In this document: in pieces, positions 1 to 64,000 of the stretch
Position numbering within the stretch: position 1 is the stretch's first letter
Layout: each line of letters starts with the position of its first letter
Assembly (NCBI GenBank): GCA_946965045.2
Contig: OX337236.1
Location: forward strand, 372,001 to 436,000
Direction of reading: 5' to 3'
Source of the DNA: Epithemia pelagica
Lineage: Eukaryota; Protista; Bacillariophyta
Length of the DNA stretch: 64,000 nucleotides
Position numbers and translations under genes: made by a program
Notes under the pieces: model-generated
Told to the model about the DNA's origin: nothing
The model's database searches: none
Seen by the model: the letters and a program-made list of their open reading frames with translations, nothing else

Positions 1-2430
1 TTGTCGGCGTACAAAAGTCACAAGACGCTCGGAGTTCAGAAATCGCCTCACGCTACCAACAAAGGTTTATATTTCGCTTTGGCTAAACGCAACGACAGTC
101 ACACAAGGACCATGGCTCGCAGTCCCTTCAACAGAACTGATGCGTGGGCATACTACCACGCTATCTACTTGCCCAGTATGTGCTACCCATTTCCTTCCTC
201 AACTATCTCGGATGCATTTTGCACAGCACTTCAACGCCAATTCAAGAAAGCTTTCTTACCCAAATATGGCTTCAACAGAAACATGCCAAACGCTGTGGTT
301 TATGGACCATCTGAACTTGGCGGGATTGGTCTTCGTACTTTATCTGTCGAACGTGGCATAGCTCAAGTCTACCACTTTCTGGCTTGTATCCGCTCCGAAG
401 GAGTTCAACATCAACTTGCATCAATCATGGTTTCTTGGGGTCAATTTCTTGCTGGCACTGGAATTCCTGTTTTAGAAGACGTGCATACAAATCTACCGCA
501 TATGGAGCCAATGCAATGGCTACCTCAGATGCGTTCCTTTCTCGCCACAGTGGATTGCCGGATTGAACTTGAGCAGACATTCGTTCCAGACCTTCAACGG
601 GAACAAGACTCTTTCTTGATGGATTTGGCCCTTGCCTATACCACGTCTCCAACCGACTTGAAATTGATTAACGCTTGTCGTCTCTACCTTGGAGTAACCT
701 TCGTCAGTGACATTTCTAGCCCTGCGGGGTCAATAATCACTCGTGCTGCATATGACGGTCGTCTGGATATTCTCACGCGGCATCGCGGCCTTATCCCATA
801 CCAACAAAGACCTGGTCCAAAATCCTGGACAAAGTGGCGTCATTTCCTCAACAGCCTTCTCAGCTCTACTCAAGATCGACGCTTGAACCGACCACTCGGT
901 AAATGGTACTTTGGTGGATCGTCTACCTTTCGGAATTGGTTGTCTTATCTCGACCGTCCGTCTTCCCGTCTTTTTGTCTCGGCCCCAAACGGTCAATGGT
1001 TAGAGTATCGCTACTATGGCATGGCCTTTTGGCCCACTACAACGTTGCATTCCTCCGTCCCACCTACTGCTTGCCCAGCTCAGACTCTGTCGACTGGTCC
1101 AGCGAAGATTTTGTCCTCAAGCCACTACGTGTTAGCGCGCCCCAGTACACCACCGCCAAGCTCTCTGAGTGAACATATGGCTCAACTGTCTTCTTGGGAA
1201 AGGTCCCTCTGTACACAGTGCACTGCTCTGTGCTCAACTGATGATCTCGCTGCTTTTCTTCAATCGAGTTCGCCACTGTTGGTTAGCAGTGACGGTTCTG
1301 CTGGTTCCTTTGTTGGTACATTTGGCTGCGTTTGCTCCACTGACACCGGACAACGACTATTTCGACTTCATGGTCCCGCGCCTGGTTACAAAACGTCCTC
1401 ATTCCGTGCGGAAAGCTATGCATTCTTAGCCATCCTACGGTATCTGATACAATCGTGCGAGTTTCTAAGCTGTTCTCTACCCATCTCTCTTCAGATGTTC
1501 ACCGATTCTGAAAGTTTGGTCAAGACGATTCAAAAACGGATGGAATGGTTCGTTGAGTTTCCGTATTCTACAATGACGGCAGATTGGGACCTACAACAAG
1601 CAATCTCTCGGTCGCTCCGACAGTTTGCAGAACTCCCTCATATTTGTCATATCAAGGGCCATCAAGATCAAGAACAAGCATACTCAACTTTACCGCTGCC
1701 AGCTCAACTCAATGTCGACGCGGATCATGCAGCATCCGATTATTCTTATCCTTCATGTGTCTCTACGTGCCTCGCACCTATAACAGCGGGATGTCACGCG
1801 TTGCTCCACAGTGCGGATGGATCTATTAACTCAAACTACCGAGCTATTCTACGCAGACTGGCTACCTTTGACACACTCCGCGACTATCATTGCACCAAAT
1901 ATGACTGGTCCGAGGCCGTGTTCGATTCCGTTGATTGGACTGCTCATGGTCGCGCATTGAATTCAAATTTTTCTCGTCGCCACTTTTTGGTAAAATTCCT
2001 CCATGATTGGCTCCCTCTGGGCTACCTGAAATCACGATACGCCGACTATTACGACGATAATTGTCCCCTCTGTTCTCATACTCTCGAGACTCGGTCTCAT
2101 TTTCTTCAGTGTCCCAACCGGGACTGGTTCGAATCTCTTGCAGAAGATCTCCGGTCGAAATGGCATGACCTTGAGTTCGATCCCTTTCTTCGGACTTTGC
2201 TTCTGGAATTTCTCCGTTCGTTTCTCCTCAATACTACCCCTTCTTTTCCTCCTTTACCTCACGCATACCAACGTGCTATTCTCTCACAGCTTACAATCGG
2301 GCAGGAGCAACTGTTTCTTGGTCGTTTCTCTTTACAATGGGCGTATCTCCAAGACGCCTACTTACAACGCGTGTCTCTCTCTTCTCCGTTCTTCTCCGGC
2401 ACTCGTATCATCACTGCTACTATCCACCTT
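1..2430 (+). mobile_element. Non-LTR retrotransposon (LINE) ORF: end of RT, RNase H domain and C-terminal CCHC-like finger; 3' end truncated
   Basis: ORF 1..2577 contains the post-RT motif 'GPSELGGIGL', RNase H motifs (SSDGS...GTFG, SSFRAE, FTDSESL, HIKGHQD, LNVDAD) and CPLC-x8-H-x3-C. From about 2430 the sequence is antisense copia pol. The 5' part lies outside the window. Confidence 0.88.
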
Positions 2431-4104
2431 GTAATCGTCGGCCTCTGGAACTCTCGTGTCTTCTTGCTCATCGTCTTCATATGCCTCGAAGAAAGGAGTA
2501 TCATTTCCTTCTTCTGCGGGATCATCTCCTTCCTCTGGGTCAAGACCTTCGAATCGGTTCCCCAGAGCTTCCTTTAGGTCAGTATCAAACTGTTCACGTT
2601 GTGCAGTAAACGACGGATCATGGGACTTTTCAACTGACAGGGGCCACACGGAAGTGCGATGGACAATCTTCCCTTTACGTGTCAGTATTTTCGAACTCAT
2701 TGCTTGACCAACCGATTTACTTGGTCCTAGCCACCTTCCGAGTTCTCTGTTCTCGAACCCGGGATTGGAATACCAGACCGGGTCATACCATCTGTGTTCA
2801 ACTAGATGGGATATGTCTGGTGTATCACCGGTCAACATCTTTATAGGTGGACCTTCATCAAACGGTTCAGTCGCAGAAGCTGTATGGGATCGTCTCTCAG
2901 CTACCAGTTGCATACAATGATCCCATAATACAGCAGGGGCGTTTGTCCTTCTCATTTCCCTTCTATAAGCCCTCTTCAGTTCGCGGATGTTCGCCTCGGC
3001 TAGATTTTGGTTTGGTGTCCAAGCCTCTATGGGCTTAATACGGCAACCAAACTTTTGGGCAGTCTTCTTGAATTTCCCACTCGTCAATTCTGGAGCATTA
3101 TCTGGGACAACACTATTGAAGATCCCATAGTCGTTAAATACCTTCTCTAGAGCCGTGTGAGCATCCTTCTTGCGTTCCAACGGATAAAATTGAACCCAGC
3201 CAAACTCGGTCGCAAAAATTTGACCACAAGTATTTTGGCTCAAAGATTTTGTATCCGAAAACAGAGTATCTGTGTATACATCTGCCCGAAGCCTTCTATG
3301 CTTAAGCTGGTAAGCCGTATGCTTGAGCCTTTTACTTCCGACGCCTTGGGAAAAATCTCTTACTCCAAGTTGCGTTGTTGCCTTGAAAGTCCTTTCCGCA
3401 ACTGACAAACCGATTCCCCATCTCGAAGCTAATCCAATGGGATCTATTGTCCCCTTTCTCTTATGGCTCGTTTCGGCTACGGTTCTTGAGTTTACTCTCA
3501 CCATCTTGGTCATTATGTTGCTCAACGACCTCGAACCTTTTGTTCTGACCATGTCTTGACGAACGTCCTGTCTGAGCCTTCTCTCATCGACATCTTCTTC
3601 AGTCGAGTCATTCGGGGCCCATTCTGGATTATCGTTGGTCATCTCAATCCTGTTCGCAGGGTCAATATTCGCTATCTCCTCCCAAGACGGTTTCCTTACA
3701 GTGAAGCCACTGATTACTCCTTTCAACTCCAGAGGGATTGTAAGTGTATTTCCATTGTCGTCGTTAATGGGAACAACTAATGAATGTGATTCACTTGTCC
3801 TTTGCTCTTGCTTGATAAACTTGAGGGGCACATCATTGACGATGATACCAGCCTCTCTCATCTGATTTGGATTCAATAGGCTCTTCTCCATCATCGGAAG
3901 ATGGAGCGCTTGGTGAAAGTACAACAGGTAAGTCTCTCCTGTCTCGGGTTCATCATATGCCAACACGCCTGTGATTACGGGAGTTTCCTTTAATTTCCCA
4001 AGCTGCGTTGAAAACCCACTCACTTCTGCCTTGTCTGTCTCATATAAAACGAGGCAATCCTTACCGAGACAACAAGTGTCAGCGTGACTGTCTAACTCGC
4101 ACAT
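2362..4104 (-). CDS. pol: copia Pol fragment (aspartic protease + GAG-pre-integrase + integrase)
   Basis: ELDSHADT protease motif; YTDT...VPDNAPE...NQNLAE integrase core; 'LGRWLG' post-core motif. The frame is open from the gag stop (4158) onward. Confidence 0.88.
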   Translation of the reverse strand: MCELDSHADTCCLGKDCLVLYETDKAEVSGFSTQLGKLKETPVITGVLAYDEPETGETYLLYFHQALHLPMMEKSLLNPNQMREAGIIVNDVPLKFIKQEQRTSESHSLVVPINDDNGNTLTIPLELKGVISGFTVRKPSWEEIANIDPANRIEMTNDNPEWAPNDSTEEDVDERRLRQDVRQDMVRTKGSRSLSNIMTKMVRVNSRTVAETSHKRKGTIDPIGLASRWGIGLSVAERTFKATTQLGVRDFSQGVGSKRLKHTAYQLKHRRLRADVYTDTLFSDTKSLSQNTCGQIFATEFGWVQFYPLERKKDAHTALEKVFNDYGIFNSVVPDNAPELTSGKFKKTAQKFGCRIKPIEAWTPNQNLAEANIRELKRAYRREMRRTNAPAVLWDHCMQLVAERRSHTASATEPFDEGPPIKMLTGDTPDISHLVEHRWYDPVWYSNPGFENRELGRWLGPSKSVGQAMSSKILTRKGKIVHRTSVWPLSVEKSHDPSFTAQREQFDTDLKEALGNRFEGLDPEEGDDPAEEGNDTPFFEAYEDDEQEDTRVPEADDYKVDSSSDDTSAGEERRRERHAL

Positions 4105-4158
4105 AGACGTCCTAACGCTAATGTCCCTGGAGAGTACATCTATCTCGCGGACATCTCG

Positions 4159-5637
4159 TCACACGGTCTCTCTCCTGCCTTTCTTTCTCTGGCTCATTAT
4201 GGCGCCAATACCGAGTTCCTTGTTGTTCTCACTGGAATCACCAGTTGTCTCTGAACTCTCATCGGTAGTCGTCGTCGTGCTTCCATCAACACCTTTTCTC
4301 TTGTTCTTACCGTTCTTAAAATGAACAGCAGCAGCAGACCTTTTCTTCGTACTGCTGTTAACAGCGTCTCTTGCTTCTCGGACCATTTGCTGTTGTTCCT
4401 TTGTGAGTTTTATCCACTTTCTAAAGGGATAATATTTGTTGGGGTCAAAACCGTTTGATTGGTTACTCCCATTCTTCTTGTTTCCACCTTTTCCATTCTT
4501 GTTATGCTGGATAGATGAGATTCGGGCCTTCCTTGTTGAAGCGCTGTACGAGACCTTGCTGTCAAGAATCTCTGCCAAATAATTGGAAGCGACTTCAAAG
4601 TTTGCCCTGAGTGAAGGTGTAGCGAGTATGGTGTTCTTCGCGCTTTCAAGCCTTGGATCAGATACACCCAACAATAAAACTCTAACCTTCCTTTCATTAC
4701 TGACCATCTCGCCAGTTGATTCGAGGTCCGTAAAGGCCCTCTGGAGCGATTCAATGTATCTCTCATATGTGTAGTTTCGTTTTGACCCGTCATAATAGGC
4801 CGATTCCAACACTTGGTCTGCTTTTGCCCTCAGTCTTGTTTGAAAGGCGTCGCCTAAGTAATGACTCTTTAAGGCGATATAAGCACCTCTTCCGTCTCGA
4901 CTGCGGCTAAAGGCTTGAACCCAGCCCCATTTAGGGCCATCATGGGTTATGTGGCGTATGACATCCCAAACTGCCTCTTTGTCAGCCACCGCAGTTGCTC
5001 CAGTTAGTGGCGCACGCCTGATTAGTTCTCTCAAGTACGTTGGTGCTCCGATTCTTGGGTCCAAGTTAACCGGAGGAGGAGTTGGCATCGAGCGGGTATA
5101 CGCTGCCAAAGGGATCATAGTAACTCCTCTTTTCCTCTCAAGGTAGTTGTCTAAATCTTCGAGAACAACTCGTATGTTCTCAACATTTGTGAGTTTCTCG
5201 GGAAGTTCAATCTCATTATCATACTCATCATCCGCTTCTTTAAGACGGTAGAGTCCTTGGATTTGAGCCAATGTTGCCGTTGCCGCACTAAACTCGCGAT
5301 CGACCTTATTGAGATACTGGACGTAGTACCCAAGCATCTTCAAGCGTTTTTCCAAAACATGCCCGACCAATACTCCAGGGTTCGTAATGGTAATTGGGAC
5401 TCCAGGAACTGGATTAGCAGCGTCATAGTCCGGATTAGGAATAGTTCCACCGGGTTTCCTGGCATTAGCGCAAATTTCAGCGATATCGTCTTCCTTTAGA
5501 CCATCAAAATCGCCAATCGAAACAAGGCCTTGTGCATTGAGAGCGTTACGAACTTCTTGTTGACCAATGAGGAGGGTATTCTCAAGGTAGCCATTAAGCT
5601 GAGTGAGCAGTTCTTGAGCGGTTGGAGGAGCGGCCAT
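4159..5637 (-). CDS. gag: copia Gag (diatom type)
   Basis: 492-aa ORF directly upstream of pol, with DGR.AY..L..HY.G and KVR.LL.G motifs shared with the gag at 45628. Confidence 0.8.
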   Translation of the reverse strand: MAAPPTAQELLTQLNGYLENTLLIGQQEVRNALNAQGLVSIGDFDGLKEDDIAEICANARKPGGTIPNPDYDAANPVPGVPITITNPGVLVGHVLEKRLKMLGYYVQYLNKVDREFSAATATLAQIQGLYRLKEADDEYDNEIELPEKLTNVENIRVVLEDLDNYLERKRGVTMIPLAAYTRSMPTPPPVNLDPRIGAPTYLRELIRRAPLTGATAVADKEAVWDVIRHITHDGPKWGWVQAFSRSRDGRGAYIALKSHYLGDAFQTRLRAKADQVLESAYYDGSKRNYTYERYIESLQRAFTDLESTGEMVSNERKVRVLLLGVSDPRLESAKNTILATPSLRANFEVASNYLAEILDSKVSYSASTRKARISSIQHNKNGKGGNKKNGSNQSNGFDPNKYYPFRKWIKLTKEQQQMVREARDAVNSSTKKRSAAAVHFKNGKNKRKGVDGSTTTTTDESSETTGDSSENNKELGIGAIMSQRKKGRRETV

Positions 5638-6060
5638 GGTTTACTTCTTTTATCTACGAGTAGACGGATCAATTGGGACTTTCTTGTACTCGGAAGTGAG
5701 CATTCTCTTTCAGTCACACGGTCCGGTTCTTCACTCATTTTGGGCGATTCAAAAGGTAGAAAGCGTGCACAGCTGCATCGTCGGCTCATGTTTCATTTAT
5801 GAAATAATCATGACCGCATAGCAGGCTTTGTCTTGTCAACGGCCAAGACCGGCGCGTCCGCCATTGCCCCAGATGTGCGCACTCGCAGACCACATCTGTT
5901 AGCTAGTCCGGTCCAAACCCCGTTGCAGGCCGGATATTCAACGAGACTAGCTGTACGACTTCATTAGTCGACCTTTGGGCGGATCTATATCATCGATCCA
6001 GATATTTCTCGACCTTCCCAGGCCATTGTGCCATAGCTTTTACCATAATCACAGAGTTTC

Positions 6061-6075
6061 TTGGGTCTGATAAAC
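6061..6075 (-). other. Primer-binding site GTTTATCAGACCCAA
   Basis: Identical to 45400..45414, which directly follows the 5' LTR of the intact element. Confidence 0.8.
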
Positions 6076-6186
6076 CAAAATACGCGTAGGGGTGTGACTC
6101 GAAAATATAAAATTGTGACTATCTCATGCCTCAAGCTTAGAGGCCTTACTATCGCTAATTTCGCTCAATAGGCTAGCCATATTTTG
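6076..6186 (-). repeat. Inferred 5' LTR (111 bp) with inverted termini CAAAATA...TATTTTG
   Basis: Abuts the PBS and has a 7-bp terminal inverted repeat. There is no second copy in the window, so the distal boundary is inferred. Confidence 0.55.
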
Positions 6187-6444
6187 TCAATTTCGGTCAT
6201 GCGCTGTCTCGTGTCGTAGTTAGTGTCACAAAAAAGTGACTATTTCTACGTGATTTCTACACAAATGCCCAGTATACGGACGAAGTTTCTCGGCCGCAAG
6301 GCACTGTCTGTACACGTAGTACGTCATTCGCCCGTGTCTCCATCCCAGAGCCATCAAAACGTCAGCAGTCAGCAGTCGATTTCTAACCCACAAAAGGTAA
6401 GATGATGGTGGAGATGGTGTACTGAACCGATAGAGCTCCGGTAG

Positions 6445-7311
6445 ATGAGAACGTGTTCCAAATTCACGTCTCACCCTCGTAAGATCATCTTGATTACAAT
6501 CATCTTGATTCCACTCGCTTCGTCCTTTCTTGCAATATCCGATCGACCCAACCAAAATCAGTTCAACGAAGCATCAGCTCATACTCAGATATACAGCGCC
6601 TACCTTGCAGCAAGGAAAACATCACTCTTGTACTCGGCGGCTGCAACTTCAAACGGCATTTATCCCACCATGAAACCCCGTATTCTTTGCTTGCATGGAA
6701 AAACTCAATCTGGAGCCATCATGTCCAACAAGATTGGAGGAGCCAAAAGAAAGTTGGCAAAGCTTTACGATCTCGACTTTTTGGATGGCCCAATCCTCAA
6801 AGCATCCGAAACCCAGGAAGAAAACCAACCGCAACAGTATGCTTGGTGGATTCGAAATGAAAAAGGCCGGGATATCCTGATGCAGGAATGTTTCGACTTC
6901 GTCTTGGAACAAACAAAGGACAAGAGTTACGATGCTTTTCTGGGTTTCTCTCAAGGTGGTCTTTTGGCTACGGCATTGGTGTCGAGCGGAAGAATGCCTG
7001 GAATTAGGGCTGTTGTCACTGCAGGGGCGCCATTTGTTCAAGACGTCTGGGATTTCTGTATGACACCACCTGATGGGGCAACAGAAGACAAAGTGGTGGA
7101 CATGAAAATGGCCATTGAAACTGGAATGTCCGTGCCCAAGTTGCACTTTGCAGGAGAGACAGATGCCATTATCCCAGTGGATCGGGTGCAAGCTTTATGT
7201 GACGTGGGTGGTAACGGGGAACTAGTTCTGCACGAAAAGGGACACATGTTCCCCACCAAGGCTGTCAGCGTGAACAAGATGATGGAGTTCTTGCAAGAAA
7301 GTCTGACATGA
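6445..7311 (+). CDS. FSH1/OVCA2-family serine hydrolase, possibly with a bipartite plastid presequence
   Basis: ILCLHG, GFSQGG nucleophile elbow, G.TD.I and GH motifs. Catalytic domain starts at Met 6670; the upstream in-frame extension has a hydrophobic stretch ending ASS-F. Confidence 0.85.
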   Translation: MRTCSKFTSHPRKIILITIILIPLASSFLAISDRPNQNQFNEASAHTQIYSAYLAARKTSLLYSAAATSNGIYPTMKPRILCLHGKTQSGAIMSNKIGGAKRKLAKLYDLDFLDGPILKASETQEENQPQQYAWWIRNEKGRDILMQECFDFVLEQTKDKSYDAFLGFSQGGLLATALVSSGRMPGIRAVVTAGAPFVQDVWDFCMTPPDGATEDKVVDMKMAIETGMSVPKLHFAGETDAIIPVDRVQALCDVGGNGELVLHEKGHMFPTKAVSVNKMMEFLQESLT

Positions 7312-8210
7312 AGTTCTTTTTGAATCGCATGGTACCGAGACAATGCATAGTAAAATATGGCTTGTCTTGCAAAGCGCTGGCGCAATCAAGGTATGTCACT
7401 TGAAACTATTCGATCTTTCTCCGTTTCGGACATCAGGAATCCATTGACCACAGTGGCACCAAGAATGAATTTATGTTCTGACAATATTCTGACAATGAAG
7501 ATAATATCAAGTTATTCGGACTAGAGTCTCTGATATCTGGGGTAGTAGCCAGATTTGAGGATAACGCTTGCATTTTTGTCGGATGTCAAACTGTTCATTC
7601 ACCACGTTTGGTGCCAGTACGATTGGTGGAGTGATCATCACCTGATTACAATGGAAAATGATCATGCTATTTACGTTCTCTTTCGGCGCTTTCCTTACTC
7701 ACGTATCATTGTCTTCTCCTTCTTCTGCAGACAGTCGATGTCCACGAAGAGTTCACACACTCCCAGACTTATTCCTGCTGTCAATGAGATTCATGCCTTC
7801 TAACGAAGCCTGGACCTAGTGACCTTTTCCACACCCCTTCCACTTTGGAACAATAGAAGGGTCTTATTGGGCACTTAATTAGCACTTCAGCCTTATTCTA
7901 CTGCAACCTGCAGTATTGATACCTCACTGGGTCTTACTTTCCTTGCTTACAAATCTGAATTTTTGCTTCGAAATAAAGGTTGGTGCAACCACACCAACCA
8001 CAAACTATAGAAGTCCGAATACTACGTTTGAAGCGCATATGCTTGGGCGAAAAGGCCATTACTGCCTCTCCGTAATAGGCTAATGATATGACATGCATCG
8101 GTCAATTCTTCTACTACTTGCCCAATCGTGAAAGTACATGGCTTCATTTTAACCATAGTTTCACTGTTGCTCTTGAACCTCATCGATTCATTCGTCAGAA
8201 GCAACAAAAT

Positions 8211-9269
8211 TCATCGCTTGCCGCCCTTCTTGTTTTTACTACCCGAAGAAGAGTCCTCATCTTTGCTTTTCTTTAGAAACCCAGCATCTTCCAACCCCTG
8301 TCGACCAACGGCTGCAATCCATTTGAATCTTGCCGGACCCAAATGGACTCCACCATACCATCGAGAGACAACGACTATACAATCTTGAGCACCCGTCAAT
8401 TCTAGAAGGGACGCAAGCTTGCTCCCAGACCCCTTTTCACCATCGTCATCGGAATCACTGACCATCCGCCCAGTCGAGGGATCTTGAAATCGGTAAGCAA
8501 TCATATTATGCGTTGCCTGGTTCACTTTCTTTACATGAAACAAGAGGTGATGTAATATCCAATCTATATGTTCCATGCAGGATACTTAAGCCACGTGGGA
8601 TTGCATCGTTTCGGATGGACCGGATTTGGGTGGATGAAAGGGTACTCCGTGGTGGATTTCTCGCTGATATGTAGGATTATCTACAATGGAAAGTTGGAAA
8701 TTCCGTATCGATTGCCCATACTTGGAACTGGGAACAAAGCTGATGGTAGCTGCTGATGACTGCGGTTGATGGCCACCGGCATTCGACGATTCAGCATTAT
8801 TTGCAACATTATTTTCAGAACTTTCCGTTTGATGTTCATCGTAATCAACTGGTTTGCCGATCTTTGAAATCTGATTGGCTTCTTGATATTCCTCAATGAC
8901 AGAACGACAATGTTCTACCCACATGATCGCAACTTCAGTATCTGGTTCAAAGAGCGTCAGCAATTCTTGTTGTAGTTCCGCTTGGCGAATTTCATCCATA
9001 ATCCATTGTGGAGCATTTAGCTTTGGCCTTGGAGGATTAGGACCACCAGGATAATCTCTTGGAATATCTTGAAGTTCTAGAGTTATATTCGGTGGTACAA
9101 TCTGAATGCTCCAGCACCGACAAGACGACCCAGAAGCAGTGTCAGAGATGTCTTGAGCAGTGGCATCGGAAGAAAACGAACCTGAAACCATTTCATCCCC
9201 ATAAAATGCGACTAGAGCGTCCCATTCTTCGTCTCTACGTTCATCGTTCTCATCGTTTACTGATACCAT
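8211..9269 (-). pseudogene. IMPACT: IMPACT/YIH1-family gene (RWD + UPF0029) with an in-frame TAA at 8586..8588
   Basis: RWD start (EEWDALVAFY) and IMPACT motifs (ATHNMIAYR, DSDDDGE, VVVSRWYGGVHLGPARFK). ORFs 8586..9269 and 8211..8576 are in the same frame, separated only by the stop and three codons. Confidence 0.8.
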
Positions 9270-9516
9270 CAGTCACCTTACAGAAACATGCGCCGGAATG
9301 AAAGTAGCAGCGAGAGTGATAGATGAAGTGCGAATGGGCAGTGGGCAGTAAATGGATGGGAAGATGGAAAACATTACCTCTGTACCTCTGTTGCTTTTTA
9401 TCGGTCTGGCTGGTCGATGTTTTTTTGAAGTACCAGTACCGTACACTACAACTGTAAGGAATTCTGCGAGTGACCATACTAACCAGTAAGATACAGTATC
9501 GTAATATCAAGAGGTG

Positions 9517-10280
9517 GTATTAATACTTCCCGGTGTCGAGTCCTTTCAAGGAGGGACCGCCCGGCGCGGAGGGTAGAATGACGAGGAGGGCAATGGTCGA
9601 GGAGGGCGCACGCCCGACAAGACAATTGCCCGTCGAGTCATTCTCCCGACAAGCCGGGCGCGCCCGACGCGAGAGGACGGCCAGACACAGGGAAGTAGTA
9701 AACTTACTCCCTATCAAGCTGTGTAGGTAGTGAGAAATTCCTGGAAGCCATGTCACAAAGTGTCACACAAGTGTCACACAAGTGTCACACACGAGAGGGA
9801 AACCGCGCGACTCGCACGAAACTACTTCCCGGTCGTACAAAAAATTCCTACTGTAGTATAAAAATGTGAGACGAACTACCTACACAGTCTGGTATGGAGT
9901 TAGTATTAATACTTCCCGGTGTCGAGTCCTTTCAAGGAGGGACCGCCCGGCGCGGAGGGTAGAATGACGAGGAGGGCAATGGTCGAGGAGGGCGCACGCC
10001 CGACAAGACAATTGCCCGTCGAGTCATTCTCCCGACAAGCCGGGCGCGCCCGACGCGAGAGGACGGCCAGACACAGGGAAGTAGTAAACTTACTCCCTAT
10101 CAAGCTGTGTAGGTAGTGAGAAATTCCTGGAAGCCATGTCACAAAGTGTCACACAAGTGTCACACACGAGAGGGAAACCGCGCGACTCGCACGAAACTAC
10201 TTCCCGGTCGTACAAAAAATTCCTACTGTAGTATAAAAATGTGAGACGAACTACCTACACAGTCTGGTATGGAGTTAGTA
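9517..10280. repeat. Head-to-tail tandem duplication (386-bp + 375-bp units)
   Basis: Units 9517..9902 and 9903..10277 appear identical except for one extra 11-bp GTGTCACACAA copy in unit 1. GTA microhomology occurs at the junctions. Confidence 0.95.
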
Positions 10281-10424
10281 CACTACACGTGTAATAAAGT
10301 GTGATTGGTTCATTCGCAACAAAAAATCACGCCGGGGTTTTTTAAAAAAACTGACTATGCGGCACGTTCGATGACACAGGCTGATGGTTAAGCAACGATC
10401 AATTGCACAAACTTCGTATCGAGT

Positions 10425-11774
10425 TTAAGGGCACGCACTAAAACTTAACTGCATATTCATAATTTCCTCGTGCCGAAAAGAAGTCTCCTCCTGATTTTGG
10501 AATTCAATGTACGCTTGCAAGTTTTGCCGGCCCTCTTCTGAGATGTCATCTAGATCAAGCGGTTCAGCTCCAGCTACCATTCTGAAGCCAAGGAACTTAC
10601 GTAATAAATTGTTGCATGACTTGAATGAAAGGAGCATTGGATCGGGTGCGGGGTGAAAATGTTGATTGGCACTGCCGTGTGCTTCAAAGGAGACCTTACA
10701 GATTGGCTTGAAAGTCTTGTTCAAGAGCCCGCGAAGCTCTGGGACCTGTCTATGCATCCGAAATGAGGCGTGAGCGTTTCTTTCAGCAAGACTCTTTTGA
10801 TATTGATTCACATCCGCTTCAGACTTCTGAAGGATGCTATGTGCCAGGAATTTGCAAACCAAAGAGGCGGTGCTCATCGCATCAACCACATTTTGTCGCG
10901 TTGCCTTTTTGGCAGCACTCAATGAAACTCGAGTCATGCCAATTTGTCCTGCAATCCAACCATCTTCGCATAAAACGATGGCATCATATCCTGTTCCTTG
11001 CCAGTCGCGCATGCCATCAAGATCAAGAGCAGGAAAAATGAAAACGCGACTGTTCTGGTCGAACAGGCTTTGTTGATTGGTCATCCGCACGATATTGCAA
11101 AGCAAGTTCCTGATTCCGGGAAATCGTACTAGCGTTTCATTGCCCCCCTGTTGTTGTCGTTTAAAACAACCCAAAATTGCTTTGCTCGTAGATTCATTCC
11201 CAACATTCGCCATCTGCAATCCCAAAACTGCAACGGCTGGATAATTCCAAGTAAGTGCTTCACCCCTCTCTTTTGGAAGTAGATGGGCTTTGTCGGTGCC
11301 TTCGGTGGCTCTACCGTTCTGGGGCGGGTTCGGGTCAGATCGTCCGAATATGTCGACCGGAATCAAATCATCATTCACCGTTGATTGCGTATTGCCAATG
11401 CTGGTTTGTGAGTCAATTGCTCCTTGACGCGAGGCGACGAATTCGCGAGGATTCCGCCAATCCCTTGGTTTATGGTTTCTTTCGAAACTAGGGGCATTAC
11501 TTCGGCAAATTGTTGGGTAAAATCGATTCCAATCAGCATGATTGAGGTGGACAAGCGGTATTTCAATGTCTCTTATCGAGGCAAAATAATCACCTCTTGA
11601 GGAATGCATGTCAGAGATCTCCATCACGCAATTTATCGCCGTGTCGTTGATCCCATCCGCCCGGGCAATATTTTCAAATTCTTCCGCGTCGATGAAAGCA
11701 GCGTCGTCATCTTGATTCAGTCTTCGGTGCACCTCCCTTCGGAGGTTTGCCTCTTTCGCTCGTGCCCAAACCAT
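10425..11774 (-). CDS. Intronless 449-aa protein with an HNH_2-like nuclease signature (Crinkler-like effector family)
   Basis: DKAHLLP...NLLCNIVRM...SLFD...FIFP resembles the AHI.P...N...L...H..FD pattern. The family assignment is inference. Confidence 0.5.
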   Translation of the reverse strand: MVWARAKEANLRREVHRRLNQDDDAAFIDAEEFENIARADGINDTAINCVMEISDMHSSRGDYFASIRDIEIPLVHLNHADWNRFYPTICRSNAPSFERNHKPRDWRNPREFVASRQGAIDSQTSIGNTQSTVNDDLIPVDIFGRSDPNPPQNGRATEGTDKAHLLPKERGEALTWNYPAVAVLGLQMANVGNESTSKAILGCFKRQQQGGNETLVRFPGIRNLLCNIVRMTNQQSLFDQNSRVFIFPALDLDGMRDWQGTGYDAIVLCEDGWIAGQIGMTRVSLSAAKKATRQNVVDAMSTASLVCKFLAHSILQKSEADVNQYQKSLAERNAHASFRMHRQVPELRGLLNKTFKPICKVSFEAHGSANQHFHPAPDPMLLSFKSCNNLLRKFLGFRMVAGAEPLDLDDISEEGRQNLQAYIEFQNQEETSFRHEEIMNMQLSFSACP

Positions 11775-12061
11775 ACCTGTTGTTGCGGAAATAGATCCTT
11801 CTGTCCAAAGGACAGCAGGGGTAGGATGTACAATTAATTTGGCATCTGTTGTAATTATTGTGGTTGATGCTGTTCTGGTTGTTGCTAATATGCGTTTTGT
11901 GTTTGGTGTTTGGTGTGCGATGTGCGATGCTCCGCGCTCCGCTCCGTATGATCTCTTTGGTCCAAAGGTACTAGTAGAGTTCCTTGGTGTGTGGGCAAAC
12001 AGTAGTTGTTATCCCTTACATGGGTTAAAATGAACCCCCAAGCTTTATGATAAAATGACCT

Positions 12062-12604
12062 TACAAGCGGAGTTCAGACAGAATGTTCCTGTCGTAGCGC
12101 TCCAGTAGGATTTCTACGTAATACGCGCCAGCCATCTTTGTTAATATAGCCCTTATAATTATGCCTCTGTTGTGCAAAGTGCTTCCGAAACTCGACAATC
12201 TCGCGTTCCCCCAGAAAAACTTCGTTTTGTACGAGACTATCGTGCGTGGGGTGCGTCCGATGATCATGTTGTTGTGGATGATGCCAACCGCATACCTTGT
12301 AGCGCCATTGAGGGTGGTTCAAGTAAACCCTAAAGCATCCGGATGCAGCTCGGCTACAAGGTAGGCGGTTGGGATGGCCCTCCACCATGGTCAACACAGT
12401 CGACTGTTTTTTCGTAATTTTTGGTGAAAATCTAGCGTTCGGAAGAAATCACACATAACACTAAAGTTAATAAAATATTTATTTCAGCCACTAGGAAGTC
12501 GCTAGTCGGACGCTAATAACGCAGAACGCTTTCCAGGATTACTCCTCTGGTACAAATTCTACAGGAGTCTACGACAGGAACACACTCCCTGAACTCAGCT
12601 TGTA
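12062..12604. mobile_element. Non-autonomous TIR element (about 540 bp) with degenerate ~51-bp inverted repeats, TA at both ends
   Basis: 12062..12113 vs reverse complement of 12554..12604: TACAAGC-GAGTTCAG...TGTTCCTGTCGTAG..CTCC-GTAG-ATTT, about 9 differences by eye. Confidence 0.6.
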
Positions 12605-13007
12605 GTTTAAGCATTGCGACTACAAAACATCTATAATTCTCGACTTAAATGCGACTAAGTCCCTCTGGGGATTAAGCGATCACGACACATGGTGAGCTAT
12701 CCCGCCTTTTTGTCTTCGGAGGATTAGCACCCATTGCAACGGCTTTTCTTCCGAGAATAGAAGCAATGGAGCAATCTATAAAGGCTCCATAGACACTCTG
12801 CTCATTGTCTAATACCTGACAAAAGTTGTTGTCCATCGCATGGAATCGATGATGGAATTGACGCTTTCGACCGTCGCATTCGATCCTACGAAAGGCACTT
12901 TCCTCCCCCAAAGGCGGTATGCGTTACAAACAAGGACGACAGCGCAAAATATCTACCTTTCGCGTTAACAACCTGAAGAAAGGGCAGACAAGGCATACAA
13001 TACATTC

Positions 13008-16000
13008 TCATCGTTTGAGAGTGCGTTGCTTTTCCGCTGCCACGACGGTCCGGCTCGAGTCAATTTTCAAGCCTTTTCGTTCTCGGACCTTTCGAATGTA
13101 TCGCAAGGCTGTATTGTCCATTCCCGTCGAGGAGTCTCCGGCCACTTGCAATTCTCCATAATCTTCGCGTTCCTCTTCCGTGGTGGGAATCCAAAAGGGA
13201 TCCACGTCCAGTCGTTGCCAATGGGAAAAGATCATTTCCGGTGCCGTCACTTCACCACTTGTTTTGGAATACAGCTCGGGAGCTAATCCAAAGGCTTCGG
13301 CCTGAGGAATGAGAGCTGTAATGGCAAGCAAGTCAGTTCCGTCCACCATGGAATCATCTTCCACTTTGCCTCGACGTTTACTTAGAACCGAATAGAGAGA
13401 ACCCAAGCCGTTGAGAGAGGAATTGAGAGTTAACCGGAGATAGCCTTCCATCAATCGAGCGGGTCTCGTCAACAAGGCACACCGAATACCCGAACGCAGA
13501 GCCGAGACAATCATGCCACTGGAGAGAGATTTGGCCGGTTGCCAGGTTGCATCATCGCCCTCTTGGTTGGCCGCCGGAGTCATGGCAATTTCAAACCCTT
13601 CCAGTACCACGAGAATGTTTCGCACCTGTTCTTCGCAAATGGGACCCGATCGGAGCGCCATTTGAAAGCCAGCCACGGCCGATCCCTTCAGTTTGTTCCA
13701 GATTTGCACCGCGGCTTCATCCAAGCTCGCAGTTCGGACAAGGTCATGCGTGGCCTGGGAACCGTCTCGAATACAGTGCTGAAGGGCATTGTATTCGCCT
13801 TGACCCGGAGGACTATGCAATTCCTCCAACGGTTCGTGGTGTTCATCATTGTCGTCGTCCTTGTCGTGAGTGTCGGAGGACGCTTGGATGGATGGGTCCG
13901 TGTTGTGGGCCATGTACACTTGTCCGCTTTCGTCGCTTTGAACACCGAATATGGTGGAGCCAGTTTGGAGGTGAGGACTTTCCATGAGTGCCGTGCCATT
14001 GGTTCCCACCGAGCAGACGGAATCCAGGAGCCTTTGCAAAATGTGGGTCGCGTCGGGTTGCGGGTCGTCCCCAGACGACGACCCGAGTCCCAGGGCTTTG
14101 CCCAATTGGACCAATTCGTCGTGACTGCCGGGTTCGACCGATTGGGTTTGCAAACATTTGTGTACCAAATCGGTCAAGGGTACGACGCGCAAACTCAAGG
14201 CAGCCGACCGTCCCGACACGACGGCTCGTGCTCGACCCAGCTTGGCACCCGTCAAGCCTTCTTCTTCATTGTAGGGTGGAATGGTGGCTTGTCGGGGTGG
14301 TGGCGTGGAGGCATCCTGACAAAAGGCGGTATACTCCAAGGCGACTTCCTTGGGAAACCAATCCGTGGTTTCCCCAAAATCGACAATGGGATCCGACGTC
14401 CGCAAGCCAATGGGTCGCGAGCAATACACGTGTTGAAGATCCAAAATGGATTGTTCCAAATGAATTTCTCCCAAACAAGCCAAGATGCGTTCACCGCGGG
14501 CCGTGGCTGTGACTTCGATGGCCGCATCGGCACAACTCAATTGCAGCAAGGCGCGGTCCAATTCGTTGGCATCCTCCGAGGATTCCGCTTCGACATTGAC
14601 CTTGACCAAGGGACGCATCGAATGTTCCACCAATTTCAAGGGCGTGGCATGGACACGGTCGCTCAAGCAACAGTGTTTGAGTTGGACCGTGTCCAAATTC
14701 AACACGGCACACAAATGACCAGCGGGTACTTCCGGAACCAGGACAAAGGACGATCCCATGAGCAAAAAAAGTTGTATGGTACGTTTCGGTGGTGGTGAGG
14801 ATGAGGATGACGAGGATCCATCACTGCTGGGTGGTTGGTATTTGGGTCCCAAGACATAGTATTCCGTTCCCGTTTGCAATCGTCCCGACAAGACCCGGGT
14901 CAATCCCAAAATCACATGATCGCCCTCCTTGGACAAGGAGGATGACCCCACTGCTGCCGCCGTGCCCTCTCGGACATTGGCCCGCGGTGTCGAAAAGAAT
15001 TTGCACACGTGCGCAACCGTCGGTGCCGTCCGACTCGTATCACAGCGTTGCACGGCCTGTTGGATCGCGGACCATTCCTCGGTTCGATGGACGGGTGGTT
15101 GGAGGGACACTCGGTGTTGGGCCGCTGCTTGGAGTGGCGACGGACCATACTCACACACAACATCCAAGACGGTGGACGCCAAGGGTCGATACCGCCGCAA
15201 GATACATCTCAAGACAGCGTCGGCCGTTGTGGAACCCGTCCGGGTCAAGAGGGTTTGCAATTGTTTCGTCGACGCGATTACAGATGCCTCGTCTCCCGTC
15301 CATCCCACGGACAGCGATTGCAACACCCGTTCCATGCCGGGAGTATCGGCTTTGAGTTTGGAAGAAGGATGGTTGTTGTTGTTTGTCGTAGGAGTAGTAG
15401 TGTTGGTGGTTGGTAGATTGTTGTGATTGATGGATGCCGGTCCCAAAAAGACGGTGGATTGTCCGACGGCACTGGCGGCCGTGGCCACACCTTGATAGAT
15501 ATCCCACAAGGGTTGCAAGCCATACTGAGCAAACAGGGGCACATTGTCCTCGCTGTCATTGCCACTGAATTTCCACTTGACCACCTTGTCTCGTCCCTTG
15601 AGTTTGTAATCGCCAAACAAGTAGGGTCGTAACAAGACGGGTTTAATGGCCACCAATTGGTGTTTGTAGAGTGATCGGGCCAGACTGGCCACGGTAAAGC
15701 CCCAACCAAACAAGGCGGATCCAAAAAGGACATTGCCCTTGGCCGGATCAAACGTCCACAAGGCGGGTTCGTTCGTGTTTTCCTTTTTGGTGATGGGCGC
15801 ATTACCACTTGTAGTACTAGTATTAGTAGTTCTCGATCCGTCGTCGTGGGGATTGGTCTGGTCAGAGCCTTGGTCGACCACATGCGCGGCGGCACTGGCA
15901 CTCATGGCGGCGGCCGCCGCATTGACGGATTCGAGCAAGGCTCGGATTCGCAAATAGGCTTCCGTGGCGGACAAGCCCAAATCAGACCACAGGCGATCCA

Positions 16001-16457
16001 TTTTGTTAATCACCAAAATGGGCACCAGGTCATGAAACATGGCTTCCCGAACCACTTGATGGGTCCGGGGTCCCATGCCTTCGACGGCATCCACCACCAA
16101 CAAACAGGCATCACAGGCGGTCAAGGCCGAGGAAACTTCCAAGGAAAAATCCGTATGGCCCGGAGAATCGACCAAGTGAAGAATGCGTGGACCCGACTTG
16201 CCGGCTGCTTGTTTGGGATGAGCCTGGTATTGGTGGGACAAGCCAATGGCCGAACTGCGCATGGTAATGCCTCGTCGTTGTTCTTCGGGATCGGAATCCA
16301 AATACCGAATGGTACCCGCCAATCGTTCACTAATCAAACCATTGTGTTCAATGAGATTGTCCGCCAAGGTGGTTTTCCCATGATCGACATGAGCCGCAAT
16401 GGTTACCAATCGAGTGTCGGAGGGATCCAAAAAGATGGAGGAGGACGACGATGACAT
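13008..16457 (-). CDS. EFL1: Elongation factor-like GTPase 1 (Ria1/EFL1)
   Basis: AHVDHGKTT, RGITM, DSPGH.DF, NKMD motifs; EF-G domain IV/V motifs (GPICEE, P.AE.FG, FSHW). Single exon. Confidence 0.93.
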   Translation of the reverse strand: MSSSSSSIFLDPSDTRLVTIAAHVDHGKTTLADNLIEHNGLISERLAGTIRYLDSDPEEQRRGITMRSSAIGLSHQYQAHPKQAAGKSGPRILHLVDSPGHTDFSLEVSSALTACDACLLVVDAVEGMGPRTHQVVREAMFHDLVPILVINKMDRLWSDLGLSATEAYLRIRALLESVNAAAAAMSASAAAHVVDQGSDQTNPHDDGSRTTNTSTTSGNAPITKKENTNEPALWTFDPAKGNVLFGSALFGWGFTVASLARSLYKHQLVAIKPVLLRPYLFGDYKLKGRDKVVKWKFSGNDSEDNVPLFAQYGLQPLWDIYQGVATAASAVGQSTVFLGPASINHNNLPTTNTTTPTTNNNNHPSSKLKADTPGMERVLQSLSVGWTGDEASVIASTKQLQTLLTRTGSTTADAVLRCILRRYRPLASTVLDVVCEYGPSPLQAAAQHRVSLQPPVHRTEEWSAIQQAVQRCDTSRTAPTVAHVCKFFSTPRANVREGTAAAVGSSSLSKEGDHVILGLTRVLSGRLQTGTEYYVLGPKYQPPSSDGSSSSSSSPPPKRTIQLFLLMGSSFVLVPEVPAGHLCAVLNLDTVQLKHCCLSDRVHATPLKLVEHSMRPLVKVNVEAESSEDANELDRALLQLSCADAAIEVTATARGERILACLGEIHLEQSILDLQHVYCSRPIGLRTSDPIVDFGETTDWFPKEVALEYTAFCQDASTPPPRQATIPPYNEEEGLTGAKLGRARAVVSGRSAALSLRVVPLTDLVHKCLQTQSVEPGSHDELVQLGKALGLGSSSGDDPQPDATHILQRLLDSVCSVGTNGTALMESPHLQTGSTIFGVQSDESGQVYMAHNTDPSIQASSDTHDKDDDNDEHHEPLEELHSPPGQGEYNALQHCIRDGSQATHDLVRTASLDEAAVQIWNKLKGSAVAGFQMALRSGPICEEQVRNILVVLEGFEIAMTPAANQEGDDATWQPAKSLSSGMIVSALRSGIRCALLTRPARLMEGYLRLTLNSSLNGLGSLYSVLSKRRGKVEDDSMVDGTDLLAITALIPQAEAFGLAPELYSKTSGEVTAPEMIFSHWQRLDVDPFWIPTTEEEREDYGELQVAGDSSTGMDNTALRYIRKVRERKGLKIDSSRTVVAAEKQRTLKR

Positions 16458-16772
16458 GATGGAGGTAATAGGTATGCACGATTCTCGCGCCCCCTTTCAG
16501 ACATGGAGGAGGAGAACAAAAATGAATGGGGACGAAGTGCGTGTTGGCAAGGCAACTGTAGATGGGGTGGGTACATCGGCACCAAGATTCAGTCGCATAT
16601 AGTTTGCATGCACCAAAGGGAGGTCGGGACCAAGACTAACTACGTGCCTCACTTTTTTCGTCCACAACTGCCACCAAACGACCACCCCACCATTTTGTTG
16701 TTCATCGAATCAAGATCTCTGTGTTTGTTTCTCTCAACTACCAACAGAGCTATAAAATATACGGATATCGCC

Positions 16773-19421
16773 ATGCCAACTCGAAAGAATCAAGCACCAC
16801 CACCCCAACCAGCCACTGGCGACGACAACCACCACAAGGACAAGACAAGTTTCGCCGCCGCCTTGGCCCACGCCTTGCACGAGGCGGACGCGGCGACTCC
16901 TTCGACGGAGGAATTGTGTGAGGAAACCTACCTGCAATTGTGTTTGGACGATCCCTTGGTATCTGCGGCCGGATGTCACGCCTTGGCCCAGGCCTTGAGC
17001 TCCTTACTGGAACATGACAACAACCACAACAAGAAGAAGCAGCAAAAACCGCCCGTGGTGTATGCACCCTCCAATCGTCTCGTCCAAGGAATTGAACAAG
17101 TTTGTCAACGGGTTTCCTCGTCCCAAAATCCCACCAGTAAAAGTAATCCACACGAAACCCACAGTAGTAACAAGGAGACGGATGCCAACCTCAAGAATAA
17201 CAACATTCCAGAGAACGAATCATCCATACCCGAACCTGCCGCATCCTTGTTCAAATCAGAAGACAACAATCCGAACGACACGGCCAGTGCCGCAGCCGAA
17301 TTGGCATGGATGGTCTTTGCTCGCATTCCACTCGCCTGTTGTTTGAGTCGACGCTTGGAGGATGCGGCACGACTTTTGGGGAGTTATCGGGGTCCAGCAG
17401 CCGCTACTCACAACGACCAGGAGGATCCAAACGACGACGACACGAAGAACGAGGACACGACCCTACAACAAGAACCACAAGAACAACAAGAACTCAATTC
17501 TACCAACAACCACGACAACAACACTACCAACGACCATGACAGTTTGGCCGAAGTGTGGGCGGCCGAATCGGATCCCAGTGATTATGGCTTTGATTCGGGA
17601 TGGAATCCACAAGCGCAATTGGCCGAATTGGATGCCTGGGCGGCCATTCAAGTACAAGTGAATCCCCACGAATTGTCGCAAGTGCCACCCAATCCCCAAT
17701 GGACCGACCTGGCGTCGGCCGTGGCACACTTGGTGCAACACCACTTGCACAGTTCCAAATTCTCGGCCCTGTCCTTGACCCAAATTCGACGACTTCAAGT
17801 CGTGGAGTATTTGACACAATGGACCGTCACCTTGGCCTTGGTTCCATCCTCCAGTCCCCTGTTTCATCATGCTTCCACCCCAAACGACAAGGAAGATGGT
17901 GGTGGTGATGATTCGTGGCAACGATTGGCCCTCCAACCCCTGTACGTCTTGAGGGATCTCGTGACGCTCCACCCCGCCGCCCTGTTGGACGAGTATTTGA
18001 CACTGCTCCAACAATTGATTCAAGTCGATCATCAATTGTCCTCCACCACCACAAACTCAGCAACAACAAGACGACCCCAATCCACGCTGGTGGAACCCGC
18101 CACATGGATGGGATTGACGGCTTTGTCGGCCGTGTGCCACCAGTATCGAACGACCACCACCCCAACAACGACTCCACACTTGTATGCTGTTTCGATTCGG
18201 ACGCGTGTCTTGCAATTGGCCGATGATTTGTGTGCCATTTTGGAAAAGGCCCAACCCTTGATGGCCCCAGACGACACGGACGACAACAACACGGACGACG
18301 ACAACGATACCACCCGTGTCCAGCATGCCTTGCCCTGGACCATTTTGCCCCTCTTTCAAATTCTAGTAGTGGTTCCCGACACGTCGGGCCGCCACACCCT
18401 GACGACCGCGCAAGCGCAACTCTTGTTGAATTCTGGTCTCTTTCGTCAATGGATTGGGTGGTGGGATCGACAGCTTCCATCAAACCAGTCGTCGTCGATA
18501 CTACTAAAAACCGCCATGGAATACACTGTCTGGAACTTGTGTACCAGTGCCCCGACACTCTTGGGCAAGTATGCCTGGCGGTATCCCAATTTGGCCGCCC
18601 GGGTCACCAATCCTCCACCCAACCGTGATCAGGAGGACCCAACCAACGCCACAACCGCAACAACCCACACTCCACAGGCACTGGTATTATTGTGGAATTT
18701 GTTGGGCATTCACTTGTCCCTTCAAGATGGTTCGTCTTCTACAACCACGGTCCAATGGCGAACCAGCAACTCGTCCCCACCACAAGCCACGCGACCCAGT
18801 CCGTCCGACTGTCGCAAACGAGCCTGGCAAGAATTTGTCTCCTTGTGTCAAACCGTGGAAACCGTCGTGACACGATGGAAGACGGCTCGTTCCAAGGAAT
18901 CATTGACAACGACTCTGCCAGACACTGATAGCAACAACAACAGTACTAATAACAGTACCACCAACAACAATTCGTTACTCCAGATTGTGGAGGAGGATTG
19001 GTTCGTCTTGGAACAATTCCATGACTTGGCCCACCATTTGACGACAACGACGACACATACCTTATTACTGGTTCCCATGTTTTGTCGGGAAATGCCCTTG
19101 GAGGGAGATGTCACGGTCCCCGATGACAAGAAACACGCCGCCCTTCGTCACTGTCTGTCGGGACTGCAACAAGCCCTTTCCACATGGGAACCCTTGTCCC
19201 CCCACGTTGTGGCCAAGCTCAAAGACGACGACGACACTGATGATGGTACCAAGCAAGAATCGTTCCATACGACCAATCAAATCAAGGTGCAACGACAACA
19301 ATCCGCCCAAGACACGGCCATGGCGCAACTACGAAAATCCATCAAACTGATACACTCGGCCATGGATTCCTGCACGACGACAACGTCCACCAACATGGTC
19401 TTCTCGTCCAAAGCGGACTAA
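16773..19421 (+). CDS. Uncharacterised protein (~880 aa), helical blocks separated by Thr/Asn/Asp-rich linkers
   Basis: Long ORF 16503..19421 with host-type codon usage; first plausible Met is 16773 (MPTRKN). No family recognised. Confidence 0.65.
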   Translation: MPTRKNQAPPPQPATGDDNHHKDKTSFAAALAHALHEADAATPSTEELCEETYLQLCLDDPLVSAAGCHALAQALSSLLEHDNNHNKKKQQKPPVVYAPSNRLVQGIEQVCQRVSSSQNPTSKSNPHETHSSNKETDANLKNNNIPENESSIPEPAASLFKSEDNNPNDTASAAAELAWMVFARIPLACCLSRRLEDAARLLGSYRGPAAATHNDQEDPNDDDTKNEDTTLQQEPQEQQELNSTNNHDNNTTNDHDSLAEVWAAESDPSDYGFDSGWNPQAQLAELDAWAAIQVQVNPHELSQVPPNPQWTDLASAVAHLVQHHLHSSKFSALSLTQIRRLQVVEYLTQWTVTLALVPSSSPLFHHASTPNDKEDGGGDDSWQRLALQPLYVLRDLVTLHPAALLDEYLTLLQQLIQVDHQLSSTTTNSATTRRPQSTLVEPATWMGLTALSAVCHQYRTTTTPTTTPHLYAVSIRTRVLQLADDLCAILEKAQPLMAPDDTDDNNTDDDNDTTRVQHALPWTILPLFQILVVVPDTSGRHTLTTAQAQLLLNSGLFRQWIGWWDRQLPSNQSSSILLKTAMEYTVWNLCTSAPTLLGKYAWRYPNLAARVTNPPPNRDQEDPTNATTATTHTPQALVLLWNLLGIHLSLQDGSSSTTTVQWRTSNSSPPQATRPSPSDCRKRAWQEFVSLCQTVETVVTRWKTARSKESLTTTLPDTDSNNNSTNNSTTNNNSLLQIVEEDWFVLEQFHDLAHHLTTTTTHTLLLVPMFCREMPLEGDVTVPDDKKHAALRHCLSGLQQALSTWEPLSPHVVAKLKDDDDTDDGTKQESFHTTNQIKVQRQQSAQDTAMAQLRKSIKLIHSAMDSCTTTTSTNMVFSSKAD

Positions 19422-19724
19422 TAATTCGTATTATGATGATTATTTACAACAAGAGAATATGAAGAGAATATTCCTGTCAGTTTCAGTGGCAACTGCTGCT
19501 GTCTGTCCCCGTGTCAACCACTGCCTCGACCTGAGCCACAGACCCAGTTGCGCTTGTGCTTCTACAGAGCAACACAAACGAGCGCCCTGGTATGTTTTCA
19601 CTTTCCACAAGCTGTGATCCATGGTCGTCGGAGGATGGACAGTACAAGCATTCGATACTGCGTTGGAACCACGAGAAACGCAGTAACTGGAGCAACACGG
19701 ATTCCCTCGAAAACCAACAAAACA

Positions 19725-21616
19725 TCATGATTTGAACTCTATCGCCGACCAGTTTGTCGATATGGACGAACTGTCATCCCCATCATGGATGCTTGGATTA
19801 GGCTTTTGCCAGAGACCCACATTTCCAACGTCCAATGGCGAGACAAGGAGAGAGCAAAAGGACATCTTCTGTGAGATGGTCTCAAGATTGCCTCCACTGC
19901 TTTTGAGTTCTGCCTTACTTGAACCAGACAAGGAGGCTCCTCCAGGAGGAGGCCCATAACTACGGGTGTGGTCAAAATTGTGAAGAAAGGCTGCCGCATA
20001 GGGATCGTGAGGAGCGACACTTTCGGGAACGGCGAATTCAATATCGTCAAATCCCTCCGCGTCCATGGACGAGGCCAAGGCAGCATCCTCAGGTGGTAAC
20101 AGTCGGGAAGACTCCTCCGCATCTCGGGAAAAGGAGGACGGCTGGATTGCGTATGGGTCTGCTGGATGCCGTGCGTAGTGTGTGTCTCCGGAGAACGAGA
20201 TGACTTGTGGAGACAACTGTGGATAAAAGACAAGAGTGAATGAGATGAGAATTCCCTGTTGTGATCCAGTTGAAAGACATCAAACATGACACGTACCGTC
20301 GGAAAGTACAGGTCATCCACAGAGTAGCTAGGCGTATAGGATGCATTGGCCGATACGACTCTTGGAGGTAGAGGTGGCTAAAAGGGTCCAAACGTTCCTG
20401 TGAGCATTGTGCGTGTACGGCAATCTGTAGTTCGCATCGAAACACTTACCGTGGCTGTGAATGTATCATTCGCGTAGGCAGAAGGAACATGTGGTGCGTG
20501 CTTGTCTCGTTGTAACCCTTCTTGCGAAGAAACACTAATGGTCACAGAAGAAGGGCTTGGCTGTACTTGTTTGGCTGGTGTTGGAGAGGATTTCTTCCTG
20601 TTGCTGACAGCCGATGACGACCGAGTTCTTCGTGTCTGACCAGTTTTTCTTTCTGCCACAGATGAGCCGAGTTGCTTCACAGTTCTTACTCGTTTGGCAC
20701 GACCAGATCCGTTTCTTATCTTTGGAGTTGCCGTCTTGCTGGCGTCGCTTGTCTCATAAGGAACGGGGCTACCGATACTCGTCCGTATGCTCTGTGAAGA
20801 GCGTGACTGATGGTGGCTTTGTGATCGCTTGCCGGATTGAGTTCTTGACTTTTTTCGATCAAGGTCATCATCCTCATCGTCTGGGGAGGGCTCTGGACTA
20901 CATCTCTTGAGAGATTGCGATTCGCTTCGCGTTAGTTCAGACTCGGGCAGATGAAGTGCTTCATCTTCGGCTGATTCCTTCATTGCTTCTGTCACTTCAT
21001 GCACCGATGCTTCAATGCTGGGTTTGACACCTTTAAATGCCCCTTGCTCCACTAATGACTTTACTGCAGAGCAAGAATGTTGAAAGTTTCCCTTGTTGCG
21101 CTTCATGAACCAATGCCCCTTTTTGCTATCAAAGTTTATTTGAAATGTCACGTTACACTCTTCTCGTGAACATGCGAAACGAATTCTCTTGCGTGACTTG
21201 CTACTGTATTCTTTCACTTTGATCGTTTTCCCCAGTTCGGGGCTCGTGCCAGATTCAATGATTTTGGTGGCAAGCTTTTCTTGCGTCTTTCGCGCAATGT
21301 CAGGGAACTGATCTGGATCAAACCGAATCCCATTATCGATCAAGCAGACGCCACACGTTAGAGGAAGCGAACATGGCGTGTTACCTAGACGGGTAGCATG
21401 CACAATATCAATCTGCTCTTCATCGTTGCTGTCACCAGACTTTCGTGGAGGCCAGAGCAGTCTTTGCTGAAGCGGACTCATTTCCAAGGACTGCTGCTGT
21501 GGTGCATTCACTTTCGTGTTGCTAGTAGTAGTTGCCAATGGTGGCGGTGGTTCACGTCTTCGTGGTGAAGGTGGCATGGATTCAAGTCCTGTGGCTTGCT
21601 CAGATTCCTCTCGCAA
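19725..21616 (-). CDS. Putative zinc-finger DNA-binding protein, paralog A (3 exons: 21616-20450, 20377-20297, 20216-19725)
   Basis: C-x4-C-x25-H-x-C motif. GT-AG introns 20378..20449 and 20217..20296 join three frames in phase. Confidence 0.65.
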
Positions 21617-22708
21617 CTCTTGTGTAATCCACCCAACTTCATTCGTAGTGTGTCGCTCTCTTCATTAAAGCTGGAAGCTGGAAGGCCACTTGACTTCCAA
21701 CACAGATGTAAGTATCCATCTTATTCTCTACGATTTCGGTCTTTCGAGATAGCGGTTGGTACAGCAAACCTTGGAACTGAAAAATTACTTAGACAGAGTA
21801 TGGCGCGCCCGCTCTCTCCAGTCTTAATCCTATACTCCGGGGCCTATACACATGCATTCTCTACCAAATTGTTTTGAGTGGTTTGCACGGGTTAAAACTT
21901 GTATACGAACAACCACGCGTTCTCCATGATGCGGCGCCAGAGATTGGGTTCTCAACGCTTCGCGCGCGGCCCTGAGGTTCCTGGTGGAAGCCAGGTTGTA
22001 TCGCTGGTTTCGATTGTCCGGCTTTTCGGACAATCATGTGGAATTGGGGACCAGAATGCTCTAAACAGTGAGGGGCATAAGAAAATGAATCACTCGCTCA
22101 CTTATGCCATCGTTCAAAGCGTGACGAGGAGGGTTTTGATTGGTGGGATCAGTGTTCATATGGGGACATTCGGGGACTACACAAACAATTTTATACACTA
22201 ACTAAGCCCGTGGGCTCGTGCTCGTTTTGCGGTGACTTTATCACGATTGACGATTGACGCTATGCGCTATGTGTTGGCTGCTGTAGCATATCTATGCCAT
22301 CTCGTCCCATAGCTGCTCCTACTCCTTCTAGTTCCAATTTCCAACCGTTTTTTAGGAGTAGGTACTTTCACCCTTTTGCTTTTTCTCCCCAAGAGTATGG
22401 ACTTTTATTGCAGCTCAAGACTATCGGAAAAGATTATAGCATGTTCCCATGTTCCCAATACCGTTCGTCTATCACTGTGGACAAGTCCGATCGACTCTTT
22501 TGGACCAAAGAGTGGTTCTGAGGCAGAATAGATGATGATTGGATCCAAGTTTCGCACACACCATTGCATCTGTGAGTTTCAGGTAAAACAAATGTTGAGA
22601 AAGCTGCACATGTGCATTGCTGTTGCGGGAATCGGAATCGAATCTCTAGCGTGATCTCGCCGCAGAGCGCACAGTCTTTGTGTATCGCAACCATCCGACG
22701 CCCATGGT

Positions 22709-25700
22709 TCACCGCCTTCCCGCTTGTCGAAATGCCAACTTTTTGGCTAACGTTGACACGACGACACCTTGTTGTTTTTTCTTATCCCCACTGGTCTTGG
22801 ACTCGGTAGGATTGGCCGGAGCTCCTCCCCCAAACCCCTCTAGCTTACTAATGTCCTCTACGGAGGAACCCAAGGAACCAGCCGACGAAAATTGAAAGGT
22901 ATCAATCGAGGAATACAAGGATGCTCCTCGAGAAGCCTTGGCAGCTTTGAACGAGGCGGCGGCCGCAGTCGCACTCGTGTGATCGGGGAGCAAGCCACTT
23001 GCACCAGCAGCAAGTGGTGGTGGTGGTGGTTGCTGTGGCAACAATCGCCCACCATCCGCATCCTTGGGCTTTGCTTGGTCCAAGGCAGACTGTTTCAGTT
23101 CGTCACGTTCGGGAATCTTTGCGGATGCGCTGGGAGCCGTATGATCCGGTAATCCAGACAATGATAATGGTACGCTCGTCGACCTTGGCTTGGAGGAGAG
23201 GTCAGGCAGTCCACGAACGGATTCGAGACGTCCCTCTGCGGGTTTTGGTTTGAGAGCCGCATCCGTAGGCCCGGAGGGTAGACGCGACGTGTGGTCAGGA
23301 ATACCCGATATACCAGTTGCATTGACTTTTGGTAAACCACCGGGCAGTCGGTCAGCTCCTTGCACTGGTAGACGATTGGTTTCTGGAATGGTTGGGCTCG
23401 TTCCAACTTTGGCGTGGTGTTTGAGTGTTGTCGTGTAGTCACGCAGAGGACCGTCCAATCCACCTTTTTCATTCGGCGGCTGTTGCTGTACCGTGCGATC
23501 CGCAACAAGAGCTGCTAGAGCATCCCGTCCCATGACGCCGCCTCCGCGCAGGTCCGTCGGCATGGTTTGTGCTGGACGAATTGGCGGTTGCGTCACTCCA
23601 GGACTCTCTACCGAGAGACCCGAGAGACCACTGCTTTCTCGAAACTTTTGCAATAGCTGTTGTCGTTGGTGCTGTTGTCGAATGGCCAGTTGCTGCTGTT
23701 CTTGTTGATGTTGTTGTTGTTGCATTGCGGATTGTTGCTCTTGTTGAAGTATGACTTCTCCCGAGTGTTTGCGCAAATCTGATCCTTCGATGCGACGAGT
23801 TTGAGGCACGACCGGGAGAGAGGAATTGGAGGCCAACATATTTTGGAGTTCCCCAATCAGTGACGACGAGGAGGCCATCATGGGATTGGTAGCGGACGAA
23901 AAGTCGTCTTTTTTGGTTTGAAAGGCCAGTCCATTGTCGCCTGGGGGAAGTTCCCGTAATCCTCCATACACTGTCCGAGCAGCTGCAGCAGCAGCAGTAG
24001 GTGTCTCGGGAAGCAACGATGACATGCCTGGAGGTTTGGAGCCCTCAAAACTATGGCTGGTCGAGAGAGCCACTCTACTGTTTCCTGGTGGCATTGTCTC
24101 TTGTAGGTGATTGAATGGAAGATGACCGCTTTGTAGGGAACCAAGGGATAAGTTGCTCCCCATGAGCGAATTTTGATGCAGTGGAGCACCGCGAAGTTGT
24201 TGTTGTTGTTGCTGCTGTAGAGCATTCGTGTAAGCTGTTGGAGGATTGGTGGGATAGGTTCCTCGCAAACCACTTAGCCCCATGTTGGGGTTCAAACCAC
24301 CACTACTACTGGCGGAACGTTGTTGTTCCAGAGCAGCCGCAATAAACTTGCTTCGACGTGTCTCTGCCTCAGTGCTGGTGGATTCTTGTCGTCCAATGGT
24401 TCGTGACAGAGCGGGTGGCCTGGCACTGGCAATCAAGGATTCAGCAGCCTCTTGTTCCTCCAAGGTTGGAATCCGACCACCCAGTGGGGCGCTGGCAAGA
24501 AGGTGTTGCTGTTGTTGTCGTTGTTGCTGCTGCTGCTGCAAGAGGACTTGGTTGGCGGCCGCCGATTCTAATAACAACCGTGCCCCGTCTGCAGATAAGG
24601 ACGCGGCGTTTGGTGCAGCACCAATTGTTGCGAGTGTGTCATTGGAAGACATGAACGAGCCGTTGGCAAAGCGGCCCTGTATCAATTGTGGATCGGAACG
24701 CTGCAGTTGTGCTTGTGCTTGTTGTTGTTGTGCTTGTTGCTGTGCTTGTGCTTGTTGAAGCAACGAAGGTTGTGGGGTGGAGGCCATGGCTGTTCGAGTT
24801 GGCAAACAATAGGGTGCTGCTCCCACAGCGCTCAAAGGGTCCAGCCGAGGATGTTTGGGCGGATGCTCTGTTGGTCCACTGAGGGCATCTAACGATGTTG
24901 TTGCTGGTGTCGTTCTTGTCGCCGCAGACGAAGCAGCAGATTGTGGTGGTCCTCCCTCATCGGATTGACTGGTCAACACGGGTGATACTTTGCGTTTCGT
25001 TGGAATGGATGATGATGATGATTGTTTGGGTTTGTTGCCCTTTTGTTGTTCTTGCAGTGTTTGGGACGACGACGACGACGACGAAGTAGTAGTAGGAAGA
25101 GCCTTGGGTCCTCGTCTTGGAATGTCCAACTCGTGACCCGTGTGAATGTGTTTGCCAGAGCCACGTCTCAAGTACCAAAAACATTCGGTCAAACCATAAC
25201 ATAACTGAAAGGCAAACTTGCATTTCGATCTTCGATTGTGTGAGCATTTGAGTCGAATGCGCAATGTACCACGCTCTTCTTTATTGGCCCACGTATGTAC
25301 CGTCATGGAAAAGCCTAGAGAGACACACATGAAACGTGCACCAGAAAAAAATAGGGAAATCATACGGAGCATCCACAATGAGCATTGTCATGATCCATAT
25401 ATATATAGATATACCACGAATCGGTTCCATTTCACGGCACTATGTGTCCTTACCTTGTTCGGCACACGATCCCTGAATGTGCGATACGAGTCTTTCTTGT
25501 GTCGCTCGGTCACAATCGGCATAGTCTCGTTCATTAAAGATAAAGCCCCAATCGTCATTTTGGTTCCCGGCTCGAGGGTCATCGCGAATATAATCGGCCA
25601 GATTGACTCGTTCGACGGGAGCTTCGGAACAAGTCATGCGGTCCAAGGGTGGCCAAAAGAGTTGATCAATGGCATGTTCGAGCTTGGATCGGTCCCCATT

Positions 25701-25961
25701 AAATCGGCCTCGTGATTGCGGTGTGGTTGCTTTCGAAGAAGAAGACGAGTAGGAGGATGTTGCTGTTGCTGCAAGTGCCAAGGAGGATGGAGTACTACTA
25801 CTGGTGGGTGCTGCGGCTGGTTCCACTTTGCGAGCAATTTGTTGCAGCGCCTCCAGATTGGGCCGAATCTCATCCAAGAGTTGCATCGATGAGAAGCTTT
25901 CTCCCTTTCGCTGTTCCGCAGCGTTGTGGTGGTGGTGGTGGTGATTGGCTTGCATTCGCAC
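22709..25961 (-). CDS. Putative zinc-finger DNA-binding protein, paralog B with Gln-rich C-terminus (intron 25315..25453)
   Basis: A GTAAG...CTAG intron joins ORF 25440..25961 to ORF 22709..25378 in frame. C-x7-C-x25-H-x2-H motif followed by poly-Q tracts. Confidence 0.68.
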
Positions 25962-26115
25962 TTCGCACTACAGCGCTTTCCCCGTTCCCGACCTGTCTCC
26001 AAATTGTGGCCGAAACCTTTGGACTTTGTAGTTTGTATAATCGCTTTCCTTTGGTCTACACAGAAAGTTTCAGTTGGACAACTGACAATACGACTTTTGT
26101 TTGCAACACTATTCA

Positions 26116-26575
26116 GGCTGTTCCTCGAGCACGACAAAACCAATCTGAAAACGTGACACGTCATCAATTTACATCATCTTGACGTCATATTTCACCTCAC
26201 AGTTTTTGTCGGGCCTCCATTCCGACAAATCCAGAGCTCAGGATTTGTCGGCCGACAAATCCTGAAATAGCATTAGGGATTGTGTTATCATTATTCTAGT
26301 GTACATATGGTATACAGAAACTTCCAGCGCGCGTTCTGGACTTCAGCGGCGCGCGTTCGACTCCAACCGTCCCCCAATCCCTAATGAAGTAGCCCGACTT
26401 GCGAATAGTATTGGTATTCAATTCCACAGAGTACTTGTGGGGAGTGTTGGGGACCCAGGCGCGGGCTCTCGTTTTGGTTTTGGTTTTGCTCGAGGATAGA
26501 AAAACGGGCCAATGTGAAATTTCTCCAGAAGACGTCACGTTTTCAAATTGGTTTTGTCGTGCTCGAGGAACAGCC
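26116..26575. mobile_element. PIF/Harbinger (Tourist-like) MITE, 460 bp, 42-bp TIRs, 3-bp TSD TCA
   Basis: 26116..26157 and 26534..26575 are inverted with 1 mismatch and start GGCTGTT; flanks read TCA|...|TCA. Confidence 0.8.
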
Positions 26576-26683
26576 TCATTCACAGCAAGACAAAAAACAG
26601 ACAAAACCCGAGACACAGGACCCCCCAACAAGTACAAGTAGTCCACGCAAAACGCACAACGTTGTCTTGTGCCCACGCCGTAA

Positions 26684-27855
26684 CCCTCCGACTAGGTGTC
26701 CGCTTCTTAGCCCCCCAGCCGCTCTCCGCGACCAACCATTTTAATTTTGGTTTTTTTGCGTTTTTGAAGAAAATTTCGGGTCAAAATGAAAATGATCACG
26801 CCGGCCTTCTGGATCACCGTTTTGAAATTTTGTGAGCAGGCGTGCGCACTTTGACCGTTGGTCTTCCCCATTCTTGATTGTCGTCCCAAGTTGCGACCCA
26901 CATTATTTTCACTACGCACCTTTTGACATGGATAATGGACATGCACCATCACAATGCATTCTCCATCATTTGCACACCATGGACATTTGACATATAGGAG
27001 TAGACCATAGATAGTGTTTTGCTCTACCCCATCCTTTCTTTGTTTTTTCTAGGAGAAGTGTGGTTGTTTCTAGTGTTTGTGTCCGTTTAAAAGTGGACCC
27101 TCCTCCACAACACCGTGCCGTTGCCGTAGGCTTGTCTCTTTGCAACCACATACAGTCCTATTTTAGAATACGTCTCTTTCTACCTAGCTGCGTTATGGAG
27201 CATATAGAGTGTAGAGTCCCCTGCACTGCTGGGAAAGACAAGTCATGCTCATGGCAACAAAAAAAGAACAACAGGAGCAGGTCGACATCACAATCCACTA
27301 AAGACCCAAACTGAGTGACAGCAGAGGAAAAATGGATGGCTTCCTCCACTTATCCTACCTACTCCTAATTGAGGTCTATAGCTCTATTTTGTCCTATAAG
27401 GATCCTACAAATGATGCCAGCAGCCCCACATGGCATCGACCAAAATGGATGTTACATGGCACAAACAAATGACACACTATGGCAACTGGCAACGTAGTGA
27501 GAGCCTACAACTAAACATTGTCCATTCCAATGCAAGTATTAGCCATTCCAGAACTTACCATGATGGATGTGCAGTGACAAAGATGAGATGAGATGGCCAG
27601 GGACAAAGCATGCCGTTTCTGGTGTTGGTTTGGTCATTGCCTCGTTTTGTTGCCTGCATCGATTTTGTGACCCGTGAACTCACTGAGAACACTATTTTGA
27701 GTCTTGTTGAGCAGAACGCCTGCCATCTTCCAACTGTCACATCACGCCAGCCTTTCCACCGATGGATGTGAAATTTCCATTCATTTTTTTGTCTGTGAGA
27801 TTGGGTTTGTCTTGCCCGAACAGACGAGCTAAGAAGCGGACATCTAGTCGGAGGG
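26684..27855. mobile_element. Probable decayed DNA transposon bounded by 28-bp inverted repeats
   Basis: 26684..26711 vs 27828..27855 inverted with 1 mismatch. No TSD and no coding signature; the interior looks CpG-poor by eye. Confidence 0.45.
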
Positions 27856-28723
27856 AGCCAAGACAGGAATGCCCATAACCTATTACGATTAACCGAAGAA
27901 GACATAAATAATCTGGCCGCAGTCGCAGATATCACATCTATTTACTATGAACGTTTTTGTATTAATATAGGAAGATATGTACCCTCCAACCATTACACAG
28001 TCGTTTTTGACAAAATGACTTCTATGCTCTCTGTGCTCTCTACCTTCATCATTCATCTCAACTCCCACGAACATCAATCACTCGCTACTCTCTCTAGCTA
28101 GCTAGGGGTACTAGCTAGAGGTAGTGCAAGAGCGAAGACACCGTAGCCTTGGTGTTCGCTCTGCCTACCTCTTCCAGTCGGATCGTTAGACACGATAATG
28201 ATGAGAGAGGATGATGACTCAAAGGAGTAGAACTCATAGAGACTTGAAAGCCATCAGTTGGAACAGTTTGACCAGCTACGAGCGTCACATCCTCTCATCC
28301 ATGTCAGGTGTAGTCGTTGAGATTGGTGGTGGAACGAGATCTTTCCACGACGGAGGTGTCGATGGACGCGGCAAACGGCAGAGGAACCTAACACGGTCGA
28401 TTCTTTTGGTTTCTCGCCGCGGTTTACCTGCACGAGAGCAATAGATGGAAAATGTGGGAGGTCTGCCGTTACGGTGAGTCGCCGGGCGCTCACTTCGCAC
28501 GCGGAAGCAGACAGCAGACGGAGGACTGACGTCATCGTCTGCACAATCGACAGTCGCACGACAAGGCACGCATCTTTGTGGAATGCATTGTTGCGATCGA
28601 GGGAATCTTTGGACCAACCACCAACAGAGGAGACGACTCTATAGCTTCTCATCCCTTTCCTGGTCAACGTAACAGATCGAAGCAAGCCGAGGCAAAAGAC
28701 GACATTGGATCCACTTTGGCACC

Positions 28724-30780
28724 ATGAACGTTCCCGACAAGTTGAGAGAATCCAAAGATTTCTTGTCCAAAGATCAGTTTGAGCTGTGTGTCAAGCTGTA
28801 TCATATGGGCCAAGCCCACATTTTTGAATCATGGGATACCATGTCGGTCGAAAAACGAACAAGTCTGGCAACCCAATTGGAGGCTTTGGATGAAGAATAC
28901 AGCGCAGGAGGAGGCTTGACCGGCTACATTGACAATGCCAAAAAGCTATTGGCCAACTCGGCCAAAGGGGTCAACCCTCTCGAGAATTGGAAACCAGAAG
29001 TCCCTGTTGGATTTTCCCTCAAATTGGGCACGGACGAATACAAAGAAACGGAAGCGGTGGGTATGGAACAAATGGGAGCCATCGGATTTGTCTTGGTCGC
29101 TGGAGGTTTGGGGGAACGATTGGGATATTCGTCCATCAAGGTTGGCTTGCCCACGGAAATGGCCACGGAAACTCGTTACTTGAACTATTATATTGAATAC
29201 ATTTTGGCCGTCCAAAAAAAGTATGCCCCGGCTGGTCGCAAACTCCCTCTCTGTATCATGACCTCCAACGATACCAACGAGAAAACCGTCCAACCCTTGG
29301 CCAAAAACAATTACTTTGGCATGGACAAATCGCAAATCACCATTGTCATTCAGGGGCAAGGTGTCCCTGCCTTGACGGATAACAATGCCAAATTCGTCTT
29401 GGACGACAAAGATCCCACCAAACTTGTCACCAAACCACATGGTCATGGTGATATCCACGCCCTCATGTACAAGAATGGGGTCGCAAAACAGTGGAGCCAA
29501 AACAAGATTAAATGGTTGTGCCTCTTTCAAGATACCAATGGATTGGCCTTTCACACGCTTCCCATTTTGCTAGGGGCCTCTGCCAAATTGAACTTGATCA
29601 TGAACTCGTTGGCAGTTCCGCGCAAAGCCAAACAAGCCATTGGTGCCGTCACCAAACTGAAAAACTCCAAGACCAAAGAAGTCAGGTAAGAATGCGGTGG
29701 ATGGTGCCAAACCATGGACGGTTGCATGGATGACAAACAATACATCACCACATCACTTCTGATCCACAGCATGAGTGATACACGTATCATTGAGCCTGAG
29801 CAACATTATTTGGACAGCTCAGATGTAAAGTGTCCATACACGGGAGAACAACCGCTTACTCATGTTTGTTTTTGTTTGTTTTTAGAACCATCAATGTGGA
29901 ATACAATCAACTAGATCCATTACTTCGGGCCAGTGGATTCAAGGATGGCGATGAAAACGACCCAAAGACTGGATTTTCCCCCTTTCCAGGAAATATCAAT
30001 CAGCTCCTGTTCCAGGTGGAAGACTATGTTGCACTCTTGGAGAAAACCAAGGGCTTGATGCCAGAGTTTGTCAATCCCAAATACAAGGACGAAAAGAAAA
30101 CAGTCTTCAAGAAACCCACGCGACTGGAGTGTATGATGCAGGACTTTCCAACGGTTGTCCCTTCCGACCAAGCTGATCGTGTTGGTTTCACCAGTATTGC
30201 GGCCGAGCTCTGCTTTTCTCCCGTCAAGAATGCCACTTCGGATGGCAAGGCGTTGCAAGCCAAGGGAACGGCCGCTGGTACGGCAGCCACGGGCGAAGCC
30301 GATCAATATCAAGCCGTTCGTAGGATTTTGCAATCCATTGGATGCCATGTGCCCGATGCCGATGCGGAAACCTTTGATGGAATCACAGTGATTCCCGGTC
30401 CCGCCGTGGTGGTCAAGCCAAATTTCGCCCTTTGTCCAGGTGAATACCCGGCTCGATTCCCGTCTCCGGAAAACGTGAAGATCACTGGCACGTCAACCCT
30501 GATTATTCGTGGTGCGAACGTGACAATTCGCAGTTTGGATCTCGATGGAGCCTTGATCATTGATGTTCCGGATCACGAAGTTGTCGAGATTGACGGACTT
30601 GTTGTGAAAAATGAAGGATGGGTAAGAGAACCCGTCAACGATGAGAATGCCCCAGAAATTATCAAGATGCGTGGATACAAGGTGAAACGAATTGGGACCA
30701 CTGTGATTAAGAACCAGCGCGATGTCACCAAGGCAATGCGCGAGGATGTTGGTTGTGAGAATACATGCCAGATTTTGTAA
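28724..30780 (+). CDS. USP: UDP-sugar pyrophosphorylase (intron 29686..29885)
   Basis: FVLVAGGLGERLG, KPHGHGD, NVEYNQLDPLL, FPGNINQ and TRLECMMQD motifs. A GT-AG intron joins the two ORFs in frame. Confidence 0.93.
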
Positions 30781-31230
30781 TAACGCACATTGTCTCAATC
30801 TCATTTTTCAGAGTCCGAGTCATTAGAAAGGTGTTATCCCCTGAAGAGGCTCGTGACCTAGTTTGTTCTCTTGAGTACTTCGGCCATTTGATGATCGTGA
30901 TCCATGCCCTAGGTTCACGACATGAGGTGCTAGCACGTAACGAGACTTCGAAAACGCATTAATGCTGACATAACAACTTCTTGCCACATTCGTGCCTACA
31001 TGTACGATCTAGATTGGAGCGTCACTGCAGTGCAAACACGTTACTATACGGAGAAAAGCGGGTGAAAAAGTATTTTCGAAAACTCATTCTCTGCCGTTGC
31101 TCTGGTTCCATGAGTTCGGTTGACAGGAACCGAGCAGCCTCTGATTATCCACCCACCAAGAAATAATATCGAACGCTTTCTCTGCAAGGTAGTTGTAGAT
31201 TCGGATCTGTTCATGTAATCGGAAACATCT

Positions 31231-31734
31231 TTAGATAACACCAACGCGGTTAGCTACGTCGAGCGCATCGTAGTCTTTGCTCAATCGAATGTAACTCTTT
31301 TTCATTCCCCGGGGAGTGATGAGTGTGTTGACCTTTTCACATTCAATACTGTACAACTCCCTCACAGCATCCTTGATTTGTCTCTTATTGGCCTTGATGT
31401 CGACAATGAACACCAGTGTATTGCTGTCTTCAATCAACTTCATGGAAGATTCCGTCGTCAACGGGTACTTGATGACAGCATGCTTTTCCAAAGAGGGCTT
31501 CTTTGGCGTACTGCGGTTTTGGTATTTAGGCTTACGGCTGTGTTTCAGAGTTGTTGGTCTGTAAAAGTGGACTTTGGTGTGGATGCGGGTGCCCTTCTTC
31601 GAGACACCCTTTTTGAGCGCCTTGCTCACGGCCTTTGCCTTATCTGTGAAACGAAAGACAAAGGCAGTATGAGAATCAAACACCCAATTCGATCAACCAA
31701 GGAATATAACTTCACAGAACGTACCTTGCGCCAT
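31231..31734 (-). CDS. RPL23A: 60S ribosomal protein L23a/uL23 (intron 31644..31724)
   Basis: [25 protein letters not shown]...KVNTLI...[13 protein letters not shown]. The 10-nt first exon ATGGCGCAAG is followed by a GTACGT donor. Confidence 0.95.
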
Positions 31735-31953
31735 GGTTGCTGTTTGTTCTTACTCTTAATACTAAGCCAAGGGCCATCTGCGACATCCAACAAAGATGAA
31801 ATTATAGTAAGACGGTAAAAGGTTATCGATTTCTCTGTGAGTCGATCTTGAGTCGCGAAATCCCTGAGGAGGTCGTGTATCGTGTCACGCTCTGTGTCAC
31901 GCTCTGTGTCACTCCAATTTCTTGCTCGTTTCCCCGTCTCATAATTTCAAATC

Positions 31954-32682
31954 ATGATCATGTTTGGCCTTGTATTGACCCTTTCATTGCTGCATATCTG
32001 TTCCTCATTCTCTCGTGTGCCAGTTGGGGATGCCCTGGCCCATCCCAGTCAGTTGGCATTGCGAGATCCGTGTCGGAGTTCCAGTCGCTTGGCAGCATCT
32101 TCCAGTACGGATGATGACGTCAATAGTGGCAGCAGCAATGGACTGTTTGGTCGACGAACAGGAAATGCCAACAAAGGATTTAAAAAGGCCTCACCGAAAA
32201 CCTCCGATTCTACTGTCAGTAGCGAAGATGTCAATGGAAGTTCGGGTGGTGGGAAACCAGTTCTGGAGATTCCAGCCACCACCATCAAAGTGGCTCCCTT
32301 GCGATTCTACCTGCAATTGTTCATGTCAGGGGATATTCAAAATACACCAACCAAAAACTCATGGCTCACGCAACAAGGAGAACAAGATGGAGAGTTGCAA
32401 GTCTATTATCAAGACGGATCCGCCATGTTGTCGATTCAACTGAATGACACAAGCATTGCCGTGACACGCAAGGGAACGAGCCCCAGTTTGGGCTATCAGC
32501 TTCAAGAAAGTGTATTGTTACACAAGCTTTTGGATGAATTGAACACAGTGGCCTTTGGTTCTGAAGAGGATGAGAATGGTAATGAAAAGGCCAGTGATCC
32601 ATCACAGCGCCTACTGCAGCTGGCCAGTAGCAATGTCATTGAACAAGCGCGTGAAACACTTCCGGCAAGAAGTGCAGAATAA
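31954..32682 (+). CDS. Uncharacterised protein with bipartite plastid presequence
   Basis: Hydrophobic signal ending CSS-F, a Ser/Arg-rich transit peptide, then a globular-looking C-terminal domain. Confidence 0.7.
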   Translation: MIMFGLVLTLSLLHICSSFSRVPVGDALAHPSQLALRDPCRSSSRLAASSSTDDDVNSGSSNGLFGRRTGNANKGFKKASPKTSDSTVSSEDVNGSSGGGKPVLEIPATTIKVAPLRFYLQLFMSGDIQNTPTKNSWLTQQGEQDGELQVYYQDGSAMLSIQLNDTSIAVTRKGTSPSLGYQLQESVLLHKLLDELNTVAFGSEEDENGNEKASDPSQRLLQLASSNVIEQARETLPARSAE

Positions 32683-33304
32683 ACAACACACAGGTCGACT
32701 GGGGACCTGAGCTGTTCCAATATATGTAGAAGGGAGGGATACCAAAACTATCACATCACCAACAGGTGATCGCTTGTTCATCACATATAGAAACAATATC
32801 TATTCAATAACTGCCCAACTGTTTTGTGGTCCTGAACTAGCTAAGCACAAATCATGCTTTGTTGTTCGTCGATTTGATCCGTTTCTAGGTGCTCGTCGAT
32901 TTGATACGTTCAAGCTGTTGCAAGCGATGGAAAGGGAGACGAACTTGTGCCATACCAAGTTACCCTTCTTCGATGCCAAGAAACTCTGTTGGATTTGTTC
33001 AAACATGGTTTGCTGATTTCATTTCTGTTCGTCCGTATATTCAGAGACGTCAATCGACAGGAACTATTGCCACCGCCCCTGCACTCGTCCAAAACTATCT
33101 ATCTTGCAACAAGCTCTTTCTACTTTTGAGTAGCCAATAACTATGGGTCCTAGGAATGCAATTGAACTTAGAAAACTCGTAAACCACTCGAGAACAAAAC
33201 ATCTAGTAATCATCATCATCCTCCCCTTCATCACCACGGTACGTATTGGATGTTGACGTGAAACAAGCTGATGCCGAGGTGGAGAAGGGTGAGATATCAG
33301 CATC

Positions 33305-34414
33305 TCAGATACCCATTTGTTCCAGACAATTATACCATCTGTTAAAATGCTGCTCACAGAGTCGCTGAAAACACCACGAATTCCTATCCAGTAGTGGTAA
33401 TGTCCCACAGGTAGGATTGAATCCACCACCAATCACGGCAACTTGATTGGCAACAGTCACCATAGTGCAGCCATCGCGGCGATTTCCGAATGGTGGGAGA
33501 TTCCAAACGCGGTTGCGGTGCATATCCAAGACTTTGACGGCTTGACGGCTTCCTCCGGCCACAACCAGAAAAGATCCCATTGCACAAGAACTTCGTGTAT
33601 TGGAAAGCCTCAACTCCGAATGAGTGGTCCAGGTGGGTGAGAAAGAAATGAACGTCGAGCCAGTCTCCTTTTCTGTCTCATCACTGTCACAGGGTGTTGT
33701 GTTGTCCAAATACTCAACCGAGTCAGCATAGCCATGCTCGTTACAACCTCCAACGACAAAGATGCGGTGACCAACGACCGCACTGGAACACGCTCGTCGT
33801 GGAACAGTCAAGCTTGGTCCCTCAATGACAGTGTGGTTACTGGCATCAATAATTTCCACCGACGACAAAAAACGATCGTTTACGCCACCCACTACAACGA
33901 TATATCGATTGTGCACCACAACAGCACAACATCCCCATCGTGGCGTTGATAAGCGACATGTCAATGTCGTCCAATGACTCTCATGCATAGTGCTAGTTAT
34001 CAACGATGATTGCAGCAAATCTTTGACGTTTATCCGTTCCATGCAATTCAAACATGAACCTTCTCTGTATCCTCCCACCACGTAAATGCCTCCATTGCAC
34101 ACAACAACGGCATGTCCATCACGACTCTTATTCATGGTCGGTCCTTCTCGCCACTGCCTGTTTGATTCCGCTAAATTCAGTACAAGAACGGTGTTGGTAG
34201 TACCTTGGCGTTGTTTACGACCGCCCAACACGACGACAGTTTGTCTCTTGTGGTTGTTATCGTTGTCCGTATCGGGATGTTCAATTACGACCGAAGCATG
34301 GCGGTAACGCCATCCACCCTCAAGAGGAGGCCAGTCCTCGAAGTTCCATTGTGCTGTCTCCTCCAAAAGGACAAGGCCCGACTGCCATGCTTGTTCTTTC
34401 AGTGTCGTGGTCAT
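33305..34414 (-). CDS. Kelch-repeat protein
   Basis: Repeated R...H/C..VV....IYVVGG blades (VVLGG, YVVGG, VVVGG, FVVGG, VVAGG, AVIGG). Confidence 0.85.
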   Translation of the reverse strand: MTTTLKEQAWQSGLVLLEETAQWNFEDWPPLEGGWRYRHASVVIEHPDTDNDNNHKRQTVVVLGGRKQRQGTTNTVLVLNLAESNRQWREGPTMNKSRDGHAVVVCNGGIYVVGGYREGSCLNCMERINVKDLLQSSLITSTMHESHWTTLTCRLSTPRWGCCAVVVHNRYIVVVGGVNDRFLSSVEIIDASNHTVIEGPSLTVPRRACSSAVVGHRIFVVGGCNEHGYADSVEYLDNTTPCDSDETEKETGSTFISFSPTWTTHSELRLSNTRSSCAMGSFLVVAGGSRQAVKVLDMHRNRVWNLPPFGNRRDGCTMVTVANQVAVIGGGFNPTCGTLPLLDRNSWCFQRLCEQHFNRWYNCLEQMGI

Positions 34415-34556
34415 GGTTCCAGAAACAATGACTGCAGCGAATTTTTATGACAAACCATATGGCTATGGCTATATTGGGTACCCCTTTCATTCTCAGAGTG
34501 GGTCGCGCAAAACATTCATTGGTCGCGTTTCGTCGGTACGTCATCGTTCGCGCCTC

Positions 34557-35753
34557 ATGTTCCCTTTGCCAACAACCATGAGGGTGCTCTCCGAGAAGAT
34601 AGTTCGAAGATCTCCTACTTGCCACCGCCATGTAATTTGGAACACGTACAGCGACAGGGATCCAAGAACACGAATAGGGAGAGTCGACCATTCGAAACTA
34701 TGTTCAACGCTTGTCGTCCCATCTCGTGATCCCCATGCCAGGGTACTGGTCAAGAGTTCTCTACAACAGGATACAAAGAAGAACGAGTCTCGACCTTTGA
34801 TACCGTACCATCGTTCCTGGGCATGGCAAAATTGGTTACTCCATCAACGATTGTCGGCTCGTCCAAGAGCCATGCCATCCACGACAACGACAGCGACAAG
34901 TGCACACGACCGCGACGTGATTTTGTTGCTGGAACACGACCATGTTTATACCTTGGGACGAGGAGCGGACGAAAATCACTTGACCTTTCTCCAGGATCAC
35001 CAGGATGAAACCGAATTACGACAACGACTGGCCCGGACCAACCGAGGGCCCGGATCGGCTCGATTGTCGGTGGATTCCACCGTGTTGCAAAGCCTGCAAG
35101 AGGATCCACCACAGGGCAACAGTGATGATCCGCACGAGGACACGTGGCACCATAATGTACAGGCCGTCCGTTCCCTTTCGTCGTGGGCGACGTATACCTG
35201 TCACCCCGTCTTGGCGCCCAACCAGGTTCCCATTTATCGTGTCGAACGAGGTGGACAAGTCACCTATCATGGACCCGGACAGCTTGTGGTGTATCCCCTC
35301 TTGGATTTGAAACAGGGACAACCGCTACGAGACGATTTGCATTGGTTCCTGTACGTCATGGAAGAAGTTATTCTTCGAACCTGTGCCCGTGTGGGCATTG
35401 ACACTGCCGTTCGCGACGAAATCAATACCGGTGTGTGGGTGGGACACAACAAGGTGGCCGCTGTGGGCGTTGCGGCCAGTCGATGGATCACCACACATGG
35501 CTTTGCCTTGAATGTAGATCCCGACCTACGGTATTTTGATACCTCGGTGATTCTTCCCTGTGGTATTCAAGGTAGAGGAGTGACGAGTATTGCAAAGCTA
35601 TTACGGGAACGACAAGAGCAAACAGGAGAACTAGTACATATCCCAACAATCCACGAGGTTGCATCCATTGTTCTGGATGAGATGGAACAAGTGCTCCAAA
35701 TTGAGTTGGGGGCCCCGGAAAGATTGGAGTGGGAAGAAACGAGCGTCATATAG
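34557..35753 (+). CDS. lipB: Octanoyltransferase LipB/LIP2, probably mitochondrial
   Basis: LLEHDHVYTLG, RGGQVTYHGPGQLVVYP, KVAAVGV, HGFALNV and PCGI motifs; Arg/Ser-rich N-terminus. Start codon uncertain. Confidence 0.9.
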   Translation: MFPLPTTMRVLSEKIVRRSPTCHRHVIWNTYSDRDPRTRIGRVDHSKLCSTLVVPSRDPHARVLVKSSLQQDTKKNESRPLIPYHRSWAWQNWLLHQRLSARPRAMPSTTTTATSAHDRDVILLLEHDHVYTLGRGADENHLTFLQDHQDETELRQRLARTNRGPGSARLSVDSTVLQSLQEDPPQGNSDDPHEDTWHHNVQAVRSLSSWATYTCHPVLAPNQVPIYRVERGGQVTYHGPGQLVVYPLLDLKQGQPLRDDLHWFLYVMEEVILRTCARVGIDTAVRDEINTGVWVGHNKVAAVGVAASRWITTHGFALNVDPDLRYFDTSVILPCGIQGRGVTSIAKLLRERQEQTGELVHIPTIHEVASIVLDEMEQVLQIELGAPERLEWEETSVI

Positions 35754-35965
35754 TTTCGACGGGTTCGATCAAAACGACGAGCTGGGACAGAACGCTTTGA
35801 CTCGAACCGAACCATGGATCCAGGGAGGTTCGATGCGTACTTGACAAATGGCCGACAATGATAGCATGTACTGGGGCTATCGAAAAATATATGTCGAAAC
35901 TTGGTTCAAATCAATTGTATTCCCAAAACAGCTAAAGAACATGTTCCAATCTCATTTGCGCAATT

Positions 35966-37615
35966 TTACTTGGAACCTCCCTTCATTGCGGCCAATTGTG
36001 CCAAAATGTCTTGGCGCATTTCTTCGTCCATATAATCAGTTTCCTCGTCCGTTTCCGAATCACTGTCCTTCTTTTGGGGTTTGGGTTGCTCCTTCTTTGG
36101 GACCGTCTTGGAGGATCCTTTCTGAGAGACTGTCGTTCGTTTTGGTGGGGGTTGAGACGATGCTGCTGCTGCGGCGCCGCCACGACGTTTCCGTTTGTTC
36201 GTGGGGACCGCCTCCAAATCCTCGTCGTTGTCGTTGGTCGCTGAAGAAGAAGAAGAATCGTCAAAGTCTTTCGACGACTTGGTTTTACGCTTGGCAGCCT
36301 GCTTGTCGTCGTTGTCGTCTTGTTCACAATCACTTCCAAACAAGGTCTTGTCAGCAAAGAGTGCCGATCCAGTCATGTATTCAATGGCACCCGTCACTGG
36401 ATTCAACCGCTTGTCGTTGTTGTTAGCGTTGTCGTCGTGACGAGTGGCCGTTTCCGTGGCCCGTCGAGGACGAGGCTTCTTGTCGGTGGCACGACGAGCT
36501 TTTTGGTTGTGATTACGGCGTCGTCCTCCTTCTTGCTGCTCCTCCTGTGCCGCCAATAGTTTGTCGACTTGATAGTCATGGTCATCGGGAACGTCCTGGG
36601 CCACGTCGTTGGTTTCCTCGTCGTTGCCAGCTTCCCCCGAACGACGATGACGACGACGACACGCGCGTTCCTGTTGTTCTTGTTGGAGTGTTTGGACTTG
36701 TTGCTCCAAGTCTTGAATGTGATCGCGTTGCGCATTGTACAGCGTCAAGAAATTTTGCACGAGGGGTCCCTTTTCGGCTTGCCAGCCTTGTTCCAAGGTG
36801 TGAGCCGTGGCTTTCCATTCGTGGACGGCCAGTTGCAATTCCTCGAGTTGCGTCCGGGATTCCTCCTGCTTTGTGTGTTGCGATTGGAGTTGCGAGACCA
36901 GACCGTGCAAGACCAATTCGCCAAAGGCCCGACCGGGATGCTCTTCCGCGTCCAAGGATAGTTTCCATACATGACGCATCAAACCATTCCGTTCTTGCTT
37001 GACAGTCACCATCAAGGTGGTGGTGGATGTGGAATCAGTGGACGTGTGGTCCTGGACGATCCATTCCAACGAGAGTCCCGTCCCTTTTTGGTTCGTCGTT
37101 GTACCCACTGTCGACGACGTGGCTGTGCGTGGTTCGGATTCCTTTGTGGAAGAATTCCCACCAACGACAACGTGCAGATAGTCCTTTAACCGATCCCAGA
37201 CCAATTGTTGCTCATGTTGCTGTTGCTCGTCCTTGTCATTTTCGTCGGGGACGGCAGAGTTCAGTTTCCATTGTTGAGCAAGTTGATGGACCGGAATGGA
37301 ACACGTCCAACTTTGCAGCAACGACTGCTTCTGCCCTCCTCCCCAAACGGCCACAACTCGAATTCGAACCACGGGCGACGAGGATGGAGGATGATCATTG
37401 GGGGTGGTCGAGGGTTCCTCTGGTTGTTGTTGTTTCGTACGCAACTCGATGCGACAGAGAGCCTCCGTCGTCGTAGTAGTACGAGGAGGAGTGCCGTCGT
37501 CCTTCTTGTTGGGAGCACCTTGGAGAGAGATGGAAAACGTTTCTTCCAAACATGACGACACGGATTCCTTTCTACTGGAGTGGGCCATGATGCTGCTTCT
37601 TGTCGCATAGAACAC
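35966..37615 (-). CDS. XRCC4-like protein (head, coiled-coil stalk, disordered tail)
   Basis: W....LE...EK..L...FL.LYN.Q...I..LE.Q resembles the XRCC4 stalk (F..VLNEKK.KIR.L); acidic/basic tail. Recognised by eye only. Confidence 0.5.
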   Translation of the reverse strand: MFYATRSSIMAHSSRKESVSSCLEETFSISLQGAPNKKDDGTPPRTTTTTEALCRIELRTKQQQPEEPSTTPNDHPPSSSPVVRIRVVAVWGGGQKQSLLQSWTCSIPVHQLAQQWKLNSAVPDENDKDEQQQHEQQLVWDRLKDYLHVVVGGNSSTKESEPRTATSSTVGTTTNQKGTGLSLEWIVQDHTSTDSTSTTTLMVTVKQERNGLMRHVWKLSLDAEEHPGRAFGELVLHGLVSQLQSQHTKQEESRTQLEELQLAVHEWKATAHTLEQGWQAEKGPLVQNFLTLYNAQRDHIQDLEQQVQTLQQEQQERACRRRHRRSGEAGNDEETNDVAQDVPDDHDYQVDKLLAAQEEQQEGGRRRNHNQKARRATDKKPRPRRATETATRHDDNANNNDKRLNPVTGAIEYMTGSALFADKTLFGSDCEQDDNDDKQAAKRKTKSSKDFDDSSSSSATNDNDEDLEAVPTNKRKRRGGAAAAASSQPPPKRTTVSQKGSSKTVPKKEQPKPQKKDSDSETDEETDYMDEEMRQDILAQLAAMKGGSK

Positions 37616-38380
37616 CTGGCCTATTTCCTTTCATGGACACAACAAGGAAACAACAAAGGGAAACCCAAACACCGAAAAGATGCTTCCAACAAAACCCGAC
37701 GCCCCAAACAAAAGTGGGGGAAGATCTATATCCCCCCCGTTCATTTGTGGGCGTGGGCTGTTGTTGGGGCGGCCCGGTCTGTCTGTGGCTCGCTCGGGAC
37801 TTCCGCGCGACTGCGGAACAGCCGGATGACAAGGCCGGCGCTCGAAACGGCGGAAGCCATTCAATTACTTAGACATCCGATGACCGAGGGTGACCAAACC
37901 TACTTAGGAAGTGCATCCAATGCATAGGTACCAAATTTTCGCCAGCCGAGTCGCAACAATCGCCAGAATCCTCTCCACACTTCTTTGGTGGGACGCACGG
38001 AGCGTGCAACATAGCAAATAGCAATCCATCTCTCTGTCTGTCGAGCGAAAGAGGTGCCAACGATTGCCTCCAAGAAAGAGCACCTCCGTCTCTTCTCACG
38101 TGAAGTGTCACTCCGTAAACAACTGCCAGACTATCAAGTGGCGTGGAAGTTACCAGAAAGAAAGAGACAAAACCAAAGGAGATCGTCTTTTGCCTTTAGA
38201 TCTACCTACTAGACAATCTCTGGATTGGAACTCAAAAAAGCAGAACCGCAACAACAATCAAGACCGTCGCAAGGAGTCTCGAGAATTGCGTTTCTTTGGC
38301 AATCCCCATCAGCCCACAACACACACACAACACGCACACGACAAACGACAATCCCCACACATCCCGTTGGATTGCCTAGT

Positions 38381-41300
38381 ATGGATCAAACACCGAAATC
38401 TCCCGTGAGTGATTCGTACTTGGCCTATCATCCGGCTCCTCCGTATCATTCGTCGTCGTCGTCGGCTCCCTTGTCTCCCCAGTCGGTCGACAGTCAAGGA
38501 TCGACTCCGTCGCGACGGGCCACACGCTTATCCGATCGCATTCAACATCGATTGAGCAAACGAGGAACGCCCCTCTTGCGCAGTCCTTCCACCAGTAGCA
38601 GTACCAATCACCATCGCAACAGCAACAGCAGCAATGCTCCCTTGTCACCCAGTGGTTCCTCCGTACTCAGTGGCATGAGTAGTGGTGGTCCACCAGCGCC
38701 ACCGCACTTGCCACTCTCGCCCCGCAGTGACCCCGGTGGGTTGTTGTTGGGGGCCGGCAGTGGGAGTAGTGGGAGTACGACGAGTAGTAGTCATCGCAAA
38801 CTGTTGCGCGGAACAAGTTCGAACCACAGCACCATTACGACCGAAAGTGCCTCGCGATGGTTGTTGCAACACAAACAAAAATCCGCCAACAAGAGTTATG
38901 AAGAACGGGTCAATTCCCTCTTGTTGACACGGGAAGAAGACGACGAAAGCGATGCCGACTCGTCGCGTCGGCGACTGGATTTCAATAATCCCAAGCCGAA
39001 ACACAACAAGACGGGAGGAGACCACCAATTGGAGGACGACAAGGACGATGATGAGTTGTTGCAAGACTTGGAAGGAGCTCCCTCGGCCAAAACCAATGAT
39101 ACCAACAATTTTGTCACACCCTCTTCGACCATTGTCGAAGAATCAAATAACAATAACAACAAGGTGGAACAGGTTGCTTCCCTGGACTTGTCGTCATCCA
39201 GTCGAGCCTCCTCGTCGTACGATCGAGACGAAGACGAGGGTCGTCGTCGTAGTCGTCGAGGGGACGATTCGTTGACGCATTACACCACCCTCGGGGATGA
39301 TGATGATCGGAGCAGCAGTGGTTCCAAGGACGAGGATGACTCGACGGATGGTTCGGAATCCAGTCTATCGGGAACGGTGGAAACGGGACGGTCCTTTTCT
39401 CCCATTTATGAACACCAAAAATCGGGCAAAGCCAAACCCGACGCCACCACCAACAACAACAACAACAACAATAACGAGGAACCCAAGAAGGACCCCCAAC
39501 CAGAACAACCAGCACCCACGGTGGCTCCTCAAGAACCCGAAACGTCGCCCCTCCCACCGACCAAGGCACTTCCACCGACTCCCCTGGAATCCAGAGACTC
39601 GAGCAATCCCAATCACAAGGACAACAAGGAAGCCATGGATGCACCCGAACTCAAGTCCATGGAATTCAAACCAGATCCAGAAGCTACCAAGGCACCTTCC
39701 TTGTCACCACCACCACCACCCTCCTTGCCGGCCTTGACACATGACAAAAAGCAACAACAACAAGAACAGCACGAACAAGAAGAACCACAAGGTCCCCAAG
39801 AACGAAAACCACCACCGCAAGCGTCGGTCCCTACTACGAACAAGGCTCTGGTCGAAACTCCACCCAAATTACAGACTGAGGATGATGGTCCCGGACGCAT
39901 TGTGCCCACGAGTCCCCGCTCCTCTCGGTCTCCATCCACGTTGTCGCCCAGCAGTCCTCGTTCTCCCCGAACAGCGCGCGTGCCCGGAGGTGCCGCGGCC
40001 AAACTCATGTTGTTGGGTCCCAAACCCAGTGAAGAATCGTCCTCCGAAGACGATATTGGATTGTCCACCAAACCATCCGAAGATGTCGAAATTCCTCAAC
40101 AAGCCTTGGATGAAATTGGTGTCACGCTCACCAAATCCAAGAATGAATTTGCTGTGGGCAGTGAAGCCAATCGTCGGTACAATCCTCCCACCTCTCCCAC
40201 CGGTTCAGGTGCTCCACTCGAAAAGAATCGAGTCTCGTCGTCGTCTTCTCGTGCGGCCCATCTTCCACAGTCCACCTTGTTTGATCGTACCGAAGTCTTT
40301 CATCAAACCGCCACGGCAGCGGTCGTGGCCCTCTTGACACCCCGTCCGTCCACCTTGAGTGATGTTCAATCCGTCACCTCGGGACATCCTTCGGCACCCA
40401 GTGAAATTCATTCCTCCATGTCCATGATGTCCACGTCCCATCAGTCCGTCATGAGCAGTGCCTTTCAAGCACCACCGGCCGACAATGGCAGTGCCACCTT
40501 TGAATCCCTGTCCCGCCGCGATGTCAGCTTGCAACTCATTACGCAAGATACCGAGAAAAAACTCGAACAACTCAAGGATACCATGAGAGATCCCAACAAA
40601 ACCTTGGCCGACCTGTTGACGGCCATTCATACAGCGGACGATTTTGAACCCGACATTGGCTTTACCGTGCGACGCAAAAATGCCTGCGGTGCCCTCCAAG
40701 TCATGACGGCTCAAGCCGAACGACGAATTCCCATTGCCTGGACCGTCGGCGTCTTGCCGGCGCTCACGTCCGTCTTACGGGATACCGGGGAAGAAGGCAT
40801 TCATGTCTCGTATCCCGAAAAACGACACCGCGTGGAATTTGAAGCCGCCCGCAATCGGGCCATTGCCTGTCTCATGAACTTGAGTATGCCACCCAAGAAT
40901 CGCATTGCCATTTTTCATACACCCGGTCTCGTGCAATGGTTGATTGCCATTTGCGATGAAGGTCACGGTGTGTCCCGGAAAGGAGCCTGTGCCATTTTGG
41001 CCTACCTCGGAAAGACGGCCGAAAACAAATTGCTCATGGTGCAAGTACCCAATCTCGTCGATGCATTGGAACGTGTCTTGAAAGTACGCGCTCCTCGTGT
41101 GGAACGCAAAAAGACGGACCACAGCAACAAGAACCGCAAGCGACTCGATTCCGACGACTCGGGAGAACACAAGGAAGGTATTACGTCGGTGAATTCGAGT
41201 TATTCCAACGAATCGGAAGCCACACCCCGGCTCAGTGCATCCCATCCTCCCGTCGAAATTGAGGGCTACGATGAAACGGCGGACGAGCACTTGCGCGTCT

Positions 41301-41983
41301 CGCGGCAAAATGTCTTTGCCTTGCTGATTCATTTGGTCAAAGAAAAGGACAATGCCTATCACTTGGCCCGTCATGACTCGCTGACAACCACTCTTTCCAC
41401 CATTGCCAATTTTCAAGAAAGCTCTTCCCATTTGTTAGCGGTCAAAGTCCTGGCGGCCATGACACGTCACAGACTCAATACCAAAATCTTGGTCTTCAAG
41501 CAACGGGACGTCGTTCCGGCACTGGTGAATGCCACTGCGTCCACGAACGATGACGCCCGACTCTTTAGTTGTTATGCACTTCAAAATCTCGCACAAGACA
41601 AATCCTGTCGCCAAGAGCTCGCGGTGGCTCAGGGACTGATTTCCGCCATTTGCGATCGGTGTCGCAAGGCCAAACCCGAAGAGGAACGCTTGGCAGCCAT
41701 CTCTGCCATTAAGAATCTATGTGACGAGCCGGCCAATCTCATACCCATGACAAATACTCCCGACTGTATTGCGACGTTGATGCACTTGGCCCATGGAATG
41801 GAAGAGGGCATTACCGAAATCATGCAATACCGGGCCTGTGATGCCTTGGCCACTCTGAGTCATTGGCTGAGAAAAATTGCAACGAGTGGACAAGCACTTG
41901 AAAATGCCAAAGCAAAGAAGCCACCACCCAAAACTTTGTTTGTGCCTTCACTGCAAGTTGTCGACTTCAACCAATGGAAGTAA
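38381..41983 (+). CDS. Armadillo-repeat protein with long disordered N-terminus
   Basis: C-terminal ARM-like repeats (RKNACGAL, AIACLMNLS, YALQNLA, AAISAIKNL); Ser/Pro-rich N-terminal half. Confidence 0.75.
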   Translation: MDQTPKSPVSDSYLAYHPAPPYHSSSSSAPLSPQSVDSQGSTPSRRATRLSDRIQHRLSKRGTPLLRSPSTSSSTNHHRNSNSSNAPLSPSGSSVLSGMSSGGPPAPPHLPLSPRSDPGGLLLGAGSGSSGSTTSSSHRKLLRGTSSNHSTITTESASRWLLQHKQKSANKSYEERVNSLLLTREEDDESDADSSRRRLDFNNPKPKHNKTGGDHQLEDDKDDDELLQDLEGAPSAKTNDTNNFVTPSSTIVEESNNNNNKVEQVASLDLSSSSRASSSYDRDEDEGRRRSRRGDDSLTHYTTLGDDDDRSSSGSKDEDDSTDGSESSLSGTVETGRSFSPIYEHQKSGKAKPDATTNNNNNNNNEEPKKDPQPEQPAPTVAPQEPETSPLPPTKALPPTPLESRDSSNPNHKDNKEAMDAPELKSMEFKPDPEATKAPSLSPPPPPSLPALTHDKKQQQQEQHEQEEPQGPQERKPPPQASVPTTNKALVETPPKLQTEDDGPGRIVPTSPRSSRSPSTLSPSSPRSPRTARVPGGAAAKLMLLGPKPSEESSSEDDIGLSTKPSEDVEIPQQALDEIGVTLTKSKNEFAVGSEANRRYNPPTSPTGSGAPLEKNRVSSSSSRAAHLPQSTLFDRTEVFHQTATAAVVALLTPRPSTLSDVQSVTSGHPSAPSEIHSSMSMMSTSHQSVMSSAFQAPPADNGSATFESLSRRDVSLQLITQDTEKKLEQLKDTMRDPNKTLADLLTAIHTADDFEPDIGFTVRRKNACGALQVMTAQAERRIPIAWTVGVLPALTSVLRDTGEEGIHVSYPEKRHRVEFEAARNRAIACLMNLSMPPKNRIAIFHTPGLVQWLIAICDEGHGVSRKGACAILAYLGKTAENKLLMVQVPNLVDALERVLKVRAPRVERKKTDHSNKNRKRLDSDDSGEHKEGITSVNSSYSNESEATPRLSASHPPVEIEGYDETADEHLRVSRQNVFALLIHLVKEKDNAYHLARHDSLTTTLSTIANFQESSSHLLAVKVLAAMTRHRLNTKILVFKQRDVVPALVNATASTNDDARLFSCYALQNLAQDKSCRQELAVAQGLISAICDRCRKAKPEEERLAAISAIKNLCDEPANLIPMTNTPDCIATLMHLAHGMEEGITEIMQYRACDALATLSHWLRKIATSGQALENAKAKKPPPKTLFVPSLQVVDFNQWK

Positions 41984-42170
41984 CGCTCATGTTTAACCTA
42001 ATGCTTTTAGTGCTTCCACAACAAAGACCCTTTTTTAGATTTATCGCTGCGGGTCGTCTATTATTTGTGCAATGCTGGCGAGGATTTATAATGCCAATCA
42101 CTTGGAATGAGATTCTCGTTGTGTATATATTCAAGTTTGGAGCACGATTTCTTGTGCTGGACCGCGACGT

Positions 42171-43277
42171 CTACACACTCTCCGTGGAATGGTCCTTTGC
42201 AGCGAGAAGTTTGTTGAGTTGTTTGCCTCTAACAGGGACATTGACTTTTACGATTGCAGCATCGTCCTCTTCTTCTTCGATATCTAGCAGGTCAACGTCT
42301 TCATCAATCAACTCTACGTCCATCGCGTCTTCGTCGTCATAATCAGGACGATTTGCCCAATAGTTCAGATCAGCAGCGACTCTTTCTTCGCAACGCTTCT
42401 GCTTTCGCATCATGGAGTACCATTTGTTCTTGATGTCGTTTTCAGCTCGATTAGGAAGCATTTTCGTCATAGCTGACCACCTGAAGAGTTCGACGACGTT
42501 AGTCGTATCTACCAGTAGTCAGCAAGGAGGCATTGATAAACTTACTTTGGACCGAATTTCTCATACATATCTTTGATAAGATCCTCTTCAGAAGATTGCC
42601 AGTCTCCTTTCTTGAGACCTGGGCGCAAGTAGTTCATCCATCGATCGCGACACTGTTTGGCCTTTCGCCCCGTCTTCATAATACTGGCCACATCAGCCCA
42701 GTTCACTTTGAGATCCAATTTCGAGTACCCCGGTCCGAGCAATTTCTCGATTACACGCATCATACGATCATCTTCCTGTCACACGTGAGGCAGAAGAGGG
42801 ATATGAGCAGTGTTCCTCGGATCATTCGAGAACCATACACATTGTACCTACCATTCCTGTCCATTTGGCTCTTGGGCGCTTCAGTTTGTTTCGACGCGTA
42901 GGCTGTTTATCTCGATTGAGAGGAATTTCTTTCATGATATGTTTCGCCTTATCAGCTTTGGATACTGCTTTTTTGGCGGGTTTCTTTTTCGACTTGGAAG
43001 GAGCTCTCTTTGATTTGGCTTTGGTAGGATTCGCCGCGAGTTTGGATGATACCGCTTGTGCAACTGTCCCGTTTGTCTTCTCTTGTTTCGATGGAACAAT
43101 GGGAGAGTGCGTAATTCCCTTGTATGTGGATGTAGGAAGCAGCACATTTGAGCGCCTGTGGGTGAAATGGTAGAAGTATGAAACAGACATTGTCGTCGTT
43201 GCCATCGCTGCTGGTTTCGACCAATCTTCCCCGTCCGTAGGAAGTTTCGGTGCTGAGTTATTTGAGTGTACATTCAT
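42171..43277 (-). CDS. R2R3-MYB transcription factor (introns 42776..42851 and 42481..42545)
   Basis: KWT..ED, W..VA...GRK.KQCRDRW.NYLRP.LKKG.W, KW....KMLP.R.ENDIKNKW. Both GT-AG introns preserve the frame. Confidence 0.92.
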
Positions 43278-43902
43278 TTTGACGATGATTTCTTCTCCGC
43301 GTAGAGGTGTTTAACTAATGTTTCTGTATGTAAGTAGAGAGAAGATGTCATGGTGAGTGTCGGTGTTGCTTTCATTCTGGAAGAATGAGCTTGCATTCTT
43401 CCCATGGTATCCTGCCCGTATATCATGATGGCTTGATGATCACGCTAAACTTACAACTGATAAAGGAAGATATGGGTCGTTGCAAGTAACGACGGCTCCT
43501 GATTGACCTTCTTGTGAAACATTCTCTGGACGATGCAATTGTGTGTTGGCAGGGTGGAGGTGAAGGTGGCGTTTCATGAAACTGACCGAAAATGGTGGGA
43601 TGTTCCCCATTTCGATGGTTCCGATTCAATTTGTGTGGCGATTCTCCTCAGTACATTAAGCTCTATAGTGGAAGTTCAAATTGAGGGAGCGTCTGCCGGC
43701 GCGTCCATGCGTGACGCGCGTGAGATTTCGTCCAAGCCGTGGACAAATAATATCCCCCGACCCCGACAAGCTATGTGTATGTTCCAAATTCCCTCCAACG
43801 ATGAATAGATAGAGAGATGGATAATCTCATTCAACAGACTCCCTATAATGGATTATGGTTGTGAGGACTCACCATAAAGTTGAGTCTATGAAGAACATCT
43901 CT

Positions 43903-44892
43903 CTATACAATGGTGCTGATCGCAGCACGGCTGCGTACACTGGTTGACATTTTGTTATCAGACCTTTTCGGAGTCAAATCGTTTCTCTTTGGCAACATAA
44001 GGTCTGTTTCTTTTTCTTCGTCACTTTCTTCGTCCGGTTTCTTGTCTGTGCCATAGCTTTGTTGCAATCGCACGGTTACTGGACGATTGAACTGCTGCTC
44101 ATCTTCTTCACTCTCTTCGTCGTGGTCTTCAAAGTCGCGTTGACGTGGGCCAAAACGAAGGAGAACCAGCATGATTGCAGTCGAGAACATTGAGACCAAG
44201 TACAGTTCACCACCACATGCCACCCCTACCGCAGCCGAAAGCCAAAGACTCGTTGCAGTTGTTAGGCCATGGACAACGTGCTGAGAGTGGCCGGTCAATT
44301 CATCTTTCTGAGCCTCTTTGAATATAAGACCAGCACCGAGAAAGCCAACACCGGATGGAATAGCCGCAGAAATACGAGATGCGTCCCATTCCATCGGTCC
44401 GCTTAGGAAAGCAAAGGCGGAGCAAATTGTAAATAGGCAAGAGGCTAAGGATACCAAACTCATGGTTCTGGATTCCATCAAAATCATGAGTTAGAACAAT
44501 TCTTTCATCATGACGGCGATATCTCGTAGGTCAGTTTCGTACCTAATCCCCGCAGGTCGATCGGCCATTCGTCTTTCCCACCCAATCACTCCACCGAGAA
44601 CAACGGATGCCACCAAACGACGGCCAAAGTCACATTCTTCTGGCGTCAGAAACAACAAACGCCCCATCCTGACGTGCCGACATGGATAGTAAGAATAACT
44701 TGGGTTAAGGTATTCAATTGTCTTGTCTGTCAAAGTCTCATCGCAGTTGACTGGAATGAAAGGCTCAAGAACCACGATGACACTAACAGAGAGCACGAAA
44801 AGGCTGGCAAATCCATAGAATAGTCCCTTCCTCATGGAGTACTCAGTGAAGTACTTATGTCGAATTGCGTGGGCAGGAGGGTGTCCATTCAT
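43903..44892 (-). CDS. MgtC/SapB-family membrane protein (intron 44468..44542)
   Basis: LGG.IGWERR...RPAGIRT, RI.A.I.SGVGFLGAG.I and GLTTA.SLW..AAVG motifs. Likely start at MNGH (44892). Confidence 0.88.
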
Positions 44893-44914
44893 CACCTCGA
44901 CAAGTTTCGTAGAC

Positions 44915-44976
44915 TCTGGATTGAACCCAGGGTCTTGAACACAAGTCTGGATTGAACCCAGGGTCTTGAACACAAG
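44915..44976. repeat. Perfect 31-bp tandem duplication upstream of the MgtC start
   Basis: TCTGGATTGAACCCAGGGTCTTGAACACAAG x2. Confidence 0.92.
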
Positions 44977-45205
44977 GCTGTCAAAGTAACAGCAACAAAG
45001 GCCTGAATAATGGATGCCGGCGAAGACCCCGACAACAAGACACAAGACGAGAACAAGAGAATCTTTTTGGTGCGACAAAATGAGAGAGCAGCAAAGATGC
45101 AGCAAAGACATGCGCAAAGACACAAGATCAGACACCCATCATCATGATGTACTCTTTGCGCGACCATCTTTTTGGTGCGAGACCGGGGGGAGTGAAGAGT
45201 GCGCG

Positions 45206-45399
45206 CGAATGAAATCCACCGTGGCACGTGTGCGACAGTTAGATGGTGCGGCTGGCGCTTATTGGCGGGCCTGAGTGTGCACCTTGTTAGCGATAACCTT
45301 TATCCTAGAACCTTGGCCTTAGCGGTCACTCTTTTGCATGAAATCCTGAGTTGCACCCTAACCTGTGAGTTTACCGTATTGTACGACGTGTTTTATTCG
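45206..45399 (+). repeat. 5' LTR (CGAATGAAA...TTTTATTCG)
   Basis: Identical by eye to 51284..51477. Confidence 0.9.
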
Positions 45400-45414
45400 G
45401 TTTATCAGACCCAA
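45400..45414 (+). other. Primer-binding site GTTTATCAGACCCAA
   Basis: Directly follows the 5' LTR; identical in the other copia element. Confidence 0.8.
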
Positions 45415-45627
45415 CTTGCCAGGAAGCAATTGAGAGCCGCAACCTCGATCCATACATGCGTGCGGGTCGCATGTCGAGGTTGCGTAAGCGGGGACTTGAG
45501 CATTTGCTCACCCTAGAAAGTGTCGAGGACTGATCACCCTCGAATGTTGTCATCCCGCGACGACTGATTCTAACATGAAAACATATTGTTATTTCTTCTA
45601 TTTGAAAGTGAAAACAAATAAATCACA

Positions 45628-47064
45628 ATGGCAGCCAACGCCGACATGGAGCAAATCCTTACGTGGATCGGTTTTACCGATGGTCCCCAACGTCACCGCA
45701 TTTGTCAAGAAGGCGGTTTTGGAACGATGTCCGACTTCGTCGGTGTCACGGAAACCGATATTAGGAACATGGCCGAAAGTTTTGAGAAAAGGACGGACGC
45801 CAATGGACGCATTCTCTTCGGGATGCGCCGCATTAAATGGCTTATTGGCATTATGCACTGGGTGCAAGATTTCCTTCGTTGTTCCTTGCAACCAACCATC
45901 GCCGGCATCGCCGATGCAAACGCGTTCAAGGACGCTCTAACAACCGCCATCGATCGTGCTGAGACCCGCAAAGTGGAAGCCGAACAAGCTGACACGGTCA
46001 GCAAAGCAGCCGATCCGGGAAAGTTTAAGGATGAACGCAAGTGGCCCGATTGGGAACCCGCGTTCGTCAACTACCTTTCGACCATCCCTGGCGTAAATGG
46101 AGTACCTTTGTCGTATGTTGTCCGAGCAAATGACCAACCTGACCATGTGACTGATTTCGGTGAAGATTTCAACCGCAAGATTATCGCCTGTGCACCCTTG
46201 CATGGCACCCACTTCCGCACTGATGCGCGAAAAGTTCACCAACTCCTGAAGAACTACCTTGTCGCCGAGACCGCTGAGCAGTGGACCAAGCATCTAGCTC
46301 GTTACAGCGACGGTCGTCGTGATATGGCCGCCCTTCGTGACCACTACGCGGGCGAGGGAAACGCGAGTCGACGCATTGCGTCTGCTGACCGCATGCGTGA
46401 GAGCCTACACTACAAAAGTGAACGCTCGCTCCCTTTTACAACGTTCTTGGACCGTCTTCAGAAGATGTTTAACATCTATGAAGACGAGGGGGAGAAGTAT
46501 ACGGACGCCGCCAAGATTCGCGAGCTATTCAAGCGCGTGCAACACCCTCAGTTGCAAGACACGGTCAAGGCTCTCAAGGTTCGGTTCGATATGGACGGTC
46601 TGACCTACACTCAGGCCGCCAATCACATCGCCGCAGCCGTCAGCGAGATGCCAGAATATCAGTTGGCCCGTAAAGTGTCCTCGACGCAACGTATTCGCGG
46701 GGGAGGGTCCAGGTTTAACACACCCCAGAAATCCGGTGGAACTAAGGCGCCAAAGAGTGGAGTCCATATGCCCGATGGGACGATCTTTACCGGCTTCTAC
46801 AAGAACTGGAAAGAGCTCCCTGACGATGACAAGCAGAAAGTCATCGACGAGCGAAAGAAGAAGCAGAAAAGCGGTGGGAAACGCAAAGCATCTGAGATTA
46901 CTAGTATGGCCGAAACTCTTGTTGAAATGAAACGCCAGGTGGCGGAGTTATCTACCAATATGGCCAGTGCCACAAAGAAAGAAAACGAAGAAGAACGCGT
47001 GCCCGATGATGCCGGAAATAAGTTCGGCGGCCGCAACGAACGTGCAAATGGGAAGCGTGGGTGA
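45628..47064 (+). CDS. gag: copia Gag (diatom type)
   Basis: 478-aa ORF after the PBS with W..WE..F.NYL...G..G.PL.YV.R and DGR.....L..HY.G motifs. Confidence 0.85.
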   Translation: MAANADMEQILTWIGFTDGPQRHRICQEGGFGTMSDFVGVTETDIRNMAESFEKRTDANGRILFGMRRIKWLIGIMHWVQDFLRCSLQPTIAGIADANAFKDALTTAIDRAETRKVEAEQADTVSKAADPGKFKDERKWPDWEPAFVNYLSTIPGVNGVPLSYVVRANDQPDHVTDFGEDFNRKIIACAPLHGTHFRTDARKVHQLLKNYLVAETAEQWTKHLARYSDGRRDMAALRDHYAGEGNASRRIASADRMRESLHYKSERSLPFTTFLDRLQKMFNIYEDEGEKYTDAAKIRELFKRVQHPQLQDTVKALKVRFDMDGLTYTQAANHIAAAVSEMPEYQLARKVSSTQRIRGGGSRFNTPQKSGGTKAPKSGVHMPDGTIFTGFYKNWKELPDDDKQKVIDERKKKQKSGGKRKASEITSMAETLVEMKRQVAELSTNMASATKKENEEERVPDDAGNKFGGRNERANGKRG

Positions 47065-50000
47065 CAGTTGCCCTCCCTGCTTGTGTGGTACTTGTTTAAA
47101 TTCGTGAGTTATCTCTGTATACGAATTGTTGTACCATTTATGTCGCGAGTAGGGAGACCACGTACCATTAGTCGAATCGTATCGTCCGCAAGGTCGAGCA
47201 CTCAGCATCGTGAAAAAGGAAAAAGAAGCAGAGAAGAAATGACCGCTGGTCGTTTGGAATTTGACACACATGCGGACACGATTGTCCTGGGTGCGAATTG
47301 TGTAATCCTGTCTTATACAGGCAAGGAATGCGATGTGTCTCCGTACACCGAAACTTATGAGTCCATCAAGAATGTGCCAGTGGTGTCAGGAGCGACATTA
47401 TGGACCAATAAAACTGACGGCCAGGAATTCATCCTGGTGTTCAACGAGGCACTGTGGATGGGTGACCAGTTGGGTCACACCTTGGTAAACCCCAATCAAG
47501 TCCGGGCTTACGGCATCCCAGTACAAGACAATCCTTATAACGGACAGGAGGCATTATCCATCGCCCATCATGAGGTAACGATACCGTTTAACACGGACGG
47601 CACCATTATTTACTGCGACACAAGGACGCCGACACAAAAAGAACTTGAAGCATTGCCCCATATCCACTTGTCGTCGCCACATGACTGGGATCCACACGAT
47701 ATCAAGTTTCCCTGCGTAGACCACGATGGCGATCGCGAAGTGTCCGTTATCAGGACTGACTTTCCATTCCAGGGGACTGTCTTCGACCAAGAGGAAGTTA
47801 CAAAACGGATCGTCGCCTCCGTGCAGATTGGGGAGGCCGGATTGCAGCCAGAATTCTTTCCTCGCACTGATATTCCAGCCGAAAGAACATTCATTTCCAA
47901 AGAGAGACGTGGTACCGTCACTGCACAGTCGTTGAGCGAACGTTGGTTTATCGGTCTGTCACAAGCCAAAAAGACTTTGGCTTCGACCACACAACGAATG
48001 ATACGGTCAGCAATATTGCCCATGGCAAGAAGATACCGTGCAGACCGCATGTTTGAACGGCCCAGAATCAAGGGAGTGGTATACACAGATACCATGGACG
48101 GTCAATATAAATCTCTGGATGGTAACGGGCATGCACAGGTATTTGCAAATAAAGATTTCTTTGCGGTTGCATACCCCATCGAGAAGAAAAGTGGAGCAGG
48201 AGACGCTCTCAAACAATTCATTAGTGATTACGGGGTCCCGGATACAATCCTGTGTGATGGATCGAAAGAACAGACGGGCAAACGGACGACGTTCCGCGAG
48301 TTAGTCCGCAAGCATGCAATTGATTTGCAAGTGACTGAACCTTATCGGCACAATCAATCTAAGGTTGAGGGTGTGATTCGCGAAATCCGCAAGCGTTGGT
48401 TCCGAGTCATGCACAAACAGCGGGTTCCCCGAAGACTTTGGGACTACGGGATTCGTTGGGTCTGCGAGACCATGCAGAGGACTGCACGCATGTCAGGGGA
48501 CTTGGATGGGCGCACGAGTCTAGAAGGTCTGACCGGTGAGACACCCGACATATCTGAGTACCTCGATTTTACCTTCTATGATTGGTGTTGGTATAACGAC
48601 AACGCCGGCCTTGGCACTACAAGACTCGGTCGATGGCTAGGTGTGGCCCATAGAGTGGGTAGCTTGATGTCCTACTGGATACTGACAGAGCAAGGCCGGG
48701 TAGTTTCCCGAACTACCGTCACTAGAGTTACTACCCTTGAACAACAAGAAGCAAGTACAGTTCGTCGTTGTAATGAGTTTGATCAAGGGATCAAGGAGAA
48801 ACTGCATGATTCCGCCCATTTCATTGTCGATGGCGGCAAAACCACACCGAATGACTGGGATCTCCCGCCTCTCGATCATGACCCGGACTTCCATGCTGAG
48901 TTTCATGAAGTAGTGTCCAATGATGAGGTCAAGGAGGCCGATGAGGAGTTCACCCCGGAGGTCTTCAACGACACTTACGTGAACATGGAAGTGGCAATCC
49001 CGAAAGGGGACGAAACGCATCCCATGTTAGCACGAGTCACCAAAAGGCTACGAGATAAGGATGGTTTACCCATCGGCACGGCGCATGACAACCCGATATT
49101 AGACACCCGCATGTATGAAGTGGAATACCAGGATGGGACCAAGGCAGCACTTGCAGCCAATCATATCGCCGAGAACTTGTTTTCCCAAATCGATGACGAT
49201 GGTCATCGGCAAGTCCTGTTAGATGAGATTATCGATCATCGGACGAATGGGCAAGAAGTGAAGCAACAGGACGCCTTTGTCACGCTACGAAACGGCAACC
49301 AGCGCCGACGAGAGACCACGGTAGGCTGGGAATTGCTGGTTCAGTGGAAAGACGGGTCAACCAACTGGATCGCCTTGAAAGACATCAAGGAGTCATACCC
49401 TGTGCAGGTGTCAGAGTACGCTGTGGCATCCAAAATCTCTATGGAGCCTGCTTTCGCGTGGTGGGTTCCAAAGGTGTTGAAGAAGCGAAACCGCATCATC
49501 GCAAAGTTGAAGTCAAAATATTGGTTAAGAACCCATAAGTTTGGGATCAGGATACCCAAGTCCGTCGAGGAAGCCAAGGAGTTGGACAGAAAAAATGGCA
49601 ACACCTTATGGTGGGATGCGATCTGTAAAGAGATGCGGAATGTGCGACCAGGTTTTGAGATCTGGGAGAAATCTCAAGGGGACATCCCGATCGGTTATCA
49701 AGAAATTAAGTGCCATATCGTCTTCGACGTAAAAATGGGAGAGAACTTCCGAAGAAAAGCGAGATTTGTGGCAGGGGGACATCTGACTGAGACGCCAACC
49801 TCGTTGACGTATTCCTCAGTGGTATCCCGTGACTCCGTTAGAATTGCCCTCCTCATTGCAGCACTTAACGACCTAAACGTATCAGCATGTGACATCCAGA
49901 ATGCCTATCTGACGGCGGATTGTCAAGAGAAAATCTGGTTCAGGGCTGGACCTGAGCTAGGGTCCGAGGAAGGATCCATCATGATTATCAAGAAGGCTCT

Positions 50001-51231
50001 GTACGGGCTAAAGTCCAGTGGTGCGGCATTTCGGGCCCACCTAGCTGAAACGCTTTATGACATAGGATTCAAGCCATCTAAAGCAGACCCTGACTTCTGG
50101 ATGAGACCAGCGGTGAAACCAGATGGGTTTAAGTATTACGAATACGTTCTATGCTATGTGGACGATCTACTGGCTATCTCACACGACTCGAAGCGAGTGT
50201 TGCAGCGTGTCCAGGCCGTATTCAAGTTGAAAGATGATAAGATAGAGCCGCCGGATATGTATCTTGGTGCTCAGCTTGGAAAGATGGATTTCGACGGTAT
50301 AAATGGATGGTATATCTCCTCGGAGAAGTATGTTAAGGCCGCTTTGGAGAATATCGAGAAGCAGTTAGCAGAGAACGGGCAGAGACTACCCACCAAGTGC
50401 AAGACGCCCTTCACTTACGGGTATCGTCCAGAGAATGATACAAGTCCAGAGCTCAAGGCCGACGGGATTCAAAAGTTTCAGGAACTGATCGGCATATTGC
50501 GTTGGGCAGTAGAGCTGGGACGTGTCGATATATTGCTCGAGACCTCCATGTTATCGACACATCTATCTGTGCCACGAGAGGGGCATTTGCAACAGGCGTA
50601 TGCAATGTTCGGGTACTTGAAAGCTAATCCAAAGCGCAGATTGTTCTTTGACCCAAGTCATCCGGATATTGATGAGCGATCATTTGCAGAATATGACTGG
50701 TATGACTTTTATCGTGATGCGAAGGAACCTATTCCACCTGACATGCCAGAACCGCGCGGGCATTCGGTATCAACCCATTGCTTCGTGGATGCGGATCATG
50801 CGAGCAACAAAGTCACTCGCAGGTCGCAGACTGGTTTATTGATGTTTGTAAATCGGGCACCGATCACCTGGTATAGCAAACGGCAGAATACCGTTGAAAC
50901 CAGTACGTTCGGGAGTGAATTCATAGCAATGCGGACAGCCGTGGAGCACATCGAAGGGTTGCGATACAAGTTGAGGATGTTTGGTATCCCGATCGAGGGG
51001 CCAACGAATGTTTTTTGTGACAACGAGGCAGTCTTCAAGAATGCATCGATTCCGGATTCGACATTAAAGAAGAAGCATACATCGATTTGTTACCACAGGG
51101 CCAGAGAGGCCGTGGCAGCGAGGACCATGAGAGTGGCCAAGGAAGGAACGGCAACGAACTTGTCGGACTTATTCACAAAGCCGTTGTCAGATGAAAGAAG
51201 GGATTTCTTATTGAAGCGGTTCACTTACTGA
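47065..51231 (+). CDS. pol: copia Pol (protease, integrase, chromo-like region, RT, RNase H), in frame with gag
   Basis: LEFDTHADT; YTDT...CDGSKEQ...E; KARFVAGGH, DIQNAYL, KALYGLKSSG, YVDDLL; FVDADHA, STFGSEF, FCDNE, DLFTKPL. Confidence 0.95.
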   Translation, partial: QLPSLLVWYLFKFVSYLCIRIVVPFMSRVGRPRTISRIVSSARSSTQHREKGKRSREEMTAGRLEFDTHADTIVLGANCVILSYTGKECDVSPYTETYESIKNVPVVSGATLWTNKTDGQEFILVFNEALWMGDQLGHTLVNPNQVRAYGIPVQDNPYNGQEALSIAHHEVTIPFNTDGTIIYCDTRTPTQKELEALPHIHLSSPHDWDPHDIKFPCVDHDGDREVSVIRTDFPFQGTVFDQEEVTKRIVASVQIGEAGLQPEFFPRTDIPAERTFISKERRGTVTAQSLSERWFIGLSQAKKTLASTTQRMIRSAILPMARRYRADRMFERPRIKGVVYTDTMDGQYKSLDGNGHAQVFANKDFFAVAYPIEKKSGAGDALKQFISDYGVPDTILCDGSKEQTGKRTTFRELVRKHAIDLQVTEPYRHNQSKVEGVIREIRKRWFRVMHKQRVPRRLWDYGIRWVCETMQRTARMSGDLDGRTSLEGLTGETPDISEYLDFTFYDWCWYNDNAGLGTTRLGRWLGVAHRVGSLMSYWILTEQGRVVSRTTVTRVTTLEQQEASTVRRCNEFDQGIKEKLHDSAHFIVDGGKTTPNDWDLPPLDHDPDFHAEFHEVVSNDEVKEADEEFTPEVFNDTYVNMEVAIPKGDETHPMLARVTKRLRDKDGLPIGTAHDNPILDTRMYEVEYQDGTKAALAANHIAENLFSQIDDDGHRQVLLDEIIDHRTNGQEVKQQDAFVTLRNGNQRRRETTVGWELLVQWKDGSTNWIALKDIKESYPVQVSEYAVASKISMEPAFAWWVPKVLKKRNRIIAKLKSKYWLRTHKFGIRIPKSVEEAKELDRKNGNTLWWDAICKEMRNVRPGFEIWEKSQGDIPIGYQEIKCHIVFDVKMGENFRRKARFVAGGHLTETPTSLTYSSVVSRDSVRIALLIAALNDLNVSACDIQNAYLTADCQEKIWFRAGPELGSEEGSIMIIKKALYGLKSSGAAFRAHLAETLYDIGFKPSKADPDFWMRPAVKPDGFKYYEYVLCYVDDLLAISHDSKRVLQRVQAVFKLKDDKIEPPDMYLGAQLGKMDFDGINGWYISSEKYVKAALENIEKQLAENGQRLPTKCKTPFTYGYRPENDTSPELKADGIQKFQELIGILRWAVELGRVDILLETSMLSTHLSVPREGHLQQAYAMFGYLKANPKRRLFFDPSHPDIDERSFAEYDWYDFYRDAKEPIPPDMPEPRGHSVSTHCFVDADHASNKVTRRSQTGLLMFVNRAPITWYSKRQNTVETSTFGSEFIAMRTAVEHIEGLRYKLRMFGIPIEGPTNVFCDNEAVFKNASIPDSTLKKKHTSICYHRAREAVAARTMRVAKEGTATNLSDLFTKPLSDERRDFLLKRFTY

Positions 51232-51283
51232 ATGACATCGGGGCGAATTTATGAGAACGCAGGTCTCATATCTTCGAGGGGAC

Positions 51284-51477
51284 CGAATGAAATCCACCGT
51301 GGCACGTGTGCGACAGTTAGATGGTGCGGCTGGCGCTTATTGGCGGGCCTGAGTGTGCACCTTGTTAGCGATAACCTTTATCCTAGAACCTTGGCCTTAG
51401 CGGTCACTCTTTTGCATGAAATCCTGAGTTGCACCCTAACCTGTGAGTTTACCGTATTGTACGACGTGTTTTATTCG
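51284..51477 (+). repeat. 3' LTR
   Basis: Identical to the 5' LTR; preceded by a polypurine tract. Confidence 0.9.
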
Positions 51478-51742
51478 CGCGGGGGAGGAAGGTTACATAG
51501 CATGTCGCTAAAAGGATGGCATCCTCGATATACTGACAGAACACAAATAGCGTACACGGACAACTGTCATCTCGTCATTACGGACATTCTGGGTTTTGGT
51601 TGTTCTCACAAGGAGTGTTGAAACTTCGATCCCCTCGAACCATGGTACAAACATGCATTGCATCACCACGGCGGGGCTGCAACATAACATACACAATCGC
51701 CCAAACAGCAACAAACAACGCTAGCAAGAACAATCAAGTCTC

Positions 51743-52677
51743 GTGTCTACAAACATGCCAACAGACGAGGCAAAAGTCTTAGCTCATCGCGAGTGGGGAA
51801 GTGAACTGGGCGAAGGATGGCCTGTGGTTGGCATCGATTTCGGAGATAGGGACATGATGAACGACATCTATGAGCATTTAGGGATCCAAAATGATTCCAG
51901 GAGCCGCGCGCAGTTCCGTGCCTACATTAATGAACAGCAGCAACAGCAGCAGCATCATCATGAGAAGGATCCCTACGAGACTCGGCGTATGACGTCTCAA
52001 CCAGAAAAATATAAGCTGTCTCCCACCCTCATGAGGGCTCTTCAAAAGCTAAAGAACAAACACATAGATTTGAATGACCTTCCAATGGACAACGAACACA
52101 AAGAATGGAGCAATGTTGAAACAAGAGCAGAGTTTTCGCCTCTTGAATTGTCAGCAGTGCAGAACTATCGGAAAAGACTGAATAAAGAGCAACATGACCC
52201 GAAGATGTTGACCTTGTAATCCGAAACTATGAATCTAAAAAACGCCAGCCATTTTCCTCTACGAGGCTAAATTCCAACATCTCCACACTGTATCAGTATA
52301 AGGATCGACCGGATTTTCTTACTTTCCGCCTGGGCGAACAGAACTACAGCGACGATGCGACACGTGCTGGCATTCTAAAAGCTATGGAGAAAGCACCAGT
52401 CTACGTGACAGGAGTCTTGGGAGCAGGGAAAACTCGAACAGTGTTGGAACTGCTATCCGCCCATTGGGGTGTGCACTTCAGTGCTGGCATGTACCTTGCT
52501 AGGAGTCCCCGGCATATCATTGTTGATCAATCGTTTTCTGTAGGCATGTACGGAAAAGAGGACAAAAAGAGAACCAACAACCAATACCATTGCGGTGAGC
52601 CAGCTCCCATTTCTGCTGCCTTACTCCTAGTAGAGAGAGGAATACCTCAAAGTCATAGCAATAGGACTTCTCCTTGA
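51743..52677 (+). pseudogene. Frameshifted Crinkler-like gene remnant (helical header + P-loop)
   Basis: ORF 51743..52219 overlaps a second frame that is open from about 52198 through VYVTGVLGAGKTRTVLELLSAHWGVHF. Similarity appears to end soon after that motif. Confidence 0.45.
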
Positions 52678-53129
52678 GTACTCCAATGAAATGTGGGAAA
52701 TACCACGAACCTCTAGGAACCCTGTGCCTTGCCCCAAAAATGCCCATCATGGTTGACGTATGAACTGTAAGCTAAATAAGCATGATTTACTTTTGCATCA
52801 ACCTCGGTCATGTACCGACAGGTGTACAAATCTAGATCAGACATTCAACCAATTCCCAACGAAGAGTCTACATAGCGAGTCCAAAGGCTACCGCCCAAAG
52901 TAAAGGAATGAAGCGCTCCGGTAGCGCCGATCGCTTGTCACTGAATGGCTCATTGGAGTATTAGATTGCAAGAGTTTCCCATTCATGCAGTTTGGACCCT
53001 TCCAACTGAAATGTGGATCAAGAGGCGGCCCAAAGCAGAAAAGATGATATCCGAGATCAATGTCTCATCATGATGGATTGATTATCTATCGACCAGACAC
53101 TCCAAAGGTGTACTTGAATACATATGGGC

Positions 53130-55709
53130 TTAGTCACCTCTGGAAACTTGTTTTGTCGCCGTTCGTGGAACAAGGAAAGGGTGTTCATTCAAAAGTCCAT
53201 TCTTCCCGACAATTGGCGGGCGCAAGTCAGGTCTTCGTTGGAGACACTTTTGCATGACGTCAATAGCCAAAGCATCAACAGTCTCGGGGAAGGCAATTTG
53301 ATAGTTTGGATTTATAATGGCTTGAAATTTCTGAATCATATGCAAATCGGCAAAAGGCGTCTTTCCGTACACCATTTGATACAATATACATCCTAGCGAC
53401 CAGATATCGGATGCCCTTCCTATCTTCATCTTGGGCTTGTCTCCCTCCATCCCACTGTCTTGAATAGCTTCGGGACTCATGTAATTGAGTGTCCCAATCT
53501 GGCTTTCTCGGTAGATATTGGTAGTGTCTTGATTCTCAATCGCTTTTGCAATCCCAAAATCGATAAGTTTCAGTGTACCTTTGACAAACAGAAAGTTGGC
53601 AGGTTTGAGGTCACCATGAATTATTCTTGCTTCGTGAATACAGTGAACAGCGCTGAGCATCTGCTGCCACGTAAGACGAATAAAGTTCATATTGAGACAC
53701 CTTCGCCCATCCGCATTGGATGAAAGCGACTGTTTTTGAAGGGCGTGGTTCAAGTCCACTTCTCCCAGTTCCATGACAACAAATATGGCCTTTCGCTGGT
53801 AGTCGACTTCGCTGTCGAACATTTGTATGATACTTGAATATCCGCGAAGGGATTTCAACAATTTGATTTCATTCGCATATGATTCAACTGCCCTTTTATC
53901 CATCCCTCCAATTTTGACCTTCTTGATAGCAACAACAGAGTTGTCTTTGGCCAGTCCGCGATAGACCTTGCACGATCCACCTTTTCCAATGGGACCGCCT
54001 AGCTTTACATAAGGGACCCCATTGACACGAACAATGTTCTTCTCTTCTAACAAAGGAAGAAAATCTTCATTGTATCTCTCTCGGTAACTTCTTGTCGATG
54101 AAGCTGAAAGTCGAGTTTCACTGATTGGAGGTGCTACTGTTGGAGGAACAGAAACTCCTTGCTGTCTTTGCGGCGTATCTTTATGGTTTTGTTCTCGAGC
54201 ATGGGGTTCCTGTACGATTGATGCTTTCTTTGGATCAGACACTTCCTTGGACTCTTCGATTTTTGGTAGTAGGGGTGACGCTTTTGCTTCGCTGCTTTTT
54301 CGAATTTCACCGTTGTTGAAACGGGAGCCAGGGCTCCACTCCAAAATATAGCTAAGATCCAACTTGGGCACGACAACTTTGCTCTGATCTTCCGTGTCGC
54401 CCTGGACATGAATCCCGGAATCCGAGTCCTCCTCGTGGCTTCCATCACTCCCACTTGCATCATTATTGCGCCTTGCTTTGCCCAACCTGGAAGAAAGCAG
54501 AGGTTGTCGACGAATGCTGGAACTCCCAGAAGACCTCTTACGTGTGCTCTTGGTATCCTCGACAGCCACTGATGGTGTTGCTGTCCTGTTTTCCCCAGCG
54601 CTTTTCCCTGCGGACATGCCCTCGATGGTTCCCGATCCCTTTGCATCGACTGGAGTTTTGAGTCGTGGCAGTGTGTCCTGAACATCCATGGAATGCTGAG
54701 TAATAGCCACTGGAGTCTTGTGTTCATGTCCTGGTGTAGCTCCAACGACTCCGTTTCCGCTGTGATCTGTGGAGACCTGGCCGCCGTTGCTCCGACGAGG
54801 AAGAGGATCCAATTTGAAACGAATTGATTCCTTGCGCCCTTGAATGATGGGACTCTCAACTTTCGGTCTTTCGGACACTGAGAGTGGAAGAACATCTACC
54901 TTTCCCGTCTCTGTTTTTCGCCGTTTCGGAGAAAGCTGTTGGTCGTCCAGTTTCCGCTTCGTCGCTGACGTCGGTCGAGACTTGACCTGAAGCTTCACTA
55001 GATATTGCTGCAAGTCAAGAATAGGTTGAGCTTTGGCCTCAATTCCCTCTCGAAGAATAGCAATAGCTTTTGGAAGGTCCATCGCCTCGTCCATCTTGGC
55101 TAGCTGGATATAAAAGGCGGCTTTTCCGGATGCCCACTGACGAATGTGCTGCATCGTCAGGCGAGCTTCCTTTTCTGATCCATTCAGGAGATGAACTTTG
55201 GTATATGAAATCCATATGTGCAGCAAATTGTCAATCTCCTCTTCGTTAATGCATTCAAATGATGGTCGCAGCCGAGTTGTCGCGCGACGGTGAAGTCGAA
55301 CCAATTCGGGAAGAGAAAGAATTTCATTTTGAGATGCATAACTAAGAATTCTATGCCACACAGCGGGTTGGTCATCTTCACTTTCGGCAAGGGTTCGACA
55401 GTCTTCCTTGTACGACGGACTGATTCTGTCCTCATTTCCTGATATACCAAACAGAGTTTCATATTTTTCGCCATATCGGAGCAAGGCTCGTCGAACAGGG
55501 GGTTTCTTTTTTTCTGTTCGTTCGAACAAAACTTCACTCATTCCTGTCTCTGAATTCGCACTAGATCCCAGTGGGCGAAGAGGATTACGAACAGCCGAGA
55601 AACTCAGTGATGACTGCTCATCTCGGGAACGCAGACGGCTTCCTTTGTCATGGCGTTCGTGAAGGGATGGAAATTGTCGGGGTCTATGGTTTTCCTTGGA
55701 AATATCCAT
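53130..55709 (-). CDS. MPS1: MPS1/TTK spindle-checkpoint kinase
   Basis: IGKGGSCKVY, AIKKV, IIHGDLKPANFLFVKGTLKLIDFGIAKAI, GTLNYMSPEA, SDIWSLGCILYQMVYG.TPF; N-terminal TPR-like block. Start is MDISKEN or Met 55760. Confidence 0.92.
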   Translation of the reverse strand: MDISKENHRPRQFPSLHERHDKGSRLRSRDEQSSLSFSAVRNPLRPLGSSANSETGMSEVLFERTEKKKPPVRRALLRYGEKYETLFGISGNEDRISPSYKEDCRTLAESEDDQPAVWHRILSYASQNEILSLPELVRLHRRATTRLRPSFECINEEEIDNLLHIWISYTKVHLLNGSEKEARLTMQHIRQWASGKAAFYIQLAKMDEAMDLPKAIAILREGIEAKAQPILDLQQYLVKLQVKSRPTSATKRKLDDQQLSPKRRKTETGKVDVLPLSVSERPKVESPIIQGRKESIRFKLDPLPRRSNGGQVSTDHSGNGVVGATPGHEHKTPVAITQHSMDVQDTLPRLKTPVDAKGSGTIEGMSAGKSAGENRTATPSVAVEDTKSTRKRSSGSSSIRRQPLLSSRLGKARRNNDASGSDGSHEEDSDSGIHVQGDTEDQSKVVVPKLDLSYILEWSPGSRFNNGEIRKSSEAKASPLLPKIEESKEVSDPKKASIVQEPHAREQNHKDTPQRQQGVSVPPTVAPPISETRLSASSTRSYRERYNEDFLPLLEEKNIVRVNGVPYVKLGGPIGKGGSCKVYRGLAKDNSVVAIKKVKIGGMDKRAVESYANEIKLLKSLRGYSSIIQMFDSEVDYQRKAIFVVMELGEVDLNHALQKQSLSSNADGRRCLNMNFIRLTWQQMLSAVHCIHEARIIHGDLKPANFLFVKGTLKLIDFGIAKAIENQDTTNIYRESQIGTLNYMSPEAIQDSGMEGDKPKMKIGRASDIWSLGCILYQMVYGKTPFADLHMIQKFQAIINPNYQIAFPETVDALAIDVMQKCLQRRPDLRPPIVGKNGLLNEHPFLVPRTATKQVSRGD

Positions 55710-56159
55710 CGTTGCGCTCCTGTAGTTCCGTGTCTCTGTTGAATGGTTGAAAGACTGCAAGTTGTTTTATCGGCAGCGTGAAAAGTCGTTGTCTTTTCCT
55801 CCTTCCTTTTGTTCTCATCCATTGCCAAAGGACAAGGACAGAAAAACAGGGAGAAATTAGCGATGCGACCGTCAGTGACACACGCCCGGCGCGGATGTGA
55901 GCATGCTCGCGTCGTCACGCATGCCCCCGCCGATTCCCAAGCAAAATGAAAATTAACGGTCAGCTTGTCTGTCTTAAGCCCTCGCTCGTGCTTGCGCGCA
56001 ACTGAGATCTTGAGGCAATAGTACGAGTCGCGAAACAGAATTCTATGGATCCGCGACCAACCCATCCGATCCACCGACACCACGGAATCTCCGCCGCACC
56101 ATGACAAGCAATGGACAACCGATCGCAACCAAGTATTGATTGCGTACGGGAAACAGAGG

Positions 56160-57119
56160 ATGCCATTCTTCTTTATTCGGTTCAAGAAAGCAGCACTTGC
56201 TGTACTGTTGGCCAAAACATTCTATGAACAAGCGATTCCTGCCCATGGGGCATTTCACGTCAACCAACAACGTCCTCGGGTCCGTGACAACCTTTGGTTG
56301 CATTTGGCACCGCAGCAACTCGGAACCTTCGAGAGTCTGGAACCAAAGGATCAACGACGAAAGGTATCGACCGAGTTTTATGGACTGTACGACGGTGAAG
56401 GACCCGTTCCATTTCAAAGTGCCTGGACGATTCAACAGAATGTGCAGCAAGCACAGTTTGACCAAATGTCGAGTGAACTAAACGGTGGAAAAGCTGACCT
56501 TAGTCTGCATGTTTCTCCGGATTCTCTCGATACAGTGTTGTTTGTTCAACACGAACCCGTGTTCACGTTTGGAACAGCTTCGGATTATGACTTTTTGCTC
56601 AACGTGGATACGGATATCCCAATCTTTGATATCTCCAGAGGAGGAGAGATTACCTACCATGGACCCGGACAACTTGTCGTCTACCCGATTCTAAACTTGC
56701 GAAACTACCAGCAAGATTTGCATTGGTACATTCGAGCTCTGGAAGAGGCGGCCATTCTTGCCATTTCCTCCAAACTCCGTGACGACGCCCCGGAAGAAAC
56801 ACTGCTGACGCCGACCCGATGCAATGATATTACCGGTGTCTGGTTGGACAACCACAAAGTGGCTGCCATTGGTGTTCATGCTCGACGATGGGTGACACAA
56901 CATGGCGTTGCCATTAATGTGGAGGAACACTGCTTGGAACCGTTTGAACAAATCGTACCCTGTGGTCTGGTGGGTCGCAAAGTCGGATGCTTGAACCAAT
57001 TCTTGAATCGTCCAATCACAGTCTCCGAATTCGTTCCCTACATGATGAGGGCAATGGAAAGTATCTTTCAAATGGATTTGGATACAACGACAAACAGTCA
57101 ACAATCAGAAGCGGTTTGA
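56160..57119 (+). CDS. lipB: Octanoyltransferase LipB/LIP2, probably plastid
   Basis: VQHEPVFTFG, RGGEITYHGPGQLVVYP, KVAAIGV, HGVAINV and PCGL motifs; signal-like N-terminus with HGA-F. Confidence 0.9.
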   Translation: MPFFFIRFKKAALAVLLAKTFYEQAIPAHGAFHVNQQRPRVRDNLWLHLAPQQLGTFESLEPKDQRRKVSTEFYGLYDGEGPVPFQSAWTIQQNVQQAQFDQMSSELNGGKADLSLHVSPDSLDTVLFVQHEPVFTFGTASDYDFLLNVDTDIPIFDISRGGEITYHGPGQLVVYPILNLRNYQQDLHWYIRALEEAAILAISSKLRDDAPEETLLTPTRCNDITGVWLDNHKVAAIGVHARRWVTQHGVAINVEEHCLEPFEQIVPCGLVGRKVGCLNQFLNRPITVSEFVPYMMRAMESIFQMDLDTTTNSQQSEAV

Positions 57120-57925
57120 GTGTTGATGGTCAGAGAAGCAGAGTCTCTTCTCGATTGGACTATATTCATTTTCTAGTTCCATGCACAATTCTGGTTCGCT
57201 TGACAGACCTTGCAACCTTGAGCTTGGTCAATTGGGCACATTGAACAACAAGTTGAAAGAGTAGCCGGAAGGTAATGAATTGGATTTCCAATGGCGCTCC
57301 AATGCAACAATCTTACTTTACCTTTCTCGCAGCCTTTGCGCACAAGCTGTGGGTAAAATGGATTCTTGTTTGCACGAGAGAGAATAACATTCTTTGGATG
57401 CCTTACCTTGCTGGATCTGCCTTGGAGCACAAAGTCTGAAACGGACTGGCTTGAGATGCATTTGTTATAAAAATTCAGCCTAGCGAATAAGTGAAAGACT
57501 TTCTACTGTAGGATCTTTATTCAGCACACGTGTTCCAAGTGGAGTCAAGGATCTAGGTAGGTAGGTAGAGGTGATGAACCAAGGCAAACAGCCGAAACTC
57601 ATTGTACCTCATGGATCACAGAATTCCGCCTGCACTCCAAGTGCATCGTCGTACCTCAGCGGCAGGGAACGTCGTTGCAGGAATGTCTGGCATTGGAATG
57701 GAACACACGGTGTGAATACTCGACGGACTGGGACACTGTCCAAAGAGCGGTCCGAGAGCGGGGAACCTTCTGTTGCTGAAAGAGATAGGAATAAGCGAAG
57801 GACTGGGACACTGTCAAGGAGGAACTTTTTGTTATCGTAAGAGCAACTATCCCAATCATTCGTAACTGCTTCTAGTTTATTATTGTACCTCCGACTCCTA
57901 ATAGCTCGGGTGCAATAGATGAGCA

Positions 57926-59833
57926 TTAAATGTTCAAAAAGACCCGCCGGGCCACAAACTGAGCAGCACCCGAGGCGTCCTTTTGGTTCGCCACAACAGA
58001 GGCACCATCCGTGGCAGGTGTGGGAACTGTCGAGGAACTACTAGTTGCAACGGCGGCACGGTTGTTCTCGGTGAACAATCGTGCCACAATGGCACGCGTT
58101 TCATTCATGACGGGGAGGTGTCCACAAACGACAAACCCTGTATTCTTCAAGGGCAAGAGGCTATCGTTTGACCGTTCCTTGTTGGCTCCAGCTGTGCGCC
58201 AGTCCGATTCCATCACGTGTTGCACATAAATTTTGTGGTCCTTATTCTTCTCCTCCTGGAGAGCCTTCTGAATGCGGTTTCCGCGTTGAACGGCTCGGTC
58301 AATCTCATCTCTCATGGAAACGCTCTCGTTTTTACCCCCACTGCTTTTGTTGCTTGTCACCAGTGTCAATTGGATAACGTTGGATTTCACGAGTTCCTCG
58401 AGTGTTTCTCGGTAGGGCAAATGCTGTACATCCCTCAAGCCATGGTAGACGTGGATCCGGAGGCCGTTGTCGCCGCCCACCAGGGGCCTCAGCATGTCAA
58501 TGGCCGACAAGGCGCCGCTCAGGCCCGATCCGGTAGTGACAATTACAATTTGTTTCACCGCTTCCTCATTGTCCACCGCTTCTTGATTCTCCGTCGTTGC
58601 AGACTTGATGGTATCCATGAGATAGTCGTATTGTTGGTTGTAAAAGGCGGAGATAATGGGATTCACAAAGAGTGGGACGTCGGGTTTCACCGGGGACCAT
58701 TCTCCATCCTTGGGAGCCCCGTGAGATTGTTTCGTCAGCTCGTTGGCCCGCAGCAGGTCGGCAATTTTGCGAACCTCCCATCGCAGCGATGGATCCGGCT
58801 TGGATACGAGGAATTCGATTTCCCCGGGAATGTCACATTTGGCGACGGCGCACGCCAGTTCGTAGACTTCCTGGGTGGCTGGATCTTGGGTATTGATTCG
58901 CACGACGCCTCCGGCCAATCGATTCTTCACAATGGCATTCCAATGATCCACATCGACTCCAATCGTCACGTGATCCAGATAGTCCGCCAGGCGTCGTCGT
59001 CGGATGCGTCGAATGGGGACCCAATCGTCGGGACAATCGCTTCCAAACCAATTGCACGGGCACTCGAGACAGCCCGTGGCCGCGGGTCGACAACTATTTT
59101 TTTGGCACAAGAGACCCAGGCCGGTGGGACCGGGATAGCGCTCTTTGCGAATTTCGGGAATGAGACAGTGAATCGAACAGGGCTCGGTCTCGACCGGATA
59201 AGCCTTGCCGTCACTGTACAATTGGCAGGGAATGCGCGGCCGTGCGTGCCGTGGCGTGAGGACAAACCACGTCCAGAGGGCTGCCGTCGTGATACAATGC
59301 TCTCCTTGACAACCCACACGACGCGTGTCCATGCGACAGGCTTGTTGATTGGGGTTTGGGGCCGTTGCACACCACTCGCCACACAGGGGAATCTGCTGGG
59401 TTGTTGTGTTCTGGTCTGGTACACTCTTGTGGTTGTTGTCGGCGTTGTTGTGGTGCGGCGGATGCGATTCTTCCTCGCACAGTGTTTCGGAGTTTGACTC
59501 GAATACACTGTGCACAATCATGGCAGCACCCAGGGTCGCCACAAGGGCGAACCCGGCACAAGACTTAAAGGCTTTGGCCTGCCTGGAAGATCCCCCTACC
59601 CCATGGACGGCGGACAACAACGGTCCGGCAGGGGGCGAGAAGAGCCGTCGGTAGAACCGCCACTGTTGGGCACCATACACGACCATGCCCAGTTGGCGGT
59701 TCCAGGCTCTGCGAGTGCAATCATAAGCGGTGAATGGAACCATGCCCTTGTTTCTCCGGCCGCCGCTCACTGCGAGCACCATTCCCTTCTCCCCAAAGTG
59801 GTTTGATTGTTGCGACGAGAGGAGGACGGGCAT
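57926..59833 (-). CDS. Ferredoxin-NADP-reductase-like FAD/NAD(P)-binding oxidoreductase with N-terminal Cys-rich domain
   Basis: EFLV; VTTGSGLSGALS; VYHGLR; VQH; VVCGH..M; C-terminal VFLNI. This matches the FNR-like NAD-binding fold. Start uncertain (59833, 59782 or 59743). Confidence 0.65.
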   Translation of the reverse strand: MPVLLSSQQSNHFGEKGMVLAVSGGRRNKGMVPFTAYDCTRRAWNRQLGMVVYGAQQWRFYRRLFSPPAGPLLSAVHGVGGSSRQAKAFKSCAGFALVATLGAAMIVHSVFESNSETLCEEESHPPHHNNADNNHKSVPDQNTTTQQIPLCGEWCATAPNPNQQACRMDTRRVGCQGEHCITTAALWTWFVLTPRHARPRIPCQLYSDGKAYPVETEPCSIHCLIPEIRKERYPGPTGLGLLCQKNSCRPAATGCLECPCNWFGSDCPDDWVPIRRIRRRRLADYLDHVTIGVDVDHWNAIVKNRLAGGVVRINTQDPATQEVYELACAVAKCDIPGEIEFLVSKPDPSLRWEVRKIADLLRANELTKQSHGAPKDGEWSPVKPDVPLFVNPIISAFYNQQYDYLMDTIKSATTENQEAVDNEEAVKQIVIVTTGSGLSGALSAIDMLRPLVGGDNGLRIHVYHGLRDVQHLPYRETLEELVKSNVIQLTLVTSNKSSGGKNESVSMRDEIDRAVQRGNRIQKALQEEKNKDHKIYVQHVMESDWRTAGANKERSNDSLLPLKNTGFVVCGHLPVMNETRAIVARLFTENNRAAVATSSSSTVPTPATDGASVVANQKDASGAAQFVARRVFLNI

Positions 59834-60056
59834 TACTCATTACTCCTACTCCCCTAGCTAGCTTTTCTGTGATGAAAAAAGAGGGTAGATTTCGTTTTCC
59901 AGTGGATAGCTCTACGACGAGTACGTACTTCGACCTCTTCGACACTTTCGTGTGCGTGCACGTGCACCACCATGGCGATTCCATTGTGCCATTGAATTCT
60001 GTCATACGGAGAACCAAAAGCTTTTGGTTCCAGTCTGTAGACGACTCTGGCAATGG

Positions 60057-60758
60057 ATGGTTGGCGGAAGATTCGGAAATTGGCCCTTGTCATGGTTTTG
60101 CTTCTCTAAATGTAGTAGTGGCTTTTCTCTAAGCATTGCACGAAGTCGATTGGTCCCACCGTTTCCAGTTGGTGGCCGCATTCATTCTACGACACTGTTG
60201 CAGCGAAATTTGTCGTCCGAACAAAATCAAGACCCGGCATGGAACTCACAAGAACCTGCCGAACCAACAGGAGACTCCAAGGATGAGAGCCCCGGCCCCA
60301 CCAAGCATTCCGTCACTTGGACGACGGCCGAGGGAACGGTTCACTTTGACGCCTGGGAGGGAGAACTCTTACGGACGGCCGCCTTGCGACGAGGCGTCGT
60401 GAGTCCCCACAATGGCCAGGCCACGTTCATCAATTGTCGGGGATTGGGAACCTGTGGCACGTGTGCGGTCGAAGTCGAGGGACGGGTCGCATCGCCGGAC
60501 CGCAATCCACGCGAACGACTGCGATTGTCCCTGCCGCCCCACAATCCGAAACGTCAATCTCCGCGGCTGCGATTGGCCTGTCAAATTCAAGTCCAGGGGG
60601 ACCTGTGTGTGACCAAACGGTCGGGATTTTGGGGCCAATCCGACGCACTCGCTCCGTCCAGTGCACATCAAACCCATTTTGGCACTCTGGAGTATCTACT
60701 CGATGGGAAATCGCCGGATCCACCCACCACCAAGCCAGAGAAGGACAGTCCTCCTTGA
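60057..60758 (+). CDS. 2Fe-2S ferredoxin-like protein, probably plastid-targeted
   Basis: NCRGLGTCGTCAVEV ... RLACQIQVQGDL.V.KRSGFWG; N-terminal extension with SSG-F. Confidence 0.88.
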   Translation: MVGGRFGNWPLSWFCFSKCSSGFSLSIARSRLVPPFPVGGRIHSTTLLQRNLSSEQNQDPAWNSQEPAEPTGDSKDESPGPTKHSVTWTTAEGTVHFDAWEGELLRTAALRRGVVSPHNGQATFINCRGLGTCGTCAVEVEGRVASPDRNPRERLRLSLPPHNPKRQSPRLRLACQIQVQGDLCVTKRSGFWGQSDALAPSSAHQTHFGTLEYLLDGKSPDPPTTKPEKDSPP

Positions 60759-61903
60759 GAAAATTCAAACGAGCGACTGTCTTGGAGGCAGTAGTGTGGT
60801 TGCTCGTCGAAAGAGGAGCAGTCTTTCCTCTCACTATTCTCTGGAGGGAGGGAGAACGTGCCTGTCACCTATATCGACGAGTTGGAGCGACAATGGATGC
60901 GGTCATTGGACATGATTTCTCCCTGTACCGTCTCGTGGACAACAACGATAGACCTTTTTGTCTCTAGAATTGGACCAGTCACGGGTCCATAATGGTTTTA
61001 CCATGCTTGTGCTGCCCCATGAAAACTGTTTCTCTCCTACGGCAAGGGTACCAACGGATCCACTAATGTGTGTGAGATGAAAACAAGCACTGGTTCTCCC
61101 AAGGGTCCCCGAGTTGGCCTTGCTCATCCTGGACATTCGTGTGTCGTTTGTGTGGGGTGGTCGTGTTCTGGATTTCAATAGCATGACAAAAAGGACTTGA
61201 CTGTAGATGAATGGTTGTGGCACACGTGTCATGTGAGAAGGACGGATGGCAAATCCCAAGATGAACAATCTTGACTGGGTGGACTTATATAGAGCCGTGT
61301 GGTGTACAAAATCTGAATAGGTAGTCCACGAGGACGACAAGTCAAGGATCATTGACTTTTGTCGTTCTCTTGGACCACTCCTTAAGATTTTGTACTTCAG
61401 CGCGCGCCTTGCCACGAGAAATCGTCATGCAATGGTAACCTTAGCCGTGGGATCCTGTCTCGCTAGTGGTGGTGGGAGCGGACAATCATTTCGTGTGGCG
61501 CGCAAGTCTTGGAAACGTACGGTAGCTGGATGTGGGATCTTGCGCCATTCGAAAGGAAAAGAATTTGTGGTGTTGCCGGCGACTGTCTGAGTAGCAACAA
61601 ACGGATGGTATCATTATTGTCTGGAACGAAAGGATAGCAGTGATGCTGATATAATACCCTACTCTAGATGATTCACATTTCAGCCGTGGTTGCCACGAAG
61701 ACCAACACAAAGAAAGGAGGGTTTGTATTCTGCAAAATATGAGCGTGGAACGGGCTTGTGGTGGGGCGCACGTCTGGATTCTCTATCGCTCGTCATTACA
61801 CTTTTGAGCAGACACGTGGTCGTTGTTTGCCATGACTCCAACGCCTGGGTGTTCCGAAGAACACATCACAGTCGCGTACGCGTGGTGATTCTTTTTCGCC
61901 TTC

Positions 61904-63892
61904 ATGGCCAATGGCAGAAACTCAAAAGTTTTGTTCCTTCGTCGTCGTGCTCCAAGAAGGATGAACCTTGTGGATGCAACAATCATGAAGGCACATGCAA
62001 GGCCAAAGAAGAATCTCACTAGACTGGTGTCTTTGGCGTCGTTCTTGGTAGCACTGACTTGGGTCCATCCAATCCAAGCATTTCAGGCGCAGTTCTCGTC
62101 GAGTGTCACTCGACCATGGTCTTCCCATCCGCCAGCAACAAGAGGGAATCTCCACCACTTGGTTCCACCACGCCAGCATCATGATGTTTCTCACAAGCGA
62201 CGACGACGACAACGGCAGCAAACCATTGTGTTGTCTCAGGAAAATGGTGGAACGACCAATCTGGTGCATGAATCAATTGACGCAGAGGTTGTGGCAGTGG
62301 AGGAGCCTGTGACTACAGAAAACTCGATCGAGTCGACGGCAGAATCCTACCAAGCCGAAATGGAGTTGCAATTGCCGGATCAAAATACAAGTGCAGTCTC
62401 AGCGATCCACAACTCGCAAACTGGATCCTTTTCTTGGCGACAACGACTACGACGAGCCATGCCGGGCTATGTGGACGACAAGCCGAGCCGCCACAAACAA
62501 GCCAACGGCAACAAGGAGAATGAGGACGACGACGACAATAACGTTCTACATGGATTGGATCGTTTAATTTTGGGATTGGCCATTCCCTCCATGATCAATT
62601 TGGCTGTGGTGCCCTTTGTGAATAGTGTCGATACCTTTTGGGTGGGTCGCATGGGCATTGCCTTGGCGCTGGCTGGTCAAGCCGCGGCCAATCAAGCCTT
62701 TTTCACCCTTTACTTTTTGGTAGCCTTTTTGCCCACCATTACCGCACCCTTGGTGGCCGCGGCCGTGGGATCCGGCCAGGAAGAAGAAGCACAAGCCCGT
62801 GTTTCGGAATCGCTCTTTTTGTGCAATGTGCTCGGTGCCCTGGGAACCATTTTGCTGGTCGGATTTCCGGAAACCAGTTTGGGATTGGTCTTGCCGGCCG
62901 GAGCTCCCGCCATGGAATATGCCAAACCATACTTGAGATTTCGAGGTTTGGGTGTCATTCCGGCCTTGCTGTCGGCCACGGGCTTTGCCGCCTATCGCGG
63001 ACTTTTGGATACCGTGACACCGCTCAAGGTGAGTTTGGCCACCAACTTGTTGAATTTGGTATTGGATCCCTTGTTGATTTTTGTGTCTCCCCTCGGCTTT
63101 GTGGGAGCGGCCGTGGCCACCATCTTGTCGGAAGCGGCCTCGGGCGTTACCTATTTAAAACTCTTGTTGCGCCGCAAACTTTCCACCTGGCGTCTCCTCG
63201 TTACGCCGCCCCCCTGGAAGTCGATTCTTCCCATTTTGCAAGGGGGCTTGTCCATTTTGGGTCGTCAAGCGGCCCTCAACATTGGCATTTTGTTGGCTGC
63301 TCGACGAGCGCAAAGCATGGATCCGACAGGAGTCGCGGCCGCCGCCTATGGCATTGTCATGCAATTCCATTCCTTGGGCATTGTCTTGCATGTGGCAGTC
63401 CAATCCACTGCGGCTACCTTGGTCCCAGCTGCCTTGGCCAAATCGGGAGAGACTCATGCCCGTCAAGTCGGCGATCGAATCTTTGCCTGGGGGTCCATTG
63501 TAGGCTTGGTCCTGGGGGTCGTCCAAATGGCAGCGCTGCCCTTGGTGGTACCCCTCTTTTCCACCCTACCCCAAGTCCAAGCCGCCGTTCAAGGTCCGGC
63601 GGCCTTGTCGGCCTTGTTGCATGTCTTGAATGGACCCGTCTTTGCCGGGGAAGGTGTCATGCTGGGATTGGGATCCTTTCGCGATTTAATGCTGATTACA
63701 GCCGGTGGCATTGCCTCCATGATTGCCGCCCTGTGGGCCTTGGGACAACAACGATTGAATGGCATCTTGTGGTCCTTTGTCGTCTTTTCCACCCTGCAAG
63801 CGGTCGCCGTCGTGACACATTATCTCAAGATTGGACCCTTGGCGATCCGGAACAAGGACAACAAGAAGAAAATGCCTCTTCTACTTGGCTGA
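61904..63892 (+). CDS. MATE (DinF-like) efflux transporter, probably plastid-targeted
   Basis: LAIPS...L.VVP....VDT..VGR.G, YL..R.LG.P, G.YRG..DT.TPL, N..N.VLDPLLIF and multiple TM helices; signal ending IQA-F. Confidence 0.9.
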   Translation: MANGRNSKVLFLRRRAPRRMNLVDATIMKAHARPKKNLTRLVSLASFLVALTWVHPIQAFQAQFSSSVTRPWSSHPPATRGNLHHLVPPRQHHDVSHKRRRRQRQQTIVLSQENGGTTNLVHESIDAEVVAVEEPVTTENSIESTAESYQAEMELQLPDQNTSAVSAIHNSQTGSFSWRQRLRRAMPGYVDDKPSRHKQANGNKENEDDDDNNVLHGLDRLILGLAIPSMINLAVVPFVNSVDTFWVGRMGIALALAGQAAANQAFFTLYFLVAFLPTITAPLVAAAVGSGQEEEAQARVSESLFLCNVLGALGTILLVGFPETSLGLVLPAGAPAMEYAKPYLRFRGLGVIPALLSATGFAAYRGLLDTVTPLKVSLATNLLNLVLDPLLIFVSPLGFVGAAVATILSEAASGVTYLKLLLRRKLSTWRLLVTPPPWKSILPILQGGLSILGRQAALNIGILLAARRAQSMDPTGVAAAAYGIVMQFHSLGIVLHVAVQSTAATLVPAALAKSGETHARQVGDRIFAWGSIVGLVLGVVQMAALPLVVPLFSTLPQVQAAVQGPAALSALLHVLNGPVFAGEGVMLGLGSFRDLMLITAGGIASMIAALWALGQQRLNGILWSFVVFSTLQAVAVVTHYLKIGPLAIRNKDNKKKMPLLLG

Positions 63893-64000
63893 GTGGGAGT
63901 AGTAGCCGTTTCATGAAGCTATCGAGAATGGTGCCATGTCATCTGACCAACAAGAGAATGCTACTTTATGACAAAGTATCCATTCTCCTACACCAGATCC

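Follow-up and report, generated by a model that had tools for sequence, protein, structure and literature searches.

A putative primer binding site matching the anticodon arm of inosine-edited tRNA-Ile in Ty1/copia retrotransposons of diatoms

Two Ty1/copia elements in the window

The window, that is the whole stretch of 64,000 nucleotides that was analysed, comes from a raphid pennate diatom. Among named proteins, the host's Ria1/EFL1 homologue is closest to the one in Epithemia clementina (64% identity), with those in Seminavis, Mayamaea and Nitzschia next. Two Ty1/copia retrotransposons are found in the window. Element 1 (45206-51477) is a complete Ty1/copia element with both LTRs, and its features are as follows.

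45202..45205, no strand: left target-site duplication CGCG, 4 bp, repeated at 51478-51481
45206..45399, plus strand: 5' LTR, 194 bp, with the ends 5'-CGAAT...ATTCG-3', 100% identical to 51284-51477
45400..45413, plus strand: putative primer binding site with the sequence GTTTATCAGACCCA; it complements tRNA-Ile positions 40-27 and has the C at 45406 opposite position 34
45628..47064, plus strand: gag ORF, 478 aa, with an in-frame TGA at 47062-47064; 26% identity to the gag of element 2
47068..51231, plus strand: pol, 1387 aa, protease-integrase-RT-RNase H, in the gag frame, with RVT_2 at aa 872-1097
51276..51283, plus strand: polypurine tract GAGGGGAC, directly 5' of the 3' LTR
51284..51477, plus strand: 3' LTR, 100% identical to the 5' LTR
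51478..51481, no strand: right target-site duplication CGCG, matching the left copy

The Pfam RVT_2 match in the pol of element 1 has an E value of 1.9e-19, and a Pfam search with its gag gave no match. The gag and pol of element 1 share a reading frame and are separated by one TGA codon (47062-47064). This arrangement suggests that pol is expressed by stop-codon readthrough and not by frameshifting.

Element 2 is on the minus strand and is only partly inside the window. Its 3' LTR and the remainder of its pol were read from the rest of the contig (ENA ERZ21939226, ctg1327l; called L312 here).

6187..6190, no strand: target-site duplication TTGA (element strand), 4 bp, with the second copy beyond the window
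6076..6186, minus strand: 5' LTR, 111 bp, with the ends 5'-CAAAATA...TATTTTG-3', 100% identical to L312 7078-7188
6062..6075, minus strand: putative primer binding site, identical to the site of element 1
4159..5637, minus strand: gag ORF, 492 aa; tblastn with the gag of element 1 gives 26%, E = 1.8e-15
2422..4104, minus strand: N-terminal pol (protease-integrase); tblastn gives 30% to aa 64-579 of the pol of element 1
1..2421, plus strand: LINE-like non-LTR retrotransposon, 3' portion, inserted into the pol of element 2, outside the mechanism proposed below

The 3' LTR of element 2 (L312 7078-7188) lies beyond the window. Its pol has a weak rve match at aa 311-364 and is broken by the nested insertion, with the RVT_2 remainder at L312 7325-9814, also beyond the window. 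The LINE-like insertion is 7.7 kb long (window 1-2699; L312 9587-17881) and encodes an ORF1 of 711 aa and an ORF2 of 1856 aa with weak Exo_endo_phos and RVT_1 matches. It is flanked by a 278-bp direct duplication of pol that is 100% identical (window 2422-2699; L312 9587-9864). This is unusually long for a target duplication, and the LINE-like ORF2 runs 156 nt into the repeat. Elsewhere in the window, positions 9511-10280 hold two pairs of tandem-like direct repeats. The copies of one pair, of 270 nt, are 99% identical and separated by 386 nt; those of the other, of 137 nt, are 100% identical and separated by 375 nt. The adjoining 449-aa ORF has conserved counterparts in MMETSP transcriptomes.

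Both elements have the anatomy of Ty1/copia retrotransposons: an RVT_2-type RT with the integrase upstream (in element 2 with the weak rve match), LTRs, a target-site duplication, a candidate primer binding site that follows the 5' LTR and a polypurine tract ahead of the 3' LTR. The initial annotation had called the two elements unrelated. This was mistaken, as they align by tblastn with 30% identity in pol (540 aa) and 26% in gag (288 aa). The polypurine tract motif of element 1 also precedes the 3' LTR of element 2. The two are classed here as diverged members of one copia clade because of the 26-30% identity of gag and pol together with the same polypurine tract, LTR ends and 4-bp duplications. 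Since the LTR pairs are 100% identical in both elements, these are recent and probably active copies.

Target duplications in Ty1/copia elements are more usually 5 bp. Seven LTR pairs from the window and from relatives were compared, and all start with C, end with G, have GAGGGGAC upstream and are flanked by 4-bp target duplications. A 5-bp duplication with an LTR ending in ...TTC was considered for these elements and is ruled out by the seven pairs, which set the duplication at 4 bp and the LTR end at G. Among the relatives, the 4-bp duplications are found in L001, L002, L309 and L310 and the polypurine tract motif before the 3' LTR in L002, L309 and L310. The LTRs of the clade (elements 1 and 2, L001, L002, L309 and L310) have C(G/A) at their start and (C/T)G at their end in place of TG...CA, and they carry short terminal inverted repeats (CGAAT/ATTCG, CAAAATA/TATTTTG).

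The site shared by the two elements and its conservation

The sequence GTTTATCAGACCCAA has two exact copies in the window, at 45400-45414 on the plus strand and at 6061-6075 on the minus strand. There are no further copies with up to two mismatches in the whole window, where 0.15 would be expected by chance. The initial annotation placed both 15-mers directly after the LTR, and this is borne out by the LTR pairs that fix the boundaries of elements 1 and 2. The identical stretch common to both elements is 16 nt long, GGTTTATCAGACCCAA (45399-45414; 6076..6061). In both, the site begins directly after the 5' LTR and the first G of the GG is the last base of the LTR. This terminal G is found in both LTR copies of element 1. 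Because the first G belongs to the LTR, the primer binding site proper is 14 nt long (45400-45413 and 6075..6062). The fifteenth base of GTTTATCAGACCCAA, an A, varies among relatives. If the LTR-terminal G (45399) is counted, the complementarity of element 1 to the tRNA described below is 15 nt and reaches C41.

A search with the pol of element 1 found 539 relatives. Those that are about 60% identical lie on environmental contigs of about 6.3 kb, and one relative clusters with a protein of Fragilaria crotonensis. Conservation of the site was studied in the relatives with an intact 5' end (L001-L014 and L309-L310), in all of which GGTTTATCAGACCCA follows the LTR. This sequence is invariant in at least nine distinct elements with about 30-83% pol identity from differing assemblies and samples. 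Its flanks vary, with c, t or g on the 5' side and a, g or c on the 3' side. Across the relatives, complementarity to the tRNA stops after 15 nt. The base opposite tRNA position 34 is C in at least 10 distinct copies; a degenerate one (L310:7490) has T there.

Some variation was seen within the site as well. The variant GGCTTATC at L002:8192 would pair with G39 in the tRNA. Further variants were seen among L003:17296, L310:15163 and L310:14705 (minus strand), namely AGTTTATCAGACCCA, adjoining other LTR-like ends, and GGTTTATCAGACCCG. One diatom assembly (ERZ25042306) has several different elements with the same site. The Fragilaria crotonensis copy (L308) is without the 5' LTR and primer binding site region, and the site cannot be read in it. 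A scan of viral contigs for the site gave random or tRNA contexts only and no copia element.

The site matches the anticodon arm of tRNA-Ile(AAT)

The reverse complement of the site, UGGGU-CU-GAU-AA-ACC, reads as the anticodon arm of a tRNA. The initial annotation had parsed it in this way from the letters of the site, and real tRNA genes were found to carry the arm. JGI metagenome contigs were scanned for TGGGTCTRATAAACCCA, which gave at least 120 loci, and tRNAs were called by ARAGORN. At least 91 tRNA-Ile(AAT) genes with the exact arm TGGGTCTAATAAACCCA were called, in at least 65 distinct gene bodies. A run of T residues (TTTT), typical of RNA polymerase III genes, follows 61 of the 90 listed tRNA-Ile(AAT) genes, and G26 is present in 85 of these 90.

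Of the 297 tRNAs predicted on the scanned loci, the nuclear-type tRNA that best matches the site is tRNA-Ile(AAT). It fits at 14 of 15 positions over tRNA positions 27-41, in the anticodon arm and not at the CCA end, and the one mismatch is at position 34. The site is thus complementary to tRNA-Ile 27-40 (41) except at 34, where its C stands opposite a genomic A. A C is the base expected there if position 34 is inosine. The duplex predicted with G as a proxy for I34 has an energy of -25.0 kcal/mol, compared with -18.6 kcal/mol with A34. The initial annotation had reasoned that AAT genes with this arm would favor inosine and GAT genes direct pairing. With either A or G allowed at position 34, AAT genes dominate, with at least 91 against two GAT genes among the matches listed.

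Other tRNA primers were considered. Priming from a tRNA 3' end is rejected, as the initial annotation had also held: with CCA added, none of the 297 tRNAs has a 3' end closer to the site than 7 mismatches in 15. The base before the GG is c, t or g, so there is no conserved TGG and the block is therefore not a CCA-end site. Priming by a half of the initiator tRNA-Met is likewise rejected, as the best tRNA-Met match has 5 mismatches.

The tRNA genes and diatoms

At least two of the contigs with the AAT gene, L077 and L069, are assigned to diatom nuclear DNA by the proteins that they encode. L077 has two tRNA-Ile(AAT) genes with the arm and a Tim17 protein, which clusters at 90% identity with proteins of Leptocylindrus. 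L069 carries the commonest tRNA-Ile(AAT) gene type with a PAM68-like protein alongside, and the best named relatives of this protein are all from diatoms (Thalassiosira and Skeletonema, about 58-60%). ARAGORN called tRNA genes neither in the window nor in about 150 kb of flanks (L001, L002). Element and tRNA gene were never found on one contig; copia elements are absent from the contigs that bear the tRNA, and no overlap in host genes ties these contigs to the genome of the window. The link between site and tRNA is drawn from the tRNA genes of other diatom lineages.

Small-RNA data are available for P. tricornutum. Ile-AAT is listed in the small-RNA/tRNA read table, which has no Ile-GAT entry and may be incomplete. 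The small-RNA study describes D-loop/anticodon fragments for nine tRNAs, and the Ile-AAT row of the table is not flagged among them.

A proposed mechanism for priming and the alternatives

The block is judged very likely to be the minus-strand primer binding site of a diatom Ty1/copia clade, where its partner would be the cytoplasmic tRNA-Ile(IAU). Within the anticodon arm of this tRNA, the pairing region would span positions 27-40, and C41 as well when the G at the end of the LTR is included. Because this region lies inside the tRNA, with the 3'-OH at 40/41, a cut in the anticodon stem would be needed. The cut would fall in the 3' strand of the stem, and the 3'-OH of the resulting 5' half at position 40 or 41 would prime reverse transcription. 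A primer end at position 40, which the initial annotation had put forward, agrees with the LTR boundary, though the LTR-terminal G could pair with C41.

In eukaryotes, ADAT2/3 converts the AAU anticodon of tRNA-Ile to IAU by deamination. Inosine forms a pair with C, and reverse transcriptases read inosine as G. In this host the A34 of the gene would presumably also become inosine in the mature tRNA via ADAT2/3. The C in the primer binding site would then be the partner of I34, and it would also be the base written opposite inosine, because plus-strand strong-stop synthesis copies the primer back into DNA. The C may thus fit either selection for I:C pairing or direct copying of I as G.

The length of the site may also be explained by a modified base. 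Complementarity ends exactly before G26. This base is possibly m2,2G26, which would act as a reverse-transcriptase block that sets the length of the site, comparable to m1A58 in retroviruses. The determinants of m2,2G26, a modification that blocks reverse transcriptase, are present in the tRNA-Ile(AAT) genes: the pairs G10-C25 and C11-G24 and a variable loop of 5 nt.

The initial annotation had offered two primers, an I34-edited tRNA-Ile(AAU) and a rare nuclear tRNA-Ile(GAU). The first is supported by the genes described above and the second is not, as the GAT genes found are phage- or organelle-like. A genomically encoded tRNA-Ile(GAU), whether rare and nuclear or from mitochondria or plastids, would pair with the site at 15 of 15 positions without editing, and tRNA-Ile(GAT) genes with the exact arm do exist. 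Two were found among the metagenome matches listed (L072:1215-1286 and L082:4316-4389) and two more in viral contigs. However, the L072 and L082 genes lie inside dense arrays of five and nine tRNA genes, L072 having 38% GC, and they are probably of phage or organelle origin and not nuclear. Among the matches listed, AAT is the anticodon of 91 of the 93 nuclear-type genes that have the arm, and the absence of Ile-GAT beside Ile-AAT in the P. tricornutum table points weakly in the same direction. To our knowledge, organellar tRNAs are out of reach of cytoplasmic virus-like particles. No tRNA-Ile(GAT) gene with the arm was found in the genomes of 185,579 prokaryote species (same pattern, 50 matches). 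A GAU primer is accordingly considered very unlikely. The same prokaryote set has three tRNA-Ile(AAT) genes with a eukaryote-type arm on contigs of bacterial or archaeal MAGs (among L258-L307), which are probably eukaryotic contamination of the bins.

It could also be argued that the block is kept for packaging, dimerisation or protein binding and that its likeness to tRNA-Ile is coincidental. This is highly unlikely. The block is at the exact canonical position of a primer binding site in every copy, and it agrees with one tRNA arm at 14 of 15 positions with the sole difference at the edited base and of the type that editing predicts. The probability of such a match by chance is roughly estimated at less than 1e-3 for about 3000 tRNA 15-mers, and the same arrangement is documented in Bianca elements (PMC6317226).

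Least probable of all, and extremely so, is that the block is not a tRNA site but serves self-priming as in Tf1 or pairs with an RNA 3' end ...UGGGUCUGAUAAAC(C): self-priming is known in other LTR elements (PMC6317226) and in element 2 the block is preceded by TGG, which might imitate a CCA-end site, but self-priming is rejected because a complement of the site of at least 6 nt is absent from the LTRs of both elements, the TGG and the tRNA 3' ends fail as described above, and a search of the window for Rfam families was empty.

Priming by an edited half of tRNA-Ile is therefore the reading retained here. It is possible, but rather doubtful, that such I34-edited half-tRNA priming is old or has evolved repeatedly and links the Copia elements of diatoms, plants (Bianca) and fungi, with a site that would track the arm of the host tRNA, a length set by the m2,2G26 stop and a C that is an imprint of inosine. 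If this were true, as a shared or recurrent trait, the sites could record tRNA wobble editing and the evolution of tRNA arms across eukaryotes.

Comparison with known systems

The anticodon arm of plant tRNA-Ile differs from that of diatoms, and the sequence of the Bianca primer binding site would therefore be expected to differ from the one described here. Among 260 Bianca Ty1/copia elements of plants, 92% carry a site that is complementary to an edited 1/2tRNA-Ile, and A-to-I editing at the first anticodon base was explicitly invoked (Neumann et al. 2019, Mob DNA 10:1, PMC6317226). The inference of an inosine-containing primer is thus supported but has already been published for Bianca. The diatom elements resemble Bianca in a putative edited 1/2tRNA-Ile site and also in size and gene layout, as Bianca elements are about 6.1 kb long and have gag and pol as separate reading units (PMC6317226). 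They differ in their hosts, which are land plants for Bianca and diatoms here, and in their target duplications, which are 5 bp in Bianca and 4 bp in the diatom elements.

Priming from the anticodon loop of tRNA-Ile-AAT has also been described for the rust-fungus Copia-18_PHord and the non-autonomous Helenus (Kojima 2024, PMC10886601). The likeness to the primer proposed for the diatom elements lies in the use of this loop, whereas the host is a fungus and inosine is not mentioned (PMC10886601). Half-tRNA priming as such was shown for Drosophila copia and inferred for yeast Ty5 (PMC5371799); the primary reports are given as Kikuchi 1986 and Ke 1999, as cited in PMC10886601. Like the primer proposed here, the copia and Ty5 primers are 3'-truncated tRNAs that end in the anticodon stem/loop, and the primer binding site lies directly after the 5' LTR without a TGG. 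However, copia and Ty5 use the initiator tRNA-Met (anticodon CAU) and no edited base is involved. The fungal FunCo1 has an internal tRNA-Lys site (Donnart et al. 2017, PMC5445492).

The Ty1/copia elements of diatoms were divided into CoDi groups by Maumus et al. 2009, where primer binding sites were not analysed (PMC2806351). The elements described here share with them a diatom host, and a pol relative is found in Fragilaria crotonensis. CoDi3.2, 4.2 and 4.3 have LTRs without TG/CA ends, and a 4-bp duplication was reported for Blackbeard (PMC2806351). A text search of a collection of papers for the site and arm sequences found nothing relevant.

What is new is the diatom host group, a conserved diatom-specific site that matches the arm of diatom tRNA-Ile, and the exact boundaries of the site. 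The abundant Copia elements of diatoms had primer binding sites that were previously undescribed, and the conserved signature of 14-15 nt can be used to annotate such elements in diatom genomes and marine metagenomes. The site also provides indirect, sequence-level evidence that diatom tRNA-Ile(AAU) is I34-edited and cut in the anticodon stem. No new kind of mechanism is opened by these findings; the little-known mode of half tRNA-Ile/inosine-34 priming would be extended from land plants and rust fungi to diatoms.
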